A stretch of DNA of 64,000 nucleotides from Saprospiraceae bacterium (GTDB lineage: Bacteria; Bacteroidota; Bacteroidia; Chitinophagales; Saprospiraceae): the NCBI GenBank assembly GCA_026993525.1, contig JALWSS010000019.1:11096-75095 (forward strand), written 5' to 3'. Positions 1 through 64,000 of the stretch are shown piece after piece (position 1 is the stretch's first letter; every line of letters begins with the position of its first letter). A program made the position numbers and the translations under genes. Below the pieces are notes generated by a model. The model saw only the letters and a program-made list of their open reading frames with translations. It did not search any database and was not told the DNA's origin.

Positions 1-1362
1 GTAACCATTCCCTGTGTGATGCTTTCCTACGAAGATGGCCAGTTGATCCGCAATGCCATTGACATGGGCGAAACCGTGAACATCTCAATGGGTGCCATCA
101 AATTTGACAACGACATTGCCACAGACAACCGCGCTGGCGTATTCCGTCCGCCGTTTGGTACTTTCCCCGCCGGCCAGGCCAGCGACGGATTCTTCGTGCC
201 TTTAGGTGCTGAAGTAACCAACAACGGCCTCAATGTTGCCTCCAACGTTACCGTGGCTGCCACCATCACCAAAGATGGCAATGAACTTTACAATGAGTCA
301 GCTTCTGAGGCCATGCTGGAGCCTGATTCCAGTGTGGTGATCGCCCTTCCGGATTTCGACGCCGCCGGTGAAACACCCGGTGAGTTTGTGATGGCATACA
401 GCATCAGCAGCGACAGTATGGACCAACTCGACAACGACAACAACGTTACGACCTCCTTCTTCTTCAGCGAGAATGTGTTCAGCAAAGCCGGCTGGGATCC
501 CGCCAACAACCGTCCTTTCAGAACCAATGCCTACACCATTTCAGGCGGCGGAAACATCGAGTTCCTCTCAGGATTCAGCATCCCCAATGGCCAGGGTATG
601 GTCATTGACAGCATTCAATTCTATGTAGCCGTTGGCAGTGGCCTCACCCTCGGTGATGTGGAAGGTTCAGTAGGTGCTTTCATCTACGAGTGGGTGGATG
701 CCAACAACGACGGCGGCGTCGGTACCGATGAGCTTTCATTGGTGGCCATCACCGATGTGACTTTCTCCGATCCTGCCGAAACTGGCGCCTGGGTCAAAGT
801 ACCTGTGCTGGATTTCAACACTTTTGAAGTAGGCCTTGCCGTATCCGGTGATGGCGCTACCTATTTTGTGGGTACCCGCTACGAAGGCTCAGACCTGGTG
901 TTCCTGGGCTTTGACGAAAACTTTGACCAGACCCTCTGGACCGCCTTCTATGCACAGACAGACCTTGAACTGCCCTACATTGGTGTAACGGAATGGGTGA
1001 ACAACATCCCGAATGTTGACCAGGGCTTCATCTTCAGCGGATTTTTCGGCTCAGCTGCCACGGCAGTAATTGTGAACTCACCAAACGCTGCCGAAGATGT
1101 TGAGATCGTGAGCAACATGAGCATGTTCCCGAACCCGACCTCCGACCGCCTGACGGTAGAAGTTGAACTTCCTGAACTCACTTCAAGCCTCGAATACAAG
1201 ATCCGCAGTGCCGCAGGTCAGCTCGTTCGTCATGAGACCCGCAGCAATGTCAACTACGACAAAGCTGAGTTTGACGTGACCGATCTGCCTTCCGGTCAGT
1301 ACTTCCTCATTCTGAAAACGGACAACGGAAGTGCAGCCCGTGCTTTCACAGTACAACACTGA
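1..1362 (+). CDS. Secreted surface protein, 3' part (N-terminus outside window), with T9SS type-A C-terminal sorting domain
   Basis: The frame is open from nt 1, so the N-terminus lies upstream of the window. The last ~80 aa (MFPNPTSDRLTVEV...LPSGQYFLILKTDNGSAARAFTVQH) fit the Por_Secre_tail/T9SS type-A CTD pattern. Stop TGA at 1360-1362. Confidence 0.8.
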   Translation, partial: VTIPCVMLSYEDGQLIRNAIDMGETVNISMGAIKFDNDIATDNRAGVFRPPFGTFPAGQASDGFFVPLGAEVTNNGLNVASNVTVAATITKDGNELYNESASEAMLEPDSSVVIALPDFDAAGETPGEFVMAYSISSDSMDQLDNDNNVTTSFFFSENVFSKAGWDPANNRPFRTNAYTISGGGNIEFLSGFSIPNGQGMVIDSIQFYVAVGSGLTLGDVEGSVGAFIYEWVDANNDGGVGTDELSLVAITDVTFSDPAETGAWVKVPVLDFNTFEVGLAVSGDGATYFVGTRYEGSDLVFLGFDENFDQTLWTAFYAQTDLELPYIGVTEWVNNIPNVDQGFIFSGFFGSAATAVIVNSPNAAEDVEIVSNMSMFPNPTSDRLTVEVELPELTSSLEYKIRSAAGQLVRHETRSNVNYDKAEFDVTDLPSGQYFLILKTDNGSAARAFTVQH

Positions 1363-1520
1363 TTTCCCGAATCACACTACGGGAAACCCACTATACACTC
1401 CGGTGCCGGCGTTGCTGGCGCCGGAGTTCGTTTTTTTAATTGTTGAGAAGGGTTTATCCCGATCATCGGGGGAATTCCAATCAGAGACGTCCCGGGCGAC
1501 GACCTGGGAAAAAATCCTCC

Positions 1521-1662
1521 ACAAAAACTGACCTTGATTATTGTGATTGAATGATTACTGTGATTCGACAAAGACAGACCTTGATTATTGTGATTGAATG
1601 ATTACTGTGATTCGACAAAAAATTGACCTTGATTATTGTGATTAATTGATTACTTTGATTTT
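1521..1662 (+). repeat. 47-nt tandem repeat, 3 copies (1521-1567, 1568-1614, degenerate 1615-1662)
   Basis: The unit ACAAA(A/G)AC(T/A)GACCTTGATTATTGTGATTGAATGATTACTGTGATTCG was read directly. It is the reverse complement of the unit at 26559-26914. Confidence 0.9.
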
Positions 1663-1707
1663 GAAGAATAGAAAAGAGCCTTCTAACAACCTTCCAAAAA
1701 CCTCCAA

Positions 1708-1726
1708 TCCCGAGCTTGCCTCGGGA
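1708..1726. repeat. REP-like hairpin family H1 (TCCCGAG-CTTGC-CTCGGGA)
   Basis: Perfect 7-bp stem with a 5-nt loop. The same 19-mer (or the loop complement) occurs at 5458-5476, 18251-18269 and 26458-26476. Confidence 0.9.
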
Positions 1727-1797
1727 CTAAAAACCTTCTAAAAACCTCCCAAAAAACCTTCCAAAACCTCCCATAAAACCTCCCAAAACATGGTTTA

Positions 1798-4700
1798 CTA
1801 AAACACCGCTCCCACTTGCGCCCGGCCCACATGCACCACATTGGCGTTGCCGGTTTTACGGCCTTCGTAGCTGATGCCCATGCGGATGTTCTTGCCAATT
1901 TGCCGGTCAAGGGTGAGGTTCCAGAGGTAGTTGCGGCCGTTTTGCAGGCCGTTGAGGAAGGCAAAGCCGACGGGTGAATTGGCCTCACCGATGAAATTGA
2001 TCTTTACCAGGCTGATGGTTGAGCGGATGGAGGTGGTGGCGCTTTGGTTGTAGGTCAGTTCCAGTTTCAGTTCCCGGTTGTTGGCGCTTTCGCCACTGGG
2101 GCCCAGCTTGTTTTCGGCGTTTTTCATCCTCCAGGAGGCCGAAGCCCGGAAACTGCCGGAGGGTTGGAAAGTGAGCTTGGGTTCCAGCTCAAAAGCTTTT
2201 ATCCGGTAGCGTTTGTTTTCGAACAATTCCGAGCCCTGCTCACTGGTGGAAAACCTCACGGATTGGAGCAGCGACAAGGAACGTGTCATGTTCCATCGGA
2301 ATTTCAGGAACTGTTCCTGCAGCCTGCGGCTTTCGTAGCCGGTGGTCAGCACCTGTTTGAATTCGTTGTCGGAATGGCCCAACTGGACATCGTATTTCGG
2401 ATTGGCCCGGTTGAAAAACAGGGTGTTGTAAACGCCCGAGCGGGTACTCACCAGCGCCGTGTCGGCCACGTTGAGCTGGAAGGGGTTCCAGGGGCTTACG
2501 CCGTCCAGGTCCCGCACCTTGCGGCTGATTTGCAAGCTGCTCTGGGTGGAGAATTTTGAAAGAAATTTCCGAAGGCCCTTGCTGTTGAACCACACCGCTT
2601 TTGGCTCCAGGCGGAGGCTTTGGTTGAACTGCACGTTGTTGGTGCGGATGAGTTCGTCGGTGAAGGTGGTCACCCGCACGGCGTTGGCCACATCCTGAAA
2701 AGGGGCTATCTCCACTTCGTCCACCTGCACGGCATTGTCGCCGTTGCGGTCTATCCACTGGTGGGTGCCCTCGCCCAACGGCACCTGCAGGTAGGTGAAC
2801 TCGATTTTGCGCTCCTGCCCACTGCCAATTTCATAGCTGGTGGCACTTTGCACCACTCCCCGCAGGATGTTGAGTGAATAGTTCAGCCGGCCGAGGTAAG
2901 TTTCGGCGGCCTGCTGATTGGTGAGGCCGGTGTCCAGCACGGTCAGTTGCCGCCAGGTGAAATTCCAGCCGAGGCGGCTGTTGCGGCTTTGGCGCCAGTT
3001 GCCCTCCAGGTTCAGTTCGTCAGCCCGTAAGCTGCGCTTGAACCCGGCGCCAGCAGGCCGGTGGTCCAGCCGGCGTTTGAAGCCGGTTTTGAGGGTGAAG
3101 TTTTCCGAAGCCGGGGTTTCCATGAAGATTCGGAAAAGGTCGTAGCGGAAGCTGTTGTTGCTCAGCGAGTCAGTTTTTGTTCCCGTTCCGGAAATGACGT
3201 AGCGGCTGTTCATTTCCTGTTCGGCATAGACGCCGGCTTTCCAGTATTTGCTGCCCGTGCTGTCCCGGAAGAAGGGCACTACCACCTGCCCTTTGGGGCG
3301 GCTGAAACGGCTGGCCTCGCCGGTGCTTTCGGTGTTGAGCCAGTCGCCCTGCACCCACAGGTTGAAGCCTTTTTTCTGAAAGCCGTATTTCGCAAACTGG
3401 CGGGCACCCGTGTAGAGGGTGTCCCGGAAATAACCTCCGAAGCGGTACTCGAAGTTGCCGGCGGAAGGGGTGCGCAGCACCAGACCGCTGTTGAGCAGGT
3501 GTTCGTTCGTTGGCCGCAGGCCGATGCTGACATCGTTGGCACCCTGGCTGGTGTTCCAGTCGCGGGTGAACTCCGCCGGCCGGTAGGGACTCAGCTCCCG
3601 GAACTGCTGTTGGGTGAACTCGTAATCGGCGCTGGCTTCCACCTGCCAGGGTTTTTTACCGAAGGGCCAGTTCAACTCAAACCCGTGCCGGAAGCCCAGC
3701 ATGGCGGCCAGGCCGGCGTTGTCATCGTCGTCAATGGCGGAGAAGCGGTTGCGGTCGGTGTTGCTCAGGGCCAGCTCCCCTTTCAGGCTTGTTTTCTTAG
3801 AAAAATCGTATTGACCGCCGGCGGTGAACAGTTGCTGCCGTTTGGGTGCCACCAGCCTGCGTACCGGCTCAAAATTGCCCGAAGGGCGACCGGTCAAAGG
3901 GTCTGGTGCCACCCATCGGTACACCCGGCCGTTGGCGGCCGTTTCGGTGTCCTGGATGTAGTTGCCGTTGCCGCTGCCCACTTCCGAGAAGGTGGCGGTG
4001 TACAAGGCCTTATCCGGGTCGGTGCTGTACACCAGGATGCCAGAGTAGGGGATGCCGTTCACCATCGTATCGCGCAGCTCGTAGGACACCCGGAAGGCAT
4101 TGAACTGCGTCAAAGTGTCGAGGCTGGGCACCACGGCGGCCAGTTCGTCGTCGCCGGCATTGCGCAGCGACAGTTTTTCTTCTTCGTCAAATTCTTCGTC
4201 AACGGGTTGCAGGCCGTCCTGCTCGGAATAGGCATTCAGGTAGAGGTGCAGCTTACCGCTGTGGTAGTCGTTGTTGACGGCATATAGCGAGCGCAGGTAG
4301 TTCTGGTCGGCGTAGTCGAATTCCACCACGATGCGGCTGTCTTTGGTGATGAGGCGGCGGGGCATGAAGGTGATGTGCCCGGCATTGTAATCGATGACGT
4401 AGTCGAGGTCGAGGCCCCGTTGCAGCAGTGCTCCGTCGAGGTACACTTTTTCGGTGCCGGCCAGCACGATGATGAAGCGCTCACCTTCGGCCCCCTGCAG
4501 GCGGTAGGGCCCCTGGTTGCCCTCGATGGCGGCAATTTCGTTGCGGGCAAATTTGCCGCGTGCCACGGCCAGGCTGGCTTGTGAAGTCAGAAAGCCCTGG
4601 CGGGTTTTGCCCGTTGCCCAGGCATTGCTGAAAGTGGCCCCCTGCAACTTCTTGGTGTAGTTCATGAAATAGCCCGGCGGGCGGGTCAGCTCGTAGTCGC

Positions 4701-5340
4701 CGGCAATGAGACGGCTGCTGCCTTTGCTGAGCTGGACGAAGATCTTGTCGAACTCGCGCAGTTGCTGGGTATTGCCTTCGGGCTGAATGGGGATGTTGTT
4801 GTCGGTGATGGCGGCCAGCACTTCCAGGTCGCCCAGGCTGCCGGCCATCTGGAGGTTGAACTGGCTGTTGAGCACCAGGCTCTGGTTGTTGCCGAAGGAA
4901 AGGCCCCGGGTGAAATTGCCATTGTAGTTAAGCCCGCTTTGCGGCAGAATGGGCTGCGGCGCCTCGGCAAAGGGGTCGTAGGGAACGCCGATGAGCTGGT
5001 CGCCGGGGTTGCGGAAAATCATTGAACTGTCTATACGGGCAATGCGGCGCCCCAGGTCGTAGGGCAGCACCCGGTAGCTGACCCTGACCAGTTTGCTTCG
5101 CTGCGCAATGCCGGCGGAGTCAAAGCTGATGCTGTTGCCGTTAAGGGTGAAACGTGAGGGCGGTATGGGGTTTCCGGTGGTGGCGTCCCAGGCTTTCACC
5201 GAGCCCGGCACCACCGTCAGGCTGTCCAGCTTTTGCGGCACGGACAGCACCGGAAGCACCCTGCTCCGCAACGAGGAGAGCTGCCCAACAGCCAACAACG
5301 GCATCGCCAACAACAAAATGGTGGATAAAATTCTGCCCAT
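1798..5340 (-). CDS. Large outer-membrane beta-barrel-type protein, family not assigned
   Basis: 1195-aa ORF. The likely start is the internal Met at 5340 (MGRILSTILLLAMPLLAVGQ, a signal peptide). The sequence is long and beta-rich and ends ...GRAQVGAVF; a C-terminal Phe is typical of OM barrels. Confidence 0.75.
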   Translation of the reverse strand: MGRILSTILLLAMPLLAVGQLSSLRSRVLPVLSVPQKLDSLTVVPGSVKAWDATTGNPIPPSRFTLNGNSISFDSAGIAQRSKLVRVSYRVLPYDLGRRIARIDSSMIFRNPGDQLIGVPYDPFAEAPQPILPQSGLNYNGNFTRGLSFGNNQSLVLNSQFNLQMAGSLGDLEVLAAITDNNIPIQPEGNTQQLREFDKIFVQLSKGSSRLIAGDYELTRPPGYFMNYTKKLQGATFSNAWATGKTRQGFLTSQASLAVARGKFARNEIAAIEGNQGPYRLQGAEGERFIIVLAGTEKVYLDGALLQRGLDLDYVIDYNAGHITFMPRRLITKDSRIVVEFDYADQNYLRSLYAVNNDYHSGKLHLYLNAYSEQDGLQPVDEEFDEEEKLSLRNAGDDELAAVVPSLDTLTQFNAFRVSYELRDTMVNGIPYSGILVYSTDPDKALYTATFSEVGSGNGNYIQDTETAANGRVYRWVAPDPLTGRPSGNFEPVRRLVAPKRQQLFTAGGQYDFSKKTSLKGELALSNTDRNRFSAIDDDDNAGLAAMLGFRHGFELNWPFGKKPWQVEASADYEFTQQQFRELSPYRPAEFTRDWNTSQGANDVSIGLRPTNEHLLNSGLVLRTPSAGNFEYRFGGYFRDTLYTGARQFAKYGFQKKGFNLWVQGDWLNTESTGEASRFSRPKGQVVVPFFRDSTGSKYWKAGVYAEQEMNSRYVISGTGTKTDSLSNNSFRYDLFRIFMETPASENFTLKTGFKRRLDHRPAGAGFKRSLRADELNLEGNWRQSRNSRLGWNFTWRQLTVLDTGLTNQQAAETYLGRLNYSLNILRGVVQSATSYEIGSGQERKIEFTYLQVPLGEGTHQWIDRNGDNAVQVDEVEIAPFQDVANAVRVTTFTDELIRTNNVQFNQSLRLEPKAVWFNSKGLRKFLSKFSTQSSLQISRKVRDLDGVSPWNPFQLNVADTALVSTRSGVYNTLFFNRANPKYDVQLGHSDNEFKQVLTTGYESRRLQEQFLKFRWNMTRSLSLLQSVRFSTSEQGSELFENKRYRIKAFELEPKLTFQPSGSFRASASWRMKNAENKLGPSGESANNRELKLELTYNQSATTSIRSTISLVKINFIGEANSPVGFAFLNGLQNGRNYLWNLTLDRQIGKNIRMGISYEGRKTGNANVVHVGRAQVGAVF

Positions 5341-5430
5341 ACGCCTGTGCCCGCTACAACAGTTTTTTCCTTCGCCCTGCGGCAATGGCTGCCTACTTTA
5401 ACGGGAAGACGGTGGGTTTGTGACAAGAGA

Positions 5431-5491
5431 GGTTGGCGGTTGTCGGTTGGCGGTTGTTCCCGAGCTTGCCTCGGGATCGGTTGTCGGTTGC
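5431..5491. repeat. Heptamer array GGTTG(G/T)C interrupted by H1 hairpin (5458-5476)
   Basis: Reads GGTTGGC GGTTGTC GGTTGGC GGTTGT, then TCCCGAGCTTGCCTCGGGA, then TC GGTTGTC GGTTGC. Read directly. Confidence 0.9.
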
Positions 5492-5707
5492 AAGGGGTAG
5501 TGTGATTTCATCAAGAAATTCCGTCGGATTCATTTCGGAATTTCGATGGCTGTTCGTTACCTTCGTATCACCGGATTTGCGAAGAAAAGAATTTAGAGGA
5601 GAGAAGATATATTACGCCTGTTGAAGATTTAAACCCCATCCGGTACCTGACGCCTACCTGTGTGAATAGCTGCAAATACTGTTTTCACCAATAAAACTTC
5701 AACGCTC

Positions 5708-8700
5708 ATGAAGACAATCTTTACCTATGGATGCTGCTGGCTAATAACAGCCGCTCTGTTTCTGACGAATGCGAAAGCCCAATGCCCGCCACCGGGATTG
5801 CCAACACCCGGAAATACTTGTACCGAAGCAGTCGCTATTTGCACCGATGTTGGTGGTTATTGCGACACACTGGGTTTGAACAACATCATTCAGACTTTCC
5901 CCGGTTGTCCGTCGTCAGTGCTCAACAATGACGAATGGATCAAATTCATAGCGGCCTCCGATTCCATTGCCTTCCGCATAAGCCCCTCTGACTGCCAGGG
6001 CCTGAACGGCCAGTTCGGCATGCAGGGCGCCATCTTTGATGGTTGCGGAGGAGCGGCGCTGGCCACCCAGTGCAATTGCACCACTTCGGATTTCATCCTG
6101 GCTTACGGAGATTTCGAGCCGGGTGCGACTTATTTGATGGTGCTGGATGGGTGTGCCGGGGATGTTTGTGCCTATGAGATGGAGGTGATTTATGGCAGTG
6201 CCGATGCGCAGGAAGCTCCTTTCCCACCGGTGGGGCAGATTCTGGGGAATGACACAGCTTGTACCACTACATTCAGTTTGTATGCAGTTGAAAACAGCAC
6301 CTATGGACATGTGTACAATTGGTTTACTGAACCACCGGGAGTAGCAGAAATTATCCCATTTCCAAGTGATAGTTTAGGCATTTTGCAATGGTTGTCGGAA
6401 GGTCAATTCAAAGTTTGTGTTCAAGCTACAAACAGCTGTTTTGCGGACACAGCCATTGTCTGCAAAGATGTGCTGGTATCGGACATTCCCAAACCCGATA
6501 CAGTTAATGTCAGTTTGTGTCAGGGCCAGTGCTTTGATCTGCCCGACGGGCAAACGGTTTGCGAAGAGGGCATTTACGATGTGTTGATTCAGGACAATGG
6601 AAGTTGTGATACGCTGAGATCCTTCATTGTAAGTGTCAGCGAAGCGCCCCTTACAGTCCTGCCTGAGCAAGTGGTTTGCGGTGGCCATTTCACCTTGTGC
6701 AATGAGGTCATGGATACGAGCGGTGCCTACCTGGTGAATTGCCAGACCCCGCTGGGCTGCGACAGCCTCGTTTCTTTTGAGCTGACCCTGTTGAATCCCA
6801 TCGCCTCCATTGAGGAACCTGGCAACCTCTGTCTGCCCGGGGTGCTGCTGGATGGCTCTTCGTCGCAATTTTCCGAAGGGAATGGCATCAGCCGGCAGGT
6901 GAGCTGGGAAGGCCCGCCAGGTGGGCTCGTCACCGGCTCAGACAGCCTGACGGCTACGGCCATTTTGCCCGGCACCTACTGCCTCACCGTTTACGAAGAG
7001 AAAAACGGCCAGAGCTGCCAGCACACGGACTGTGTGGAGGTAAAAACGATACCCATCGGCATTCCGGATTCGGTTCAGTTGTGCCAGGGAGAGTACCTCC
7101 CGATCGATCTCAGTTCTGACGCCTATGTTTCATACTTGTGGAGCACGGGCGACACCACCAGCGCCATAGATGTGACTTCGTCCGGTGTTTATTCGGTGCA
7201 GGCCGTGGATACGGCGGGTTGCATCCACTCGGCCACCATCGAGGTCATCATTTCCAACGAGCTTTATACCGGATTGCCGGATACGGCGAGCTATTGTGAG
7301 AACTCGTTCATCGAAGTGCAGGCTGCCAGTGGTTTTGCCCATTACCTGTGGGACAACGGGTTGGAAGAACCATCTGCATCCTTCAACACACCAGGCTGGC
7401 ATTACCTGGTTGCGAGTACGATAGGCGGCTGTCTGATCTACGACAGCCTGTACCTGGTGGAGTTGCCGGTCGGAGAGCCCGGCTTGCCGGACCATCCCAT
7501 TTGCACCACGGATTACCCATTTGCGGTCTCTGCTTCTCCGGGCTTTGACAGCTATGCCTGGAGCAATGGCGACAGCACCCAGACTGCTGAATTCGACAGC
7601 GCCGGCACCTACCAACTTACAGCGCTTCAAGCCAATGGCTGCTTTGCGACGGGTGAAGTCACCCTCCTTGACGAACCCTTCAACGTGGCGGATTTTCCGG
7701 ATACCTATTCGGTCTGCGAACAGGCGTCACCTGTCACCATCGAGTTGCCTTCCCAGTACTCCTACCAGTGGAGTACCGGCAGCACTTCCAACAGTGTGAC
7801 CCTGGAAGATCTGATGTATTACGGTGTGACAGTCACCAACGACCTCGGCTGCGTGCAATCGGATTCGTTTTTCCTGACGGCCAAACCTACGGTAGAGCTT
7901 CAGGATGAGTTTCTGGTTTGCCCGGAGGAGTTTCCGGTCAACATCATGGTTGATGATATTTACGCCAGCTACTACTGGAGCACCAAGGATATGACGGCAC
8001 AGATATATGTTTTTAAAGAGGGAGTGTACACTGTTACTGTTACGGATGACTATGGCTGCACGGCTTCGGCTTCGACGAGTGTGGTATCAGAGCCGCAGTC
8101 ATTGGTTTCTCTGGAAGCCGAAGAATTGGTGCTTTGTGAGGAGGAGTTCCCCTATGAACTCGTAGCCATGGGAGAGTGGAACGTAATCCTGTGGTCAACG
8201 GGAGAAATCTCACCGTCCATACAGGTAACACAGCCCGGCTTGTATTCTGTCACGGTCAGCAATGATGCCGGCTGTTTTGACAGCGCAACGATTGCCATCT
8301 TCCAGAGTCCGCCCCCCATGTTGCAATATCCGCTCGACGACACAACGGTTTGTGTGGAGAATCTGCCAATCACCTTTGATGCCGGGCCCGGTCAGGCCTT
8401 TTACCTGTGGAGTACGGGTGACCAAACGCAAGCGATCACCCTCGATGAAGAGGACATTCAGTCGCCGGGATTCAACCTGATAAGCGTGTTGTTTGAAAAT
8501 GCGGAGGGTTGCCGGAACACCGAAAACTTCGTCCTGGAAGTGGAGGTTTGCAACGCCACTGCACAGGCTTACTTGCCGGGAACTTTCTCCATCCGCCCCA
8601 ATCCGACCAATGGAGAGGCCCACCTCGTTTACAAAGGTTTGCCTTCGGGCAATTACGAGCTGGGCATTTACCAGACGGAGGGAAAACTCCTCCGGCAACG

Positions 8701-8833
8701 GAAACTTTCAGTGGTGGAAGAGCAGGGCAAGATCAAACTGCCGGTTGAAAACCTGGCCTCCGGCGTGTATTTCATTCGCCTCGCTTCGCAACAGGGAATG
8801 GCCGTGCTCAAGCTCGTCATTGCCGGTGGCTGA
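5708..8833 (+). CDS. Secreted multi-repeat surface protein with T9SS type-A C-terminal sorting domain
   Basis: Signal peptide MKTIFTYGCCWLITAALFLTNAKAQ. Seven modules of type Y-x-W-S-T-G-x-T...G-x-Y-x-V-x-V-x-D-x-x-G-C. The C-terminus FSIRPNPTNGEAHLVY...GVYFIRLASQQGMAVLKLVI is CTD-like. Confidence 0.85.
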   Translation: MKTIFTYGCCWLITAALFLTNAKAQCPPPGLPTPGNTCTEAVAICTDVGGYCDTLGLNNIIQTFPGCPSSVLNNDEWIKFIAASDSIAFRISPSDCQGLNGQFGMQGAIFDGCGGAALATQCNCTTSDFILAYGDFEPGATYLMVLDGCAGDVCAYEMEVIYGSADAQEAPFPPVGQILGNDTACTTTFSLYAVENSTYGHVYNWFTEPPGVAEIIPFPSDSLGILQWLSEGQFKVCVQATNSCFADTAIVCKDVLVSDIPKPDTVNVSLCQGQCFDLPDGQTVCEEGIYDVLIQDNGSCDTLRSFIVSVSEAPLTVLPEQVVCGGHFTLCNEVMDTSGAYLVNCQTPLGCDSLVSFELTLLNPIASIEEPGNLCLPGVLLDGSSSQFSEGNGISRQVSWEGPPGGLVTGSDSLTATAILPGTYCLTVYEEKNGQSCQHTDCVEVKTIPIGIPDSVQLCQGEYLPIDLSSDAYVSYLWSTGDTTSAIDVTSSGVYSVQAVDTAGCIHSATIEVIISNELYTGLPDTASYCENSFIEVQAASGFAHYLWDNGLEEPSASFNTPGWHYLVASTIGGCLIYDSLYLVELPVGEPGLPDHPICTTDYPFAVSASPGFDSYAWSNGDSTQTAEFDSAGTYQLTALQANGCFATGEVTLLDEPFNVADFPDTYSVCEQASPVTIELPSQYSYQWSTGSTSNSVTLEDLMYYGVTVTNDLGCVQSDSFFLTAKPTVELQDEFLVCPEEFPVNIMVDDIYASYYWSTKDMTAQIYVFKEGVYTVTVTDDYGCTASASTSVVSEPQSLVSLEAEELVLCEEEFPYELVAMGEWNVILWSTGEISPSIQVTQPGLYSVTVSNDAGCFDSATIAIFQSPPPMLQYPLDDTTVCVENLPITFDAGPGQAFYLWSTGDQTQAITLDEEDIQSPGFNLISVLFENAEGCRNTENFVLEVEVCNATAQAYLPGTFSIRPNPTNGEAHLVYKGLPSGNYELGIYQTEGKLLRQRKLSVVEEQGKIKLPVENLASGVYFIRLASQQGMAVLKLVIAGG

Positions 8834-8863
8834 TCCGGCTGCGCCGGCTTTAATTCTGCAAAA

Positions 8864-9409
8864 ATGAACCTCAAAGAAGTCCTGTCTCAACATTGTAGCA
8901 AACCCACCTGCCTGGCCATCCGGGACTGGATTGGAAGTGATGCCGACCGGTTTGCAGAACTGGTCGGCATCATGCTGAGTGGGGATGAAGTCAGCTCCAA
9001 ATACGCAGCCTGGGTTTTCAGCCACGTAGTGGAAGAGCGTCCCCGGCTCATCCGTGCACACCTGCCGGCCCTCATCGCCAACCTGGACCGGCCCGGCAAC
9101 AGCGACTCGGTTGTCCGTAGTACGGTCAAAGCACTTGCGTCTGTTGATTTGCCGGAAGAGGTGCAGGGACCGGCCCTGCAAAAAGGTTTTGACCTGCTGA
9201 TGGACCCGGCCGTGCCAGTGGCCATTCGTGTGCATGCCATGCAAACGGTGTTCAATATTTCGAAAAAAGAACCCGACCTGCTCAGGGAACTGAAAGAAGT
9301 GATCGAAGAAGGTATGCTCACCGGATCAACGGGATACCGGGCCAGGGGAAGGCGATTGCTGAAGGAAATTGGGGAATTGAGTCCCGACATTCGTCGGGAG
9401 AGGGGTTGA
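8864..9409 (+). CDS. Hypothetical protein, alpha-helical (HEAT/ARM-like by eye)
   Basis: 181-aa ORF with ATG 30 nt after the previous stop. Its 3' end runs into the H2 hairpin repeat. No catalytic motif recognised. Confidence 0.55.
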   Translation: MNLKEVLSQHCSKPTCLAIRDWIGSDADRFAELVGIMLSGDEVSSKYAAWVFSHVVEERPRLIRAHLPALIANLDRPGNSDSVVRSTVKALASVDLPEEVQGPALQKGFDLLMDPAVPVAIRVHAMQTVFNISKKEPDLLRELKEVIEEGMLTGSTGYRARGRRLLKEIGELSPDIRRERG

Positions 9410-9428
9410 GTCCCGACATTCGTCGGGA
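9382..9428. repeat. REP-like hairpin family H2 (TCCCGAC-ATTCG-TCGGGA), two tandem copies
   Basis: Copies at 9382-9399 and 9411-9428, 29 nt apart, each preceded by TTGAG. A third copy in inverse orientation lies at 10493-10510. Confidence 0.9.
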
Positions 9429-9445
9429 GAAGAATCGAGGAACCC

Positions 9446-9479
9446 ACGTTTACTAAACCTCCAAAGGTTTAGTAAACGT
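9446..9479. repeat. Hairpin family H3 (ACGTTTACTAAACC / GGTTTAGTAAACGT)
   Basis: Perfect 14-bp stem with a 6-nt loop. A second copy with one mismatch lies at 34024-34057. Confidence 0.9.
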
Positions 9480-9503
9480 CCGGTAAAAAAACCTTCTAAA
9501 AAC

Positions 9504-9536
9504 CTTCATAATCTTCATAATCCTCATAATCCTCAG
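9504..9536. repeat. 9-nt tandem repeat C(T/C)TCATAAT, about 3.5 copies
   Basis: Reads CTTCATAAT CTTCATAAT CCTCATAAT CCTCAG. Read directly. Confidence 0.85.
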
Positions 9537-9546
9537 TAAACGTGTG

Positions 9547-10293
9547 TTAAAGCATTCGGGCATAGGTGCGGTAGGGTACCGTTGCCGGTGAGGAGATCAT
9601 GAAAATGTCGGTCGGGTTGTCGGAACTCATCTTCAATTTTTCTTCCCGTTCCATAATGATGAAATCATCCTGATTGGTGGGGTGGCCATTGATTTCGGGA
9701 TTGCCTTCGATTATATAAAGGGAATGCACTTTGTTCGTATCCAGCCCGATGTCATGGGTGCCGCTTTCAAAGCTGAAGCGCCGGATGACCAGGCCAGGCG
9801 TGTCGAGGGTCACGGGTGAACCTTCACCGATGTAGGTTTTGATGCTGAGTCCGTTTTTATTGGCAACGGGCAGTTCTTCTGATTTGTAGTCATTATAGGA
9901 AGCTGGCTTTTGGAGGGTCTTGCTCAGGTCAGGGTCAAACCATATCTGAAACATTGCCGCGCCTTCGGCCATGAATTCGGCATGGCTGATACCTCTGCCG
10001 GCTCTGATGATCTGCAGGTCACCTGCTTTCAATGGAAGCCAATCTTTGTTCCGGGTATCAAAATGCCGGATCTTGCCTTTGAGAATAAAGGACATTATTT
10101 CAAAGCCTTCATGCGGGTGCAAACCGATGGTGCTGTTGGTTCTGGCCTCGGCATAAGCCCAGTAAAAGAGGTTGGACCAGGGCTTCAGTTCACCTCCCTC
10201 CCCTGGAAAGCCAATGGGTTTGTTCTCGACGATCTCTCCGCCGTTAAAGGCGCCTTTTGCTTGTTTTTCTTTCGGAATGATTCGAATAGACAT
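9547..10293 (-). CDS. Pirin-family (cupin) protein
   Basis: 248 aa. Carries the cupin metal motif region ...GLHPHEGFEIMSFILKG...; length and layout are typical of the pirin/YhhW family. Confidence 0.8.
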   Translation of the reverse strand: MSIRIIPKEKQAKGAFNGGEIVENKPIGFPGEGGELKPWSNLFYWAYAEARTNSTIGLHPHEGFEIMSFILKGKIRHFDTRNKDWLPLKAGDLQIIRAGRGISHAEFMAEGAAMFQIWFDPDLSKTLQKPASYNDYKSEELPVANKNGLSIKTYIGEGSPVTLDTPGLVIRRFSFESGTHDIGLDTNKVHSLYIIEGNPEINGHPTNQDDFIIMEREEKLKMSSDNPTDIFMISSPATVPYRTYARML

Positions 10294-10303
10294 GGTTGGT
10301 GTT

Positions 10304-10366
10304 GGGTGTAGGGTTTAGGGTGTAGGGTTTAGGGTGTAGAGTTTAGGGTGTAGGGTTTAGGGTTTA
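10304..10366. repeat. Heptamer array GGGTGTA/GGGTTTA, 9 units (G3N4 pattern)
   Basis: Read directly. It begins 11 nt from the pirin start codon. GGG runs are spaced by 4 nt. Confidence 0.95.
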
Positions 10367-10471
10367 TGGTTGGGGCCTGGTTAAAGGGGATGAAGCCGGG
10401 GCTTCAGTGGGGTCGGTCAGGTAACAGCATGGATGCCGGATGGTTGAATCGGGAGTAGTGTACAAGCATCC

Positions 10472-10560
10472 CGTTCGATTCTTCAGTTCCTCTCCCGACG
10501 AATGTCGGGATCAGATCTTCGATTCTTCAGTTCTTCGATTCCTCAATTCCTCAACTCCCC
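10472..10560. repeat. Octamer-like array (TTCGATTC/TTCAGTTC/CTCAATTC) surrounding H2 hairpin 10493-10510
   Basis: Read directly. The array is split by TCCCGACGAATGTCGGGA. Confidence 0.8.
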
Positions 10561-10610
10561 ACCTCAATGCCTACTTTTGCGGCCAACAAACAGCCACACT
10601 AAACAGCATT

Positions 10611-11648
10611 ATGGAACAAGAAAGACCAAAGAGAACCGAAGTCAGCGAATACGGGGAGTTCGGCTTGATCGAGCACCTTACGAAGGACATAAAAATTCAT
10701 CAGTCCAGCACCCTGAAGGGCGTGGGTGACGACGCCGCCGTGATTGACAACGACGGATTGCTGACGGTGGTAAGCACCGACATGATGGTGGAGGGCATTC
10801 ATTTTGACCTCATGTATTTCCCCCTGAAGCACCTTGGCTACAAGGCCGTGGTCAGCAACCTCTCAGACATCTGTGCCATGAACGCCCACCCCCGGCAGCT
10901 AACCGTTTCGGTGGCTGTTTCCAACCGCTTCAGTGTGGAGGCGCTCGATGAACTGTACGCAGGTATGAAAGCCGCCTGTGATGCCTATCAGGTTGACCTG
11001 GTGGGGGGTGACACTTCGGCATCCAACAAAGGGCTGATCATTTCTGCAACGGCCATCGGGCAGGGCGAAAAGGACAAACTGGTGTACCGCAACGGTGCCA
11101 AACCCGGCGACCTCATCTGCATCACCGGCGACCTGGGGGCTGCCTACCTCGGCCTGCAAATACTGGAGCGGGAAAAACAGCTCTACCTGCAAAACCCCGG
11201 CGTGCAGCCGGACCTCGAAGACCAGAAACACGCGGTAGGGCGCTTCCTGAAACCCGAGGCCCGTACGGACATGATCGAAATTCTGGATAAAGCGCAGTTG
11301 GTGCCAACTGCCATGATTGACATTTCCGACGGCTTGTCTTCCGACCTCATGCACATCTGCAAGCAATCAGGTGTGGGCGCTTTTGTGGAAGAAACCGGAG
11401 TGCCCATCCACAGCGATACCAAAATGCTGGCACTCAAATTCAACCTCGACCCCATCAACTGTGCCCTCAACGGAGGCGAAGACTACGAATTGCTTTTCAC
11501 CATTGACCCGAAAGATGTGGATAAGATCCGGCTGCTGCCCGATATTTGGATTGCCGGAGAAATCACCGAAAAGGAGGAGGGACTGAAACTCCACACCTCC
11601 GGCGGCAAGCGCCACGACCTGTTCGCCCAGGGCTGGAAACACTTTTGA
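10611..11648 (+). CDS. thiL: Thiamine-monophosphate kinase
   Basis: EFGLIEHL...GVGDDAAVID...VSTDMMVEGIHFD...VGGDT... is typical of ThiL. I moved the start to ATG 10611 (MEQERPK) because the upstream part of the ORF is translated repeat DNA. Confidence 0.85.
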   Translation: MEQERPKRTEVSEYGEFGLIEHLTKDIKIHQSSTLKGVGDDAAVIDNDGLLTVVSTDMMVEGIHFDLMYFPLKHLGYKAVVSNLSDICAMNAHPRQLTVSVAVSNRFSVEALDELYAGMKAACDAYQVDLVGGDTSASNKGLIISATAIGQGEKDKLVYRNGAKPGDLICITGDLGAAYLGLQILEREKQLYLQNPGVQPDLEDQKHAVGRFLKPEARTDMIEILDKAQLVPTAMIDISDGLSSDLMHICKQSGVGAFVEETGVPIHSDTKMLALKFNLDPINCALNGGEDYELLFTIDPKDVDKIRLLPDIWIAGEITEKEEGLKLHTSGGKRHDLFAQGWKHF

Positions 11649-11730
11649 CGAAGGTGAGACCCGAAGCCGGGTTTGCCAGCCTGAAGCGTTCCCCTGGAAA
11701 ATGAAATCTGAACCCCCTAATTTTTTTCAA

Positions 11731-12324
11731 ATGATTAGAAAGCTCCTGCTCCCGTTTTTTCTTTTCGTCGGAATTTCGGCCCTGATCTCCTGTGGGGAGA
11801 ATGCCGGTTCAGACCAATCTGATGCACCGGAACAACAGGCCTTTGCCGATGCTGATTCCGTGGCCAATGGCAGCAAGCCCTGGACCTACCTGAAACTGGT
11901 GGACATCTGGAAGGACTACGAACTGGGCACCGACAGCTCAGCCGTCAGCCCGGTGGATGATCCCAATTTTGAAGAATACCGAGAGTACCGCCAGGGAGTG
12001 CTGAAGCGGAAACTCATCCGCTCAAAAGACGGCCGGCCACTTTACGAATACCTTTATGGCCCCAACGGCTGGGAACTGCGCAAAATTTATTGCGGTAACG
12101 GTCAGGAAAATTTCGTCGGCGTGGCCAAAGACGGGGAGTTTTACGGTCTGTCCCAGTGGTGGTATTGCGACGGCAAACCTGAACACGCCGGCTATCGCTA
12201 CAAAGGCAAAAAGTTCGGTACCTGGACCTATTACAAAGAAGATGGCAGCGTGGACCATATTGAGGACTTCGGCATGCCGGAGTACATGGATTCCGTCCGG
12301 ATCGCTCTCACCGATCAGGGGTAG
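11731..12324 (+). CDS. Lipoprotein with MORN-variant/YwqK-like repeats
   Basis: Lipobox-type signal LLLPFFLFVGISALISCGE. The C-terminal half has G-x-W-x-Y-Y-type repeats (KKFGTWTYYKEDGS). Confidence 0.6.
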   Translation: MIRKLLLPFFLFVGISALISCGENAGSDQSDAPEQQAFADADSVANGSKPWTYLKLVDIWKDYELGTDSSAVSPVDDPNFEEYREYRQGVLKRKLIRSKDGRPLYEYLYGPNGWELRKIYCGNGQENFVGVAKDGEFYGLSQWWYCDGKPEHAGYRYKGKKFGTWTYYKEDGSVDHIEDFGMPEYMDSVRIALTDQG

Positions 12325-13502
12325 GCCACTGCAATCACACCCTCGCCGTCCGTCAGGGTTTTAAATTGTCCGTTCTGGTTCCACAACGTCGCCTGAAACT
12401 TCACATTCAGTTTCATGGTTGGCTGGCCGTTTTCGTTTTCGTCAAAACTTTCCACCGAGAGAATCTGAAATCCGGCGTTGGCAGCCAGTTGCAGCCCATT
12501 TGCCGAAGACCACTCCATGCCGGAATCGTCGGTGTAAACAACCCTTACGCCACCGGGCAGAAAAGGCTGGCTGACCACCGTAAAGCTTGAATCAATCGCC
12601 GTTTGCACGCTCAGGCTCCAGTTGAAGCGGGCCGAGCAGAATGAGCCGGTGGGGCCGGGTACCTGCCCCCCGGCCGTTGCCAGGCAGCCTTCGGCATCTG
12701 TTACGCTGACCTGTATCTGTGTAAAAGGAGCCATGTTCATGAGGGGAATCGAGGCCTGTGTGCTGCCGGTGTTCCACTGATAGGCGAACGGTGACTGACC
12801 CAGAACCACCGCTTTCAGGGCCACGGGGAAGGGCGTTCCCGGATTGGTCAGGGTATCCAAAAACACCTGACAGGGTGTGGGCTGCACCGGTGACAACAGA
12901 AAAACGGACTGCGTCTGGCTGCTGAAACAGGAATCATTGCCCGACTGCATGGTCAGGGTGACGGGCATATTTTGGGGGGCTTGCGCCAGCGAAATACTCA
13001 CTGTATTCCCAAACAGTGGAGTGGTATTGGGAAAGTTCCAGCTGAAATTGGGCACGTCATTGGGAGCCGTCAGCGAGGGGCTGGCATCCAGGGTCAGCAG
13101 GTAAGTCGTGGTGGTATCATAGGTCCAGATGGTGTCGAGACCGTTTGGGTTCATAAAAGGATGATTCCCAGGGTAAAGCGCCGCCTCGATATCCGGTTGC
13201 CCGGAGGGCGAGGGGGCGAGGTCGTTGAAGTAAAAGGCAATTTTCTCACCGCAGGCCACATTGCTGCACGGCTCTTTTTCCAGCCGCCCCCAGAAGGTGA
13301 AAAACCCGGCGGTATCCTGCTCAAAACCCGTAAAAAGATAGTAATCCTGCTCGCCGGCCACCCAGCTTTTTGCCGAGCCGTCAATGACGGCGTTCACACT
13401 GAACACCGGGGTGCCCTCAGGTGGTGGTTCCACATCCAGCTTTTTGCAGGCGGCCAGTGCCAGCAATGCCAAAATCAAGATGCCCTGTAAGTGTTTCATC
13501 AT
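12315..13502 (-). CDS. Lipoprotein, function unknown
   Basis: Signal MMKHLQGILILALLALAACKK. Contains one YQWNTGSTQ...VSVTDAEGC module. It is the last gene of the co-directional cluster sigma / anti-sigma-like / this gene. It overlaps the convergent upstream gene by 10 nt. Confidence 0.7.
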   Translation of the reverse strand: MMKHLQGILILALLALAACKKLDVEPPPEGTPVFSVNAVIDGSAKSWVAGEQDYYLFTGFEQDTAGFFTFWGRLEKEPCSNVACGEKIAFYFNDLAPSPSGQPDIEAALYPGNHPFMNPNGLDTIWTYDTTTTYLLTLDASPSLTAPNDVPNFSWNFPNTTPLFGNTVSISLAQAPQNMPVTLTMQSGNDSCFSSQTQSVFLLSPVQPTPCQVFLDTLTNPGTPFPVALKAVVLGQSPFAYQWNTGSTQASIPLMNMAPFTQIQVSVTDAEGCLATAGGQVPGPTGSFCSARFNWSLSVQTAIDSSFTVVSQPFLPGGVRVVYTDDSGMEWSSANGLQLAANAGFQILSVESFDENENGQPTMKLNVKFQATLWNQNGQFKTLTDGEGVIAVAYP

Positions 13503-13526
13503 TTGAATTTTCTTCGTAAAAAAAAA

Positions 13527-14747
13527 TCAGAATCCAAGCCTGGCGGACAATCTGAAAGTCCATTCTCCGGATTCTTTCAGGATGTAATTCCCGACGGGAG
13601 GGGAATATCCTTCAACCATCAGCCCACCCGGTTGAAAATGGGCGGAGAACCCGGCAGCAGTACGTTGGTTGAACCTGAACCAGTATGCCGCTCCTGCGGC
13701 GAATGCCAGGCGCCTGAAGCCATCCTCCACCAGCCAGCCGGCCTCCACGGGTACGAACTCCTTTTCAGGGGGGTGGGTGTTTTCCACCCTTCGGTAAAAA
13801 CCCCGCTCGCCCCTGACACCCATCAGGTACCGGGGGCTGAGGCTGAGTTCCACCTGGTGGTGTTTTCGGCCAAAGCCTGCGCCAACGCTCAGTTCCAGGA
13901 AATGCAGTGAGTTTGGTTTGAGGAACTGGCTGTCCAGCTCCAGCCCGAAGCGGTAATTCCGGCCCACGGCCACCTTGCTGGCTTCAAAGGTGCCGCTCCG
14001 GTATTCATACCCGGCACTGCCAAAGAGGTAAATCCCCTGCTCCAGCCGGTGGTCTTTGCGCAGCACCAGCCGGTAGCCATTCCGGTTCAGTGGTTGCCTG
14101 TGTTCTGCCGTAAAAACCTGAGACAGCTCCACCGACCAGTTTTGCAACAGCCAGGCTTTGCTTTTCCGCTCCAGGGGTTTGACAAAGCGCTGCTCCCAGG
14201 GCAACGACAAGGTGCCCGGGGCCGGGCAGGGCAGGGAGGCCAGGTTGCCAACCGTTGAACGGCGGCTGACCGGAGTATCGGTCTGGGTGGTCAGTTCCCG
14301 TTGCTCTCGAGGTGCGGAGGGAAGCGCATCCGAAGGTGCTTCATTTACCGAAGGAACAATGCCTTTCAGATTTGCTGACCGGTTTTTGTAAAGGTTTCTT
14401 TCTCCGGTGGGCCCGGCAGTTCCGGGTGTTGAATTCCCGGCCAATTCTGTCGTTGTGCCGGCTTTGGGTGCTGTCCTTGCAATGGCGTCCCGTTCATTTG
14501 CCGAAGGGGCTTTGGGTTGTGCAATGGCTCGTTCCACCTGTTGTGGCGGAGCTGTAATTTCTGACACCGGCCACAGCAGCCAGGCGACGGCAATCACCCC
14601 CATTCCGAAGAACAGCCAGAAAAAGAGCCTGCGCCGGCGTTTGCGGCGTTGCAACAGGGTCCGGGCAGCTTCCCAATAGGCCTCCTGAAAGGGGTGTTCC
14701 CTTTGAGAAAGCTGCTCCCGGAAGTATTTGTCGAGCTTGTGGTCCAT
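13527..14747 (-). CDS. Anti-sigma-like membrane protein with C-terminal beta-barrel-like domain
   Basis: Lies 17 nt downstream of the ECF sigma gene. Has a short N-terminal segment, one TM helix (LFFWLFFGMGVIAVAWLLW) and a Pro/Ala/Thr-rich linker. The C-terminal ~200 aa are beta-rich and end ...RLSARLGF. Confidence 0.65.
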   Translation of the reverse strand: MDHKLDKYFREQLSQREHPFQEAYWEAARTLLQRRKRRRRLFFWLFFGMGVIAVAWLLWPVSEITAPPQQVERAIAQPKAPSANERDAIARTAPKAGTTTELAGNSTPGTAGPTGERNLYKNRSANLKGIVPSVNEAPSDALPSAPREQRELTTQTDTPVSRRSTVGNLASLPCPAPGTLSLPWEQRFVKPLERKSKAWLLQNWSVELSQVFTAEHRQPLNRNGYRLVLRKDHRLEQGIYLFGSAGYEYRSGTFEASKVAVGRNYRFGLELDSQFLKPNSLHFLELSVGAGFGRKHHQVELSLSPRYLMGVRGERGFYRRVENTHPPEKEFVPVEAGWLVEDGFRRLAFAAGAAYWFRFNQRTAAGFSAHFQPGGLMVEGYSPPVGNYILKESGEWTFRLSARLGF

Positions 14748-14764
14748 TGTATTGTGATTTGGGT

Positions 14765-15358
14765 TCAGGGGGATTTGATGATCCTGTCCCGTTCCTGAAC
14801 CGGATGTCCTTTCTTTTCATTTTGCGATTTGAGCATTTCCTGCAGGCGTTTTCGGGCAAAGGAAAGGTGCCATTTCGAGGTGCCGTCGGAAATGCCCAGC
14901 ATTTTCCCCACCTCCTTGTGGCTGTAACCGTCAATGGCGTACAGGTTGAACACCTTGCGGCTCATGGGTGGCAGCGAGTGGATCATGGCTTCCAGTTCGG
15001 CGGCGTCGAACTGCAGGTCGGCGGTGTTCAGATCGGTCAGTTGGTCGTGGTTGTGGTGGTCGCTGAAATCGTGGTATTCCACCAGTTCTTTCACCTGCCG
15101 GTTTTTTCTGAAATCGTCAATCAACGTGTTGATCATGATGCGTTTGATCCATGCTTCAAAGGGTTGCTCTTCCCGGTATTTGTCCAGGTTGGTCACAATT
15201 TTCAGGAAGCCCTCGTTGAGCATGGCCACGGCATCAGCCTCCACGTTGCGATAGCGACTGCAAACACTCATCAGGATGGGAAAGCACCAGCGGTACAAGC
15301 GGTACTGCGCCCGGCTGTCGCCCTTTCCGGCATCCCTGAGTAGTTTGCGGTCAGTCAT
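14765..15358 (-). CDS. ECF-type RNA polymerase sigma-70 family factor
   Basis: Region 2 (...FEAWIKRIMINTLIDDFRKNRQ) and region 4 HTH (YSHKEVGKMLGISDGTSKWHLSFARKRL). Confidence 0.85.
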   Translation of the reverse strand: MTDRKLLRDAGKGDSRAQYRLYRWCFPILMSVCSRYRNVEADAVAMLNEGFLKIVTNLDKYREEQPFEAWIKRIMINTLIDDFRKNRQVKELVEYHDFSDHHNHDQLTDLNTADLQFDAAELEAMIHSLPPMSRKVFNLYAIDGYSHKEVGKMLGISDGTSKWHLSFARKRLQEMLKSQNEKKGHPVQERDRIIKSP

Positions 15359-15448
15359 GAATCGGTGTTGAGGTGTGTGGTTTCAGGGGGGGGGAAAGTG
15401 CAACGGAAGCACCGCATGGGGCACTTCCGTTGGCACTCAAACCAGGTG

Positions 15449-17839
15449 TTATTTCTTCGCAAAACGCTTTACGATGCGCGCATTTCCATTGCGCAGCGAC
15501 AGCAGGTAAATACCCGGACCGAGCTGCCCGGTATCCACGTCGAATTGCGCTTCGCCTGCGGCAATGTTTTTTCTTTCGCTTCGCAAAACCTGCCCCAACG
15601 GCGAAATGATCTCGAGGGTGGCGCTGAGGTTTTCCGGGGCGGTCACCCTGACCCGGAGGCTTTGGCCCACGGGGTTTGGCCACAGTTCCAGTCCGGCATC
15701 GAGGATGGCCTCCCTGGCGTCGGTCACACCCTCGTCGTTCACGTTGAAATTCATCGTAATGGCGGTCTGGTCGGGGCTGATGGTGACCCAGGCGGCAGTT
15801 GCCGGCAGGCCGGGGATGTCCACCATCAGTTTGTAGGTTCCGTAAGGCAGGTTGTCAAAGGTGTATTCACCGTTGCTGTCGCTGAACCTGAAAGCCAGCA
15901 CTTTTTCCGCTTCGTCAAACAGGAGAACCGTTGCGTCTTCCACGGCATCGCCCCGGTCGTTGCTGCCACCCTGGAACCCCGGGCCTTCGCTCACAAAACC
16001 ATTGATGGTACCGGGTCCGCTCAGGGAGTCACTCTTGGCCAGGGTGATGTTGAAAAGTTGCCCGTTGTGGGGGATGGAGATGACGGAGGCATCCTGCCAG
16101 GTCTGCACATCGCCGTAGTAAGTGGGCAGGTAATCGTCGTAGCCGGGTGTGTTGGGGGCCAGCAGCACCAGTGCCAGGTATTCACCTTGAGGAACCGCAC
16201 CAAAGTCGTACCAGGCATGGCCGTTGGGAAATGGCGGTAGCGTGGGGTCCGGCAAGAGGGGAGTTTGCCCATAGAGGTTCAGACCGGTGGTGCTGTTTCC
16301 GGTTTCATAGAGGTACACGGTACCTTGTAAACTGAGGTTGGCGCTGCCACCTTCGGCGGTTACAAACCCTTTCACCGTGAAATTGCCAAACATTTGTCCG
16401 TATTCATAACAAGCCGAAGCAATGCACCCGGAGGAGTGGGTCACAGTGACACAGTAGGTGCCGGGGCCAGATGGAACTATGTACGGCAGGGTGTCGCCGG
16501 TGCTCCATTCGTACCAGTAGGCGTTGGCCGGCACCACTGCCATCAGCACGGTATCAGGAGAGGCGGGGAACACGGTTTCAATGATGGTCACCTGGCAGGG
16601 GGTGGCGCCCACTGTAATGCAATCGCTTGCTGTACAACCCGTTGCGTCGGTCACCGTGATGCAGTAGGTTCCCGGCTGGGTGACGTACAGACCCGGACCA
16701 TTCTGGTTGTTGGCATTCCACTGGTAAGTAAACGGCGGTGTGCCCTGGGCCTCAGCGATCAATTGCCATCCGGCGCTGCCAGGCGACAAACTGTCCTGAT
16801 AGATTTCGACGGAGCAGGCCGCCATATACTGGTAGCAGGCCGTGGCTATACAGGAATCGCCTGCTGATACGACGGTAACGCAATAAACTCCCGATCCGTT
16901 GGGCTGGATGGTCTGGGTGGTCTCACCGGTATCCCAGTAGTAAAAAGTTGGAGGAAGCCCGCCGTCCAGGTAGGCTGTCAGTCCGGCATTTGTTTCCTCG
17001 ATGTGGGCCGAGCAGGCGGGCGGTGGGGTCCAGGTGAAACAATCACTTGCTGTGCAGCCTTCGGCATCGGTCACGGTAACGCAGTAGTAGATACCGGAGG
17101 GGTTGGGTGTAATGGGGACTGTTTGGGTAACTTCACCGGTGTTCCACATGTAAGTGTAAGGTGGAGTGCCGGAAGAATAGGCCGTCAGCGCCAAAGAGCC
17201 GTTGATGGTGTCCAGGCCGATGGCCACGTCACAGTTGCCCCCTGGCGGTGTGATGACCACTGATACACAAGCGGTGCTGCTACAGCCGGTTGTGTCCCAA
17301 ACGGCCACACAGTAGGTGCCTGACTGGGTCACAGTGACAGAGGGATCGCTGGTGCCCCCCGAATTGTTCCAGTAATAGGTGAAAGGAGGGGTTCCGGTGG
17401 GCACAGCCGTCAGCACCAGTGCATTGGAGCCGGCCACGGAGTCCACCTCAATGTCCACCCAGCAGGCGGGTAGCACATTTCCGCACCAAGTGAAATCCTG
17501 CACGAAGGTGTTGTTGCTTCCCTGAGCGTAAGTGAAAGAAAATGATTGGAAAGTGCTGTCGCAATCGAGCATCGCTACCGTCAGAATGCCCTGAGACGGG
17601 AAGTTGGGAGTGATTTGAATTTCATCTTCGTAAAATCCGTCGGCATTGGTCCATTTGATTGTCTGGTAAAAGGAAGGCCCTGTGGGGCTTATCCTTATAT
17701 CTATGTAGATTCCCACGTTTTCTTCCGGATTGCCATTGGCATCGCTTACCGTTCCGGAAATGGAAACCTGGAAAACCTGGGTCAGGGCTGTCGTTCCGAA
17801 AATAGCAAGGGCAAACAGCAGGGTCAATAATTTCTTCAT
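15449..17839 (-). CDS. Secreted multi-repeat surface protein with T9SS type-A C-terminal sorting domain
   Basis: Start at ATG 17839 (MKKLLTLLFALAIFGTTALTQ). Five Cys-rich modules (e.g. YMWNTGEVTQ...YYCVTVTDAEGCTASDC). C-terminus LWPNPVGQSLRVRV...GIYLLSLRNGNARIVKRFAKK. Confidence 0.85.
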   Translation of the reverse strand: MKKLLTLLFALAIFGTTALTQVFQVSISGTVSDANGNPEENVGIYIDIRISPTGPSFYQTIKWTNADGFYEDEIQITPNFPSQGILTVAMLDCDSTFQSFSFTYAQGSNNTFVQDFTWCGNVLPACWVDIEVDSVAGSNALVLTAVPTGTPPFTYYWNNSGGTSDPSVTVTQSGTYCVAVWDTTGCSSTACVSVVITPPGGNCDVAIGLDTINGSLALTAYSSGTPPYTYMWNTGEVTQTVPITPNPSGIYYCVTVTDAEGCTASDCFTWTPPPACSAHIEETNAGLTAYLDGGLPPTFYYWDTGETTQTIQPNGSGVYCVTVVSAGDSCIATACYQYMAACSVEIYQDSLSPGSAGWQLIAEAQGTPPFTYQWNANNQNGPGLYVTQPGTYCITVTDATGCTASDCITVGATPCQVTIIETVFPASPDTVLMAVVPANAYWYEWSTGDTLPYIVPSGPGTYCVTVTHSSGCIASACYEYGQMFGNFTVKGFVTAEGGSANLSLQGTVYLYETGNSTTGLNLYGQTPLLPDPTLPPFPNGHAWYDFGAVPQGEYLALVLLAPNTPGYDDYLPTYYGDVQTWQDASVISIPHNGQLFNITLAKSDSLSGPGTINGFVSEGPGFQGGSNDRGDAVEDATVLLFDEAEKVLAFRFSDSNGEYTFDNLPYGTYKLMVDIPGLPATAAWVTISPDQTAITMNFNVNDEGVTDAREAILDAGLELWPNPVGQSLRVRVTAPENLSATLEIISPLGQVLRSERKNIAAGEAQFDVDTGQLGPGIYLLSLRNGNARIVKRFAKK

Positions 17840-17979
17840 CGGTTCAATTTTAAATTTGGTTTGAAAATTACTTCTTTCAGCCCTTATCACGAAGCCCCTT
17901 GCCCATCCGTTGGGTTCCCTTCGGAAAAATGTTGGGAACAGACATTTTTTGGGCTACCATTGCCGGGGGCATCAGTGAC

Positions 17980-18042
17980 CAGTTGTCAGTTGGCAGTCAT
18001 CAGTTGGCAGTTGGCAGTCATCAGTTGGCAGTTGGCAGTTGA
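17980..18042. repeat. Heptamer array CAGTTGG/CAGTCAT, 9 units (21-nt higher-order period)
   Basis: Read directly. The reverse complement CCAACTG is related to the arrays at 5431 and 51499. Confidence 0.9.
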
Positions 18043-18086
18043 TCGTATTACATTGCACGGCAACATCATTGCATCCAAAAATCATC

Positions 18087-18140
18087 AAAAACAGACCTTG
18101 ATTGTGGTGATTGATTGTTCTGATTTTGAAGAATTGAAAA
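18087..18140 (+). repeat. Single degenerate copy of the 47-nt repeat family
   Basis: AAAAACAGACCTTGATTGTGGTGATTGATTGTTCTGATTTTGAAGAATTGAAAA resembles the terminal unit at 1615-1675. Confidence 0.6.
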
Positions 18141-18213
18141 ACCTTTAAAATCCTCCTCAAAGATCCTATCAATCCCGAGACAAGCACAGGACCCAAAAAC
18201 CGCAAGATGAATT

Positions 18214-18240
18214 CAGGCGCTGACCGAAGGTCAGCGCCTG
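18214..18240. other. Perfect 12-bp hairpin CAGGCGCTGACC-GAA-GGTCAGCGCCTG
   Basis: Read directly. It sits 56 nt upstream of the rarA start. Role unknown. Confidence 0.8.
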
Positions 18241-18250
18241 ATGGGCGCAA

Positions 18251-18269
18251 TCCCGAGCTTGCCTCGGGA
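18251..18269. repeat. REP-like hairpin family H1
   Basis: Identical 19-mer TCCCGAGCTTGCCTCGGGA. Confidence 0.9.
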
Positions 18270-18295
18270 TCAAAAACCTTCAAAAAAACCTCACC

Positions 18296-19570
18296 ATGCC
18301 ACCATTAGCAGACAGGATGCGACCGAAGACCCTGGAGGATTACGTGGGGCAGGAGCATTTGGTGGGCCCCGGTGCCATTCTCCGGCAGTCCATCGAGAGC
18401 GGGCAGTTACCCTCGATGATCCTGTGGGGGCCGCCGGGTGTGGGTAAAACCACCCTGGCCGGAATCATCGCCAACAAGCTTGACCGGCCTTTTCATACCT
18501 TGAGTGCCATCAACTCCGGTGTGAAGGATGTACGGGAGACGATTGAAAAAGCAAAGAGTCAGCGCTTTTTCAGCGCGCCCAATCCGGTACTGTTCATTGA
18601 CGAGATCCATCGCTTCAGCAAGTCGCAGCAGGATTCGCTTTTGGGCGCTGTGGAAAAAGGTGTGGTGACCCTGATCGGAGCCACCACGGAGAATCCCAGC
18701 TTTGAAGTGATACCCGCATTGTTGTCACGTTGCCAGGTATATGTGCTGAAGCCGTTGGGGAAAGAGGAGTTGTTGGCCCTGGCCAACAAAGCCCTTGCTG
18801 AAGACGATGTTTTGAAAACAATGGATATTCAACTGCTTGAGTATGAGGCCTTGCTGCGCTTTTCGGGCGGGGATGCCCGAAAGTTGTTCAATGCGCTGGA
18901 ACTGGTGGCCAACCTCCATGCACCAGGCCAAAGCCTCGAGATCACCGATGAGCATGTCACAAAAGTTATTCAACAAAACCTGGCCCTGTACGACAAGCAG
19001 GGCGAGATGCACTACGATATCATCAGCGCTTTCATCAAAAGCATCCGGGGTAGCGACCCCCAGGCAGCGGTGTACTGGCTGGCCAGAATGGTGGAGGGGG
19101 GCGAGGACATAGAGTTCATCGCACGGCGGATGATCATTGCCGCGGCTGAAGACATCGGCCTTGCCAATCCCAATGCCTTGCTGATGGCCACCACCTGTCT
19201 GCAGGCCATCCGGACGGTTGGAATGCCGGAAGGACGCATTATTCTTTCAGAAGCAGCCATTTACCTGGCCACATCGCCCAAAAGCAACAGCGCTTATGCC
19301 GCCATCAAAAGTGCCCAGGACACCGTGCGGAAAACCGGAAAATTGCCGGTTCCTCTCCATTTGAGGAACGCCCCCACCAAACTGATGAAGGACCTCGGTT
19401 ACGGAAAGGATTACGGCTACTCGCACAATTATGAAAACAATTTCAACCTCCAGGAATACCTGCCGGAGGGGCTATCCGATTCACAGTTTTACGAGCCGGG
19501 TAAAAACCCGCCGGAAGACCGGATCAGGCAGTGGTTGCGCCAGCGATGGAAAGAAAAGTATGGATATTGA
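18296..19570 (+). CDS. rarA: Replication-associated recombination protein A (AAA+ ATPase)
   Basis: Walker A GPPGVGKTTLA, Walker B VLFIDEIHRF, and a C-terminal MgsA-type domain (YDIISAFIKSIRGSDPQAAVYWLARM). Confidence 0.9.
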   Translation: MPPLADRMRPKTLEDYVGQEHLVGPGAILRQSIESGQLPSMILWGPPGVGKTTLAGIIANKLDRPFHTLSAINSGVKDVRETIEKAKSQRFFSAPNPVLFIDEIHRFSKSQQDSLLGAVEKGVVTLIGATTENPSFEVIPALLSRCQVYVLKPLGKEELLALANKALAEDDVLKTMDIQLLEYEALLRFSGGDARKLFNALELVANLHAPGQSLEITDEHVTKVIQQNLALYDKQGEMHYDIISAFIKSIRGSDPQAAVYWLARMVEGGEDIEFIARRMIIAAAEDIGLANPNALLMATTCLQAIRTVGMPEGRIILSEAAIYLATSPKSNSAYAAIKSAQDTVRKTGKLPVPLHLRNAPTKLMKDLGYGKDYGYSHNYENNFNLQEYLPEGLSDSQFYEPGKNPPEDRIRQWLRQRWKEKYGY

Positions 19571-19576
19571 ATGGAT

Positions 19577-19692
19577 GAGGAATGAGTCCACTGCAAAAAG
19601 TTATATCCTTGTCGAAAAATGTAACTTCATCTGAACATAAGTCGGACGGAGTCCGACAAGATGGGGTCCCGGACAGAGTCCGGAACCAGCGT
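19577..19692 (+). mobile_element. Partial copy (one arm) of the MITE-like element seen at 29267-29528
   Basis: Starts with GAGGAATGAGTCCACTGCAAAAAG. Contains GTCGGACGGAGTCCGACAAGATGGGGTCCCGGACA and ends GGAACCAGCGT. All three blocks match the reverse complement of the right arm of the 29.3-kb element. Confidence 0.65.
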
Positions 19693-20374
19693 AGTCATTT
19701 TTCAAACATAGGAACTCAACTCGTGATCCAACGCTCTGGGAGAAAGAGTTTTTTGGCAATGCAACCGTAGCTCTTGTGTTCTACAACCTGTTACACATTT
19801 GCATGCTTTTGTATGGTATAAAATTCGATTTTTCAAAACCGGTTATGTCAATTGAGGCAGCGAAAACGGCTAACAATACTTCCCCAGCTTTGGCACAATG
19901 CTTGCCCAATTGACAGCAACTTCCCCCACTTCGAAAATCTTCCCTCATCATTTCCCTCAGAAAGATGTCCCCCTTTTTCTGCGCCAGTGCAGATCAGACG
20001 AATTACAACAACAACTATTTGAGCAAGGCATGAGCAACAACTACTCATTTCCACACCCTTTTCAGGTTTCTCTCCGAGTAGTCGAAAGCTGTCGCTTTCG
20101 TTTTCCCATGTTCTCAAAATGCTGTTCCTGACTTCATTGCCGCAAGGCGAAAGGACACTTCCTTGCTCAGTGTGAAAGATTGATACTACCCGCCCCCCAG
20201 GCAGGCATTACGCTGCGTGCCGGTACAAGATAAATTTTGGGTTTATAGTGTTTTTTCGGGCTAAGCCCGGCTGTTCTGCAATGGCAGACGGCCGGCGCAG
20301 CCCTTTTCGCAGCTTAACCGCAAAGCACTGTTCCCCAGCCTGTTAATTTACTCACATAATTAAATCGCAGTCTT

Positions 20375-23300
20375 ATGCACAAATCCTACATTTACCCTAA
20401 GCTGATCCTTCTGGTGACGTTTTTGGCGCTGGGCCTCTCCAGTGCTCATGCACAGTTGGAGTTCAAACTTCAGCTCATGGACGATACCACCTGGGGTGTC
20501 TATGTCAGGCCTGATACCACCATCACGCCGACGAGTTCAACAATAACCGGTTCAGGTCAGGTAACACTTGTTGCACCCACCGGCTTTACTTATTCCGGGT
20601 TCACCAACGTCAGTGGTACCTGGCTGGAAAATGCCCGGGTGAATGCACCACCGGAAAATCCGACAAGGGATTACATTTCTTTCGGTTTTCAGACCGATAA
20701 CCCGCAGATTGTTTATCAGGCTGGGTCGGAAACATTGCTTTTCAAATTTGTTCGGGTCGGTTCCTGTCCCGATTCTTTGTATTTGATAGAAAACGGTGTC
20801 GATCCTTTTGATCAATTGCCTAACTCGGCCAACTCCAACCCCGGCAACGACCTATCGGTAGTTGATTACGGGGCTTCCGCATATTATTACTACTCAAGAA
20901 ATTATGCCCCTTCTGCCTGGAGTTGCCACGACTGTGACGGTGACCAGATCCTCAACGGTTTGGAAGACACGAACGGTGACGGCTCCTGGACAGTGGGTGT
21001 GGATACCTCAAATCTTTGTGATCCCTGTGATCCGATACACGTGGAAACGGCCGAATTGGATTATTTAGGGGGGTACAATACGATATGTGCCGGCGACGTG
21101 GGCGACACGGCCTACCTGGTGGTGACCATCAACGGAGGCTGGGTGCCTTACCAGGTCGTTTATACCGATGGCACCAACGTAGATACCATTTCCAATTTCC
21201 TCAGTGGAGATTCCATCGCAGTCGTTCCGACTACAAGTTTGAATTATACCCTTACTTCAGTAATAGACTCCTTTAATTGTGTGATCAATCCCGATTCCAT
21301 TGTCGGAAACATCCCGATCACAGTAGAAGGTCCGATTTCATTCACTGCAGATCCGGTGGATGTGACCGAATGTTCGGGCAACGGAACCACATTCTCTGTA
21401 ACTGCAACGAATGCCGGCGCAGGAACCATTTATTACAACTGGCAAGTGAACAGCGGTTCGGGCTGGGTGGATATTTCGGATGGCACACCTTACAGCAATT
21501 CTACCACCAATACCATTACGATCAGTGATGTGGCGGGGTTGCACGGCAACCAGTACCGGGCCAAGATATACACCGACGTGTGTGACACGGTATTCTCTGC
21601 AGCAGCTACCTTGCAAGTCGAGGGTCCGGTTTCCGTCACTTCCAATCCGAGCAACAGTACCATTTGTGATGGTTCGAACACCACATTTACCGCTGCTGCC
21701 GTAAACGCAGGTGCCGTAGGTACACTTTATTACCAGTGGCAGGTGAATACTGGTTCAGGCTGGGTTGATCTGACCAACACCTCTCCATACAGCGGAGTGG
21801 CAACAACTACCCTGACCCTCACCGGAGCTACGGTCGCATTGGACAGCAACCTGTACCGGATGAAGATATTCACCGGGCAGTGTGATACGGTATATACCAA
21901 CTCAGCCATGCTGGATATTGAAGGCCCGCTTTCGGTAACCGACCAGCCCGATGACGTGTCAAACTGTGCCGGCAACGAAGTGTTCTTCTCACTGGCTTTC
22001 AGCAATGGCGGTGGACCTACCAGTGGTGTTTCCATTCAATGGCAGGAGAATACCGGCTCCGGATGGGTTGATCTGAACGATACACCGCCCTACAACGGTG
22101 TTCAGACCGACACCCTTGCCATCACCAATGTGATCGGGCTCGATGGTGCCCAGTACCGCGCCTATATTTATACGGGTACTTGTTCCAACGTGTACTCCAA
22201 TGCGGCTACCCTGAATGTGAACGGCAACGTCACTTTCTCAGACCATCCGGATGACGTAACAGTATGTTCGGGCAATGATACCATCTTCGTGGCGGCTGCA
22301 TCCATACCTCAGGGATCGTTCACTTACAACTGGCAGGTCAGCTTCGACAATGGGGCCACATGGGTCAACCTCAGCGATACGTTGACGGTGGATTCGGTAG
22401 GGCCCACCGGCGATACCCTCTTTATCAGCGATGTGGCAGGAATGTACGATTACAGGTTCCGGGTGCAGGCTTTGTCCTCCAGTTGTGATCCTGTCAACTC
22501 CGATGAAGCAAGGCTGACGGTTGAAGGCCCCATTTCGGTGAATACGCATCCTTCTGACCAAAGCCTCTGTGCGGGTGAGGCAGTGCTGGTGAGTGCCGCA
22601 TTTGACAACCCGGGAGGAAGTACAATATACCGTTGGCAGGTTTCAACGGACAACGGTGCCACCTGGTCCAACCTGTCCAATACAGGTGGCTACAATGGTA
22701 CCTCTACACCAAACCTGAGTATTGCGACGACAACAGGTAAAGATGGCTACCAGTACAGGTTGAGTGCCCGTACCGGAACCTGTAACATCCTGTACACCAA
22801 CGCAATGACGCTGACGGTAGAGGGCCCGCTTACCGTAACCTCGCATCCAACTGCTGTGACGACCTGTTCGGGTAAGGCTACCTCGTTCTCAGCCGCTGTA
22901 TCCAATGCGGCTTCCGGAACCATGAGCTACATCTGGCAGGAAAGCACCGATGGTGGTAGTTCGTGGAGCAACCTCTCTGATACAGGTGTGTATTCCGGAA
23001 CAACCACTACTACTTTGAGTATTTCAGATGTGGCAGGGCTTTACGGCCGCTGTTACAGAATGAGGACGACTACCTCAGAATGTTCAGAGGTGTTCACCAA
23101 TGAAGCCTGCCTGACGGTAGAAGGTCCGTTGAGCATCGTTGACGAGCCCGATACGGTGTACCAGTGCTCTGGAGAGCCGGTGTACTTCATCGTGGGTGTC
23201 ACCAATGGTTCAACCGATGATCCCAATACTTATTACCAGTGGCAGGAAAGTGCCGACAACGGTGCGACCTGGACCGATCTTTCAAACGATGCCACTTACA

Positions 23301-26300
23301 ACGGTATCGGCACCGATACCATGAGTATCGCCAACACTACCGGATTGGACAACAACCTCTATCGCGTGTTGACCTGGACGGGCACCTGCGACACTTTGAC
23401 CTCCGCAGTGGCTCAGTTGCTCATCGAAGGTCCGATCACCGTTACGGATGAACCGGACAACGTTACCGAATGTAGCGGTTCGGGGGTAACCTTCCAGGCT
23501 ACCATAGCCAATGCCGGTCTTGGCACCGTGTTGTACCAGTGGGAGCGTTCTTGCGACGAAGGAGTCACCTGGAGCGGCATCACCGATGGTGGTGTGTATT
23601 CCGGTGCTACCACCACTACCTTGAATATCTCAGACATTGCCGGCCTGGACAGTTGTCGTTTCAGGTTGCGCTACTACACCAGCAACTGTGTGAGCGATTA
23701 CACCAACTACGCCGTTCTGACGGTGGAAGGCCCCATCTCAATTGATGTGCTTGGCCAGCCACAACCGGTGACTGCCTGCGCTGATGAGACGGTTAACTTC
23801 GGCGTAACGGCACTCAATACAGGCTCTGGACAGATCACCTACCAGTGGCAGACCAAAGCTGGCAGCAGTTGGGTGAACCTGAGCAACAACAGTATTTACA
23901 ACGGTGTCACATCCTCGAATCTGAGTGTGGTGGCGGCTGGCTTGAACAATACCTGTTACAGGGTGCTGATACAGACTGCGAATTGTTCTTCTGTCGCTTC
24001 TGACTCTGCCTGCCTGACCGTTGAAGGACCGATCTCTTTCACCGACCATCCTGATGACATCACCCAATGTTCCGGTGAGTCCGTGATCTTTGTCGGCTCG
24101 GCAGGGGTGGCTGTCGGCACCAGCGGCACCATTTCTTACCAGTGGCAAATATCCAGTGACGGGCTTAACTGGACCGACCTTACCAATACCGCTCCTTACA
24201 GTGGTGTTACCAACGATACACTGACGATCAGCGATGTGGCCGGTCTGAACGGGCAGCGATACAGGCTTACAGCCCGAACCACAGAATGTAACCCGGAGAA
24301 CTCCAACCCGGCACGACTGACGGTTGAAGGCCCGCTGACAGTGACAAGCAATCCATCTGACTGGAGCACCTGTTCTGACAAAGAAGCCTTCTTCGCCGCC
24401 CAGGTCTCCAATCCCGGTGAAGGGTTTGTCGAGTACCAGTGGCTGGTAAGTACAGACGGAGGGTCAACATGGGGACTCATCAACAACGACAGTATCTACA
24501 ACGGTTCGAAGACGGATACACTGAGCATCAGCCCGGTTTCCGGCAAAGGTGGCTACATGTACAAGCTGCAAGCCTGGACGGGCACCTGCGATACGGTAGA
24601 AACCACGGCTGCAACGCTTTCTGTTGAAGGACCACTGACCTTTACCGATGAACCCGACGACATCACTGTTTGTGCCGGAGGGGCTGCATCCTTTACGGTT
24701 GCCATTGACAATCCAGGCCTCGGTTCAGTCTCATACCAGTGGCAGCGAAGCACCAACGGCGGGCAAACATGGTCCAACCTGACCAATACCTCGCCTTACA
24801 GTGGGGTCACAACCAATACCCTGGCGATTTCAAACTCGTCGGGCTTGTACAACAACAAGTTCAGGTGCCGGATCAGCACGGCCAATTGTGAGTGGGTGGC
24901 CTCTACCAACGCAACCCTCTTCGTTGAAGGCCCGATCACCATTGACGTTCAGCCGGTAGATGCAACGGTATGTTCCAACATCGGACACCAGTTTACCTCT
25001 ACCATCAGCAATCCCGGAGCCGGTGTGCTGTCTCTGCAATGGCAGGTGAGCAGCAATGGCGGTTCCACCTGGGCAAATGTCTCCAACGGCGCCATCGGCA
25101 ATGGCGGTGTTTACCAGGGTGCTACTACCGATGACCTTAACATCAGCCTGGTTGAAAGCCTCGACAGCTACCAGTACCGCCTCATTATCAGCACCAGCCA
25201 GTGTGATGACACCACCAATGTGGTGACGCTCACAGTGAACGACGCCTGTACCACCGGCACCTGTGACCTCGATCTCGACGGTACCATCAACGACCTGGAT
25301 ACCGACGATGACAACGACCAGTTGACCGACTACTGGGAGGACTGGATGACCGTCCACAATACCCTGGATGGTTGGAATTACCTGGACAGCAACGGTGATA
25401 CCCTCGCCTATGACAGGTGTCTGACCGACAGCGATGGCGACGGCTTGCTGGACAATCAGGAAGACCCCGATGGTGATAACATCAACAACGGAGAAGAGAC
25501 CGACGGCGATGGTGTATTCGACGGTAACCCGCTCGACCCGTGTGATCCGGTTCTCGGACCAACCTGTATTGGCATCAACATCGCCATCAAGGTGCGCCTC
25601 CAGGGTGGATTCCTCACGGCTCCATCTGATACACTGATGCAGGATCACCTGCGTGAAAAAGGCTACATACCAACTTCTGAGCCCTATGAGAACATGCAGT
25701 ACTTCACCCACTCCGGCGATGGCGGAGGCGAAGTGATCTCCGACAGTGCAGGGGTACTGGGTGCAACCGGTGGCAGCGCTGTCATTGACTGGGTTTTCGT
25801 CGAATTGAGAAGCTCGCTCAACCTCGACAGTATCTACCAGACCCGCTCTGCACTCTTGCTGGCCGACGGTCATATTGCCGATGTGGACGGGGACACGGTA
25901 CTCCATTTCCCAACGGCGAACGCAGGATCGTTCTATGTGGTCGTCAGACACCGGAACCACCTGGGTGTGATGACTGCCGAAGCACTGGACCTCAGTCCAA
26001 TCGTTCAGGTGATTGACTTTACCGATCCGTCGTTCCTGACCAACGGCATCTACGCCCAGGTGACCCAAAGCGGGGCACCGGCCATGTGGGGTGCCGACCT
26101 TAACAGCGACGGACGAAGTATCTACCAGGGTCCGGGCAATGATGTGCAGAAACTGTTTACCACCGTGGTGAGCGACACGGGTAACACTGGCTTTATTGCA
26201 AACTACATCAGTTCCGGCTACCTGACGGCTGACATTGACCTGGACGGACGAGCGATCTACCAGGGTCCCGGCAACGACCGGGCGAAGGTACTGTTCAACG

Positions 26301-26368
26301 TTATCCTCGCTTATCCGGCCAACGGCAGTAACCTCGCCAACTATGTGATACTCGAACAACTCCCGTAA
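20375..26368 (+). CDS. Giant (1997 aa) secreted adhesin-like protein: 13 tandem Ig-like repeats, Asp-rich Ca-binding-type repeats, conserved C-terminal region
   Basis: Signal MHKSYIYPKLILLVTFLALGLSSAHAQ. Thirteen ~95-100-aa repeats each start (V/I)EGP(I/L)(S/T) and contain C...Y-x-WQ...W...Y-R...C. These are followed by DxDxDG-type stretches (DSDGDGLLDNQEDPDGDNINNGEETDGDG). The C-terminal ~370 aa carry two D-x-(D/N)-x-DG-R-x-IYQGPGND motifs. No canonical T9SS CTD is seen. Confidence 0.85.
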   Translation: MHKSYIYPKLILLVTFLALGLSSAHAQLEFKLQLMDDTTWGVYVRPDTTITPTSSTITGSGQVTLVAPTGFTYSGFTNVSGTWLENARVNAPPENPTRDYISFGFQTDNPQIVYQAGSETLLFKFVRVGSCPDSLYLIENGVDPFDQLPNSANSNPGNDLSVVDYGASAYYYYSRNYAPSAWSCHDCDGDQILNGLEDTNGDGSWTVGVDTSNLCDPCDPIHVETAELDYLGGYNTICAGDVGDTAYLVVTINGGWVPYQVVYTDGTNVDTISNFLSGDSIAVVPTTSLNYTLTSVIDSFNCVINPDSIVGNIPITVEGPISFTADPVDVTECSGNGTTFSVTATNAGAGTIYYNWQVNSGSGWVDISDGTPYSNSTTNTITISDVAGLHGNQYRAKIYTDVCDTVFSAAATLQVEGPVSVTSNPSNSTICDGSNTTFTAAAVNAGAVGTLYYQWQVNTGSGWVDLTNTSPYSGVATTTLTLTGATVALDSNLYRMKIFTGQCDTVYTNSAMLDIEGPLSVTDQPDDVSNCAGNEVFFSLAFSNGGGPTSGVSIQWQENTGSGWVDLNDTPPYNGVQTDTLAITNVIGLDGAQYRAYIYTGTCSNVYSNAATLNVNGNVTFSDHPDDVTVCSGNDTIFVAAASIPQGSFTYNWQVSFDNGATWVNLSDTLTVDSVGPTGDTLFISDVAGMYDYRFRVQALSSSCDPVNSDEARLTVEGPISVNTHPSDQSLCAGEAVLVSAAFDNPGGSTIYRWQVSTDNGATWSNLSNTGGYNGTSTPNLSIATTTGKDGYQYRLSARTGTCNILYTNAMTLTVEGPLTVTSHPTAVTTCSGKATSFSAAVSNAASGTMSYIWQESTDGGSSWSNLSDTGVYSGTTTTTLSISDVAGLYGRCYRMRTTTSECSEVFTNEACLTVEGPLSIVDEPDTVYQCSGEPVYFIVGVTNGSTDDPNTYYQWQESADNGATWTDLSNDATYNGIGTDTMSIANTTGLDNNLYRVLTWTGTCDTLTSAVAQLLIEGPITVTDEPDNVTECSGSGVTFQATIANAGLGTVLYQWERSCDEGVTWSGITDGGVYSGATTTTLNISDIAGLDSCRFRLRYYTSNCVSDYTNYAVLTVEGPISIDVLGQPQPVTACADETVNFGVTALNTGSGQITYQWQTKAGSSWVNLSNNSIYNGVTSSNLSVVAAGLNNTCYRVLIQTANCSSVASDSACLTVEGPISFTDHPDDITQCSGESVIFVGSAGVAVGTSGTISYQWQISSDGLNWTDLTNTAPYSGVTNDTLTISDVAGLNGQRYRLTARTTECNPENSNPARLTVEGPLTVTSNPSDWSTCSDKEAFFAAQVSNPGEGFVEYQWLVSTDGGSTWGLINNDSIYNGSKTDTLSISPVSGKGGYMYKLQAWTGTCDTVETTAATLSVEGPLTFTDEPDDITVCAGGAASFTVAIDNPGLGSVSYQWQRSTNGGQTWSNLTNTSPYSGVTTNTLAISNSSGLYNNKFRCRISTANCEWVASTNATLFVEGPITIDVQPVDATVCSNIGHQFTSTISNPGAGVLSLQWQVSSNGGSTWANVSNGAIGNGGVYQGATTDDLNISLVESLDSYQYRLIISTSQCDDTTNVVTLTVNDACTTGTCDLDLDGTINDLDTDDDNDQLTDYWEDWMTVHNTLDGWNYLDSNGDTLAYDRCLTDSDGDGLLDNQEDPDGDNINNGEETDGDGVFDGNPLDPCDPVLGPTCIGINIAIKVRLQGGFLTAPSDTLMQDHLREKGYIPTSEPYENMQYFTHSGDGGGEVISDSAGVLGATGGSAVIDWVFVELRSSLNLDSIYQTRSALLLADGHIADVDGDTVLHFPTANAGSFYVVVRHRNHLGVMTAEALDLSPIVQVIDFTDPSFLTNGIYAQVTQSGAPAMWGADLNSDGRSIYQGPGNDVQKLFTTVVSDTGNTGFIANYISSGYLTADIDLDGRAIYQGPGNDRAKVLFNVILAYPANGSNLANYVILEQLP

Positions 26369-26400
26369 CACGGAATATGAACCAACCGATGAATGGCAAA

Positions 26401-26428
26401 GCCTCTTCGCTACGGCGGAGGGGCTTTT
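26401..26428 (+). terminator. Rho-independent terminator candidate after the giant gene
   Basis: GCCTCTTCGC-TACG-GCGGAGGGGC forms a 10-bp stem including 2 G-U pairs. It is followed by TTTT and preceded by AAA, so it could act in both directions. Confidence 0.6.
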
Positions 26429-26457
26429 GCTGTTAGGAGGTTTTTGGAGGTTTTTGA

Positions 26458-26476
26458 TCCCGAGGCAAGCTCGGGA
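26458..26476. repeat. REP-like hairpin family H1 (loop complemented)
   Basis: TCCCGAGGCAAGCTCGGGA. Confidence 0.9.
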
Positions 26477-26534
26477 TTGGAGGTTCTTAGAAAGGTTTTT
26501 TAAAGGTTTATGAAAGGTTTTTAAAAAGGTTTTT

Positions 26535-26914
26535 AGAAGGTTTTTTTCTATTCTTCAAAATCACAGTAATCAATCAATCACAATAATCAAGGTCAGTTTT
26601 TAGAAGGTTTTTAGAAGGTTTTTTTCTATTCTTCAAAATCACAGTAATCAATCAATCACAATAATCAAGGTCAGTTTTTGTCGAATCACAGTAATCAATC
26701 AATCACAATAATCAAGGTCAGTTTTTGTCGAATCACAGTAATCAATCAATCACAATAATCAAGGTCAGTTTTTGTCGAATCACAGTAATCATTCAATCAC
26801 AATAATCAAGGTCAGTTTTTGTCGAATCACAGTAATCAATCAATCACAATAATCAAGGTCAGTTTTTGTCGAATCACAGTAATCAATCAATCACAATAAT
26901 CAAGGTCAGTTTTT
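26535..26914 (-). repeat. 47-nt minisatellite, 7 copies (two in a 78-nt super-unit, five in exact 47-nt phase)
   Basis: AATCACAGTAATCA(A/T)TCAATCACAATAATCAAGGTCAGTTTTT(GTCG) starts at 26559, 26637, 26684, 26731, 26778, 26825 and 26872. The copies are nearly identical. Confidence 0.95.
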
Positions 26915-26951
26915 GGGAGGTTTTTTTGAGGATTAACCTATTTCAGGACAA

Positions 26952-27021
26952 GTCAACCCGTCACGCGTCACGTGTCACCCGTCACGTGTCACCCGTCACG
27001 CGTCACGAGTCACCCGTCATA
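26952..27021. repeat. Heptamer array NGTCAC(G/C), 10 units
   Basis: Reads GTCAACC CGTCACG CGTCACG TGTCACC CGTCACG TGTCACC CGTCACG CGTCACG AGTCACC CGTCATA. It ends 75 nt before the sigma-factor ATG. Confidence 0.95.
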
Positions 27022-27096
27022 CGCCACTAAGCAACCTGTTTGCATCTTTGTCCTGTAAGTTGCGAAGCGAACAAGAGACCAACCAACCGAACCCAG

Positions 27097-27642
27097 ATGA
27101 GCGAGAAGGAACTCATACAGGCTTGCAAGGCCAATGACAGGAAGGGGCAAAAAGCATTGTACGAGCTTTATGCGCCTGTCATGCTGGCCCTGTGCCGCCG
27201 CTATGTAGGGGTGCTGGAGGATGCTGAGGACGTGATGGTGGAGGGCTTCTTCAAAGTTTTTACGAAGATAGACTCGTACAAAGGGGAGGGGAGTTTCGAG
27301 GGGTGGATCAAAAGGATCATGGTGAACGAATCCCTGATGTTTTTGCGGAAGAACAATCCGCTCAGATTTTCCGAAGAGATCACTGATCGCATGCGGGGAG
27401 TGGAGTTTCCCGGCATTGATTCAAGGCTTACTGCCGGGCAGATCATTGCCTTGCTGGATGAGCTACCCCCCGGCTACCGCACCGTATTCAACCTGTTCGT
27501 TATCGAAGGATACAAACACCGTGAAATAGCTGAAGAACTGGGTATCAGTATCAACACTTCCAAATCGCAGTTGATACTGGCCAGGGCCCGCATGGCGGAG
27601 CTGGTGCAAAAGCGCCTGGGCATTCAGCCGCCAACCAAATGA
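27097..27642 (+). CDS. ECF-type RNA polymerase sigma-70 family factor
   Basis: Start at ATG 27097 (MSEKELIQACKAND). Region 2 (FEGWIKRIMVNESLMFLRKN) and region 4 HTH (YKHREIAEELGISINTSKSQLILARARM). Confidence 0.85.
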   Translation: MSEKELIQACKANDRKGQKALYELYAPVMLALCRRYVGVLEDAEDVMVEGFFKVFTKIDSYKGEGSFEGWIKRIMVNESLMFLRKNNPLRFSEEITDRMRGVEFPGIDSRLTAGQIIALLDELPPGYRTVFNLFVIEGYKHREIAEELGISINTSKSQLILARARMAELVQKRLGIQPPTK

Positions 27643-28019
27643 GCGAACCTGTAATGAAAAAACAACCGGAAATCATGGAAACGCAATTCAAAGAAGCGGC
27701 AAGCAAAATACGCCTGCAGCCCTCCGGGCGTGCCTGGCAGCGACTCGAGCAAAAGCTGGATCAGCACCACAGTGCCAAAAGGCGTTTCATCCAACCCTGG
27801 GCCTGGACGGTGGCAGCTGCCCTGGTATTGGCATTGTCCGTGTTATGGTGGCATCGCCCTTCGGGCAACGGGCTCGAGCAATTGGTTCACAGCCAGCCAC
27901 CTGCCTCCCTGGAAGAACTCGAGGCTACCGGTTCCTGTGAGCCGTATTGCCTCATGATCCGCCATCGCAATGAACTTCCACTGGATTATCGCTATCCACC
28001 CGTAGTTGCCGTTCAGTAA
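27639..28019 (+). CDS. Putative anti-sigma factor (single-pass membrane protein)
   Basis: ATGA start/stop overlap with the sigma gene. One TM helix (WAWTVAAALVLALSVLWW). Confidence 0.6.
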   Translation: MSEPVMKKQPEIMETQFKEAASKIRLQPSGRAWQRLEQKLDQHHSAKRRFIQPWAWTVAAALVLALSVLWWHRPSGNGLEQLVHSQPPASLEELEATGSCEPYCLMIRHRNELPLDYRYPPVVAVQ

Positions 28020-28055
28020 TTGCTCAACGTTGTGTCTTTCTTTTCAAGGCCTTTC

Positions 28056-29117
28056 ATGCGCATCAGCAAAAACACATGGATCATTCTGGGGGTATTGGCG
28101 GTGGCTTTGCGGCTGCTCCTCTCGCCCCAACAACTCGAGCAATGGTACAGCAGGGGCCTGTACGTGGGTGTCCGGGCCTTGTTCAGTGCGCTTACGGGTT
28201 GGGTGCCTTTTGCCGGCGTTTATTTGCTGTTTGCGGGGGCGCTGGTTTGGTTGGTTTTGCGCCTTCGCAGGCTTTCCTTCGGTAAACTGAAAAGCGGGAG
28301 ATGGTGGCTGGCAAAGGGGCATTCACTTTTAGCGTTTGCAGGCGCTGTTGTATTCTTCTTTTTGGTTTTATGGGGCTTCAATTACGGCCGTTTACCGCTG
28401 GAACAGCAAATAGGTCTGGAGCCGGAACCTCTCAGTTTTGAGGAATTGAAATCAGAAATGGAACGGGCCACCACCGAGGTAATTCAGGCAAGGAAATCTC
28501 TGGTTGGAAACGATACCAACGTCATTCAGCAGAAGTACGAAGCAGACGAACTGGAACCCATGCTGGCCCGGCAACTGGCTGTGCAGCTCCAGTCTATGGG
28601 CATTCCCGCCTTTGCGAACATCCACGCCCGCCGGCTGTACCCGAAGGGCATTCTTCTGAGAATTTCCACTGCCGGAGTGTACATCCCTTTTACCGGCGAA
28701 GGGCATGTGGACCCGGGGCTGCACCACCTGCAACTGCCGTTTGTGATGGTGCACGAAATGAGCCACGGACAGGGCTTCGGAGGGGAAGGCACCTGCAATT
28801 TCCTTGCTTATCTGACCTGCCGGAGCGCTGCCGATCCCTACCTGCGCTACATCGGCCTGCTTTATTACTGGCGCTATGTGGCTGCTGATTACCGGGCTTT
28901 TGACCCTCAGGGATTCAAAGAACTACGGGATAATTTACCCGAAGGGATGAAAAATGACCTCAGGGCTATTCGCCGGGCCATTGACCGGTATCCCGATATT
29001 TTTCCGGCAATGAGGGATGCGGCTTACACGGCTTACCTCCACGCCCAGGGCATCCACGATGGGCTGAAAAATTACGACCGCGTGATCATGCTGGTACACG
29101 CATGGAGGAAGAATTGA
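28056..29117 (+). CDS. Membrane zinc-metallopeptidase-like protein (DUF3810-like)
   Basis: N-terminal TM segments and an HExxH motif in FVMVHEMSHGQGF. ATG 28056 is preferred over the TTG at 28020. The stop TGA lies at the first unit of the octamer array. Confidence 0.7.
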   Translation: MRISKNTWIILGVLAVALRLLLSPQQLEQWYSRGLYVGVRALFSALTGWVPFAGVYLLFAGALVWLVLRLRRLSFGKLKSGRWWLAKGHSLLAFAGAVVFFFLVLWGFNYGRLPLEQQIGLEPEPLSFEELKSEMERATTEVIQARKSLVGNDTNVIQQKYEADELEPMLARQLAVQLQSMGIPAFANIHARRLYPKGILLRISTAGVYIPFTGEGHVDPGLHHLQLPFVMVHEMSHGQGFGGEGTCNFLAYLTCRSAADPYLRYIGLLYYWRYVAADYRAFDPQGFKELRDNLPEGMKNDLRAIRRAIDRYPDIFPAMRDAAYTAYLHAQGIHDGLKNYDRVIMLVHAWRKN

Positions 29118-29274
29118 GGAACTGAAGATTTGAGGATTTGAGGATTTGAGGAACTGAGGAATTGAGCCTGTCCGGGCCGTCTGGCCGCCGGACAGGCTGG
29201 CGTCCTGTCTAGCCGACAGGCAGGCAGGCCAGACGGGGAACTGAGGAATTGAGGAACTGAGGAACTGAGGAATG
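29116..29274. repeat. Octamer arrays GAGGAA(C/T)T / GAGGATTT (29116-29166 and 29237-29274) flanking a GC-rich multi-hairpin block
   Basis: Read directly. The central block 29167-29236 contains CCTGTCCGG...CCGGACAGG and GCCGTCTGGCC...GGCCAGACGG pairings. Related sequence occurs at 57100-57130 and 57290-57335. Confidence 0.85.
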
Positions 29275-29528
29275 AGTCCACTGCAAAAACCCCAAATTCA
29301 TTAATTCCGACGGAAATTTGAATGCTCACATGCCGGACGGAGTCCGGCTGGATGAGGCACCGGACATCCCGAGTCCATCTCGGGAGGCGCCAGCAGTGAC
29401 GCTGGTTCCGTCCCGAAATTTCTTCGGGATGTCCGGGACCATATCTTGTCGGACTCTGTCCGACATTTTTCCAGAAGGAATAACCTCTTTTGACGAAAAT
29501 ACCACTTTTTGCAGTGCACTCATTCCTC
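29267..29528. mobile_element. MITE-like palindromic element with 23-bp terminal inverted repeats
   Basis: Left end GAGGAATGAGTCCACTGCAAAAA (29267-29289). Right end TTTTTGCAGTGCACTCATTCCTC (29506-29528), 22/23 complementary. The interior consists of CCGGAC/GTCCGG- and CCCGA/TCGGG-type hairpins. No ORF. Confidence 0.65.
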
Positions 29529-29617
29529 GATTCCTCGATTCCTCGATTCCTCGATTCCTCGATTCTTCGATTCTTCGATTCCTCGATTCCTCGATTCCTC
29601 GATTCTTCGATTCTTCA
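29522..29617. repeat. Octamer array ATTC(C/T)TCG, 12 units
   Basis: Read directly. It is the inverse orientation of the arrays at 29116-29274. The last unit ATTCTTCA contains the recX stop codon (29615-29617). Confidence 0.95.
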
Positions 29618-30091
29618 TTCCTCCTCAATCAATTTCTTCCCTTCGGTAAAAACCAGTTCCGGTTCGTAGCCCCTTCTGAGGGCAGCATCTATGGCTTTTT
29701 TGCGGCGTTCGTATTTGTTGCCGGAGGCGAGTGAAAAGCGTTTTTTCAGAACCTTGTGGAGTGTGAGGTGGTATTCTTCTTCGTCAATTTCCGTGAGGGC
29801 TTTGCGGATGCAGTAATCGCTGATGTTGCGTTTTTTCAGTTCCTGAACAATTCGTTTTCGTCCCCATTGCTTCATCCGGAATTTGCCCCGTGCAAAGCTT
29901 CTGGCAAATCGCTCCTCATCCAGAAATTTTTCTTCGATCAACTGCACCATGATGTCCTCCAGGTCCATTCCGTAGATGCCGAGAGAGAGGAGCTTGCTGC
30001 GCACCTCCTGGTGGCAACGATCCTGATAGGCACAGTAGCGCTGCAAGGCAGCCAGGGCCTCTTCTTTGGAATAGTACTTTTTGGGCTCCAT
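29615..30091 (-). CDS. recX: Recombination regulator RecX
   Basis: 158 aa with RecX-type helical repeats (ALAALQRYCAYQDRCHQEVRSKL...; FLDEERFARSFARGKFRMKQWGRKRIVQELKKRNIS). Confidence 0.8.
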   Translation of the reverse strand: MEPKKYYSKEEALAALQRYCAYQDRCHQEVRSKLLSLGIYGMDLEDIMVQLIEEKFLDEERFARSFARGKFRMKQWGRKRIVQELKKRNISDYCIRKALTEIDEEEYHLTLHKVLKKRFSLASGNKYERRKKAIDAALRRGYEPELVFTEGKKLIEEE

Positions 30092-30117
30092 TTGCAGAGT
30101 TCAGAAAAGTGGCCGGC

Positions 30118-32169
30118 TCAACTTTGGTCCAGCTTTTTCACCATGGTGAGGATGGTGGCCAGTGCTACGGTTTCACCGGTTTCGTCGTAAACATCCACCA
30201 GGTATTTCACGATGCCTTTGGCAATGTCGTCCTCGCTTTTCTTTTCCTGGTCTATCTTTTCCCTGACCGTGAGTTTGACGCCGATGGTCATGCCCGGGTA
30301 AACGGGTTTGGTGAAGCGGCATTCGTCAATGCCGTAGTTGAGCAGTACGGGGCCTTTGCGGGGCTCTACAAAGAGGCCGGCTGCTTTGGATAGGATGTAA
30401 TATCCGTGTGCCACGCGCCGCTCAAAGATGGTGCCCTCGAGAGAGGTTTCATCCACGTGGGCATAAAAGTGATCGCCGCTGATGTTGGCAAAGTTGACGA
30501 TGTCTGCTTCGGTAACGGTGTGTTTGGAGGTGACCACGGTCTCACCGATTTCCAACTCCTCAAAATGTTTTCTGAAAACATGCACGGGCTTTTCAATCTG
30601 GCGGGCACCCTGTTGGTATTGTTGGGTCACAGCGGTGATGAAGGTGGGGTGTCCTTGCAGGGCCGTGGTTTGCAGGTAAAATCTGACACTTCTGAGCCCA
30701 CCCAGTTCCTGTCCGCCGCCGGCACGCCCGGGGCCGCCGTGCATCAGGTTGGGCAGCGGTGAGCCGTGACCGGTATTTTCGCTTGCGCAATCCTCGTTCA
30801 GGATCAGAATGCGCCCGTGGTAGGCGGCGGCACCCAGCACATAGTCCCTGGCGGTGTTGCCGTCTTTCGTCACAATGGTGCTGACAAGTGAACCCTTTCC
30901 GAGCCGGGTCAATTCAATGGCCTCATCGAGGGTTTTGTAGGGCATGATGGTACTCACCGGGCCAAATGCCTCAACTTCGTGGCTGATCACGTTGCGGAAG
31001 GGGTTGTCATTGCGGAACAGGAGTGGCGACATAAAAGCCCCTTTGCTGGCATCTGCTCCGGTCACTTCCACGTATTCCGGGTTGCCGTACACCAGGGTGC
31101 TGCCTTTGGCCAGTTCTTCTACCCTGGCCCTGACTTCTTCCACCTGCACCCTGGCCACCAGGCTGCCCATGCGGACGCCCTCCACCTGCGGGTCGCCGAT
31201 GACGGTTTTTGCCAGCCGGGCACTCAAGGCCGATTGCACCTCCTCCACCAGGTTTTCCGGAACGATGATGCGGCGCACTGCGGTGCATTTCTGTCCGGCT
31301 TTGGTGACCATCTCACGGTGCACCTCTTTGATGAAAATGCCAAACTCCGGTGTGTCGGGTGTGGCATCCGGCGCCAGTACTGCAGCGTTCAGGCTATCGG
31401 CCTCCATGTTGAAAGGCACGGCGTTTTCGATGATCCCCGGGTGGGCTTTCAACATGCGACCGGTGCTGGCTGAGCCGGTAAAGGTGACTACATCCTGCCC
31501 GGTGATGGGGTCCAGGATGCCGTCTCCCCGTCCGCAAACGAGTTGCAGGGCACCCTCCGGAATGATGCCCGAAGCAACGATGTCTTGCACCATGGCCTGG
31601 GTCAGAAAGCTGGTCAGTTCAGAAGGTTTCACGATGGCAGGCATACCACCCAGCCAGGTGGGAGCAAGTTTTTCCAGCATGCCCCAGATGGGGAAGTTGA
31701 AAGCGTTGATATGGATGGCCACCCCCAGCCGGGGTGTCATAATGTGGTGGCCGATGAAGGTGCCTTCTTTGGAGGATTTTATGGCTTCGCCATCGATGTA
31801 AAACGGCTGGCTGCCCATGCGGCGCCGTTGGCTGGCAAAGGCAAACAAGGTTCCGATGCCGCCTTCAATATCCACCCAACTGTCAGCTTTTGTGGCACCG
31901 GTGCGGTAGCTCAGGGGGTAATAGGATTTGCGTCGTTCGTGCAGGTACAGGGCCAGTTGTTTGAGCATGAGGCCCCGCTCGTAAAAAGTCATTTTCCGAA
32001 GGGCAGGCCCCCCCACCCGGCGGGCATAGTCCATCATGGTGGCAAAATCGAGTCCTTCACTGCCGGCGGTGCAGATCACTTCTCCGGTGATGGCGTCGTA
32101 CTGGGGTTCTCCCGGGCCCTTGTGGGGCACCCATTTGCCGAGGGCGTAGTTGGTGAGCTTCTCTGGCAT
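30118..32169 (-). CDS. paaZ: Bifunctional aldehyde dehydrogenase / MaoC-type hydratase, PaaZ-like
   Basis: 683 aa. The N-terminal part is close to E. coli PaaZ as I recall it (TGATKADSWVDIEGGIGTLF, VAIHINAFNFPIWGMLEKLAPTWLGGMPAIVKP). The C-terminal part has a MaoC hot-dog domain. Confidence 0.85.
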   Translation of the reverse strand: MPEKLTNYALGKWVPHKGPGEPQYDAITGEVICTAGSEGLDFATMMDYARRVGGPALRKMTFYERGLMLKQLALYLHERRKSYYPLSYRTGATKADSWVDIEGGIGTLFAFASQRRRMGSQPFYIDGEAIKSSKEGTFIGHHIMTPRLGVAIHINAFNFPIWGMLEKLAPTWLGGMPAIVKPSELTSFLTQAMVQDIVASGIIPEGALQLVCGRGDGILDPITGQDVVTFTGSASTGRMLKAHPGIIENAVPFNMEADSLNAAVLAPDATPDTPEFGIFIKEVHREMVTKAGQKCTAVRRIIVPENLVEEVQSALSARLAKTVIGDPQVEGVRMGSLVARVQVEEVRARVEELAKGSTLVYGNPEYVEVTGADASKGAFMSPLLFRNDNPFRNVISHEVEAFGPVSTIMPYKTLDEAIELTRLGKGSLVSTIVTKDGNTARDYVLGAAAYHGRILILNEDCASENTGHGSPLPNLMHGGPGRAGGGQELGGLRSVRFYLQTTALQGHPTFITAVTQQYQQGARQIEKPVHVFRKHFEELEIGETVVTSKHTVTEADIVNFANISGDHFYAHVDETSLEGTIFERRVAHGYYILSKAAGLFVEPRKGPVLLNYGIDECRFTKPVYPGMTIGVKLTVREKIDQEKKSEDDIAKGIVKYLVDVYDETGETVALATILTMVKKLDQS

Positions 32170-32205
32170 TGTTTCAGTTTTATCTTGGTTGAGTTTTGTA
32201 AACTA

Positions 32206-32721
32206 TCAATCCAGGGTTCCGGGGTGTTTCTTTTTAATGTAGTTGATACCGGCACCGTACACCCAGCCTTCGAGGCCTTTTTTGGTGCGCACTTTCAGGT
32301 AGGGTTCGTCCACCACCATGCGGCCGAGATTCACCTCGAAGGTGCTGTCGGTCATTTCATCGAGGAAATACACCTGGTCGAAAAGGTTGAGTTCTGCCAG
32401 CACCTCGCTTTTTAACCCTGGTTCGCTGCGCAACTTCAGTTTGTCTATTACGACGAAAAGCCGGGCGTAGTCCTCGTTTGGATCGGCCAGCAGGTTTTGT
32501 TTGGGTTGGGTGTTGGCAGGCCCGGGTTTAGCGACCTGCTTTGCGGCTTGTTCCTGATTTTGTTTTTCTAACATTGCCAGGCTGTCCTGAGCGGCTTCGG
32601 CGGCTCTTTTAGCCTGAAGTTCCGCTTTGGTGGAGTTGCATTTTGACACTGCCCAAATGAGGAAAAACAGGGCCAACCCTGCAATCAGGATGACTTCAAT
32701 TTTTGATCGGAAACCTTTCAT
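32206..32721 (-). CDS. Membrane-anchored SH3-like domain protein
   Basis: N-terminal TM (VILIAGLALFFLIWAV) and a charged linker. The C-terminal LKLRSEPGLKSEVLAELNLFDQVYFLDE... resembles bacterial SH3. Confidence 0.55.
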   Translation of the reverse strand: MKGFRSKIEVILIAGLALFFLIWAVSKCNSTKAELQAKRAAEAAQDSLAMLEKQNQEQAAKQVAKPGPANTQPKQNLLADPNEDYARLFVVIDKLKLRSEPGLKSEVLAELNLFDQVYFLDEMTDSTFEVNLGRMVVDEPYLKVRTKKGLEGWVYGAGINYIKKKHPGTLD

Positions 32722-32820
32722 CTCTTTGAGTTATGTTTGCAATGGCCGAAAAGGTCCGGGCAAAGGAAAGTCTTTCCTGACATTTCGCCCCGGCCTCTTG
32801 CTTGCCGGACTCCAAAAACT

Positions 32821-33936
32821 ATGAGAAAAACAAAGTTAGTGAAAGACCTGTTTTACAAAATTGCGCTCACCAAAATCCCGCTCGTCGGAGCTGTAACTGC
32901 CAAAGTACTCGTCAGCTATTGCGGGGGTGTCAGGGAGGTTTTCGAAGCCACGGAAAAGGAACTCAAAAAAATACCCGGCATTGGCGAACAGGTTGCCAAA
33001 CAGGTGCGCCGGGAGGAGCCCCTGGCGGAAGCCGAAAGGGAATTGGCATTTGTGGAAGAAAACGGCCTGCAGGTTTTGTTCTACCTCGACGCCGAATATC
33101 CCCAGCGGCTCAAACCCCTTGCCGATGCACCCATCCTGCTTTATTACAAAGGCAATGCAAACCTCAATCGCCGCAAAGTGCTGGGCGTCATTGGCACCCG
33201 CACCCCCTCGCCGCAAGGGGTGGGCTTTTGCGAAGAATTCATAAAAGGTCTGGCGCCTTATGAGCCACTCATCGTCAGCGGTCTTGCCTATGGCATTGAT
33301 ATAACTGCCCACCGGGCAAGCCTCAGAGAAGGGCTGGAAACCGTTGCCGTGCTTGGGCATGGGTTGCAACAGGTTTACCCTGCCCAGCACAGGTCCATCG
33401 CCCTGAAAATGATCAGACAGGGGGGACTGCTCACCGAGTTCACCAGCCAGGACGGGCCCGCCAAAGAGCACTTCCCTATGCGCAACCGAATCGTGGCAGG
33501 CATGTGCGATGGGATCATCGTCGTTGAAACAGCCCTCAGGGGAGGCTCCATCATCACCGCCAAACAGGCCAACGGCTACGGCAGGGATGTGTTTGCCGTG
33601 CCGGGAAGGGTAAAAGACAAATTCTCGCAGGGTTGCAACATGATGATCAAAAAATCCTGGGCACACCTGCTTGAAAGTGCCGACGATGTGGCAAGGGTAT
33701 TTGGCTGGAACCTCAAAGAAGGCGCCGGCGACAACGGCCAGCAAAAACTCTTCGAGGAACTCACCGAACCAGAAAAGAAAGTCATTGACCTGATACACGA
33801 AGCCGAGGAAATCGGTATAGATCAGTTGAGCTATCGCTCCAGCATCGGCCCCTCGGAGCTGGCCTCGTTGCTGCTCGACCTGGAATTCAAAGGGCTGGTA
33901 CGATCCCTGCCGGGAAAACGCTACGTACTCGCCTGA
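32821..33936 (+). CDS. dprA: DNA-processing protein DprA
   Basis: Start at ATG 32821. DprA core GLAYGIDITAHRA..., PMRNRIVAGMCDGIIVVE..., GGSIITAKQANGYGRDVFAVPG. Confidence 0.9.
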   Translation: MRKTKLVKDLFYKIALTKIPLVGAVTAKVLVSYCGGVREVFEATEKELKKIPGIGEQVAKQVRREEPLAEAERELAFVEENGLQVLFYLDAEYPQRLKPLADAPILLYYKGNANLNRRKVLGVIGTRTPSPQGVGFCEEFIKGLAPYEPLIVSGLAYGIDITAHRASLREGLETVAVLGHGLQQVYPAQHRSIALKMIRQGGLLTEFTSQDGPAKEHFPMRNRIVAGMCDGIIVVETALRGGSIITAKQANGYGRDVFAVPGRVKDKFSQGCNMMIKKSWAHLLESADDVARVFGWNLKEGAGDNGQQKLFEELTEPEKKVIDLIHEAEEIGIDQLSYRSSIGPSELASLLLDLEFKGLVRSLPGKRYVLA

Positions 33937-33947
33937 ACAAAACTCTT

Positions 33948-33974
33948 GAGTCCACCACAAAAAGTGGTATTTCC
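33948..33974 (+). repeat. Fragment resembling the MITE-like element terminus
   Basis: GAGTCCACCACAAAAAGTGGTATTTCC compared with the reverse complement of 29490-29520, GAGTGCACTGCAAAAAGTGGTATTTTC. Confidence 0.5.
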
Positions 33975-34023
33975 AATCCCGGGACGGGATCGGGACGAAA
34001 AACCGGCAAATGGTTTTTTTTAA

Positions 34024-34057
34024 ACGTTTACTAAACCTTTGGAGGTTTAGCAAACGT
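34024..34057. repeat. Hairpin family H3, second copy
   Basis: ACGTTTACTAAACC-TTTGGA-GGTTTAGCAAACGT, with one mismatch. Confidence 0.8.
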
Positions 34058-34109
34058 GGGTTAAACACTTCCATTTGCTAATCAGGTCTTCCTTCGGTAA
34101 ACTTGCCGG

Positions 34110-35714
34110 ATGCAAACGGATTACGACTACATCGTTGTGGGCAGCGGTTTCGGAGGCTCGGTCAGCGCTTTGCGCCTGTCTGAAAAGGGCTACAAAGTTC
34201 TCGTACTGGAAAAGGGCAGGTGGTACCGGTCAGAAGATTTTCCGAAGACAAACTGGAACCTGCGCAAGTGGCTCTGGGTGCCTGCCCTGCGCTTCTTCGG
34301 AATCATGAAGATGACCTTTTTCAAGCACGTCACCATTCTTTCCGGAACGGGAGTGGGCGGTGGCTCCCTGGTTTATGCCAACACCCTTCCACGGCCAAAA
34401 TCAGCCTTCTTCAAGACCGGCAGTTGGAGCGGGCTCGCAGACTGGGAGTCAGAGTTGGAACCGTATTACCAAACCGCCGAACGGATGTTGGGAGCAGCGG
34501 AAAATCCACACCCCGGGCCTGCCGATGATGCACTGGAAAAGCTGGCGGCTCAATTGGATCGCAGCAGCGCATACTCCCGTACGCGTGTTGGGGTTTTCTT
34601 CGGCCCTCCAGGCCAAACACTGGACGACCCCTACTTTGGGGGCAAAGGCCCGCAACGAGCGGGCTGTATTTTCTGTGGGGCTTGTATGACGGGGTGCCGC
34701 CACAACGCCAAAAACTCGCTGGACAAGAATTACCTCCACCTGGCCATGCACCACGGCGCCCGGATCAAAGCCGAACAGGAAGTGTTTGATGTGCGCCCGC
34801 TGGACGGAGCTGAAGGGGCCACGGGTTATGAAGTATATTTCAGGAAGAGCACAGCCTGGCTTTTTCCGAAGAGAAACAGGCTGACCTGCAGGGGCATCGT
34901 CTTCGCCGGTGGGGTGTTGGGCACAGTGCCGCTTCTCCTTCGCCTGCGGCAACGTTCACTCCCACGGCTCTCACCAAAGCTGGGGCACGAGGTAAGAACC
35001 AACAACGAAAGCTTGGTGCAGGTCATCAGTCTCAATAGCAAGGTGGACTATACCGGGGGCGTCGCCATTGGCTCCATCCTCCAGACGGATGAGCACAGCC
35101 ACCTGGAGCCCGTCCGCTATGGCAAAGGCTCCGGCTTCTGGCGTTTCAGCTTGCTGCCACTGGTCTCCGGTGGTGGGTTTGGGCAACGGATGAAGGCCTT
35201 GTTCCGGATTCTCGCAAAAGATGCCATCCGGATTGTTCGGGCCCTCACAGTACACCACTGGGCCCGCCAAACACCCATCCTCCTCTTCATGCAGCACCTC
35301 GACAGCACCCTCCAGCTTAGCCTCAACAAACTTGGCAGGGTAAACACCAAACCTGGCGAAGGACCTTCCCCCACACCCTTCATCCCACAGGCTACCGGTT
35401 TGGCAAAGCGCTATGCTTCCATCGTGAAAGGCTATCCCATGTCTTTCTTTCTGGAACCACTGGCCGGGATATCATCCACTGCCCACATTCTCGGCGGCGC
35501 AGTCATGGGCAACTCTCCCAGTGCCGGCGTCATTGACAAAGACAACCGGGTATTCGGGTATCAAAACATGTTCATCTGTGACGGATCCATGATCTCTGCC
35601 AATCCCGGAGTGAACCCTTCCCTGACCATTACCGCCATCAGTGAAAGGGCTATGGCGCAGGTGGAGGGTGCTGAAGATGAAGTTTGGGGGGATTCTTTGC
35701 AAGATTTGGGATGA
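34110..35714 (+). CDS. GMC-family FAD-dependent oxidoreductase (cholesterol-oxidase-like)
   Basis: FAD fingerprint DYIVVGSGFGGSVSALRLSEKGYKVLVLEKG. C-terminal GMC region HILGGAVMG...DGSMISANPGVNPSLTITAISERA. Confidence 0.85.
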   Translation: MQTDYDYIVVGSGFGGSVSALRLSEKGYKVLVLEKGRWYRSEDFPKTNWNLRKWLWVPALRFFGIMKMTFFKHVTILSGTGVGGGSLVYANTLPRPKSAFFKTGSWSGLADWESELEPYYQTAERMLGAAENPHPGPADDALEKLAAQLDRSSAYSRTRVGVFFGPPGQTLDDPYFGGKGPQRAGCIFCGACMTGCRHNAKNSLDKNYLHLAMHHGARIKAEQEVFDVRPLDGAEGATGYEVYFRKSTAWLFPKRNRLTCRGIVFAGGVLGTVPLLLRLRQRSLPRLSPKLGHEVRTNNESLVQVISLNSKVDYTGGVAIGSILQTDEHSHLEPVRYGKGSGFWRFSLLPLVSGGGFGQRMKALFRILAKDAIRIVRALTVHHWARQTPILLFMQHLDSTLQLSLNKLGRVNTKPGEGPSPTPFIPQATGLAKRYASIVKGYPMSFFLEPLAGISSTAHILGGAVMGNSPSAGVIDKDNRVFGYQNMFICDGSMISANPGVNPSLTITAISERAMAQVEGAEDEVWGDSLQDLG

Positions 35715-36008
35715 AATGAAATACTCTCAACTGCATCACCCAATCCGGTTAAGCTGTCCCGGCTTTAAAGAGGTTGAGGAGGTGATGTAAAACGTCAGGG
35801 CAATTTTTCTACTTTTGCTTTACGGTAAAACTATATAATATCGGAACTTCATTTCCGCTATTGTGTGCATTGTGAAGTGGTTCGGGAAGATTCCAGCCTC
35901 CCAATTCCATTTGGAACCGGAAGTACAGGGGCCCCGGAAACACGGTCTTGACCGGGAACGGGATGCCGCCCAATCCACTTTGTTTTTAGTGTAATTTACA
36001 ACCGGGAC

Positions 36009-37244
36009 ATGCAACTTTTCAAACTTAACAGGCATTGGGAGCCAGGCTACAGGTATCCTTTTGAGAAGAAAAGGGCAGCTTTTGAGTCATTAAAAGCGCA
36101 GTTGGGCAAAAAGCAAATTGTAGAACTTTCCGGACTTAGGAGAACCGGTAAAACAACCTTGTTTTTTCAACTGATCAACCACCTGCTGGATACGGGGACA
36201 GATCCTTTTAGCATTTTGTATTTTACCTTTGACGAAGACCACACCACGATTGACGATCTGCTGGCTGCATTTCAGAAACAAACCGGAAAGGAGTTAAAAA
36301 TGGACCGTTTGTTCATCTTTTTGGATGAAGTTCAAAAGTTGAACAACTTTCAGAATCAGATCAAAATTTATTACGACCTCTACCCCAACCTTAAATTTTT
36401 TCTTTCCGGCTCTACTTCTTTATTCATCAAAAAGAGAACGCAGGAAAGCCTTGCCGGCCGGTTGAAATCTATTTTTTTACCTCCACTGTCTTTTTCAGAA
36501 TATCTTTATTTCAAAGAAAAAGAAGCTATGCTCTCCCGTTTGGAAATGTACCAGACAGAAATAGAAATAGAATTTGAACTGTACTGGAATTGCCAGTTTA
36601 TTGAGACCATTGGCATGCCTCCATCTGACAGAAAAGAATATCTCTTGTCAATTCTTAAGAAAATGGTTTACGAAGATGTTCCTGTGGTCTTTTCAGTAGA
36701 AAATCCCAGCTTGCTATTGCGGCTGTTAAAAGTGACAGCCCAGCACCCCGGCATGCTCCTGCACTACCAGAATCTTGGAAATGACCTCGGCTTGTCAGCT
36801 AAAACAATCAGTAAATACGTCCACATTCTCAGTGAGAGTTTCTTGGTCAATATCTTGTTTAATTACTCCCCTAATCTGCTCACTTCAGAAAAGAAAATGA
36901 AGCGATTGTATTTGTCTTCTCCCTCTTTTATCGGAGTATTTGCCGATTCCGTTGAGAAAGGGAAAATTGCTGAAAATGTATATTTGACAAGTGCACAACC
37001 AAAGTTCTTTTGGCGCGATGTTTACAAACACGAGGTGGATTTCATCAATACGTCAACTGAGCCGCCTGTCCCTGTTGAGATTAAATACACAAGTTCTGTG
37101 AGAGACAGAGACTTCCAAAACCTTTTTCTTTTTTGTCGGAAATATTCTCTCCCCAAAGCCCAACTCTGTATGAAAAGATTTGACAGACAAGTTGTCACTT
37201 ACAAAGGGTTGGATGTTGAACTCGTCAGTATTTTCAAAGCTTGA
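36009..37244 (+). CDS. AAA+ ATPase with C-terminal PD-(D/E)xK-like domain (COG1373/DUF4143-type)
   Basis: Walker A GLRRTGKTTL and Walker B LFIFLDEVQ. The C-terminal KHEVDFIN...PVEIKY fits a D/ExK nuclease-fold motif. The gene is visibly AT-richer than its neighbours (not computed). Confidence 0.75.
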   Translation: MQLFKLNRHWEPGYRYPFEKKRAAFESLKAQLGKKQIVELSGLRRTGKTTLFFQLINHLLDTGTDPFSILYFTFDEDHTTIDDLLAAFQKQTGKELKMDRLFIFLDEVQKLNNFQNQIKIYYDLYPNLKFFLSGSTSLFIKKRTQESLAGRLKSIFLPPLSFSEYLYFKEKEAMLSRLEMYQTEIEIEFELYWNCQFIETIGMPPSDRKEYLLSILKKMVYEDVPVVFSVENPSLLLRLLKVTAQHPGMLLHYQNLGNDLGLSAKTISKYVHILSESFLVNILFNYSPNLLTSEKKMKRLYLSSPSFIGVFADSVEKGKIAENVYLTSAQPKFFWRDVYKHEVDFINTSTEPPVPVEIKYTSSVRDRDFQNLFLFCRKYSLPKAQLCMKRFDRQVVTYKGLDVELVSIFKA

Positions 37245-37307
37245 AGGGGGGGCGCAAAACGAAATGGATTGGGAGAAATCAATGACTTGTTCTGGAGCCC
37301 AAACTCG

Positions 37308-37651
37308 CCAAACCTGGTGAAGGACCTGCCCCCACACCCTTCATCCCACAGGCTACCGGTTTGGCAAAGCGCTATGCTTCCATCATGAAAGGCTATCCCA
37401 TGTCTTTCTTTCTGGAACCCCTGGCCGGGATATCGTCCACTGCCCACATTCCCGGTGGCGCCGTCATTGGCAACTCTCCCAGGGCCGGCGTCATTGACAA
37501 AGGCAACCGGGTGTTCGGTTATCAAAACATGTACATCTGTGACGGATCCATGATCTCTGCCAATCCCGGAGTGAACCCTTTCCTGACCATTACCGCCATC
37601 AGTGAAAGGGCTATGGCGCAGGTGGATGTAAGAGTGGCGTGTGGGAGATGA
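37308..37651 (+). pseudogene. Duplicated 3' fragment of the GMC oxidoreductase gene
   Basis: 37308-37626 aligns without gaps to 35347-35665 at a constant offset of 1961. I count 15 substitutions in 319 nt by hand. It lacks the first ~410 codons. Confidence 0.85.
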
Positions 37652-37747
37652 GCAAAACAGATGGTAAATTTGGGGTGGATGCTATTCCATAAAATTCTTC
37701 ATTAACAAGAAGGAACTCATGCGCAATGAAAAATAAAAGGCTTGATT

Positions 37748-38716
37748 ATGAGTGGACAAGTTGATATTTACCAGGGCCCCGAAGGACTGCGGGTTGAAGT
37801 TAAGTTTGAGAGGGAGACTGTTTGGTTAAACCGTCAACAATTAGCACTTCTTTTTGGAAGAGATGTTAAAACAATTGGTAAGCATGTAAATAATGTATTC
37901 AATGAAGGCGAACTAGAAAGAAAAGCAACTGTCGCAAAATTTGCGACAGTTCAAAATGAAGGTGGAAGAGTAGTCTCCAGGGAGATAGAATACTACAACC
38001 TGGATGTGATTATATCAGTTGGCTATCGCGTCAAATCCAAACAAGGCACGCAATTCCGAATCTGGGCCACCCAACGACTGAAAGACTACCTGGTACAGGG
38101 CTATGCCATCAACGAAAAAAGACTGGCTCAGAAAGAAATGGAGGTATTGCATCTCAAAACCGGAATCCAGATTCTTAGCCGGGCCATTGAACAAAAGGCT
38201 ACAGAGAAAGGCTATGAGTGGCTGCTCCAATACGCCAAAGGCCTTGAACTGCTGGACGATTACGACCACGAAAAATTGGATCAGCAGGGAATCACCAAAA
38301 AGGAAGCACATTACCCCAGCCGGCAGGAGTATCAACATTTGATCGATCAGATGAAGGCTGGTTTTGATTCGGCGGTGTTTGGAGTGGAAAAAGACCAAGG
38401 CTTTGAGAGCGCAATAGCCCAAATAGCGCAGGGCTTTGGTGGGCAGGACCTCTATCCAACTTTGGAAGAAAAAGCCGCTATGCTTTTGTACCTCGTAACA
38501 AAGAATCACGCATTCGCAGATGGTAATAAAAGGATTGCTGCAGCTTGCTTCCTATTGTTTTTAGAACAGAACGATATGCTCACCAACGCCAAAGGAGAAC
38601 CCATCATCAGCAATGAAGCATTGGCAGGGCTTACACTATTCGTCGCTGCCAGTAAGCCGGAGGAGATGGAAACAGTAAAAAGACTAATTGTCAGTGTGCT
38701 GAATCGGAATCAGTGA
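37748..38716 (+). CDS. RhuM-like N-terminal domain fused to Fic/Doc (death-on-curing) domain
   Basis: The N-terminus (...WLNRQQLALLFGRDVKTIGKHVNNVF...YYNLDVIISVGYRVKSKQGTQFRIWATQ) is RhuM-like. The C-terminus carries the Fic/Doc motif HAFADGNKR. Confidence 0.8.
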   Translation: MSGQVDIYQGPEGLRVEVKFERETVWLNRQQLALLFGRDVKTIGKHVNNVFNEGELERKATVAKFATVQNEGGRVVSREIEYYNLDVIISVGYRVKSKQGTQFRIWATQRLKDYLVQGYAINEKRLAQKEMEVLHLKTGIQILSRAIEQKATEKGYEWLLQYAKGLELLDDYDHEKLDQQGITKKEAHYPSRQEYQHLIDQMKAGFDSAVFGVEKDQGFESAIAQIAQGFGGQDLYPTLEEKAAMLLYLVTKNHAFADGNKRIAAACFLLFLEQNDMLTNAKGEPIISNEALAGLTLFVAASKPEEMETVKRLIVSVLNRNQ

Positions 38717-38763
38717 AGGTAGATTTCGGTGGGGACTTGAGGTAATTGTTTATCCCCTCCCCC

Positions 38764-39906
38764 TCAATCCACAATCATCTTTTCCCTGTCCAGTTGCTGT
38801 TGTTGGATGTTGTCGGGCAGTTCCCTGTATTCGTATTCCTGGTTCCGCAATTGCGGGGTGAATCCGGCTTCCCGGATGGCTTCCTGGATGCCCTCAGCGG
38901 TGAAGCGGAAGCGGGCGCCGGCGGCAGACACTACGTTTTCCTCGATCATGATGGAACCGAAGTCGTTGGCGCCGGCGTGGAGGCAGAGCTGCCCCACCTG
39001 TTTACCGACGGTGAGCCAGGAGGCCTGGATGTTGATGACGTTGGGGAGCATGATGCGGCTCATGGCGATCATGCGGACGTATTCGTCGCCGGTGCAGGTA
39101 TTGCGGGCTCTTTTCAGTTTGCGGAGGATGGTGTCGTGGTCCTGAAACGGCCACGGGATGAATGCGAGGAAACCCTTGGCGTTTTCAGGCTTTTCACTTT
39201 GCACCTGACGGATCTTGACCAGGTGCTCCATGCGCTCCAGGTTGGTTTCAATGTGCCCGAACATCATGGTGGCGGAGGTGGTGAGCCCCAATTTATGGGC
39301 GGCCCGCATCACATCCAGCCATTCTTCGGCGCCGCACTTGCCGGCGGAGATGAGGCGGCGTACCCTGTCGTCGAGGATTTCGGCGCCGGCTCCGGGCAGG
39401 CTGTCGAGCCCTGATTCTTTGAGTGCTTTCAAAACTTCGTAATGGGTGCTTTGCTCCAGTTTGGTGATGTGGGCAATTTCGGGTGGCCCCAGGGCGTGCA
39501 GTTTGAGCCTGGGGTACCATTCCTTCAGTTGCCCGAAGAGCGTGGTGTAATATTCGAGGCCCAACTCCGGGTGGTGGCCGCCTTGCAGTAGCAATTGCTC
39601 TCCACCCAGTGCGAAGGTCTCCTCTATTTTCCGGCGGTACTGCTCCAGGCTTGTCACATAGCTTTCCCCATGGCCGGGGCGTCGGAAGAAGTTGCAGAAT
39701 TTGCAGTTGGCGATGCAAACGTTGGTGGTGTTGGCGTTGCGGTCTATGATCCAGGTGACCACATTGCCCGGCACATGGTGTTGCCGCAGGCGATTGCCAA
39801 CAAACATGAGTTCTGCCGTGGCGGCATTTTCGAAGAGAAAAACGCCTTCTTCGGCAGTGAGGTGTTCCAGGTTGAGGGCTTTTTGAAGCAGGTCGTCAGT
39901 GCGCAT
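38764..39906 (-). CDS. Radical SAM enzyme of the CofH/MqnC/MqnE family (futalosine-pathway menaquinone biosynthesis)
   Basis: CIANCKFC cluster motif, 380 aa, GGHHPELGLEYY..., and GAEILDDRVRRLISAGKC are typical of the family. I cannot discriminate MqnC from MqnE by eye. Confidence 0.75.
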   Translation of the reverse strand: MRTDDLLQKALNLEHLTAEEGVFLFENAATAELMFVGNRLRQHHVPGNVVTWIIDRNANTTNVCIANCKFCNFFRRPGHGESYVTSLEQYRRKIEETFALGGEQLLLQGGHHPELGLEYYTTLFGQLKEWYPRLKLHALGPPEIAHITKLEQSTHYEVLKALKESGLDSLPGAGAEILDDRVRRLISAGKCGAEEWLDVMRAAHKLGLTTSATMMFGHIETNLERMEHLVKIRQVQSEKPENAKGFLAFIPWPFQDHDTILRKLKRARNTCTGDEYVRMIAMSRIMLPNVINIQASWLTVGKQVGQLCLHAGANDFGSIMIEENVVSAAGARFRFTAEGIQEAIREAGFTPQLRNQEYEYRELPDNIQQQQLDREKMIVD

Positions 39907-40053
39907 GGCGATGGGTTTGATTGAAGGGCAAAGGTAGGCATGTTCCGGCTTTGGTGCGGCTGTGCAGAAGCAGGGGTTTTGGCTACCTTAGCGCCCTGAA
40001 AGCGGATGTACCTAACATTGCATTTTGAATCTGGTTCCAAGCTTCTCATCATT

Positions 40054-41595
40054 ATGGATAAAAAACTTGAACTCCTTCAGAAAAAGATAGCCGAGGCGCA
40101 ATTGGGCGGTGGTGCCGAGCGCATTGCCAAAGAACACAAAAAGGGCAAATTGACCGCCCGTGAACGCATCCACTTTCTGATGGACGAAGGCTCTTTTGAA
40201 GAGATCGGAATGTTCGTCACCCATCGCTCCAGCGATTTTGGAATGGAAAAGCAGAAGATTCCGGGCGATGGTGTGGTGACCGGTTACGGAACCATTGACG
40301 GCCGCCTGGTGTATGTCTTTGCACAGGATTTCACGGTGTTCGGGGGCTCGCTTTCGGAAACCCATGCTGAAAAGATTTGCAAGATCATGGACCTGGCCAT
40401 GCAAAACGGCGCTCCGCTCATCGGCCTCAACGACTCTGGCGGGGCCCGTATCCAGGAAGGGGTGAGTTCGCTGGGAGGCTACGCTGATATTTTTTACCGC
40501 AACGTGCGGTCCAGCGGGGTGATTCCGCAAATATCCGCCATTATGGGGCCCTGTGCGGGTGGGGCGGTTTACAGCCCGGCCATGACCGATTTTACCATCA
40601 TGGTGGAGCACAGCAGTTATATGTTTGTGACCGGACCCAACGTGGTGAAAACCGTGACCAACGAGGAAGTGACCGCTGAAGAGCTGGGCGGCGCACATTC
40701 CCACGCCACTAAATCGGGGGTGACCCACCTGACGGCCGCCAACGACATTGACTGCATTGCGAAGATCAAAAGGCTGTTGTCTTACCTGCCTCAGAATTGC
40801 GAAGAAAAAACTGCCAAACTACCTTACGAACCCGGGGATGAATTCCGGGATCAACTGACCGGCCTCATTCCGGAAAGTGCCCAGCAGCCCTACGACATGC
40901 GGGAGGTGATCCGGGGCATGGTTGACGAAGACAGCTTTTTTGAGATTCACGAAGACTGGGCGGAAAACATCGTGGTTGGTTTTGCCCGGCTGGCCGGGCG
41001 AAGCATTGGTGTGGTGGGCAACCAACCCATGACCCTTGCAGGGGTGTTGGATGTGAACTCCTCCCGAAAAGGGGCCCGTTTCGTGCGCTTTTGCGACAGC
41101 TTCAACATCCCCCTGCTGGTGTTGGAGGACGTGCCGGGCTTTCTGCCGGGCACCGACCAGGAGTGGAACGGCATCATCAGCAACGGGGCCAAGTTGCTCT
41201 ACGCCTTCAGCGAGGCCACGGTGCCACGGGTCACGGTAATCACCCGCAAAGCATATGGCGGAGCCTATGACGTGATGAACTCCAAACACATCGGAGCCGA
41301 TATGAACTTCGCCTGGCCAACGGCGGAAATTGCAGTGATGGGTGCCAAAGGTGCGTCAGAGATTATTTTCCGGAAGGAAATAAAAGCCGCTGATGATCCG
41401 GAAGCCTTTCTGGCACAAAAGGAACAAGAGTACCAGGAGACCTTTGCCAACCCCTACCGCGCTGCCCAGCGGGGGTTTGTTGACGAAGTGATACACCCCC
41501 GTGAAACCCGGCGGAAACTCATCAAAGCCTTTGCCATGCTGGAAAACAAAGTGGCCCGTTTGCCGAAGAAAAAGCACGGGAATATTCCGTTGTGA
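40054..41595 (+). CDS. Acyl-CoA carboxylase carboxyltransferase (beta) subunit, propionyl-CoA carboxylase / methylmalonyl-CoA decarboxylase family
   Basis: Start at ATG 40054 ([12 protein letters not shown]). GKLTARERI..., [14 protein letters not shown], and a two-domain crotonase-like CT layout. Confidence 0.9.
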
Positions 41596-42507
41596 TCACT
41601 TCCTACAATACTCCACAGCCACCCTTGCCGCCAGGCGGGCGTTGTTGAGGGCAAGTTCCACATTGGCACGCAGGCTCTCACCGCCGGTTATTTCTTTTAT
41701 TCGTCGCAATAGAAATGGGGTGATTTCTTTTCCCCGGAGGTTTTGCTGTCGGGCTTCTTCCAGCGCCTTTTCCGTCGCTTGCGCAATGGTGTTGAAGGCC
41801 GGTTCTTTATCGGCTGGAATCGGGTTGGCTACTACCACACCTCCTTTCAATCCAGCCTTCCATTTCGTTGCAAGGAATTGCGCTACCTCGTCCGGACTGT
41901 CCAGCCGGCAATCCACGTCAAAACCGGAGGAGCGGGTGTAAAAAGCCGGAAATTCATCTGTTTGAAATCCCACCACAGGCACGCCGTGGGTTTCGAGGTA
42001 TTCCAGGGTCAGGCCTGTATCGAGGATGGATTTGGCACCGGCACACACCACTGCTACGTTGGTGCGGGCCAGTTCCTGCAAGTCGGCTGAGATGTCGAGC
42101 GTTTCAGCAGCGCCCCTGTGTACACCGCCGATGCCCCCCGTTGCGAAGATGGAAATGCCGGCCTTTTCTGCGATGAGCATGGTGGCAGCCACGGTTGTGG
42201 CTCCGGGCAGTTTTTTCATCAACAAGCGGGGCAGGTCCCGGCGGCTGGTTTTGGCTATCCGGTTTTCGGGTTTGCCAATCCATTCCAATTCATCGGGGCT
42301 GAGGCCGGCTTTCATTCTGCCGTTGATAACGGCAATGGTTGCAGGCACCGCCCCTTGCTCCCTGATGGCCTGCTCCAGCGCCCGGCCGGTGGCAACATTT
42401 TCGGGGTATGGCATGCCGTGGGCGATGATGGTACTTTCCAATGCCACAACGGGCCGTCCATTGTTCAGTGCCTCAGCCACTTCCGGTGCGATGTCCAAAT
42501 AATGCAT
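41596..42507 (-). CDS. psuG: Pseudouridine-5'-phosphate glycosidase
   Basis: Start at ATG 42507 (MHYLDIAPEV). RPVVALESTIIAHGMPYPEN and the indigoidine-synthase-A-like core. Its stop abuts the convergent carboxyltransferase stop with no gap. Confidence 0.85.
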   Translation of the reverse strand: MHYLDIAPEVAEALNNGRPVVALESTIIAHGMPYPENVATGRALEQAIREQGAVPATIAVINGRMKAGLSPDELEWIGKPENRIAKTSRRDLPRLLMKKLPGATTVAATMLIAEKAGISIFATGGIGGVHRGAAETLDISADLQELARTNVAVVCAGAKSILDTGLTLEYLETHGVPVVGFQTDEFPAFYTRSSGFDVDCRLDSPDEVAQFLATKWKAGLKGGVVVANPIPADKEPAFNTIAQATEKALEEARQQNLRGKEITPFLLRRIKEITGGESLRANVELALNNARLAARVAVEYCRK

Positions 42508-42538
42508 GCTGGTTTTTGCGGGAAAGATAGGAAGCCGG

Positions 42539-43234
42539 TCAGTATTGTTTCCCTTTGAAAAAGTCGGGTGAAAATGACCCAAAAAAGTAGGAAATCGATG
42601 CTCCTACAAAGAGGTACCAGTCATTCCTGTTCGGATTGCCGTTTTTGGAAACGTTGTCGAGGTAGTCAGAGAAAGTGGCCCGCCAGCCCCATTCACCACT
42701 GATGGAAACGTGTTCCTGCAGATCTATGCGGACGCCGAACATGAACGGAACGGTGATAAATTTATCCGCGTTCTCCGCTTCAGGAAACATGCCCGAATCA
42801 CTGGAGGGCACAACGAGGTCAATTTTGGTAAGGGTATAGCCAAGGCCGGTTGCCACATAAGGCGATATTTGCCGACGGAAAATACCCGAATTGCTGGCAC
42901 GGCTGCGCCCCAAAGGGTGGTATTCGCCGGTGATGGCAATTTCGAAAACAGTGCCATCAAATTTCCATCCCCGGTTCTTTTTGTTGCTGTCGGCATTGGC
43001 ATCGTCACCTCCGATGAAGCCGTAATATACATTGCCACGTACCTTGATCTTGTCTTCGTAATGAAGCCGGATGAAGCCACCAAAGGATTTTTTGGTCTCC
43101 TTGAATACGATGGGATTGTCGGAAAGATCGCCCTGGTAATTGGCGAAGCCGAGGAAAAAGCCTCCTTCCACAATTTGTTGAGCCTTCCCCAAAAGCGGCA
43201 AAAGCAGCACACAAAGAATGGCTATTCTTTTCAT
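42539..43234 (-). CDS. Small outer-membrane beta-barrel protein
   Basis: Signal MKRIAILCVLLLPLLGKAQ, an alternating beta pattern, 231 aa. Confidence 0.65.
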   Translation of the reverse strand: MKRIAILCVLLLPLLGKAQQIVEGGFFLGFANYQGDLSDNPIVFKETKKSFGGFIRLHYEDKIKVRGNVYYGFIGGDDANADSNKKNRGWKFDGTVFEIAITGEYHPLGRSRASNSGIFRRQISPYVATGLGYTLTKIDLVVPSSDSGMFPEAENADKFITVPFMFGVRIDLQEHVSISGEWGWRATFSDYLDNVSKNGNPNRNDWYLFVGASISYFFGSFSPDFFKGKQY

Positions 43235-43404
43235 GAAGTTGTTTTGTGATGAGAGAGATGAGTGTTAGTTCCCAAATGCCTTTATCGTTTCAAATGTTCA
43301 TTTTTGGGAGGGGGGATAAACTGGTAAGTTGGTGTTCCGGCGAAAGAGCCGGAGAGATTTGCACGGGAAAGTATTACCCAAATTACGGTGTATTATACAA
43401 ATAT

Positions 43405-46400
43405 CTAACCATTTGTAAAAGCGACGGCGTTCAGAGATTGCTGAAGTTTTTCCAGCAGTTCCCGTGCCGATTTGAGTGAGTCAACTCCGTCTTTGGTCAT
43501 GATGAGGCTGCGGGGAGTTTTTTTGAGGCCCAGGCCCAGCTTGCTGCCGTTGCTGCCCAGGTATTGGAAGATCGTTTGGAAAGTGGAGCTGTCGTAATAG
43601 CTCGACTGTGGGTTTCCGACAAAGAAGCAGCGCAGTTTTCCATTCTTCAAAATGATGCGTTCAAAGCCGAGCTCTTTGGCTACCCAGCGCAGGCGCAAAC
43701 CGTGAAAGAGTTCTTTGACCGGTGCCGGAATTCTGCCGAAGCGATCTTTGAGCATCTTCTCATAATCGGCGAGTTCTCGCTCGTCGTTGAGGGCGTCGAG
43801 GCGGGTGTAAAGGCTCAGCCTCTCGGAAATACTGCTGACGTAGTCGTCCGGGATGAGCATCTCCGTATCGGTGTCAATTTGCACATCTTTTACGAAGGTG
43901 GTTTTCTTTTTCAATTCTTCTTTGAAGACATCTTTGAAGTCCGTCTCTTTCAGTTCCTGAATGGCTTCTTCCAGGATTCGCTGGAAGGTTTCGTAACCGA
44001 TGTCGGCGATGAATCCGCTTTGTTCGGCACCGAGCAGGTTGCCGGCACCCCGGATGTCGAGGTCTCGCATGGCAATTTCAAAGCCACTGCCCAGGTCGCT
44101 GAATTCTTCTATGGTTCTCAGCCTTTTGCGGGCGTCGTGGGTCAGCACCGACATGGGCGGGCAAAACAGGTAACAATAGGCCTTTTTGTTTGAGCGTCCG
44201 ATGCGCCCGCGAAGCTGGTGCAGGTCGCTGATCCCGAACTGGTTGGCGTTGTTGATGATCATCGTATTGGCGTTGGGGATGTCCAGGCCGGTTTCGATGA
44301 TGTTGGTGCAGACCAGCACATCATAACGGTTGTCAATGAAGTCAATCAGGGCTTGTTCCAGTTTGTTGCTGTCCATCTGGCCGTGGGCCATGGCCACATC
44401 CACGTCCGGGCAGAGGCGTTGGATGAGGGCTGTGATGTCCGGCAGGCTTTTTACCCTGTTGTGCACAAAGAACACCTGGCCGCCCCGGTGCACTTCTTTG
44501 TAAATGGCATCCTTGATCAAAGCCTCGCTGAATATCCGGATTTCAGTGTGGATAGGTTGCCGGTTGGGCGGTGGCGTGCGAATGATGGAAAGGTCACGGG
44601 CTGCCATCAGACTGAACTGCAAGGTGCGGGGAATGGGGGTAGCGGTCAATGTCAGGGTGTCCACATTGGCCTTCAGGGAACGCAATTTTTCTTTGGCGGC
44701 TACGCCGAACTTTTGCTCTTCGTCAATAATGAGCAAGCCCAGGTCTTTGAAGCGCACCTCTTTGTTCAGCAGGGCGTGTGTGCCGATGACGATGTCAATT
44801 TTTCCTTCTTTCAGGTTCCTGAAAATGGCGTTTTTTTCTTTGGCAGACCGGAAGCGGTTCAGGTAATCAATTTTCAGATCGAAATCTGCCAGCCTTTCGC
44901 TAAAGGTTTTGTAATGCTGCAAAGCCAGAATGGTGGTTGGCACCAGCACCGCTACCTGCTTTCCGTCCAGCACAGCTTTGAAAGTAGCCCGAATGGCCAC
45001 TTCCGTTTTTCCGAAACCCACATCCCCACAGATCAGGCGGTCCATCGGGTGGGGCTTCATCATGTCTTCCTTCACATCAATGGTGGCTTTTTCCTGATCG
45101 GGCGTGTCTTCGTAAATGAAAGAGGACTCCAATTCTGCCTGCAGGTAATTGTCCGGCGAGAAGGCAAACCCGGGCGAGGCTTTGCGAACTGCGTAAAGCT
45201 TGATGAGCTCTTTTGCAATGTCCTTGACCTTCTTCCTGGCCTTGCGCTTCAGGTTTTGCCAGGCTTCTGATCCCAGTTTGCTGAGGGCCGGCGGTGTGCC
45301 GTCTTTACCGGTGTACTTGGATATCTTGTGCAGTGAGTTGATGCTCACATACAGCACATCGTTGTTTTTGTAAAAAATTCTGACCGACTCCTGCGTCTGA
45401 CCATTCACGGTAATCTTTTCCAGTCCGGAGTATTTGCCAACCCCGTGGTCAATGTGCACTACGTAATCCCCCGGTTGCAGTTCCCGGAGCATTTTCAGGC
45501 TCATGGCCTTGTCGGCGGTGAAGCCCCTCCGCAGGCGGTAGTGGTGGTGGCGGTGGAAAACCTGGTGATCGGTATAGCAGGCTATTCTGAGGTCTTCGTC
45601 AATGAAACCCTGGTGGATGGCCCTGGTCACCGGCTCAAATTTCACATGCGCCTCGAGGTCTTCGAAAATGGCGTAAAAACGCTCGATTTGCTTTGGGTTG
45701 TCGGTGAAAATGAAATTTTGAAATCCTTTGGCCGTGTTGCTGTTCAGGTTCTCGATGAGCAGGTTGAAATTCTTGTTAAAGCTGGGTTGTGGTTTGCCGC
45801 TGAGACTTAACTCTGACTCGCCCTTGATCGGGTTGGGGTCGGTAGCGGGCGGTCCCAGATTTATCGTTGGGAAATTCTCCAGGGCATCTATCAACTCGTT
45901 CGGAGCAACAAAAGCCCTGTTTCTGAAAAATTCCACCAGTTCACCTGTCTCTGTAATATTGATGCTCTTTGCAAACGACTCTGCCTTCTCGAAACATTCC
46001 TGCAGTTTGTCCAGCAACAGGGTAAAATCCCGTACCCAGAGAACGGTCTCAGGGTTCAGCACTTCCAGCAACGACACTTTCAAGCTGCTGTCAAAACGGG
46101 TGTTGACATTGGGGACAATGGACACCTGCTTCAGGTTCCTGATTGAAAGCTGGCTCAACGGATCAAAAGTGCGGATGCTTTCAATCTCTTCGTCAAAGAG
46201 CTCTATCCGGTAGGGGTAGTCATTGCCGTAGCTGAAAATGTCAATGATGCCACCCCTGATGGAGAACTGCCCCGGCTCGTAAACGAAATCCTCTCGCTTG
46301 AAACCATACTCCAGCAGCATTTCAATCACAAAATCCACCTCCAGTTCCTGACCCGCCACCATTTCTATTTTGGTCTTCGCCAATGCTTCCGGATCAACCA

Positions 46401-46800
46401 CTTTTTCAAAAAGCGCCTCCGGATAGCTGATGACAATGGCCGGAACGCCCGTTTTTGACGTCAGCTTGTTAACCGTTTCGGTTCGTTCCAGCACATGGGT
46501 GCTGTTCAGTTCTTCAAAATACTGCGGCCTTTTGAAAGAGTCGGGGAAGAACAACACCGGCTTGCCTTCCAGCAAATTGGCAATGCTGTTTTGCAGGTAG
46601 GCGGCCTCTTCCTTGTCAGCGGCAATGAACAGGTGAGGCTTTTTCTCAGCGAGGTACAGTCCGGAAAGGACAAAGGACTCCTGCGCACCCGCCATGCCAT
46701 TGAGCTTTACGTGGCGGTTGTTGCCCTGTAACAATTGTTGGAGCTTTTTGGTGCCAGGTGCAACTGCATACAGGTTGAGTATGGTCTCCAGGTTTTTCAC
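43405..46800 (-). CDS. mfd: Transcription-repair coupling factor
   Basis: 1131 aa. Helicase motifs GDVGFGKTEVA and LLIIDEEQKFG, plus UvrB-homology and TRG regions. The start appears to be GTG at 46800. Confidence 0.95.
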   Translation of the reverse strand: MKNLETILNLYAVAPGTKKLQQLLQGNNRHVKLNGMAGAQESFVLSGLYLAEKKPHLFIAADKEEAAYLQNSIANLLEGKPVLFFPDSFKRPQYFEELNSTHVLERTETVNKLTSKTGVPAIVISYPEALFEKVVDPEALAKTKIEMVAGQELEVDFVIEMLLEYGFKREDFVYEPGQFSIRGGIIDIFSYGNDYPYRIELFDEEIESIRTFDPLSQLSIRNLKQVSIVPNVNTRFDSSLKVSLLEVLNPETVLWVRDFTLLLDKLQECFEKAESFAKSINITETGELVEFFRNRAFVAPNELIDALENFPTINLGPPATDPNPIKGESELSLSGKPQPSFNKNFNLLIENLNSNTAKGFQNFIFTDNPKQIERFYAIFEDLEAHVKFEPVTRAIHQGFIDEDLRIACYTDHQVFHRHHHYRLRRGFTADKAMSLKMLRELQPGDYVVHIDHGVGKYSGLEKITVNGQTQESVRIFYKNNDVLYVSINSLHKISKYTGKDGTPPALSKLGSEAWQNLKRKARKKVKDIAKELIKLYAVRKASPGFAFSPDNYLQAELESSFIYEDTPDQEKATIDVKEDMMKPHPMDRLICGDVGFGKTEVAIRATFKAVLDGKQVAVLVPTTILALQHYKTFSERLADFDLKIDYLNRFRSAKEKNAIFRNLKEGKIDIVIGTHALLNKEVRFKDLGLLIIDEEQKFGVAAKEKLRSLKANVDTLTLTATPIPRTLQFSLMAARDLSIIRTPPPNRQPIHTEIRIFSEALIKDAIYKEVHRGGQVFFVHNRVKSLPDITALIQRLCPDVDVAMAHGQMDSNKLEQALIDFIDNRYDVLVCTNIIETGLDIPNANTMIINNANQFGISDLHQLRGRIGRSNKKAYCYLFCPPMSVLTHDARKRLRTIEEFSDLGSGFEIAMRDLDIRGAGNLLGAEQSGFIADIGYETFQRILEEAIQELKETDFKDVFKEELKKKTTFVKDVQIDTDTEMLIPDDYVSSISERLSLYTRLDALNDERELADYEKMLKDRFGRIPAPVKELFHGLRLRWVAKELGFERIILKNGKLRCFFVGNPQSSYYDSSTFQTIFQYLGSNGSKLGLGLKKTPRSLIMTKDGVDSLKSARELLEKLQQSLNAVAFTNG

Positions 46801-47023
46801 GGCCGCAAAAGTAAATTGATGTTTCCTATCGTGAGCAGGATTCGCCTGCCTTACTGTTCAGGGTAATTCGGAACCCTAAGCGACAGAATTATACAGATAG
46901 CCGGATGTTTTGTTGCTAACCCCGGGTTTTGGCGAAGGTTTTCTGGCTCCAAATTCCACTGTCAAGCCCTGAGGCAAGTTTTTTATCAAAAAAAATCTCA
47001 CAAAAGTAGCGTGTTTAAAAAGT

Positions 47024-47127
47024 TTTTTCTCACAATGACCACAGGAGTTGTTAGTGGCTTTTGCTTTGTTTTTAAGGGTTTTTGGTAGGTAGTGGCAGTT
47101 TTTTACTTTAAAATTTTTCTCACAATG
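47024..47127 (+). repeat. Two identical 14-mers TTTTTCTCACAATG (47024-47037, 47114-47127)
   Basis: Read directly. Related TCTCACA also occurs at 46996-47002 and 47162-47168. Confidence 0.85.
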
Positions 47128-47258
47128 GCCAATATTTGTCTTTGTTCTTAGCGGAACATACTCTCACATTTGTATCGTGATTATTGACAACGGGGATGAA
47201 CGACAGACTTGAGGGGAAAATCACCGCCGGCTAAAAGAGCCGGCACACAGCTTTGAAA

Positions 47259-47325
47259 ATGTTCATGGGATTATAATTTGTTAGTCAGTCGTCCCGACTG
47301 ATTCTGTCGGGACGAGCTGTTTTTC
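47259..47325 (+). repeat. Box A (ATGTTCATGGGATTATAAT) plus hairpin GTCCCGAC/GTCGGGAC and T5
   Basis: Box at 47259-47277, hairpin at 47291-47313, T run at 47320-47324. Candidate small transcription unit or terminator. Confidence 0.7.
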
Positions 47326-47356
47326 CCACCGGCTCAAAGCTACTTGACAATAGAAT

Positions 47357-47407
47357 ATGTTCATGGGATTATAATTTGTTGGTAGTCAGTCCCCCTCAAC
47401 GAGGGGG
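47357..47407 (+). repeat. Box B (identical 19-mer) plus hairpin CCCCCTC/GAGGGGG
   Basis: Box at 47357-47375, hairpin at 47391-47407. It shares TTGTT(A/G)GT(A)GTCAGTC with unit A. Confidence 0.7.
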
Positions 47408-47493
47408 TACTGCCCAACTTTGAAAAACCCATGCAAGAAATAACGCATCAGCCAATAGCTGGTCAAAAGTGACTGGCGAACTGCAAAAATTAA

Positions 47494-47505
47494 GTTCATG
47501 GGATA
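47494..47505 (+). repeat. Box C (degenerate GTTCATGGGATA) inside a 12-bp inverted repeat
   Basis: GCATCAGCCAAT (47445-47456) and ATTGGCTGATGC (47563-47574) flank the box. A further hairpin lies at 47588-47616. Confidence 0.6.
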
Positions 47506-47640
47506 CGAACTCTAATGCAGACTCAAACTTGGGATACAAATCAACTCTTTCGCAAACAACACATTGGCTGATGCAAACTTATACTGGGAAAGGCCCCGCA
47601 AAAAGCCCGGCCTTTCATCCCAAAAGAATCGTTTTTGGAT

Positions 47641-47692
47641 ATGTTCATGGGATTATAATCAAAGTCGCACCTGCACGGTGCGATTTTTTTTT
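47641..47692 (+). terminator. Box D (identical 19-mer) plus strong terminator-like hairpin TCGCACC/GGTGCGA and T9
   Basis: Box at 47641-47659, hairpin at 47665-47683, T run at 47684-47692. It is on the plus strand, opposite to both flanking genes. Confidence 0.7.
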
Positions 47693-47788
47693 GCCCCTAC
47701 TCCATCCATCCTGGTATACCCAAGTCGAAGTAGTTTGGGAAAATTTCAGCTTTGAACTTCAGGAGGGGCTGGGAGTTTGGGTCCCGAA

Positions 47789-47806
47789 TCCCGAAAGCTT
47801 TCGGGA
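47789..47806. repeat. Hairpin family H4 (TCCCGAAAGCTTTCGGGA)
   Basis: Perfect 18-nt palindrome. Relatives at 50525-50542 (TCCCGAAGGCTTTCGGGA) and 51476-51489. Confidence 0.85.
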
Positions 47807-47854
47807 CCGGGATCGCCGCCCAAACCACTTCGTTTTGAGTATATAACCTCACCA

Positions 47855-48904
47855 CTACATGAAATCAACATCCACGTAATAGGGATAGCGCATCAGGTAG
47901 TCTATGGCCTCGCTGATGTCATAGCCTTCGTGAACCGCCCGGTACAGCATCTGGGTGATGGGCACGTGGAGCTTCAGGTGATCGGCCAGGTACTTGGCGA
48001 TGCGCAGGGTGCGGACACCTTCTGCAACTTCGGGCATGGAGTTGAGGATGTCGCCCGGTTTTTCGCCTTTGCCGAGGCGGTAGCCGAAGGTGAAGTTGCG
48101 GCTTCGGGAACTGGTAGCCGTGCATACGAGGTCGCCGATGCCGGCCGTTCCGACGAAAGGCTTTGGCGAAGAACCCAGGGCTTTTCCGAAGTAAATCATC
48201 TCCATCAGACCGCGGGTGATGAGCAGTGACTGGATGTTCTTTCCCATGCCCAGGCCCGACAGTATGCCGCTGCCGATGGCAATGATATTCTTCAATGCTC
48301 CCGCCAGCTCGGCACCTTTTATCTCATAGGTTCCGAAGACCTGAAAGCGACGGCTGCTCAACGTGGACTTTCCAAGTTCTATCACTTCGTCAAACTTACT
48401 GCCGATGACGGTGGCGGTCGGCTGACCCTCGAATATTTCCGAGGCAAGGTTGGGCCCGGAAAGGCAGCCCACCCTTACCACCACACTCTCCTCCCGTATC
48501 ACCTCGCTCATGGTGATGACACTGTTGGGCTTGATGCGGCCGTTTTCGAGGTCCTCTTCGGTTATTTTCCGAAGATCCAAACCTTTGGTGCCGTGAATCA
48601 GAATGTGGTAAGGATGCAGAAAAGGCGACAGGTCCTTCATCATCTGCCTGAAGTTGGCCGAAGGAACAATGGGAAAGATCAGCGTGCAGCGACCAGCAAT
48701 TTGTTCGAGATCGGTGGTGGCAGTGACATTTGGTGAAATAGCTACATCGAGGTTGGGGTGGTGGTGGCTTTTGTTGATTTCGTCCACCAGGTCCTGGTTT
48801 CTGCTGTAAAGCAAAACATCCGTATTGTGCGAAAGCAGGTTGCCGATGGCCGAGCCAAAACTGCCTGCGCCAATCACACCTACCACATTTGCTTTGCCTG
48901 CCAT
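47855..48904 (-). CDS. gpsA: NAD(P)H-dependent glycerol-3-phosphate dehydrogenase
   Basis: Start at ATG 48904 (MAGKANVVGVIGAGSFGSAIG). Typical GpsA length and C-terminal domain. Confidence 0.9.
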   Translation of the reverse strand: MAGKANVVGVIGAGSFGSAIGNLLSHNTDVLLYSRNQDLVDEINKSHHHPNLDVAISPNVTATTDLEQIAGRCTLIFPIVPSANFRQMMKDLSPFLHPYHILIHGTKGLDLRKITEEDLENGRIKPNSVITMSEVIREESVVVRVGCLSGPNLASEIFEGQPTATVIGSKFDEVIELGKSTLSSRRFQVFGTYEIKGAELAGALKNIIAIGSGILSGLGMGKNIQSLLITRGLMEMIYFGKALGSSPKPFVGTAGIGDLVCTATSSRSRNFTFGYRLGKGEKPGDILNSMPEVAEGVRTLRIAKYLADHLKLHVPITQMLYRAVHEGYDISEAIDYLMRYPYYVDVDFM

Positions 48905-49116
48905 ATCATTCCGGATGTTTAGCCGATTGGTTGCCGGGAGGAGATTTCCTCCGGGGCGGTAAAAGTAATGCTTTCCAAATTCAACCAATTCCTTTCCCGG
49001 TGGTTTCCGGGTATGTTGTTTCGGTATCGAATTTGACCCTCGGGTACACAACCGCCGGCAACCTTTACAATTATTGAAATCAAGACCTCTTGTTGATCAG
49101 GAACCCCACTTTCGTT

Positions 49117-50127
49117 ATGTTTTCTTCGCTCGTCACCTTCATTTTGTATGTCGCTGCGCAATTCTCCAATCACAGCCCCACCCGCACCGGATACAGCCAG
49201 CCCGAACAGCCGCTTTCCGGACCCGGCGGACAGGATTACCGACACGACGATGTGGTGATGTATGACTTCGCTTCGCAACCTGAGGGGTACTGGCTGTTTG
49301 AACCAGCCAGGCCGACACCTGCGGAAGCTCCCGTCGTGGTCTTCATTCACGGTTATGGCGGCTACAACCCCATGATCTACGGCGCCTGGATCCGGCACCT
49401 GGTCCGCAAGGGAAACATTGTCATTTACCCCCGCTACCAGAAAAACATGCTTTCACCCTCACCCGAACATTTTGCAGAGAATGTGGCTACTGCCATCCGG
49501 GATGCTTTGGCTGAGTTGAAAAAACCCGGGCACATTTCCGTTGATGAATCCGGGCTGGTATTTGTCGGCCATTCCTACGGCGGTGTGGTGGCTGCCGATC
49601 TGGCTGTCAACCATGAAAAATACGAAGTGCCGAAACCGGAGGCCATGTTCCTCTGTGCGCCGGGCTCGGGCAGTTTCAATGGCGGCCGGCTGGATGATTA
49701 CTCCGCCATGCCCGCCGGCATCAAACTGCTGATGGTGGTAAACGAAAACGACTGGGTGGTAGGCGATGAGCTCGCCCTCAAATTGTTCCGGGAAACCAAA
49801 CACCTCAAATACCGGAACCTGCTCCGCCAGGTGGCCGATGATTACGGAAGTCCGGCCATAGAAGCCCACCACAATCAGACCTATGCCCTCGACACCGTTT
49901 TCGATTCCGGCGCCCGGAACTACACCTCCAAACGGGCCCTGAAAATTGGCAGAACCGACGCGGTGGATTATTACTGCTATTGGAAATTGTGCGATGCCCT
50001 GCTGGATTTTGCCCGGACGGGCGATAACGAACACATCGCATTTGGCGGAACGCCGGAGCAGCTGTTCATGGGCCGTTGGAGCGACGGCACCCCCATCCGG
50101 CCACTGGAATTTTTCGAAGAAAACTGA
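49117..50127 (+). CDS. Alpha/beta hydrolase family protein
   Basis: N-terminal hydrophobic segment, VVVFIHGYGG, and the nucleophile elbow GHSYGG. Confidence 0.7.
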   Translation: MFSSLVTFILYVAAQFSNHSPTRTGYSQPEQPLSGPGGQDYRHDDVVMYDFASQPEGYWLFEPARPTPAEAPVVVFIHGYGGYNPMIYGAWIRHLVRKGNIVIYPRYQKNMLSPSPEHFAENVATAIRDALAELKKPGHISVDESGLVFVGHSYGGVVAADLAVNHEKYEVPKPEAMFLCAPGSGSFNGGRLDDYSAMPAGIKLLMVVNENDWVVGDELALKLFRETKHLKYRNLLRQVADDYGSPAIEAHHNQTYALDTVFDSGARNYTSKRALKIGRTDAVDYYCYWKLCDALLDFARTGDNEHIAFGGTPEQLFMGRWSDGTPIRPLEFFEEN

Positions 50128-50475
50128 TCAGCTATTTTCCAGAATGGCTTTCAGCGCCACAGCGTTGTTTTGCACTTCGTCTTTCTTCGCAAACAGGAAG
50201 GTGATACTGCCATGTTCGATTTCGATGGCCCGCAATTGTTGAAGCAAATCCTCCTTTTGTCCGAGCTCTTTTCTGTATCGCTTCGCAAATTCCTCCCGGA
50301 TCCCCTGGCCACCGTACAGCCATTTTCCCATTTCGTTGCAGGGAGCCACTTCCTTTAGTCAAAGGCCCACCCGGGCATGTTCTCTCTTCAGGCCCCCCGG
50401 CCACAGCCGGTCCACCAGAATGCGGTAGCCATCATCGGAGGCCGGCGCTTCGTAAATTCTCCTCGTTCTAATCAT
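50128..50475 (-). pseudogene. DUF488 (YeaO-like) gene interrupted by in-frame TGA at the conserved Trp codon
   Basis: ATG at 50475. Reads MIRTRRIYEAPASDDGYRILVDRLWPGGLKREHARVGL-TGA(50359-50361)-LKEVAPCNEMGKW...LFAKKDEVQNNAVALKAILENS, 116 codons in one frame. Confidence 0.75.
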
Positions 50476-50501
50476 GTGTTATGCAGTAATTGTCTGTCAG
50501 T

Positions 50502-51371
50502 TCAACCTCCTCTTAACCTCCCGATCCCGAAGGCTTTCGGGAGACTCGGGATCAACCTCCCCACCAACTCCCTCACCAGCATCTGCACCCTTGGGCTTAC
50601 CTCCTTCACGGTGGCGATAACCGATTCCACGGTAGTTTCCCGGATGCACCCGATGGGGTAGCTTTTGTTGGACACCACCGACACTACGAAACTTCGCATG
50701 CCCATGTGATGTGCTGCGATCACTTCCGGTACGGTGGACATACCCACCACATCGCCTCCTATCCGGTGCAGAAACTCGTATTCTGCGGGCGTTTCCAGGT
50801 TGGGGCCCGGCAGGCTGGCATACACACCCGTATGTGCCCTTATCCCTTTTTCTTCGGCAATTTGGCGGGCGGCATCCAGCAGGGTTGGATCATAAGTGTG
50901 CAGCATGTCCGGAAAGCGGGGTCCCAGTTCGTCTTCGTTGGGTCCTCGCAGCGGGTTGGCCGGCTGCAGGTTGATGTGATCTTTGATGAATACCAGATCG
51001 CCGGCTTCGTAGTCAGGGTTTGTGGAACCGGCGGCATTGGACGCAATGAGCACCTCTGCTCCCAACAATCGCATCACCCGCACCGGAAACACCACCTCCT
51101 GCATGGAGTAGCCTTCGTAATAGTGCAAGCGGCCGGCCATGGCCACCACCTGTACCCCTTCTATTGTTCCGAAAATCAGCTGGCCCCGGTGCCCCGGAGC
51201 GGTGGGATTGGGAAAGTGCGGGATGTCTTCATAGTCAATTGAAGTTGGGTTTTCTATTTCATCGGCGAGTTCGCTCAGGCCGGTTCCCAGAATAATTGCC
51301 ACCGAAGGTGGTGAAGAAAAATGTTGTTTCAAAAAATCTACGGCCTCCACGAGGCTGCCCATCAATTGCAT
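50502..51371 (-). CDS. Purine nucleoside phosphorylase (PunA/PNP family 2)
   Basis: GHRGQLIFG...GRLHYYEGY...ASNAAGS...GMSTVPEV motifs. The last ~16 codons are encoded by a hairpin repeat element. Confidence 0.9.
   Translation of the reverse strand: MQLMGSLVEAVDFLKQHFSSPPSVAIILGTGLSELADEIENPTSIDYEDIPHFPNPTAPGHRGQLIFGTIEGVQVVAMAGRLHYYEGYSMQEVVFPVRVMRLLGAEVLIASNAAGSTNPDYEAGDLVFIKDHINLQPANPLRGPNEDELGPRFPDMLHTYDPTLLDAARQIAEEKGIRAHTGVYASLPGPNLETPAEYEFLHRIGGDVVGMSTVPEVIAAHHMGMRSFVVSVVSNKSYPIGCIRETTVESVIATVKEVSPRVQMLVRELVGRLIPSLPKAFGIGRLRGG
50504..50561. repeat. Composite hairpin element (CAACCTCC direct repeats flanking GATCCCGA...TCGGGATC and H4 palindrome)
   Basis: Read directly. A degenerate relative lies at 63094-63134. 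Confidence 0.8.
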
Positions 51372-51498
51372 AGCTGTTTGGGTTTTGACAAGAACAAGGT
51401 TCCGCCGGTAAGAAGCTTTTGCGGTTGGGCTTAGATTCAGGGGTCAACGATTACCCGCTCCAACCGCGCCCGATACCGAAAACTTTCGGTGGCAGGTC

Positions 51499-51575
51499 CA
51501 AACTGCCAACCGCCAACCGATAACCGATAACCGATAACCGATAACCGATAACCGATAACCGATAACCGATAACTG
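51499..51575. repeat. Heptamer array (CAAACTG, 2x CCAACCG, 7x ATAACCG, ATAACTG)
   Basis: Read directly. It ends 4 nt from the stop codon of the type-B T9SS gene and is preceded by hairpin 51476-51489. Confidence 0.95.
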
Positions 51576-51579
51576 CCCT

Positions 51580-54333
51580 TCACCTCACCAGCGTCACATC
51601 TCCTTCAAACAGCACCACCACGCCGTCAATGAATTCCACTTCGGCGTAATAGGCAAACACGGCGGGGTCCATCAATTGGCCTTTGAAGGTGCCGTCCCAG
51701 CCCGTTTTTTCGTCATTCAAGGGCAGGTTGAAGCCCTCGTAGACCAGCCCGCCCCAGCGGTTGAAAACCCGGAAGGTGAGCACCGAACGTGCCGCCGGGC
51801 CGCCGTACACAGAGAAGAAATCGTTGATGCCGTCATTGTTTGGTGAGAAAGCCGAAGGGATGTAAACCGGCCGTATCACGTTCACATTAACGATTACCGA
51901 ATCGGCAGCCGAGCAGCCATCGCCATCCACGGCTGTCAGCACATAGGTGGTGGTGGTGAATGGCTGAGCGGTCGGGTTGGTGCAGTCTGAACAGGTGAGT
52001 GTTTCCGCAGGTGTCCAGCTAAGGGTCACCGGAATGCCCATCGGGGTCACAACGCCATTCAGGTTAACGGTGTAACCGAGGTCAACCACCTGGTCTTCGC
52101 CGGCGTACACCACCAGCGGCGGTGGTTGGGTAATGGTGGCCGGCTGGGTCAACAGACAGCCTCTCGCATCGCGCAGGTACACGGTGTAGTCACCGGCGAA
52201 CAGATTGCTCAGTGCCGGATCGGTCTGGAAGTCGGTGCCATCCAGGCTGTATTCGTAAGGTGGTGTTCCTCCTTCGGCAATGACGTTGATGATGCCACTG
52301 TTGAATCCAAAACAGACGACGTGCTGAAGGTCCAGCCCCATGGCCAGCGGCGGTGGCTCGATGATGCCGGCGGAAGAGGTGGTGGTACAGCCATTGGCGT
52401 CGGTCACTGTCAGCTCGTAATTTCCTTCGGGTAAATTGCTGATGGTTTGGGTGTTTCCGTTGTTGCTCCACGCGTAAGTGTAGTTGCCTGCGCCCCCTTC
52501 CGGCATGGCGGTGATGCTGCCGTCCACCTCGCCGAAGCAACTGATGTCGGTCGGATCAAGGCCGAGCAACAGCGGCGGAAAATCTTCAACAGTGATGTCA
52601 AAAGTGGCGTCGCAGCCGGCGGCGTCAATCACATACACCTGGTAGGTGCCGGCAGCAATATTTGTCAGAAAGCTGTCGGGTTGCAGGCCGCTGCCAAAGT
52701 CGTACTGGATGGGATAATTGGCAATGGCAATGCTGATGGAGATGCTGCCGTCGCTGTCGCCGTTGCAGGTGGGTGGGTTTACGGGGTTCACGCCGGCCTG
52801 AAGGCTGAGGCCTTCGGGCACTATGACGTCCAGGTCGGTGCGGCAGCCATTGGCGGAAACGACTCCAACACTGTAAGTGCCGGTTTCGACATTAAGCAGG
52901 AAGCTGTCGGGTACCAGTACGCCGGAGTTTTGCCACTCAAACTGGAAGGGTGCAGGGGCGCCACCGGCACTCAGGTAAATGCCCCCTGTCTGGTCGTTGG
53001 GGCCGCAATAGTCGCTCACCACAGTCGGGGTCACTTCCGGGCTGGGCAGGATTTCTATCGTCTTAATGCTGGTGACGATACAGCCTTCCTCATTGGTCAC
53101 TTTCAGCACGATGGACTTGACACCCGGCGTAGAATAGCTGACGGTGTGGGGCCCCTGCCCGCTGGCGGAGGCCGGTGAGGCTCCGGGGCCAAAGGTCCAT
53201 TCCCATGATGCGATGGGGTCCACGCTGTTTGAGTTGTCGGTGAAGATGATGTCCTGATTCGTGCAGGCCGTGAGCGGAGGTGCGGTGGTAAAATCGGCTT
53301 CCGGTCCCTGGAATGTTCCGGAACCGCCAAAGTCAATGGTGAAGCCGTTGCCGGTGTTGGAAAAGTTGTTGATGATGAGGGCATACGACTTGCCTGCCTC
53401 CATTACCAGGGCCGAAACGAAGTTGTTCTGGCCGGGGGCACAGCCGGGAAATTCATCGGTATCGGTTTCGCTGTTGCTGAGGCCGGTTGCACCGGTGCAG
53501 GGCTCCCAGTTGGAAAAGGGCTGGCCCACGTTTTCACCGGCTGCTTCACAACGCACTTTCACTTTGTTGGCGCAGTCGTCTATGCCACCGGGCAATTCGA
53601 AAACGGCGAAGTCAATGTCATCGGAGGGGTTGTTGGGGGTGATGGTAAAGGTCAGGGTGCCGGGGTCTTTGCAGGTCCATCGGTACCATGCGGAGGCGAA
53701 TTCAGAGCCGATGCAAATGCCGGGGTCTATCTCGTTGTTGAGCAGGCCAGTGCCCACCAGGTTGCCGACGGTAAAAGAAGACTTGTCGCAAAGGATGGGG
53801 CCGGTGGGGCAGTCACCGCTGGGGCTGGGCACGGCGTTGAAGTTGTTGATGCAAAGCTGGAATGTTCCGGTGCCGCCATTGCGGGCATCCACCCTGATGT
53901 AATAGGTCTGGCCCACTTGCAGTGGCCCGGCAAAGGTCTCAGCCACTCCGGTACCGAAGCCGTCGGAGGCGCATTGCAGCTCTGTAAATCCTCCGGTGCA
54001 GTTGCCGCTGTAAATCACAAACTGGGGGTTTTCCATGGTGCCACCGGGGGGTATCTGGCCAGAAGTGCTGCCGACGACCGTTACGGCCAGGTCGGTGGCC
54101 TGCGCCACGAAAGAGAACCACACATCGTGGGTTACATCCGGAAAACAGGTGGGCTGGATGAAGGGGTCGAGTGTGGCACCGCTGTTGGTGTAGGCCGCTT
54201 TTGCACTGCACCAACTGTCGAGGTCAGTGAGCTGAATGGCATTGGAACAGAGGTCGTTTGCCGGTTGGGCCGACAGGCCCGAAGACAAAAACAAAAAAGA
54301 AAGGAAAACCAGAAGGCGGCGATGTGCGGTCAT
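51580..54333 (-). CDS. Large surface protein with PKD/SprB-type repeats and T9SS type-B (gliding-motility-associated) C-terminal domain
   Basis: Signal MTAHRRLLVFLSFLFLSSGLSAQ. A PKD-like segment (WEWTFGPGASPASASGQGPHTVSY) and SprB-type repeats (C-x-G...G-x-I...GG-x-x-PY-x-Y). C-terminus IPSAFSPNNDGINDFF...FNRWGGLVY...GWDG... is the type-B CTD signature. Confidence 0.85.
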   Translation of the reverse strand: MTAHRRLLVFLSFLFLSSGLSAQPANDLCSNAIQLTDLDSWCSAKAAYTNSGATLDPFIQPTCFPDVTHDVWFSFVAQATDLAVTVVGSTSGQIPPGGTMENPQFVIYSGNCTGGFTELQCASDGFGTGVAETFAGPLQVGQTYYIRVDARNGGTGTFQLCINNFNAVPSPSGDCPTGPILCDKSSFTVGNLVGTGLLNNEIDPGICIGSEFASAWYRWTCKDPGTLTFTITPNNPSDDIDFAVFELPGGIDDCANKVKVRCEAAGENVGQPFSNWEPCTGATGLSNSETDTDEFPGCAPGQNNFVSALVMEAGKSYALIINNFSNTGNGFTIDFGGSGTFQGPEADFTTAPPLTACTNQDIIFTDNSNSVDPIASWEWTFGPGASPASASGQGPHTVSYSTPGVKSIVLKVTNEEGCIVTSIKTIEILPSPEVTPTVVSDYCGPNDQTGGIYLSAGGAPAPFQFEWQNSGVLVPDSFLLNVETGTYSVGVVSANGCRTDLDVIVPEGLSLQAGVNPVNPPTCNGDSDGSISISIAIANYPIQYDFGSGLQPDSFLTNIAAGTYQVYVIDAAGCDATFDITVEDFPPLLLGLDPTDISCFGEVDGSITAMPEGGAGNYTYAWSNNGNTQTISNLPEGNYELTVTDANGCTTTSSAGIIEPPPLAMGLDLQHVVCFGFNSGIINVIAEGGTPPYEYSLDGTDFQTDPALSNLFAGDYTVYLRDARGCLLTQPATITQPPPLVVYAGEDQVVDLGYTVNLNGVVTPMGIPVTLSWTPAETLTCSDCTNPTAQPFTTTTYVLTAVDGDGCSAADSVIVNVNVIRPVYIPSAFSPNNDGINDFFSVYGGPAARSVLTFRVFNRWGGLVYEGFNLPLNDEKTGWDGTFKGQLMDPAVFAYYAEVEFIDGVVVLFEGDVTLVR

Positions 54334-54616
54334 GCTGTATGTATTTCGTAAACGGTTGGGGTTTGGGTGGATTTACAAACTGAACGATCTAAAGGTTTAC
54401 AATGCTTCTGACAACGAAAGTGTTTTGACAAAAGTACAACATTAGTGATGCGGGGCTGACAAAGGCCGGGAAGAGCGTTCTTGCCGGTTTCCCTCTTAGC
54501 TTTCGGAAAAATGTACTTTTGCACACTGCCTATCCTGTTCCGGTTGTGGTTCAGGTTTTTCTCCGAAGGAAAAGACCCCGGTTTGTCCTGTACCGTTGGG
54601 CAATTGCAGAAAGACG

Positions 54617-55330
54617 ATGAAAAAAAACATTCCCAATTTCATCACCCTGGTCAATCTGTTCCTGGGGTGTTGTGCCCTGGCAAGTATCATGTATGGCCAG
54701 TTCGTTCAGGCATTTTTCTTCAGTCTGGCAAGCGGTGTTGCCGATTTTCTGGATGGCACCCTGGCCCGTTGGCTCAAGGTGAAGTCGGAATTCGGCACCC
54801 AATTGGATTCCCTGGCCGACATGGTTTCTTTCGGGGTGGTGCCGGGGGCGGTGCTTTACATCCTGCTCGTCAAAGGCTTTGCCGGGCGTGAGGTGCTGCC
54901 CATAGAGCTGACCCTTGCTGCAGCACCCGCTTTTCTGGTGACCCTCTTCGCCGCCATCCGGCTGGCAATCTTCAACATAGATGACTGCCAGCGGGAGAAC
55001 TTCCTCGGAATGCCGACTCCTTCTGCAACGATGTTCTGTGTCGGATTGCTGCTTATCTACCATTTTGACTCTTTCGGCATGGGCCATCTCGTAACGCAGC
55101 CCTACTTTCTGTATCCGGTTATCGCAATACTCAGCGGCCTGATGGTAGCCCGTTTTCCGATGTTCGGCATGAAGTTCAAAAACCTCTCATGGGCAGGCAA
55201 TGAAATCCGGATTATCTTTGCCGCTTCGGCCTTGCTGATGATGCTGTTGCTGCACGAAGCCAGCTTTTCGCTCATCGTTTTGGCTTACATCCTTTTTTCT
55301 ACCATTGACAATTATGTGCTGAAGCATTGA
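54617..55330 (+). CDS. pssA: CDP-diacylglycerol--serine O-phosphatidyltransferase (CDP-alcohol phosphatidyltransferase family)
   Basis: Start at ATG 54617. Motif DFLDGTLARWLKVKSEFGTQLDSLADMV (D-x2-DG-x2-AR...G-x3-D-x3-D). Multi-TM. Confidence 0.8.
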   Translation: MKKNIPNFITLVNLFLGCCALASIMYGQFVQAFFFSLASGVADFLDGTLARWLKVKSEFGTQLDSLADMVSFGVVPGAVLYILLVKGFAGREVLPIELTLAAAPAFLVTLFAAIRLAIFNIDDCQRENFLGMPTPSATMFCVGLLLIYHFDSFGMGHLVTQPYFLYPVIAILSGLMVARFPMFGMKFKNLSWAGNEIRIIFAASALLMMLLLHEASFSLIVLAYILFSTIDNYVLKH

Positions 55331-55395
55331 CTGGCCGAATGCTGAAATGTGCTCCGGCCAATGTTTTGCGCTTCGTTCCAAAACCAGAGCAAACC

Positions 55396-56250
55396 ATGAT
55401 AAAATTTGCCAGTGTAAACGGTGAAATAGTGCCCGCTGACAGCGCATGTCTTGGCATCACTGACCTTGGGTTCCTCCGAGGCTACGGCATGTTTGATTTC
55501 TTGCTCATTAAAAACGGGCAGCCACTTTTTGTGGAGGATTACCTCGACCGTTTCTGGCGTTCGGCCCACCAGCTAAAACTCAAGGTGCCCCTCGACCGGG
55601 AGCAACTCATAGCCCACATTCACCAGCTCATCGGGTCCAACGGCCTCGCCGATGCATCCATCCGCCTGGTACTCACCGGAGGCTATGCCTCCGATGGTTA
55701 TTCTCCTTCGGAAAACGCCAACCTGGTCATTCTGGAACACGAATACCCCACCTGCCACCCCGACAAATACGAGAAAGGGATCAGCCTGCTGTTGCACGAG
55801 TACCAGCGCCAGTTTCCCGCCATCAAAACCACCAATTATGTCGTCGGAATACTGATGCGGGAACAACTTCAAAAAGCCGGAGCAGATGACCTTCTCTTTT
55901 ACCAAAACGGGTTTATCACCGAAACCACCCGGGCCAACTTCTTCATCGTCACACCCGAAGGGGGCATCGTTACCGCCGGCGAGGGTATCCTGGAAGGCAT
56001 CACCCGCAAACACACCCTCATGCTGGCCCGGAAGCACTATCAGGTGGAAATGCGGCAGCCCGAAGTTGAGGAACTCAAAACCGCCAAAGAAGCATTCATC
56101 ACCAGCAGCACAAAACGGGTGATGCCGGTGGTGCAGGTCAGCGACATCGTCATCGGCAATGGAAAACCGGGGCCCGTCAGTGCCCACTTGCTGGAATTGC
56201 TGAAAGAGGCTGAAACAGCTTATCTGCAAAACGACGCCAGGGTAAGCTAA
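55396..56250 (+). CDS. Class IV (fold type IV) aminotransferase
   Basis: Start at ATG 55396 (MIKFASVNGEIV). DLGFLRGYGMFDF... and ...EGITR... are typical of branched-chain / D-amino-acid aminotransferases. Confidence 0.8.
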   Translation: MIKFASVNGEIVPADSACLGITDLGFLRGYGMFDFLLIKNGQPLFVEDYLDRFWRSAHQLKLKVPLDREQLIAHIHQLIGSNGLADASIRLVLTGGYASDGYSPSENANLVILEHEYPTCHPDKYEKGISLLLHEYQRQFPAIKTTNYVVGILMREQLQKAGADDLLFYQNGFITETTRANFFIVTPEGGIVTAGEGILEGITRKHTLMLARKHYQVEMRQPEVEELKTAKEAFITSSTKRVMPVVQVSDIVIGNGKPGPVSAHLLELLKEAETAYLQNDARVS

Positions 56251-56267
56251 GATTGCAATAAATACCA

Positions 56268-56786
56268 ATGAGCCCCAAACCCATGCTCATCCTCGTGGCT
56301 GGTTTGCCGGCCTCCGGTAAAACCACCTTCGCCAATGCACTGGCAGAAAAGCTGGACGCATTCCGGCTGAACAGCGATGCCCTTCGGGAAAAACTAAACC
56401 TCCGGGGCAAGTACGACCCTGCCTCAAAACAAAAGGTGTACGATGCCATGCTGACCCTGGCTGAAGAAACCTTGTTGGAAGGAAAAAACCTGGTCGTTGA
56501 TTCCACTTTTTACAAAGAAGCCCTGCGCAAACACTGGCACAACCTGGCTGCAAAAACCAACGCCGCCAGCTATTTCATAGAGGTCACGGTTGCTGACGAG
56601 GATGCCCGCAAACGCCTCCAAATACCCCGTGCCGACAGCGAAGCCACCTGGAATGTTTACAAAGCCCTGAAAGAAGACTGGGAACCCATCCGGGAGCCTC
56701 ACCTCAAACTGAATGCCTCTAAACTCTCACTTGATGAAATGGTGGAAGAAGCCGTGAAGGTAGTAGGGATGAGGGATGAGGGATGA
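56268..56786 (+). CDS. P-loop kinase-like ATP-binding protein (AAA_33-type)
   Basis: Walker A GLPASGKTTFA, 172 aa. The stop codon lies inside the GGGATGA heptamer array. Confidence 0.65.
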   Translation: MSPKPMLILVAGLPASGKTTFANALAEKLDAFRLNSDALREKLNLRGKYDPASKQKVYDAMLTLAEETLLEGKNLVVDSTFYKEALRKHWHNLAAKTNAASYFIEVTVADEDARKRLQIPRADSEATWNVYKALKEDWEPIREPHLKLNASKLSLDEMVEEAVKVVGMRDEG

Positions 56787-56800
56787 GGGATGAGGGGTGA
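56766..56800. repeat. Heptamer array GGGATGA x4 plus GGGGTGA
   Basis: Read directly. G3N4 pattern. Confidence 0.95.
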
Positions 56801-56976
56801 AATATCGGGGATTTGATATGGGCTTCACCCTTTTTGAAGAATTGAGGATTCCCGGCCTGTCCATTCTTTCAGACGAGCTGTCAAACATGGGTTGCTCCAC
56901 AAAGAAGAAATTTGGCAAAGCAACTAATTAGCAAGCGCTACAATTGCCCTCAGTTTCTGAATGCGGAATCCGGTAC

Positions 56977-57455
56977 CCATTACCCACAAATCTCCATCAC
57001 ATAGGGAAATACCTCTGCAACACGAATTCATTGATTACGAAAACCTATTGCCTTAGCTGTGGCAAAAAGCTGTGATGACATCAGCCATCTTGTAACCCGC
57101 TGTTTCCTGTCTGCCGACAAGGCAGGAAACGGCGGGAATCATGCCAGCACCCCTAATCACATCTAACTTCTATTCAAAACATCACATCAGGAATAGCTTT
57201 ATCACCAAATTCGGGATGTGAATTGAAATTGATGCTGATGCCCTGTAAAGATGTTAGATGTGATTGGGGGTTAATCCGCTAACCCCTCGTTGCCCGTCTG
57301 GCCGCCGCCCGTCTGGCCGCCGGACAGGGACAGGAAACAAGGGGTTTCAAGATGTTTGGTGGGGTAAAGAATGCTTTTTCAAGCCTCGGTTACTTCATGA
57401 GTGTACTACGCTTGCATAACTCTCAGAACCGGAATGGTGGATTTGTGGGTAATGG
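56977..57455. repeat. Nested long-range inverted repeats in a 640-nt non-coding gap
   Basis: Three pairs. Outer 16/16: CCATTACCCACAAATC (56977-56992) with GATTTGTGGGTAATGG (57440-57455). Middle 11/11: TGTTTCCTGTC (57101-57111) with GACAGGAAACA (57329-57339). Inner 17/18: CCCCTAATCACATCTAAC (57150-57167) with GTTAGATGTGATTGGGGG (57253-57270). Confidence 0.8.
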
Positions 57456-57510
57456 ATAGCTCTCTAAACCACTGAGCGCACTTTTTGCCCCGATAGCCAT
57501 CGGGGCGCTC

Positions 57511-57566
57511 ATTCCTCAATTCCTCGATTCCTCGATTCCTCGATTCCTCGATTCCTCGATTCCTCA
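57511..57566. repeat. Octamer array ATTCCTC(G/A), 7 units, preceded by hairpin 57488-57505
   Basis: Read directly. It is the same unit as at 29522-29617 and ends 6 nt before the guaB stop codon. Confidence 0.95.
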
Positions 57567-57572
57567 CCCCAC

Positions 57573-59057
57573 TCACATACGGCTCGAATAATTCGGAGCC
57601 TCTTTCATAATGGTGACGTTGTGCGGGTGGCTTTCTTTGATGCCGGAGCCCGAGATTCGCACGAACCGGGCTTTTTTGAGTTCGTCGAGGTTGTGGGCGC
57701 CACAATAGCCCATGCCGGCACGGAGGCCGCCGAGGTATTGGGTCATCACTTCCTCCACGGTTCCTTTGTAGGGCACCCGGCCCTCTATTCCCTCCGGCAC
57801 CAGTTTTTTGATGTCGTCTTCCACGTCCTGGAAGTAGCGGTCTTTTGATCCGGCGCCCATGGCGCCCAGTGAGCCCATGCCGCGATACACCTTGAATTTT
57901 CTCCCTTCGTAAAGGATGGTTTCACCCGGAGCTTCTTCCACACCGGCAAACAGGCCACCCGCCATGATGGTGCTGGCGCCGGCAGCCAGGGCTTTAACGA
58001 TGTCGCCGGAATAACGGATGCCTCCATCGCCGATGATGGGCACGCCACTGTCTTTAATGGCTGACCAGGCGTTGTAGATAGCGGTGAGTTGCGGAACGCC
58101 GACACCGGCTACCACCCGGGTGGTGCAGATACTTCCGGGGCCAACTCCGACTTTGACGCCGTTGACACCGGCTTTGACCAGGGCAAGGGCTGCTTCGGCC
58201 GTGGCAATGTTGCCACCTACGATTTGCAGCTCGGGGTATTTGCGGCGAACAGCCGCTACGGCATCCAAAACGCCCTGGGAATGGCCGTGGGCGGTGTCAA
58301 TGCAAATGGCATCAACGTGGACTTTGACCAGCGCATCCACCCGGTCCATCATGTCATAGGTGACGCCAACGGCAGCGCCTACCACCAGTCTGCCAAACTT
58401 GTCTTTGCAGGAATTGGGGTAGTCTTCCACCTTCATCAGGTCTTTGTAGGTGATAAGGCCGGCCAGTTTGCCGTTTTCATCTACGACGGGCAGTTTTTCG
58501 ATCTTGTGTTGCTGTAGGATGTCCCGTGCTTTTTCCAGGTCAGTGCCGATGGGAGCGGTGATCAGGTTTTCTTTGGTCATCACCTCCGCCACGGGCCTGT
58601 TGCGGTCTTTTTCGAAGCGCAGGTCCCTGTTGGTGAGAATGCCGATGAGGTGGCCCTGTTCGTCCACAATCGGGATGCCGCCAATGTGGTATTGTTTCAT
58701 GAGTTGCAGGGCATTGCCAACCCTGGCATCCAGCCGCAGGGTTACCGGGTCTATGATCATCCCACTTTCTGAGCGCTTCACTTTGCGGACTTGCTCGGCC
58801 TGCTGTGCTATGCTCATGTTTTTGTGGATGATGCCGATGCCCCCCTGCCTTGCAATGGCGATGGCGAGCTTCTCTTCCGTGACCGTATCCATGGCAGCCG
58901 AAACGATGGGAGCGTTCAGTCTTAATCCGGTGGTAAATTGCGAAGAAACATCAACTTCCCGGGGTAAAACCTGTGAATAGGCAGGCACGAGAAGGACGTC
59001 GTCAAAGGTGAGGGCTTCACCCAAAAACTTATCCTGAAGGTGATTTGCTTTTTCCAT
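57573..59057 (-). CDS. guaB: IMP dehydrogenase
   Basis: Start at ATG 59057 ([25 protein letters not shown]). CBS pair and catalytic loop [11 protein letters not shown]. Confidence 0.95.
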
Positions 59058-59161
59058 CCGCAAAGGTATTTCTTTCTTTGTGAACCCGTCAAAACCAATT
59101 TGGTCAGAATTTGCTGAAGGTTGTAAAAAAACCAGGAACAGGTGGGGCAAAATTACGGACT

Positions 59162-59605
59162 ATGCTAAGTGTACACAGCGACGAGTATTTCATGAAACAG
59201 GCCCTGCGGGAAGCCCGGCACGCCTTCGATGAGGGCGAAGTGCCGGTGGGTGCCGTGGTGGTCTGCAACAACCAGATCATTGCACGGGCCCACAACCAGA
59301 CCGAACTGCTGAACGACGTGACTGCCCACGCCGAAATGCTGGCCCTTACCGCTGCCTCCAATGCCCTCGGTGGCAAATACCTGAACGATTGCACCCTGTA
59401 CGTCACCCTGGAACCCTGCCCCATGTGTGCGGGGGCCGTCGCCTGGGCACAGGTAGGCAGGCTCGTGTACGGGGCCAATGATCCGAAACGGGGATTTATG
59501 CGCTTCGGCAGAAAAATGTTCCATCCAAAAACGAAGATTAAGCTGGGGGTGCTGAAGGATGATTGCAGCTTGCTGCTGAAGGATTTCTTCCAGTGGCGCA
59601 GGTGA
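59162..59605 (+). CDS. tadA: tRNA adenosine(34) deaminase
   Basis: Start at ATG 59162. Zinc motifs HAEMLAL and PCPMCAGA. Confidence 0.9.
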   Translation: MLSVHSDEYFMKQALREARHAFDEGEVPVGAVVVCNNQIIARAHNQTELLNDVTAHAEMLALTAASNALGGKYLNDCTLYVTLEPCPMCAGAVAWAQVGRLVYGANDPKRGFMRFGRKMFHPKTKIKLGVLKDDCSLLLKDFFQWRR

Positions 59606-59779
59606 GTTTTTGGCGCCAGCCGAAGAATGCAACAACTCCGCAGCGAACAAAAAGACGCTCCAGGACCTGAGCTGGGGATACATGAGTTATTTTCTTATCC
59701 GTCATAACTTGGCCTGAAGCCGCTTCTGCTGTACCTTTGTTTCAGCCCGGTAAAAACTCAAAGGAAACGAGACACTCCC

Positions 59780-60787
59780 ATGATCCCGAGAATACTCAAC
59801 CATCCCATTGTTCAGATTGCCGCCTCAGCGGCAGTAGGGATCAGTGTTTTGGCCGTAGTTTTCCCCCATTATTTCCCGTACCCATTGTCCAGTTTCAGCA
59901 ACTACGCCAACCAGTTGATGTTGCTGCTTTTGATGGGTGGCTTGTTTTGCCTTCTCCTTCGGCAACCTCGTCTGACTTTCCTTTGCTTTGCCGGGTCGGC
60001 AGTGCTTTGCCTGTTTTTGAAGAACAACAACAACAGCGAAGGCATCAACCGGTGGCGGGCCCACCTGGCCCCTGAGCGGGTGGTTGTGAAATCCTTGCCG
60101 GCAAGTCCTTCTCACTTTCGGGTAGCGCACATCAACCTCTCCAATGTTTCTGATATTGATTCCACCCTCAAAGCGCTTCGCAATTGCGGGGCAGGGCTGA
60201 TCTCCGTTCATGAACTGGACCCCATGTGGGAGATGATCCTCCAGGATGAACTTGCCGAAGACTATCCTTTCCAGGAATTCTATGTGGACATCGGCCTGTA
60301 CGGAATGGGAATCATTTCCAAATACAGACTTGCGGGCATTGACACCCTTTTCTTTGAAGGTGTGCCGGCTTTGCGAACAGCCATTTCCGTTGACGGGCAG
60401 GACCTCCGGCTGTTCAGTATCCACTCCGAACCCCTGATCCACGAAACGGCTCGTCAAAAGTTGTTGCACCAACTGGATGCCCTCGGGGCCATCATTTCCA
60501 ACGACAGCCTTCCGAGCCTCATTTTCGGTGAATTCAACCTGGTGACCTGGTCAACGGAATTGCAGGAGTTTTGCAAGAATGCCGGGCTGCACGAAAGCAG
60601 GAACGGCTTCATGCACTACGTTTCCAAAGGCATCGGCTCCCTCTGGGAAACGCCTTTTGACCACATCTTCTTTACCTCGCCCCTGCAGGTGGAAGCATTC
60701 TCAAATTTTATGGAACCCGGTTCCGGAAAGCGGCTGGGCATCATCGGCGACTACCAGGTTCAAAACGGCATCACTTATGTTGAATGA
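59780..60787 (+). CDS. Endonuclease/exonuclease/phosphatase (EEP) family protein with N-terminal TM segments
   Basis: N-terminal hydrophobic helices. The EEP-like C-terminal part ends ...ETPFDHIFFT.... Confidence 0.6.
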   Translation: MIPRILNHPIVQIAASAAVGISVLAVVFPHYFPYPLSSFSNYANQLMLLLLMGGLFCLLLRQPRLTFLCFAGSAVLCLFLKNNNNSEGINRWRAHLAPERVVVKSLPASPSHFRVAHINLSNVSDIDSTLKALRNCGAGLISVHELDPMWEMILQDELAEDYPFQEFYVDIGLYGMGIISKYRLAGIDTLFFEGVPALRTAISVDGQDLRLFSIHSEPLIHETARQKLLHQLDALGAIISNDSLPSLIFGEFNLVTWSTELQEFCKNAGLHESRNGFMHYVSKGIGSLWETPFDHIFFTSPLQVEAFSNFMEPGSGKRLGIIGDYQVQNGITYVE

Positions 60788-61142
60788 GCGCCTCAGGAGT
60801 TTCGCTTTTGCCTGGAAGGGCATCCTGACCATGTTCAGGGCCGAGCCCAACGCAAAGATCCATCTGTTGGCTGCCATGTTGGCCATTGCAGCCGGCTGCT
60901 GGTTTGACATCGAAAAAGCCGAGTGGTGTTTGGTGGTACTGGCCATTGCCGGCGTATTTACTGCCGAGGCCTTCAACACCTCCATTGAAGAACTGACCAA
61001 CCTCGTCAGCCCCGAGCCACACCCCCTGGCGGGCAAGGCCAAAGACCTGGCAGCAGCCGGTGTGCTGTTTGCCGCATTCGGGGCGGCCATTGTCGGGGTC
61101 ATTGTGTTTTTGCCCAGAATTGTTGACTTGATCAGCCAATAG
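60777..61142 (+). CDS. dgkA: Diacylglycerol kinase family protein
   Basis: Start at ATG 60777, overlapping the previous gene by 11 nt. 121 aa with 3 TM segments and the motif EAFNTSIEELTNLV...AKDLAAAGVL. Confidence 0.8.
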   Translation: MLNERLRSFAFAWKGILTMFRAEPNAKIHLLAAMLAIAAGCWFDIEKAEWCLVVLAIAGVFTAEAFNTSIEELTNLVSPEPHPLAGKAKDLAAAGVLFAAFGAAIVGVIVFLPRIVDLISQ

Positions 61143-61352
61143 GCACAATTTTCTCAATTCAACCCAGTTGAAACCACATTGCATCTCTCCGATACGCCTT
61201 GCAAACGGATAGATTCCAGGCTTCACCTGAATCCCTGCACTTAAACACAGAACTGATTCTCCGGGTAAAGGATTCCCGATGTGGTTTTTGTTTCCATTTT
61301 CTGGAACAAGGCCACCGGCCCGAACGGAGAAATCACATACAAAACAAAAGCT

Positions 61353-62819
61353 ATGAGACTCAGCATTCTCCTTCTCTTGCTGCTCGTAGGTCAGGTGAAT
61401 TACGCACAATATCAGTTAGGCTTGCGAACCGAGCGCTACAGTGGCGCCAGCGGTGTTTTCCTCAACCCGACTGCACAGCTCTACAATCCGCTCAAATGGG
61501 ACCTCAACCTGGCCGGTGCGGGCGCCTTTGTTTCCAACAATTACACTTTCCTTCGGCAAACGAGTACCACGGATTTTCTTTTCAGCCTGAACGACAAAAC
61601 CGATCTCATCAAAGCCGAGAATGTTGAGGGCCCCGTTGCGCAGGACACCTATGTCATTGACTTCAAAAACGCCAACCGAAAGCATTATGCCACCACCTTT
61701 GGCTATGTGGATGGCCCGGCGCTTTCTGTCCGGATAGCCGGAAACCATACCGTCGGCGTTTTTTCCCGGGTGGCATTTCTGGGTGGCTCTCAGAACGTAC
61801 CGGTTGTCTTCAGTTATTACCCCTACAACGACAGGGCCTTTTACGACACCTTCACTGTGCCGGTGTTCCAGGGAGCAGCCATGGGCTGGAAAGAGTTCGG
61901 GGTCAACTATGCCTGGAAGCTGCCCACCTACTACGGCTCGCTTTCCTTCGGAATAAATGTGCGGCGGCTGACGACCTACGAAGGGGCCTTCGTTACCAGC
62001 AACCAGAAATTCCGATACACCAAACTGCCAGACGACATGGCCACCATCGAAAATGCAGAAGGGGAGTTTGGCTTCACCACCAACCACCTGCACGCCGATG
62101 AATTCAAACCCCGCAAAAGCGGCAATGGCTGGGCCTTCGACCTGGCTGCCACCGCCCTCATTGACGAAGATGATGACGGCGGCTACCGCTGGCGCCTCAG
62201 CGCAGCCCTGCTCGACATCGGCCGGGCTTCTTTCACCGTTGCCGAAAAACACCACATCGGCATCGGGTCCAGTGCCACCATTGACCTGAACGACTACATG
62301 AAATACTCCAACCAACTGATGCACCTCGATGACATTGCCCGGCAATTCAGCTACGAAACCATGGGCGACTCCCTCGCCTCGCTCATCGGCAACAGCTTCA
62401 CACTGGCCCTGCCTGCCAGCCTCAGCCTGCAGGCCGATTATACCGTTAACAACATGGTCTTCGTAAATGCCACCCTGGTGCAAAGCATTCCGACGCCCCT
62501 GCCCTCCCCGCAGCGGGGCTGCATCCTCGCTCTCACACCCCGGCTGGAACACCGATGGTTTTCACTTTCCGCTCCACTGGTGCTGTACAACTGGAGCAGC
62601 CTGCGAATGGGCCTGGCCGCCCGCCTGGGTTACCTGGTCGTTGGCTCCGACCACGTGGGCAGCCTCTTTGGCCGGAAAGATTTTTACGGAACGGACTTCT
62701 ATGTGGCCCTGAAATTCAACCCCTTCGACCTCAACCTCGGCTGGTTTGGCGGTGGCACTTCAGGACCAGGGGGCAAAAAAATCAGACGGGGCGGGAAGGT
62801 GAAGTGTTATAAGTTTTGA
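61353..62819 (+). CDS. Outer-membrane protein, family not assigned (PorP/SprF-like or DUF5723-like, uncertain)
   Basis: Start at ATG 61353 (MRLSILLLLLLVGQVNYAQ). Beta-rich sequence throughout. Confidence 0.6.
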   Translation: MRLSILLLLLLVGQVNYAQYQLGLRTERYSGASGVFLNPTAQLYNPLKWDLNLAGAGAFVSNNYTFLRQTSTTDFLFSLNDKTDLIKAENVEGPVAQDTYVIDFKNANRKHYATTFGYVDGPALSVRIAGNHTVGVFSRVAFLGGSQNVPVVFSYYPYNDRAFYDTFTVPVFQGAAMGWKEFGVNYAWKLPTYYGSLSFGINVRRLTTYEGAFVTSNQKFRYTKLPDDMATIENAEGEFGFTTNHLHADEFKPRKSGNGWAFDLAATALIDEDDDGGYRWRLSAALLDIGRASFTVAEKHHIGIGSSATIDLNDYMKYSNQLMHLDDIARQFSYETMGDSLASLIGNSFTLALPASLSLQADYTVNNMVFVNATLVQSIPTPLPSPQRGCILALTPRLEHRWFSLSAPLVLYNWSSLRMGLAARLGYLVVGSDHVGSLFGRKDFYGTDFYVALKFNPFDLNLGWFGGGTSGPGGKKIRRGGKVKCYKF

Positions 62820-62852
62820 GGAAGAGATCGAATCTGATTTCACTTTTGGTAG

Positions 62853-62996
62853 GCGAAGACAGGAGGTAGTAAGGTGCCACCGGGCGAAACCACCCTCCGG
62901 TGGAATACGGCAGAAGTTAATTCCGGACTTTATTTCTACCGATACCTGGAAAACGGTGAGTTGCTGAGGGTAGGTAAGTTATTGATCACAAAATGA
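62853..62996 (+). pseudogene. Relic of a T9SS type-A C-terminal sorting domain (last ~45 codons only)
   Basis: My hand translation gives AKTGGSKVPPGETTLRWNTAEVNSGLYFYRYLENGELLRVGKLLITK-stop. It is preceded by stops at 62835 and 62850 in the same frame. Confidence 0.5.
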
Positions 62997-63002
62997 AAAT
63001 AT

Positions 63003-63074
63003 GAGTCATCCCGAATTTTACCTGACCTGTACAATGCCCCTACGGGACGAGTAAATGAAAATTTAGGATGACTC
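63003..63074. terminator. Long hairpin (about 16 bp stem) between convergent genes
   Basis: GAGTCATCC(C)GAATTTT pairs with AAAATTT(A)GGATGACTC and is followed by GTGTTTT. Confidence 0.5.
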
Positions 63075-63150
63075 GTGTTTTAACAACCCCTCTCAACCTC
63101 CCGTCCCAAACTTGATTCTGGATCGGGATCAACCCCTCTCAACCAATAAC

Positions 63151-64000
63151 TCAGATATTATCCCCCCTCAGTTTCCGGTAGCGTTTGCGGGCCTCGATGG
63201 AGAAAGTGCTGCCGGAGTATTCGATAAAGATCTTTTCGTAATAGCTCATGGCCTTTTCGGGGTCACCGAGTTGGTTTTCGTAAATGTTTGCCATTTCAAA
63301 GAGGGCATTGTCTGCCCGGATTTCATCGGGGTACTGCTCCGCGATTTTCTCGTACAATTCGATGGCTTTGTCGTATTGCCTCATTTTGGCGTAGATCTGC
63401 GCTTTTACGTAGAGCACGTCGTCGTCCAGTTTGTGGTTGGGGAACTTCATCAGCAGGGTGTCCAGTTTGGCGAAGGCCTCGTCGTATTTGTTCTGGAAGC
63501 TGAGCAGGTCGGCAGCGGCGAAGAGTTTCAGGGCCTGGTCGGTGGTGTCCAGCCCGAGGTTGTCCATGATGAACACCGACATGTCAATGGCGTCGTTGGC
63601 GATGAGTTTGGATGTGGAACCTTTCAGCACCTCAAACTGGGCCTGGGCCCATTGAAAGTCGCCGTTGTAATAAGACAGTTTGGCGTTGCGGTAGCGGGCT
63701 TCGTGGCCCAGTTGGTCTTCCGGGAAAACCTTGTCCACCTGTGAATACAGCAGGGTGGCTTCCCAGATTTCGCCTTTGATGAGGTAGTAATCGCCGAGGC
63801 TGAGCTTAGCCCTGGCCTGTGTTTGCAGGTTGATGCCGGGGTAGGCAATGACCTCCTGCAGCAGCTCGATGGCTTTGTCGAGGTCGTTGAGGTAGCGGGC
63901 TTCCAGGTCAGCCAGTTCGGCCACGATGGATGCCGTCACTTTGTTTCGGCCAAATTCTTCGAGGAAAGTTTCATAGGCCTGCTCAATTTCACGAAGCTCC
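63151..64000 (-). CDS. Tetratricopeptide-repeat protein, C-terminal part (N-terminus outside window)
   Basis: The frame stays open from 63939 to 64000. TPR-like 34-aa periodicity (A-x-Y-Y...A...F...P). Confidence 0.75.
   Translation of the reverse strand, partial: ELREIEQAYETFLEEFGRNKVTASIVAELADLEARYLNDLDKAIELLQEVIAYPGINLQTQARAKLSLGDYYLIKGEIWEATLLYSQVDKVFPEDQLGHEARYRNAKLSYYNGDFQWAQAQFEVLKGSTSKLIANDAIDMSVFIMDNLGLDTTDQALKLFAAADLLSFQNKYDEAFAKLDTLLMKFPNHKLDDDVLYVKAQIYAKMRQYDKAIELYEKIAEQYPDEIRADNALFEMANIYENQLGDPEKAMSYYEKIFIEYSGSTFSIEARKRYRKLRGDNI

Follow-up and report, generated by a model that had tools for sequence, protein, structure and literature searches.

The mfd-gpsA gap and its repeated box

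The window, meaning the whole 64-kb stretch of Saprospiraceae DNA that was analyzed, contains a 1054-nt gap between mfd and gpsA. An initial annotation had described in this gap three identical 19-mers and a degenerate fourth copy, irregularly spaced and each followed by its own GC hairpin. These elements were confirmed. The canonical 19-mer, ATGTTCATGGGATTATAAT, occurs exactly at 47259, 47357, and 47641 on the plus strand, and the core of the box, GTTCATGGGAT, has a fourth copy at 47494; all four window copies of the core are within the gap. The box-to-box distances are 98, 135, and 149 nt. Hairpins A, B, and D, the T5 and T9 tracts, and the perfect 12-bp inverted repeat around box C are likewise present. 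There were no further copies of the 19-mer in the 64 kb at up to 3 mismatches, with 0.01 matches expected by chance. The flanking genes and the boxes are as follows.

43405-46800, - strand: mfd, flanking gene
47259-47277, + strand: box A, canonical 19-mer by sequence match; extended consensus at 47252-47285
47357-47375, + strand: box B, canonical 19-mer by sequence match
47492-47507, + strand: box C, degenerate AAGTTCATGGGATACG, 100% conserved in the close clade
47641-47659, + strand: box D, canonical 19-mer by sequence match
47855-48904, - strand: gpsA, flanking gene

As had been noted, no credible ORF spans the region: the ORFs of the gap, for example that at 47469-47846 on the plus strand, all overrun the terminator described below into unconserved sequence. 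A mini-ORF within the box (ATG TTC ATG GGA TTA TAA, MFMGL*) was rejected, since its stop codon is missing in box D of three related loci (L003, L005, and L009), every codon position is conserved, and conservation reaches past the ORF. An origin of replication with DnaA boxes was also rejected; the TCTCACA repeats belong to the family-specific promoter element, and mfd and gpsA are codirectional. A palindrome downstream of gpsA was tested as a repeat family and proved to be unique.

Promoter, terminator, and predicted transcript

The promoter of Bacteroidota has the form TTG-N19-21-TAnnTTTG. Upstream of box A we found elements that resemble it, with a distance of 20 nt between the -33 and -7 elements, which is inside the Bacteroidota spacing. 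These elements and the boundaries of the predicted transcript are as follows.

47113-47125, + strand: upstream promoter element, TCACAA (47120-47125) with a T-rich run; ~52-47 nt before the G of the -7 box
47135-47144, + strand: -33 region TTTGTCTTTG, with the -33 TTG at 47142-47144; the family-wide form is TTTTGTCTTTG
47165-47172, + strand: -7 box CACATTTG; (G)CA(T/C)ATTTG in full-length homologues of the window element and family-wide
~47176-47692, + strand: predicted primary transcript, ~517 nt; 5' end estimated to within ~3 nt, 3' end where the T9 tract stops
47665-47692, + strand: intrinsic terminator UCGCACC-UGCAC-GGUGCGA plus U9 (hairpin 47665-47683, then T9)

Sequence conservation of the locus starts at the -7 box, and among 43 aligned promoters each position of TCACAA is 72-93% conserved. 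The promoter pattern was found upstream of the first box in 43 of 109 loci, versus 6 of 254 control regions and 2 of 108 inter-box stretches. When expressed as a profile, the promoter gave 88 matches in 1.2 Mb. All 88 had a box in the 300 nt that follow, and a match was present at 80 of 121 loci. In the family loci, a hairpin and a distance of 40-110 nt separate the promoter from the first box. None of the 116 later boxes had a -7 box plus a -33 TTG of its own.

The T runs were also unevenly distributed, with a median of 8 at the last unit of an array versus 4 at internal units (P = 6e-22). In the window the last hairpin is the only strong terminator, its T9 run ending at 47692. Because the boxes after the first have no promoter and only the last hairpin is strongly terminating, the region reads as one ~517-nt RNA. 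By this motif logic, transcription would start at a dedicated Bacteroidota-type promoter (TCACAA, the -33 TTG, and the -7 box CACATTTG) and end at the T9 tract that follows box D; a shorter isoform of ~150 nt may arise at hairpin A and its T5 run. The gap thus reads as one independent plus-strand noncoding RNA gene, and the earlier view that the feature lies on the plus strand and has nothing to do with the termination of mfd or gpsA holds, both genes being on the minus strand. The fold z-score of the predicted transcript is -7.9 on the plus strand versus -6.1 on the minus strand. Across the family, the predicted transcripts are 107-797 nt long, with 1-5 boxes, one promoter, and one strong terminator.

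The initial annotation had suggested that separate short transcripts with variable stem-loops have a promoter or 5' handle in common. In such a model there would be four independently transcribed, paralogous short sRNAs, with TATAAT in the box as the promoter and a separate terminator for each unit. The box does contain TATAAT, there is a sigma-70-type match (TTGACA-17-GATTAT) at box B, and T runs follow hairpins A (T5) and D (T9). Real tandem sRNA arrays are also known: LhrC1-4 of Listeria and PrrF1/PrrF2 of Pseudomonas are near-identical seed units placed in tandem in one intergenic region, and read-through of the first PrrF terminator gives PrrH, a longer RNA spanning both units. However, each LhrC or PrrF unit has its own promoter and terminator, whereas here a promoter is present at the first unit alone, and the spacers are unrelated structured domains rather than duplicated genes. 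A transcript starting past TATAAT would consist of the hairpin only. Furthermore, TATAAT is missing from box D of the relatives, the TTGACA at box B has changed in L009, and the spacing of the box elements fits neither the Bacteroidota promoter nor sigma-70. The lack of promoters at later boxes (0/116; 2/108 inter-box regions) and the weakness of the internal T runs speak against the shared promoter and the unit-specific terminators, respectively; the conserved promoter stands before the first box only. In addition, a covarying hairpin upstream of the box places the box inside an RNA. We consider the four-sRNA model very unlikely.

Conservation and covarying structure of a new RNA family

Comparison of the gap with that of five relatives (Mfd 77-92% identical), a check suggested with the initial annotation, showed that positions 47163-47696 are nearly invariant and that both flanks diverge. 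The full-length homologues have the same ends as the window element. In two of the loci (L003 and L004) the element stays in place although other genes replace gpsA. Fixed synteny with mfd or gpsA is true of the close clade only, and the genes neighboring the window-type RNA differ between lineages.

More broadly, the box was found in >120 genome stretches, nearly all belonging to Saprospiraceae, Lewinellaceae, or Saprospirales. A locus has 1-5 boxes, and a genome has several such loci, paralogous to one another. We collected 169 modules from 99 sources. The core 18-mer is near-invariant, including in boxes that lay outside the search-pattern selection. One unit is also carried by each of six IMG/VR contigs (predicted viral). 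Among cultured strains, Phaeodactylibacter luteus KCTC 42180 has a locus of the family (L058) on contig NZ_VOOR01000007.1.

The motif, which the initial annotation did not recognize as any named RNA family, indeed matched none. In the window and 8 related loci, nothing in Rfam 15 scored at gathering level, and relaxing the search to E <= 10 over 46700-47950 brought up no family close to that level. A literature search for the motif returned unrelated primer sequences only. The RNA family, spread across Saprospiraceae/Lewinellaceae and absent from Rfam 15 and the searched literature, is previously undescribed. Two known kinds of RNA were considered and rejected. 6S RNA is a ~180-nt rod with a central bubble; there was no Rfam match to 6S, Bacteroidales-1, or Flavo-1, and the fold here is a string of hairpins. 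A ToxI-like type III antitoxin array would have ~34-36-nt repeats plus a toxin gene, but successive units here are spaced by 98-149 nt, their spacers are unrelated, and no same-strand ORF follows.

Riboregulation in Bacteroidota beyond gut Bacteroides is almost unexplored, and this family adds a clearly delimited case: it has a promoter signature of its own, covarying structure, and an element of 18-28 nt that is almost invariant. With the promoter and module models, such genes can be annotated in metagenomic data.

The overall fold consists of consecutive hairpins together with one long-range stem. In addition to the terminator listed above, its parts are as follows.

47177-47182 / 47219-47224, + strand: 5' stem GUGAUU/AAUCAC, in the MFE fold
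47226-47244, + strand: hairpin H1, GCCGGC-UAAAAGA-GCCGGC, upstream of box A; 6/6 pairs covary
47286-47324, + strand: hairpin A (47286-47319) with its T5, perhaps a partial terminator; 13/13 pairs covary (150 modules)
47387-47412, + strand: hairpin B, CAGUCCCCCUC / GAGGGGGUACUG, with one bulge and without a T run; 3 pairs show compensatory changes
47445-47456 / 47563-47574, + strand: arms of the long-range stem, perfect 12 bp, enclosing hairpin Hc and box C
47458-47477, + strand: hairpin Hc, GCUGGUC-AAAAG-UGACUGGC, with NAAAAG loop, upstream of box C; compensatory pairs
47588-47616, + strand: hairpin GAAAGGCC...GGCCUUUC, from the fold; sequence variable, structure partly retained in relatives
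47620-47638, + strand: small hairpin CCAAAA-GAAUCGU-UUUUGG, from the fold, directly upstream of box D

Alignment of the relatives showed that the 5' stem is GUGAUC/GAUCAC in L009, a compensatory change. The NAAAAGN loop of H1 recurs in many genomes, and a run of T4-T6 after hairpin A is retained in the relatives. The long-range stem covaries between lineages, being found in other lineages at an equal relative position with a different sequence, e.g., CGCGTCAA/TTGACGCG and TTTCGCACCA/TGGTGCGAAA. Near the 3' end, the stretch AAGAATCGTTTTTGGATATG in the small hairpin is invariant in the clade, and only the ATATGTTCATGGGATTAT part of box D is retained in the relatives. The predicted RNA is modular, in that each box (core AUAUGUUCAUGGGAUUAU, extended UUUGGAUAUGUUCAUGGGAUUAUAAUUUGUU) lies between an upstream and a downstream hairpin whose sequence varies and whose pairing is kept.

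In a hand-made alignment of the modules, 79.7% of the cells paired, versus 69.9% when shuffled (0 of 500 shuffles reached the real value) and 25-47% when the partner was slid. For 150 modules aligned to the model, 83% paired versus 52%, with 867 versus 294 double changes; this alignment was fitted to the structure. The hairpins folded better on the box strand in 181 cases versus 43 on the other, and G-U pairs numbered 462 versus 179 (P = 4e-23).

The strand asymmetry bears on the possibility that the boxes act at the DNA level, either as an operator array, which the initial annotation had offered as an array of protein-binding sites, or as a dispersed repeat or mobile element (REP/MITE), the end of which it had named as a possible source of the 19-mer. 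The 19-mer is indeed widespread, the box being in >120 genome stretches and the unit on six IMG/VR contigs, and ATTATAAT within the box is palindromic. However, it is widespread as part of an RNA gene family: all boxes of a locus are on one strand, the flanking hairpins covary with G-U pairs on one strand only, and a dedicated promoter and terminator are present. Nor do 1-5 copies per locus, the lack of terminal inverted repeats or a transposase, and the orthologous positions in relatives fit a mobile element. A DNA-level feature is therefore extremely improbable.

The boxes as putative antisense seeds

The locus is best read as belonging to a new group of antisense regulatory RNAs with several seeds, whose closest described counterpart within Bacteroidota is the FopS/GibS family of Bacteroides. 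FopS/GibS is a multicopy sRNA family of Bacteroides thetaiotaomicron associated with the RRM protein RbpB; FopS units of ~65-70 nt have -33/-7 type promoters and consist of a conserved single-stranded seed followed by a terminator hairpin, and by pairing around the start codon the seed blocks the translation of mRNAs that encode envelope or surface proteins (PMC11697453). We think it somewhat more likely than not that the mfd-gpsA gap encodes one ~517-nt plus-strand noncoding RNA of a new family whose boxes are antisense seeds against the start-codon regions of mRNAs. As in FopS/GibS, the boxes would pair with translation-initiation regions across the AUG and repress translation. The complement of the box includes ...AAUCCC AUG AAC AUA U..., and the ideal target site for the canonical box would be ...AAUCCCAUGAACAUAU....

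The strongest complementarity was found with a variant of the box. The variant unit (..ACATTCATTGC..ATTCGTGGAATTATAATCATTGC..-hairpin-T5-9) occurs in 9 related loci without a promoter of its own and is absent from the window. It lies 110-250 nt after the preceding ORF in the loci where that ORF is in the sequence examined, and in seven loci this ORF is a T9SS cargo gene of ~830-850 aa (Big_9, Cadherin_5, Dockerin_1, and Por_Secre_tail domains). Duplexes between the variant unit and positions -28 to +14 of its own cargo gene had dG values of -19 to -32 kcal/mol (z = -2.3 to -6.8 versus shuffles). The pairing was specific: among 919 start regions, the cargo family gave the lowest energy for all nine variant units and filled at least three of the four lowest-energy places for seven of the nine. 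One locus (L030) has a compensatory pair, CCACGATT in the mRNA with AATCGTGG in the sRNA, versus CCACGAA with TTCGTGG in other loci.

The canonical box pairs with CCAUGAAUGUAUC (the start codon) plus AAUCC of the cargo start region in 10 species, with dG values of -18 to -26. This pairing is modestly above chance: 8 of 300 shuffled boxes equaled it, and the 10 homologous start regions amount to one observation. Helix length was not discriminating, as a helix of at least 12 bp was found in 24 start regions with the real box versus a mean of 19 with shuffled boxes. The match to the cargo gene is partial, and no other start region in the window or the 1.2 Mb searched was complementary to the canonical box. 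At gene starts in the window and the related loci, the box complement occurred only as the antisense of the boxes themselves and at one chance site inside guaB. The window RNA is not adjacent to a T9SS cargo gene of this kind. MbnP was considered as the target of paralogues adjoining MbnP/MbnH and rejected, the complementarity not being consistent. Partition-function folding gave no signal of box exposure, with an unpaired probability of 0.40 versus 0.39 for the rest of the RNA.

From these complementarities, action of the boxes as base-pairing antisense seeds is most likely, and the likely target class would be the genes for T9SS-secreted surface proteins. The start-codon regions of T9SS cargo genes are thus a testable target hypothesis. 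Several seeds per transcript would give multivalency, or the transcript may be a precursor that is cut into ~60-70-nt units; base-pairing RNAs rarely carry several identical seeds in a single transcript.

The boxes could instead bind and titrate a sequence-specific RNA-binding protein, e.g., an RRM protein, making the transcript a protein-sequestering decoy in the style of CsrB/RsmZ or CrcZ. In CsrB, RsmY, RsmZ, and CrcZ, a short motif is repeated a variable number of times with hairpins in between, the RNA ends in an intrinsic terminator, a conserved promoter element lies upstream, and genomes carry several paralogues. In the RNA family described here, an invariant motif is present 1-5 times between stable hairpins. 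A dedicated conserved promoter, with an upstream element, precedes the array, a terminator ends it, and each genome has several paralogous loci; the box also contains two GGAU motifs 13 nt apart (UUUGGAUAUG / CAUGGGAUUAU). An invariant stretch of 18-28 nt repeated in one transcript also fits a protein-binding site. However, 18-28 nt is far longer than known sponge motifs, which are GGA or an A-rich hexamer in these RNAs, and the GGA triplets here are in the inter-hairpin box, not in hairpin loops, where CsrB/RsmZ carry most of their many GGA motifs. Bacteroidota are not known to possess Hfq, ProQ, or CsrA, and no partner protein of the CsrA or Hfq type is known from them. No CsrA or Hfq homologue was found by tblastn in the 1.2 Mb searched, a small sample, the only match being a spurious one in an ApbE-like ORF. 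A pure protein site, unlike a seed, would not explain the complementarity of the variant box to the mRNA start or its compensatory change, and the evidence for complementarity to mRNA also sets this family apart from CsrB, RsmY, RsmZ, and CrcZ. We regard a decoy as unlikely, although a seed and a protein site can coexist, since RbpB binds the seed-bearing part of FopS (PMC11697453).

An extension of the antisense-seed reading, which we offer as speculation with a low chance of being correct, is that the multi-box RNAs are polycistronic seed arrays. The precursor, made from one promoter, would be cleaved directly upstream of each box (UUUGG/AUAUG) to give ~60-70-nt sRNAs, each a seed plus a hairpin; together with the variant seeds borne in 3' untranslated regions and pairing with the 5' end of their own mRNA, these would form a family-wide, post-transcriptional circuit acting on T9SS-secreted surface proteins in Saprospiraceae. 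If so, cleaved seed arrays would be a bacterial counterpart of miRNA clusters.

The likeness to FopS/GibS, which is from the same phylum, is one of design and not of homology: in both, box, hairpin, and T run make up the repeated unit. A FopS copy is present in a phage (PMC11697453), and the unit described here is on six predicted viral contigs. There are several differences. The Saprospiraceae RNA has no match to FopS/GibS in sequence or covariance model (Rfam 15). Each FopS/GibS sRNA has its own promoter and carries its seed at the 5' end, whereas here one promoter serves 1-5 seeds per transcript, every seed is also preceded by a hairpin, and the promoter has the family-specific TCACAA element. 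In the long form, the long-range stem closes an additional domain. Finally, the candidate targets are T9SS cargo genes here versus susC in Bacteroides, and the carriers are abundant environmental Saprospiraceae (marine, wastewater, and hydrothermal), with Phaeodactylibacter luteus as a cultured carrier.

Boxes and hairpins between mfd and gpsA

The initial annotation had described four copies of a conserved box with box-specific hairpins in the mfd-gpsA gap and had read them as tandem small RNAs with a shared promoter or 5' handle, or as an array of protein-binding sites. Its description of the sequence was confirmed. The 19-mer ATGTTCATGGGATTATAAT occurs in three exact copies in the 64-kb window (47259, 47357, and 47641, all on the plus strand), with no further copy in the window at ≤3 mismatches (chance expectation, 0.01), and the core GTTCATGGGAT of a fourth, degenerate box is present at 47494. 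The spacings are 98, 135, and 149 nt. Boxes A, B, and D each have a hairpin on their 3' side, T5 and T9 runs are present as described, and a perfect 12-bp inverted repeat encloses box C. Both flanking open reading frames (ORFs) lie on the minus strand (Mfd, 43405 to 46800; GpsA, 47855 to 48904). A search of the whole window against Rfam 15 gave no match at gathering thresholds, and at E ≤ 10 the gap yielded nothing relevant. The box contains two palindromes (the 8-nt ATTATAAT and CATG), and a five-codon ORF (ATG TTC ATG GGA TTA TAA) lies inside it at 47259 to 47276 and in the other boxes.

Mfd homologues place the window in the Saprospirales (Bacteroidota). When mfd loci were compared, relatives with 92, 89, 84, and 77% Mfd identity carried four boxes whose order, spacing, and strand match those of the window, and no boxes were found near mfd in relatives at 74 to 76% identity. 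In the alignment, positions ∼47163 to 47696 are almost invariant and more conserved than the neighboring proteins; both sides of the element (46801 to 47130 and 47700 to 47854) are poorly conserved. In the 92% relative, an ECF sigma factor pair replaces gpsA as the upstream neighbor, and the element is intact.

Two local features were also seen. An inverted repeat with 25-nt arms (84% complementary) surrounds a second GC-rich hairpin at 47715 to 47843, in the interval from the RNA terminator to the gpsA stop; none of the relatives has it, it is single copy across the window and the loci, and L001 and L002, short metagenome contigs with this gpsA, end inside it. A DUF488 gene (window, ∼50128 to 50404) adjoins that for a chlorophyllase-like hydrolase; on the contigs that encode the identical GpsA, its annotation is split into two fragments of 38 and 67 amino acids (aa) (L001:1061-1408 and L002:427-774). 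Relatives L005 and L009 have it as one gene of 115 to 161 aa, which suggests a frameshift or pseudogene in the window's lineage.

Promoter and structure of the predicted RNA

The element is, by prediction, one plus-strand transcription unit. Aligning full-length homologues revealed a promoter 5' of the first box, in the order T-rich/TCACAA, TTTTGTCTTTG, 19 to 20 unconserved bases, GCA(T/C)ATTTG, and TATCGTGA.

Conserved promoter elements in the window
47120 to 47125, plus strand, TCACAA element
47142 to 47144, plus strand, −33 TTG
47165 to 47172, plus strand, −7 box CACATTTG

Bacteroidota promoters have the form TTG-N19-21-TAnnTTTG, and the window promoter fits this type, which places the predicted RNA start near 47176. 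The pattern was present 5' of the first box in 43 of 109 loci, versus 6 of 254 control regions and 2 of 108 interbox regions. A promoter profile gave 88 matches in 1.2 Mb, every one with a box within 300 nt downstream, and the extended motif was found nowhere else in the 1.2 Mb searched. The proposal that the box is a shared promoter of separate transcripts was not supported: none of 116 later boxes has its own promoter, and no promoter-like signal is conserved 5' of the box across 227 units. The tandem sibling small RNAs (sRNAs) LhrC1-4 and PrrF1/2, with one promoter per unit, differ from the Saprospiraceae RNA in this respect.

Of 227 post-box hairpins, 181 are more stable on the box strand, and G-U pairs number 462 there versus 179 on the other strand. 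The median T run is 8 at the last unit of an array versus 4 at internal units, and the window RNA folds with a z of −7.9 on the plus strand versus −6.1 on the minus strand.

The covarying module consists of an upstream hairpin, the box, and the downstream hairpin. The hairpins withstood a covariation check in a hand-made alignment (n = 25), in which 79.7% of cells pair versus 69.9% after shuffling; none of 500 shuffles reached the real pairing, and a slid partner gave 25 to 47%. A covariance model search retrieved 169 modules from 99 sources. For 150 modules, in an alignment fitted to the structure, 83% of cells pair versus 52%, with 867 versus 294 double changes. Within the close clade, the 12-bp long-range stem enclosing box C does not vary, and other lineages have a stem of different sequence at the equivalent position (e.g., CGCGTCAA/TTGACGCG and TTTCGCACCA/TGGTGCGAAA). 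The 5' stem GUGAUU/AAUCAC becomes GUGAUC/GAUCAC in L009. RNAalifold also predicts pairing of box A with box B via GGAUUAUAAUUU, in columns that never vary.

Two extra copies of the promoter element lie 5' of the putative functional promoter (ATCTCACAA, 46995 to 47003; TTCTCACAA, 47026 to 47034), adjoined by weak copies of the −33 region (47059 to 47074) and of post-box sequence (47079 to 47093). These copies (46990 to 47115) may be a duplicated promoter/unit remnant, or extra regulator sites in a region shared with the divergent mfd promoter.

Distribution of the box family

We scanned one genome per species with the pattern ATGTTCATGGGATTATNAT. At least 120 stretches match, and nearly all of those listed belong to Saprospiraceae, Lewinellaceae, or Saprospirales; the cultured Phaeodactylibacter luteus is among them. 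Among the matches listed, a stretch has 1 to 5 boxes, on a single strand within any locus. The consensus of 227 units is TTTGGATATGTTCATGGGATTATAATTTGTTg and then a hairpin whose sequence varies, and ATATGTTCATGGGATTAT is almost unchanged even in boxes outside the search-pattern selection. Predicted family members are 107 to 797 nt long with 1 to 5 boxes, two being commonest.

Linkage to mfd is restricted to the close clade; three additional loci have gpsA convergent to the RNA. Paralogous loci with their own promoter lie 150 to 250 nt 3' of MbnP and MbnH (CCP_MauG) genes, and other family loci lie 3' of a gene for a ∼830- to 870-aa type IX secretion system (T9SS) cargo protein. Short two-box paralogues are on the same strand as the MbnP and MbnH (di-heme CCP_MauG) pairs just upstream (L016, L032, L035, L039, L044, L047, L052, L060, L064, L072, L087, L091, L096, L119, L123, L132, and others), where an AT-rich inverted repeat (ACATATA-N9-TATATGT) precedes many promoters; MbnP start regions had no box complementarity. 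Six predicted viral contigs (L135 to L140, IMG/VR) each carry one full box-plus-hairpin module (model R1 scores, 33 to 46 bits) and lack the family promoter. Several of these units are near contig ends and may lie in host flanks of prophages. In L140 the unit begins directly after an ORF stop.

Predicted pairing with mRNA start regions

By analogy, the closest described system is FopS/GibS of Bacteroides thetaiotaomicron. FopS/GibS RNAs, with many copies, one of them phage borne, have a conserved single-stranded seed and a terminator, pair with susC mRNAs at the start codon, and are bound by the RRM protein RbpB (PMC11697453). Membership in that family was rejected, as there was no model match and the architecture differs. 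Unlike FopS/GibS, the Saprospiraceae RNA has several putative seeds per transcript, each with a hairpin upstream of it; its dedicated promoter contains TCACAA, and there is an additional long-range domain.

When the canonical box was screened for pairing against 917 start regions from the collected DNA, orthologous copies of the T9SS cargo gene were repeatedly among the best matches. Their start region reads ...AGCAAUGAAUUAAAAUCCACGAACC AUG AAUGUAUC..., and in ten species the box is predicted to pair with CCAUGAAUGUAUC (13 bp including 2 G-U, spanning the AUG) and also with AAUCC. The energy is only modestly unusual (8 of 300 shuffled boxes equal it), and helix length against the start regions was not significant. 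The complement of the canonical box is ...AAUCCC AUG AAC AUA U..., so its cognate targets would be expected among start regions with this sequence; the window has none.

Pairing is best supported by a variant unit found in other genomes, which consists of ..ACATTCATTGC..ATTCGTGGAATTATAATCATTGC.. and its own terminator, a hairpin with T5-9. The unit lies between the stop codon of the cargo gene (∼830 to 850 aa at these loci) and the promoter of the next multibox RNA, 110 to 250 nt past the stop (e.g., L122:7608-7700), and has no promoter of its own; we found it at L024, L054, L058, L066, L074, L117, and L122, also at L015 and L021, with divergent copies at L030, L065, and L069. Its reverse complement matches the start region of its own gene (AGCAATGA.., ..TCCACGAA.., ATGAATGT), with duplex energies between −19 and −32 kcal/mol and z values between −2.3 and −6.8. 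For all nine variant units, the lowest energy among 919 start regions belonged to the cargo-gene family; for seven of the nine, three or all of the four lowest-energy regions were from this family. In L030, mRNA CCACGATT and unit AATCGTGG replace the CCACGAA and TTCGTGG of the others, a compensatory change.

The match of a variant box to a variant site is the best evidence at hand that family boxes probably function as antisense seeds directed at start codons. The repeated-motif layout is common to this RNA and to CsrB/CrcZ-type sponges; we consider a sponge function of that type unlikely. The variant unit may be a 3'-UTR-derived sRNA, or it may provide 5'-3' pairing within one mRNA.
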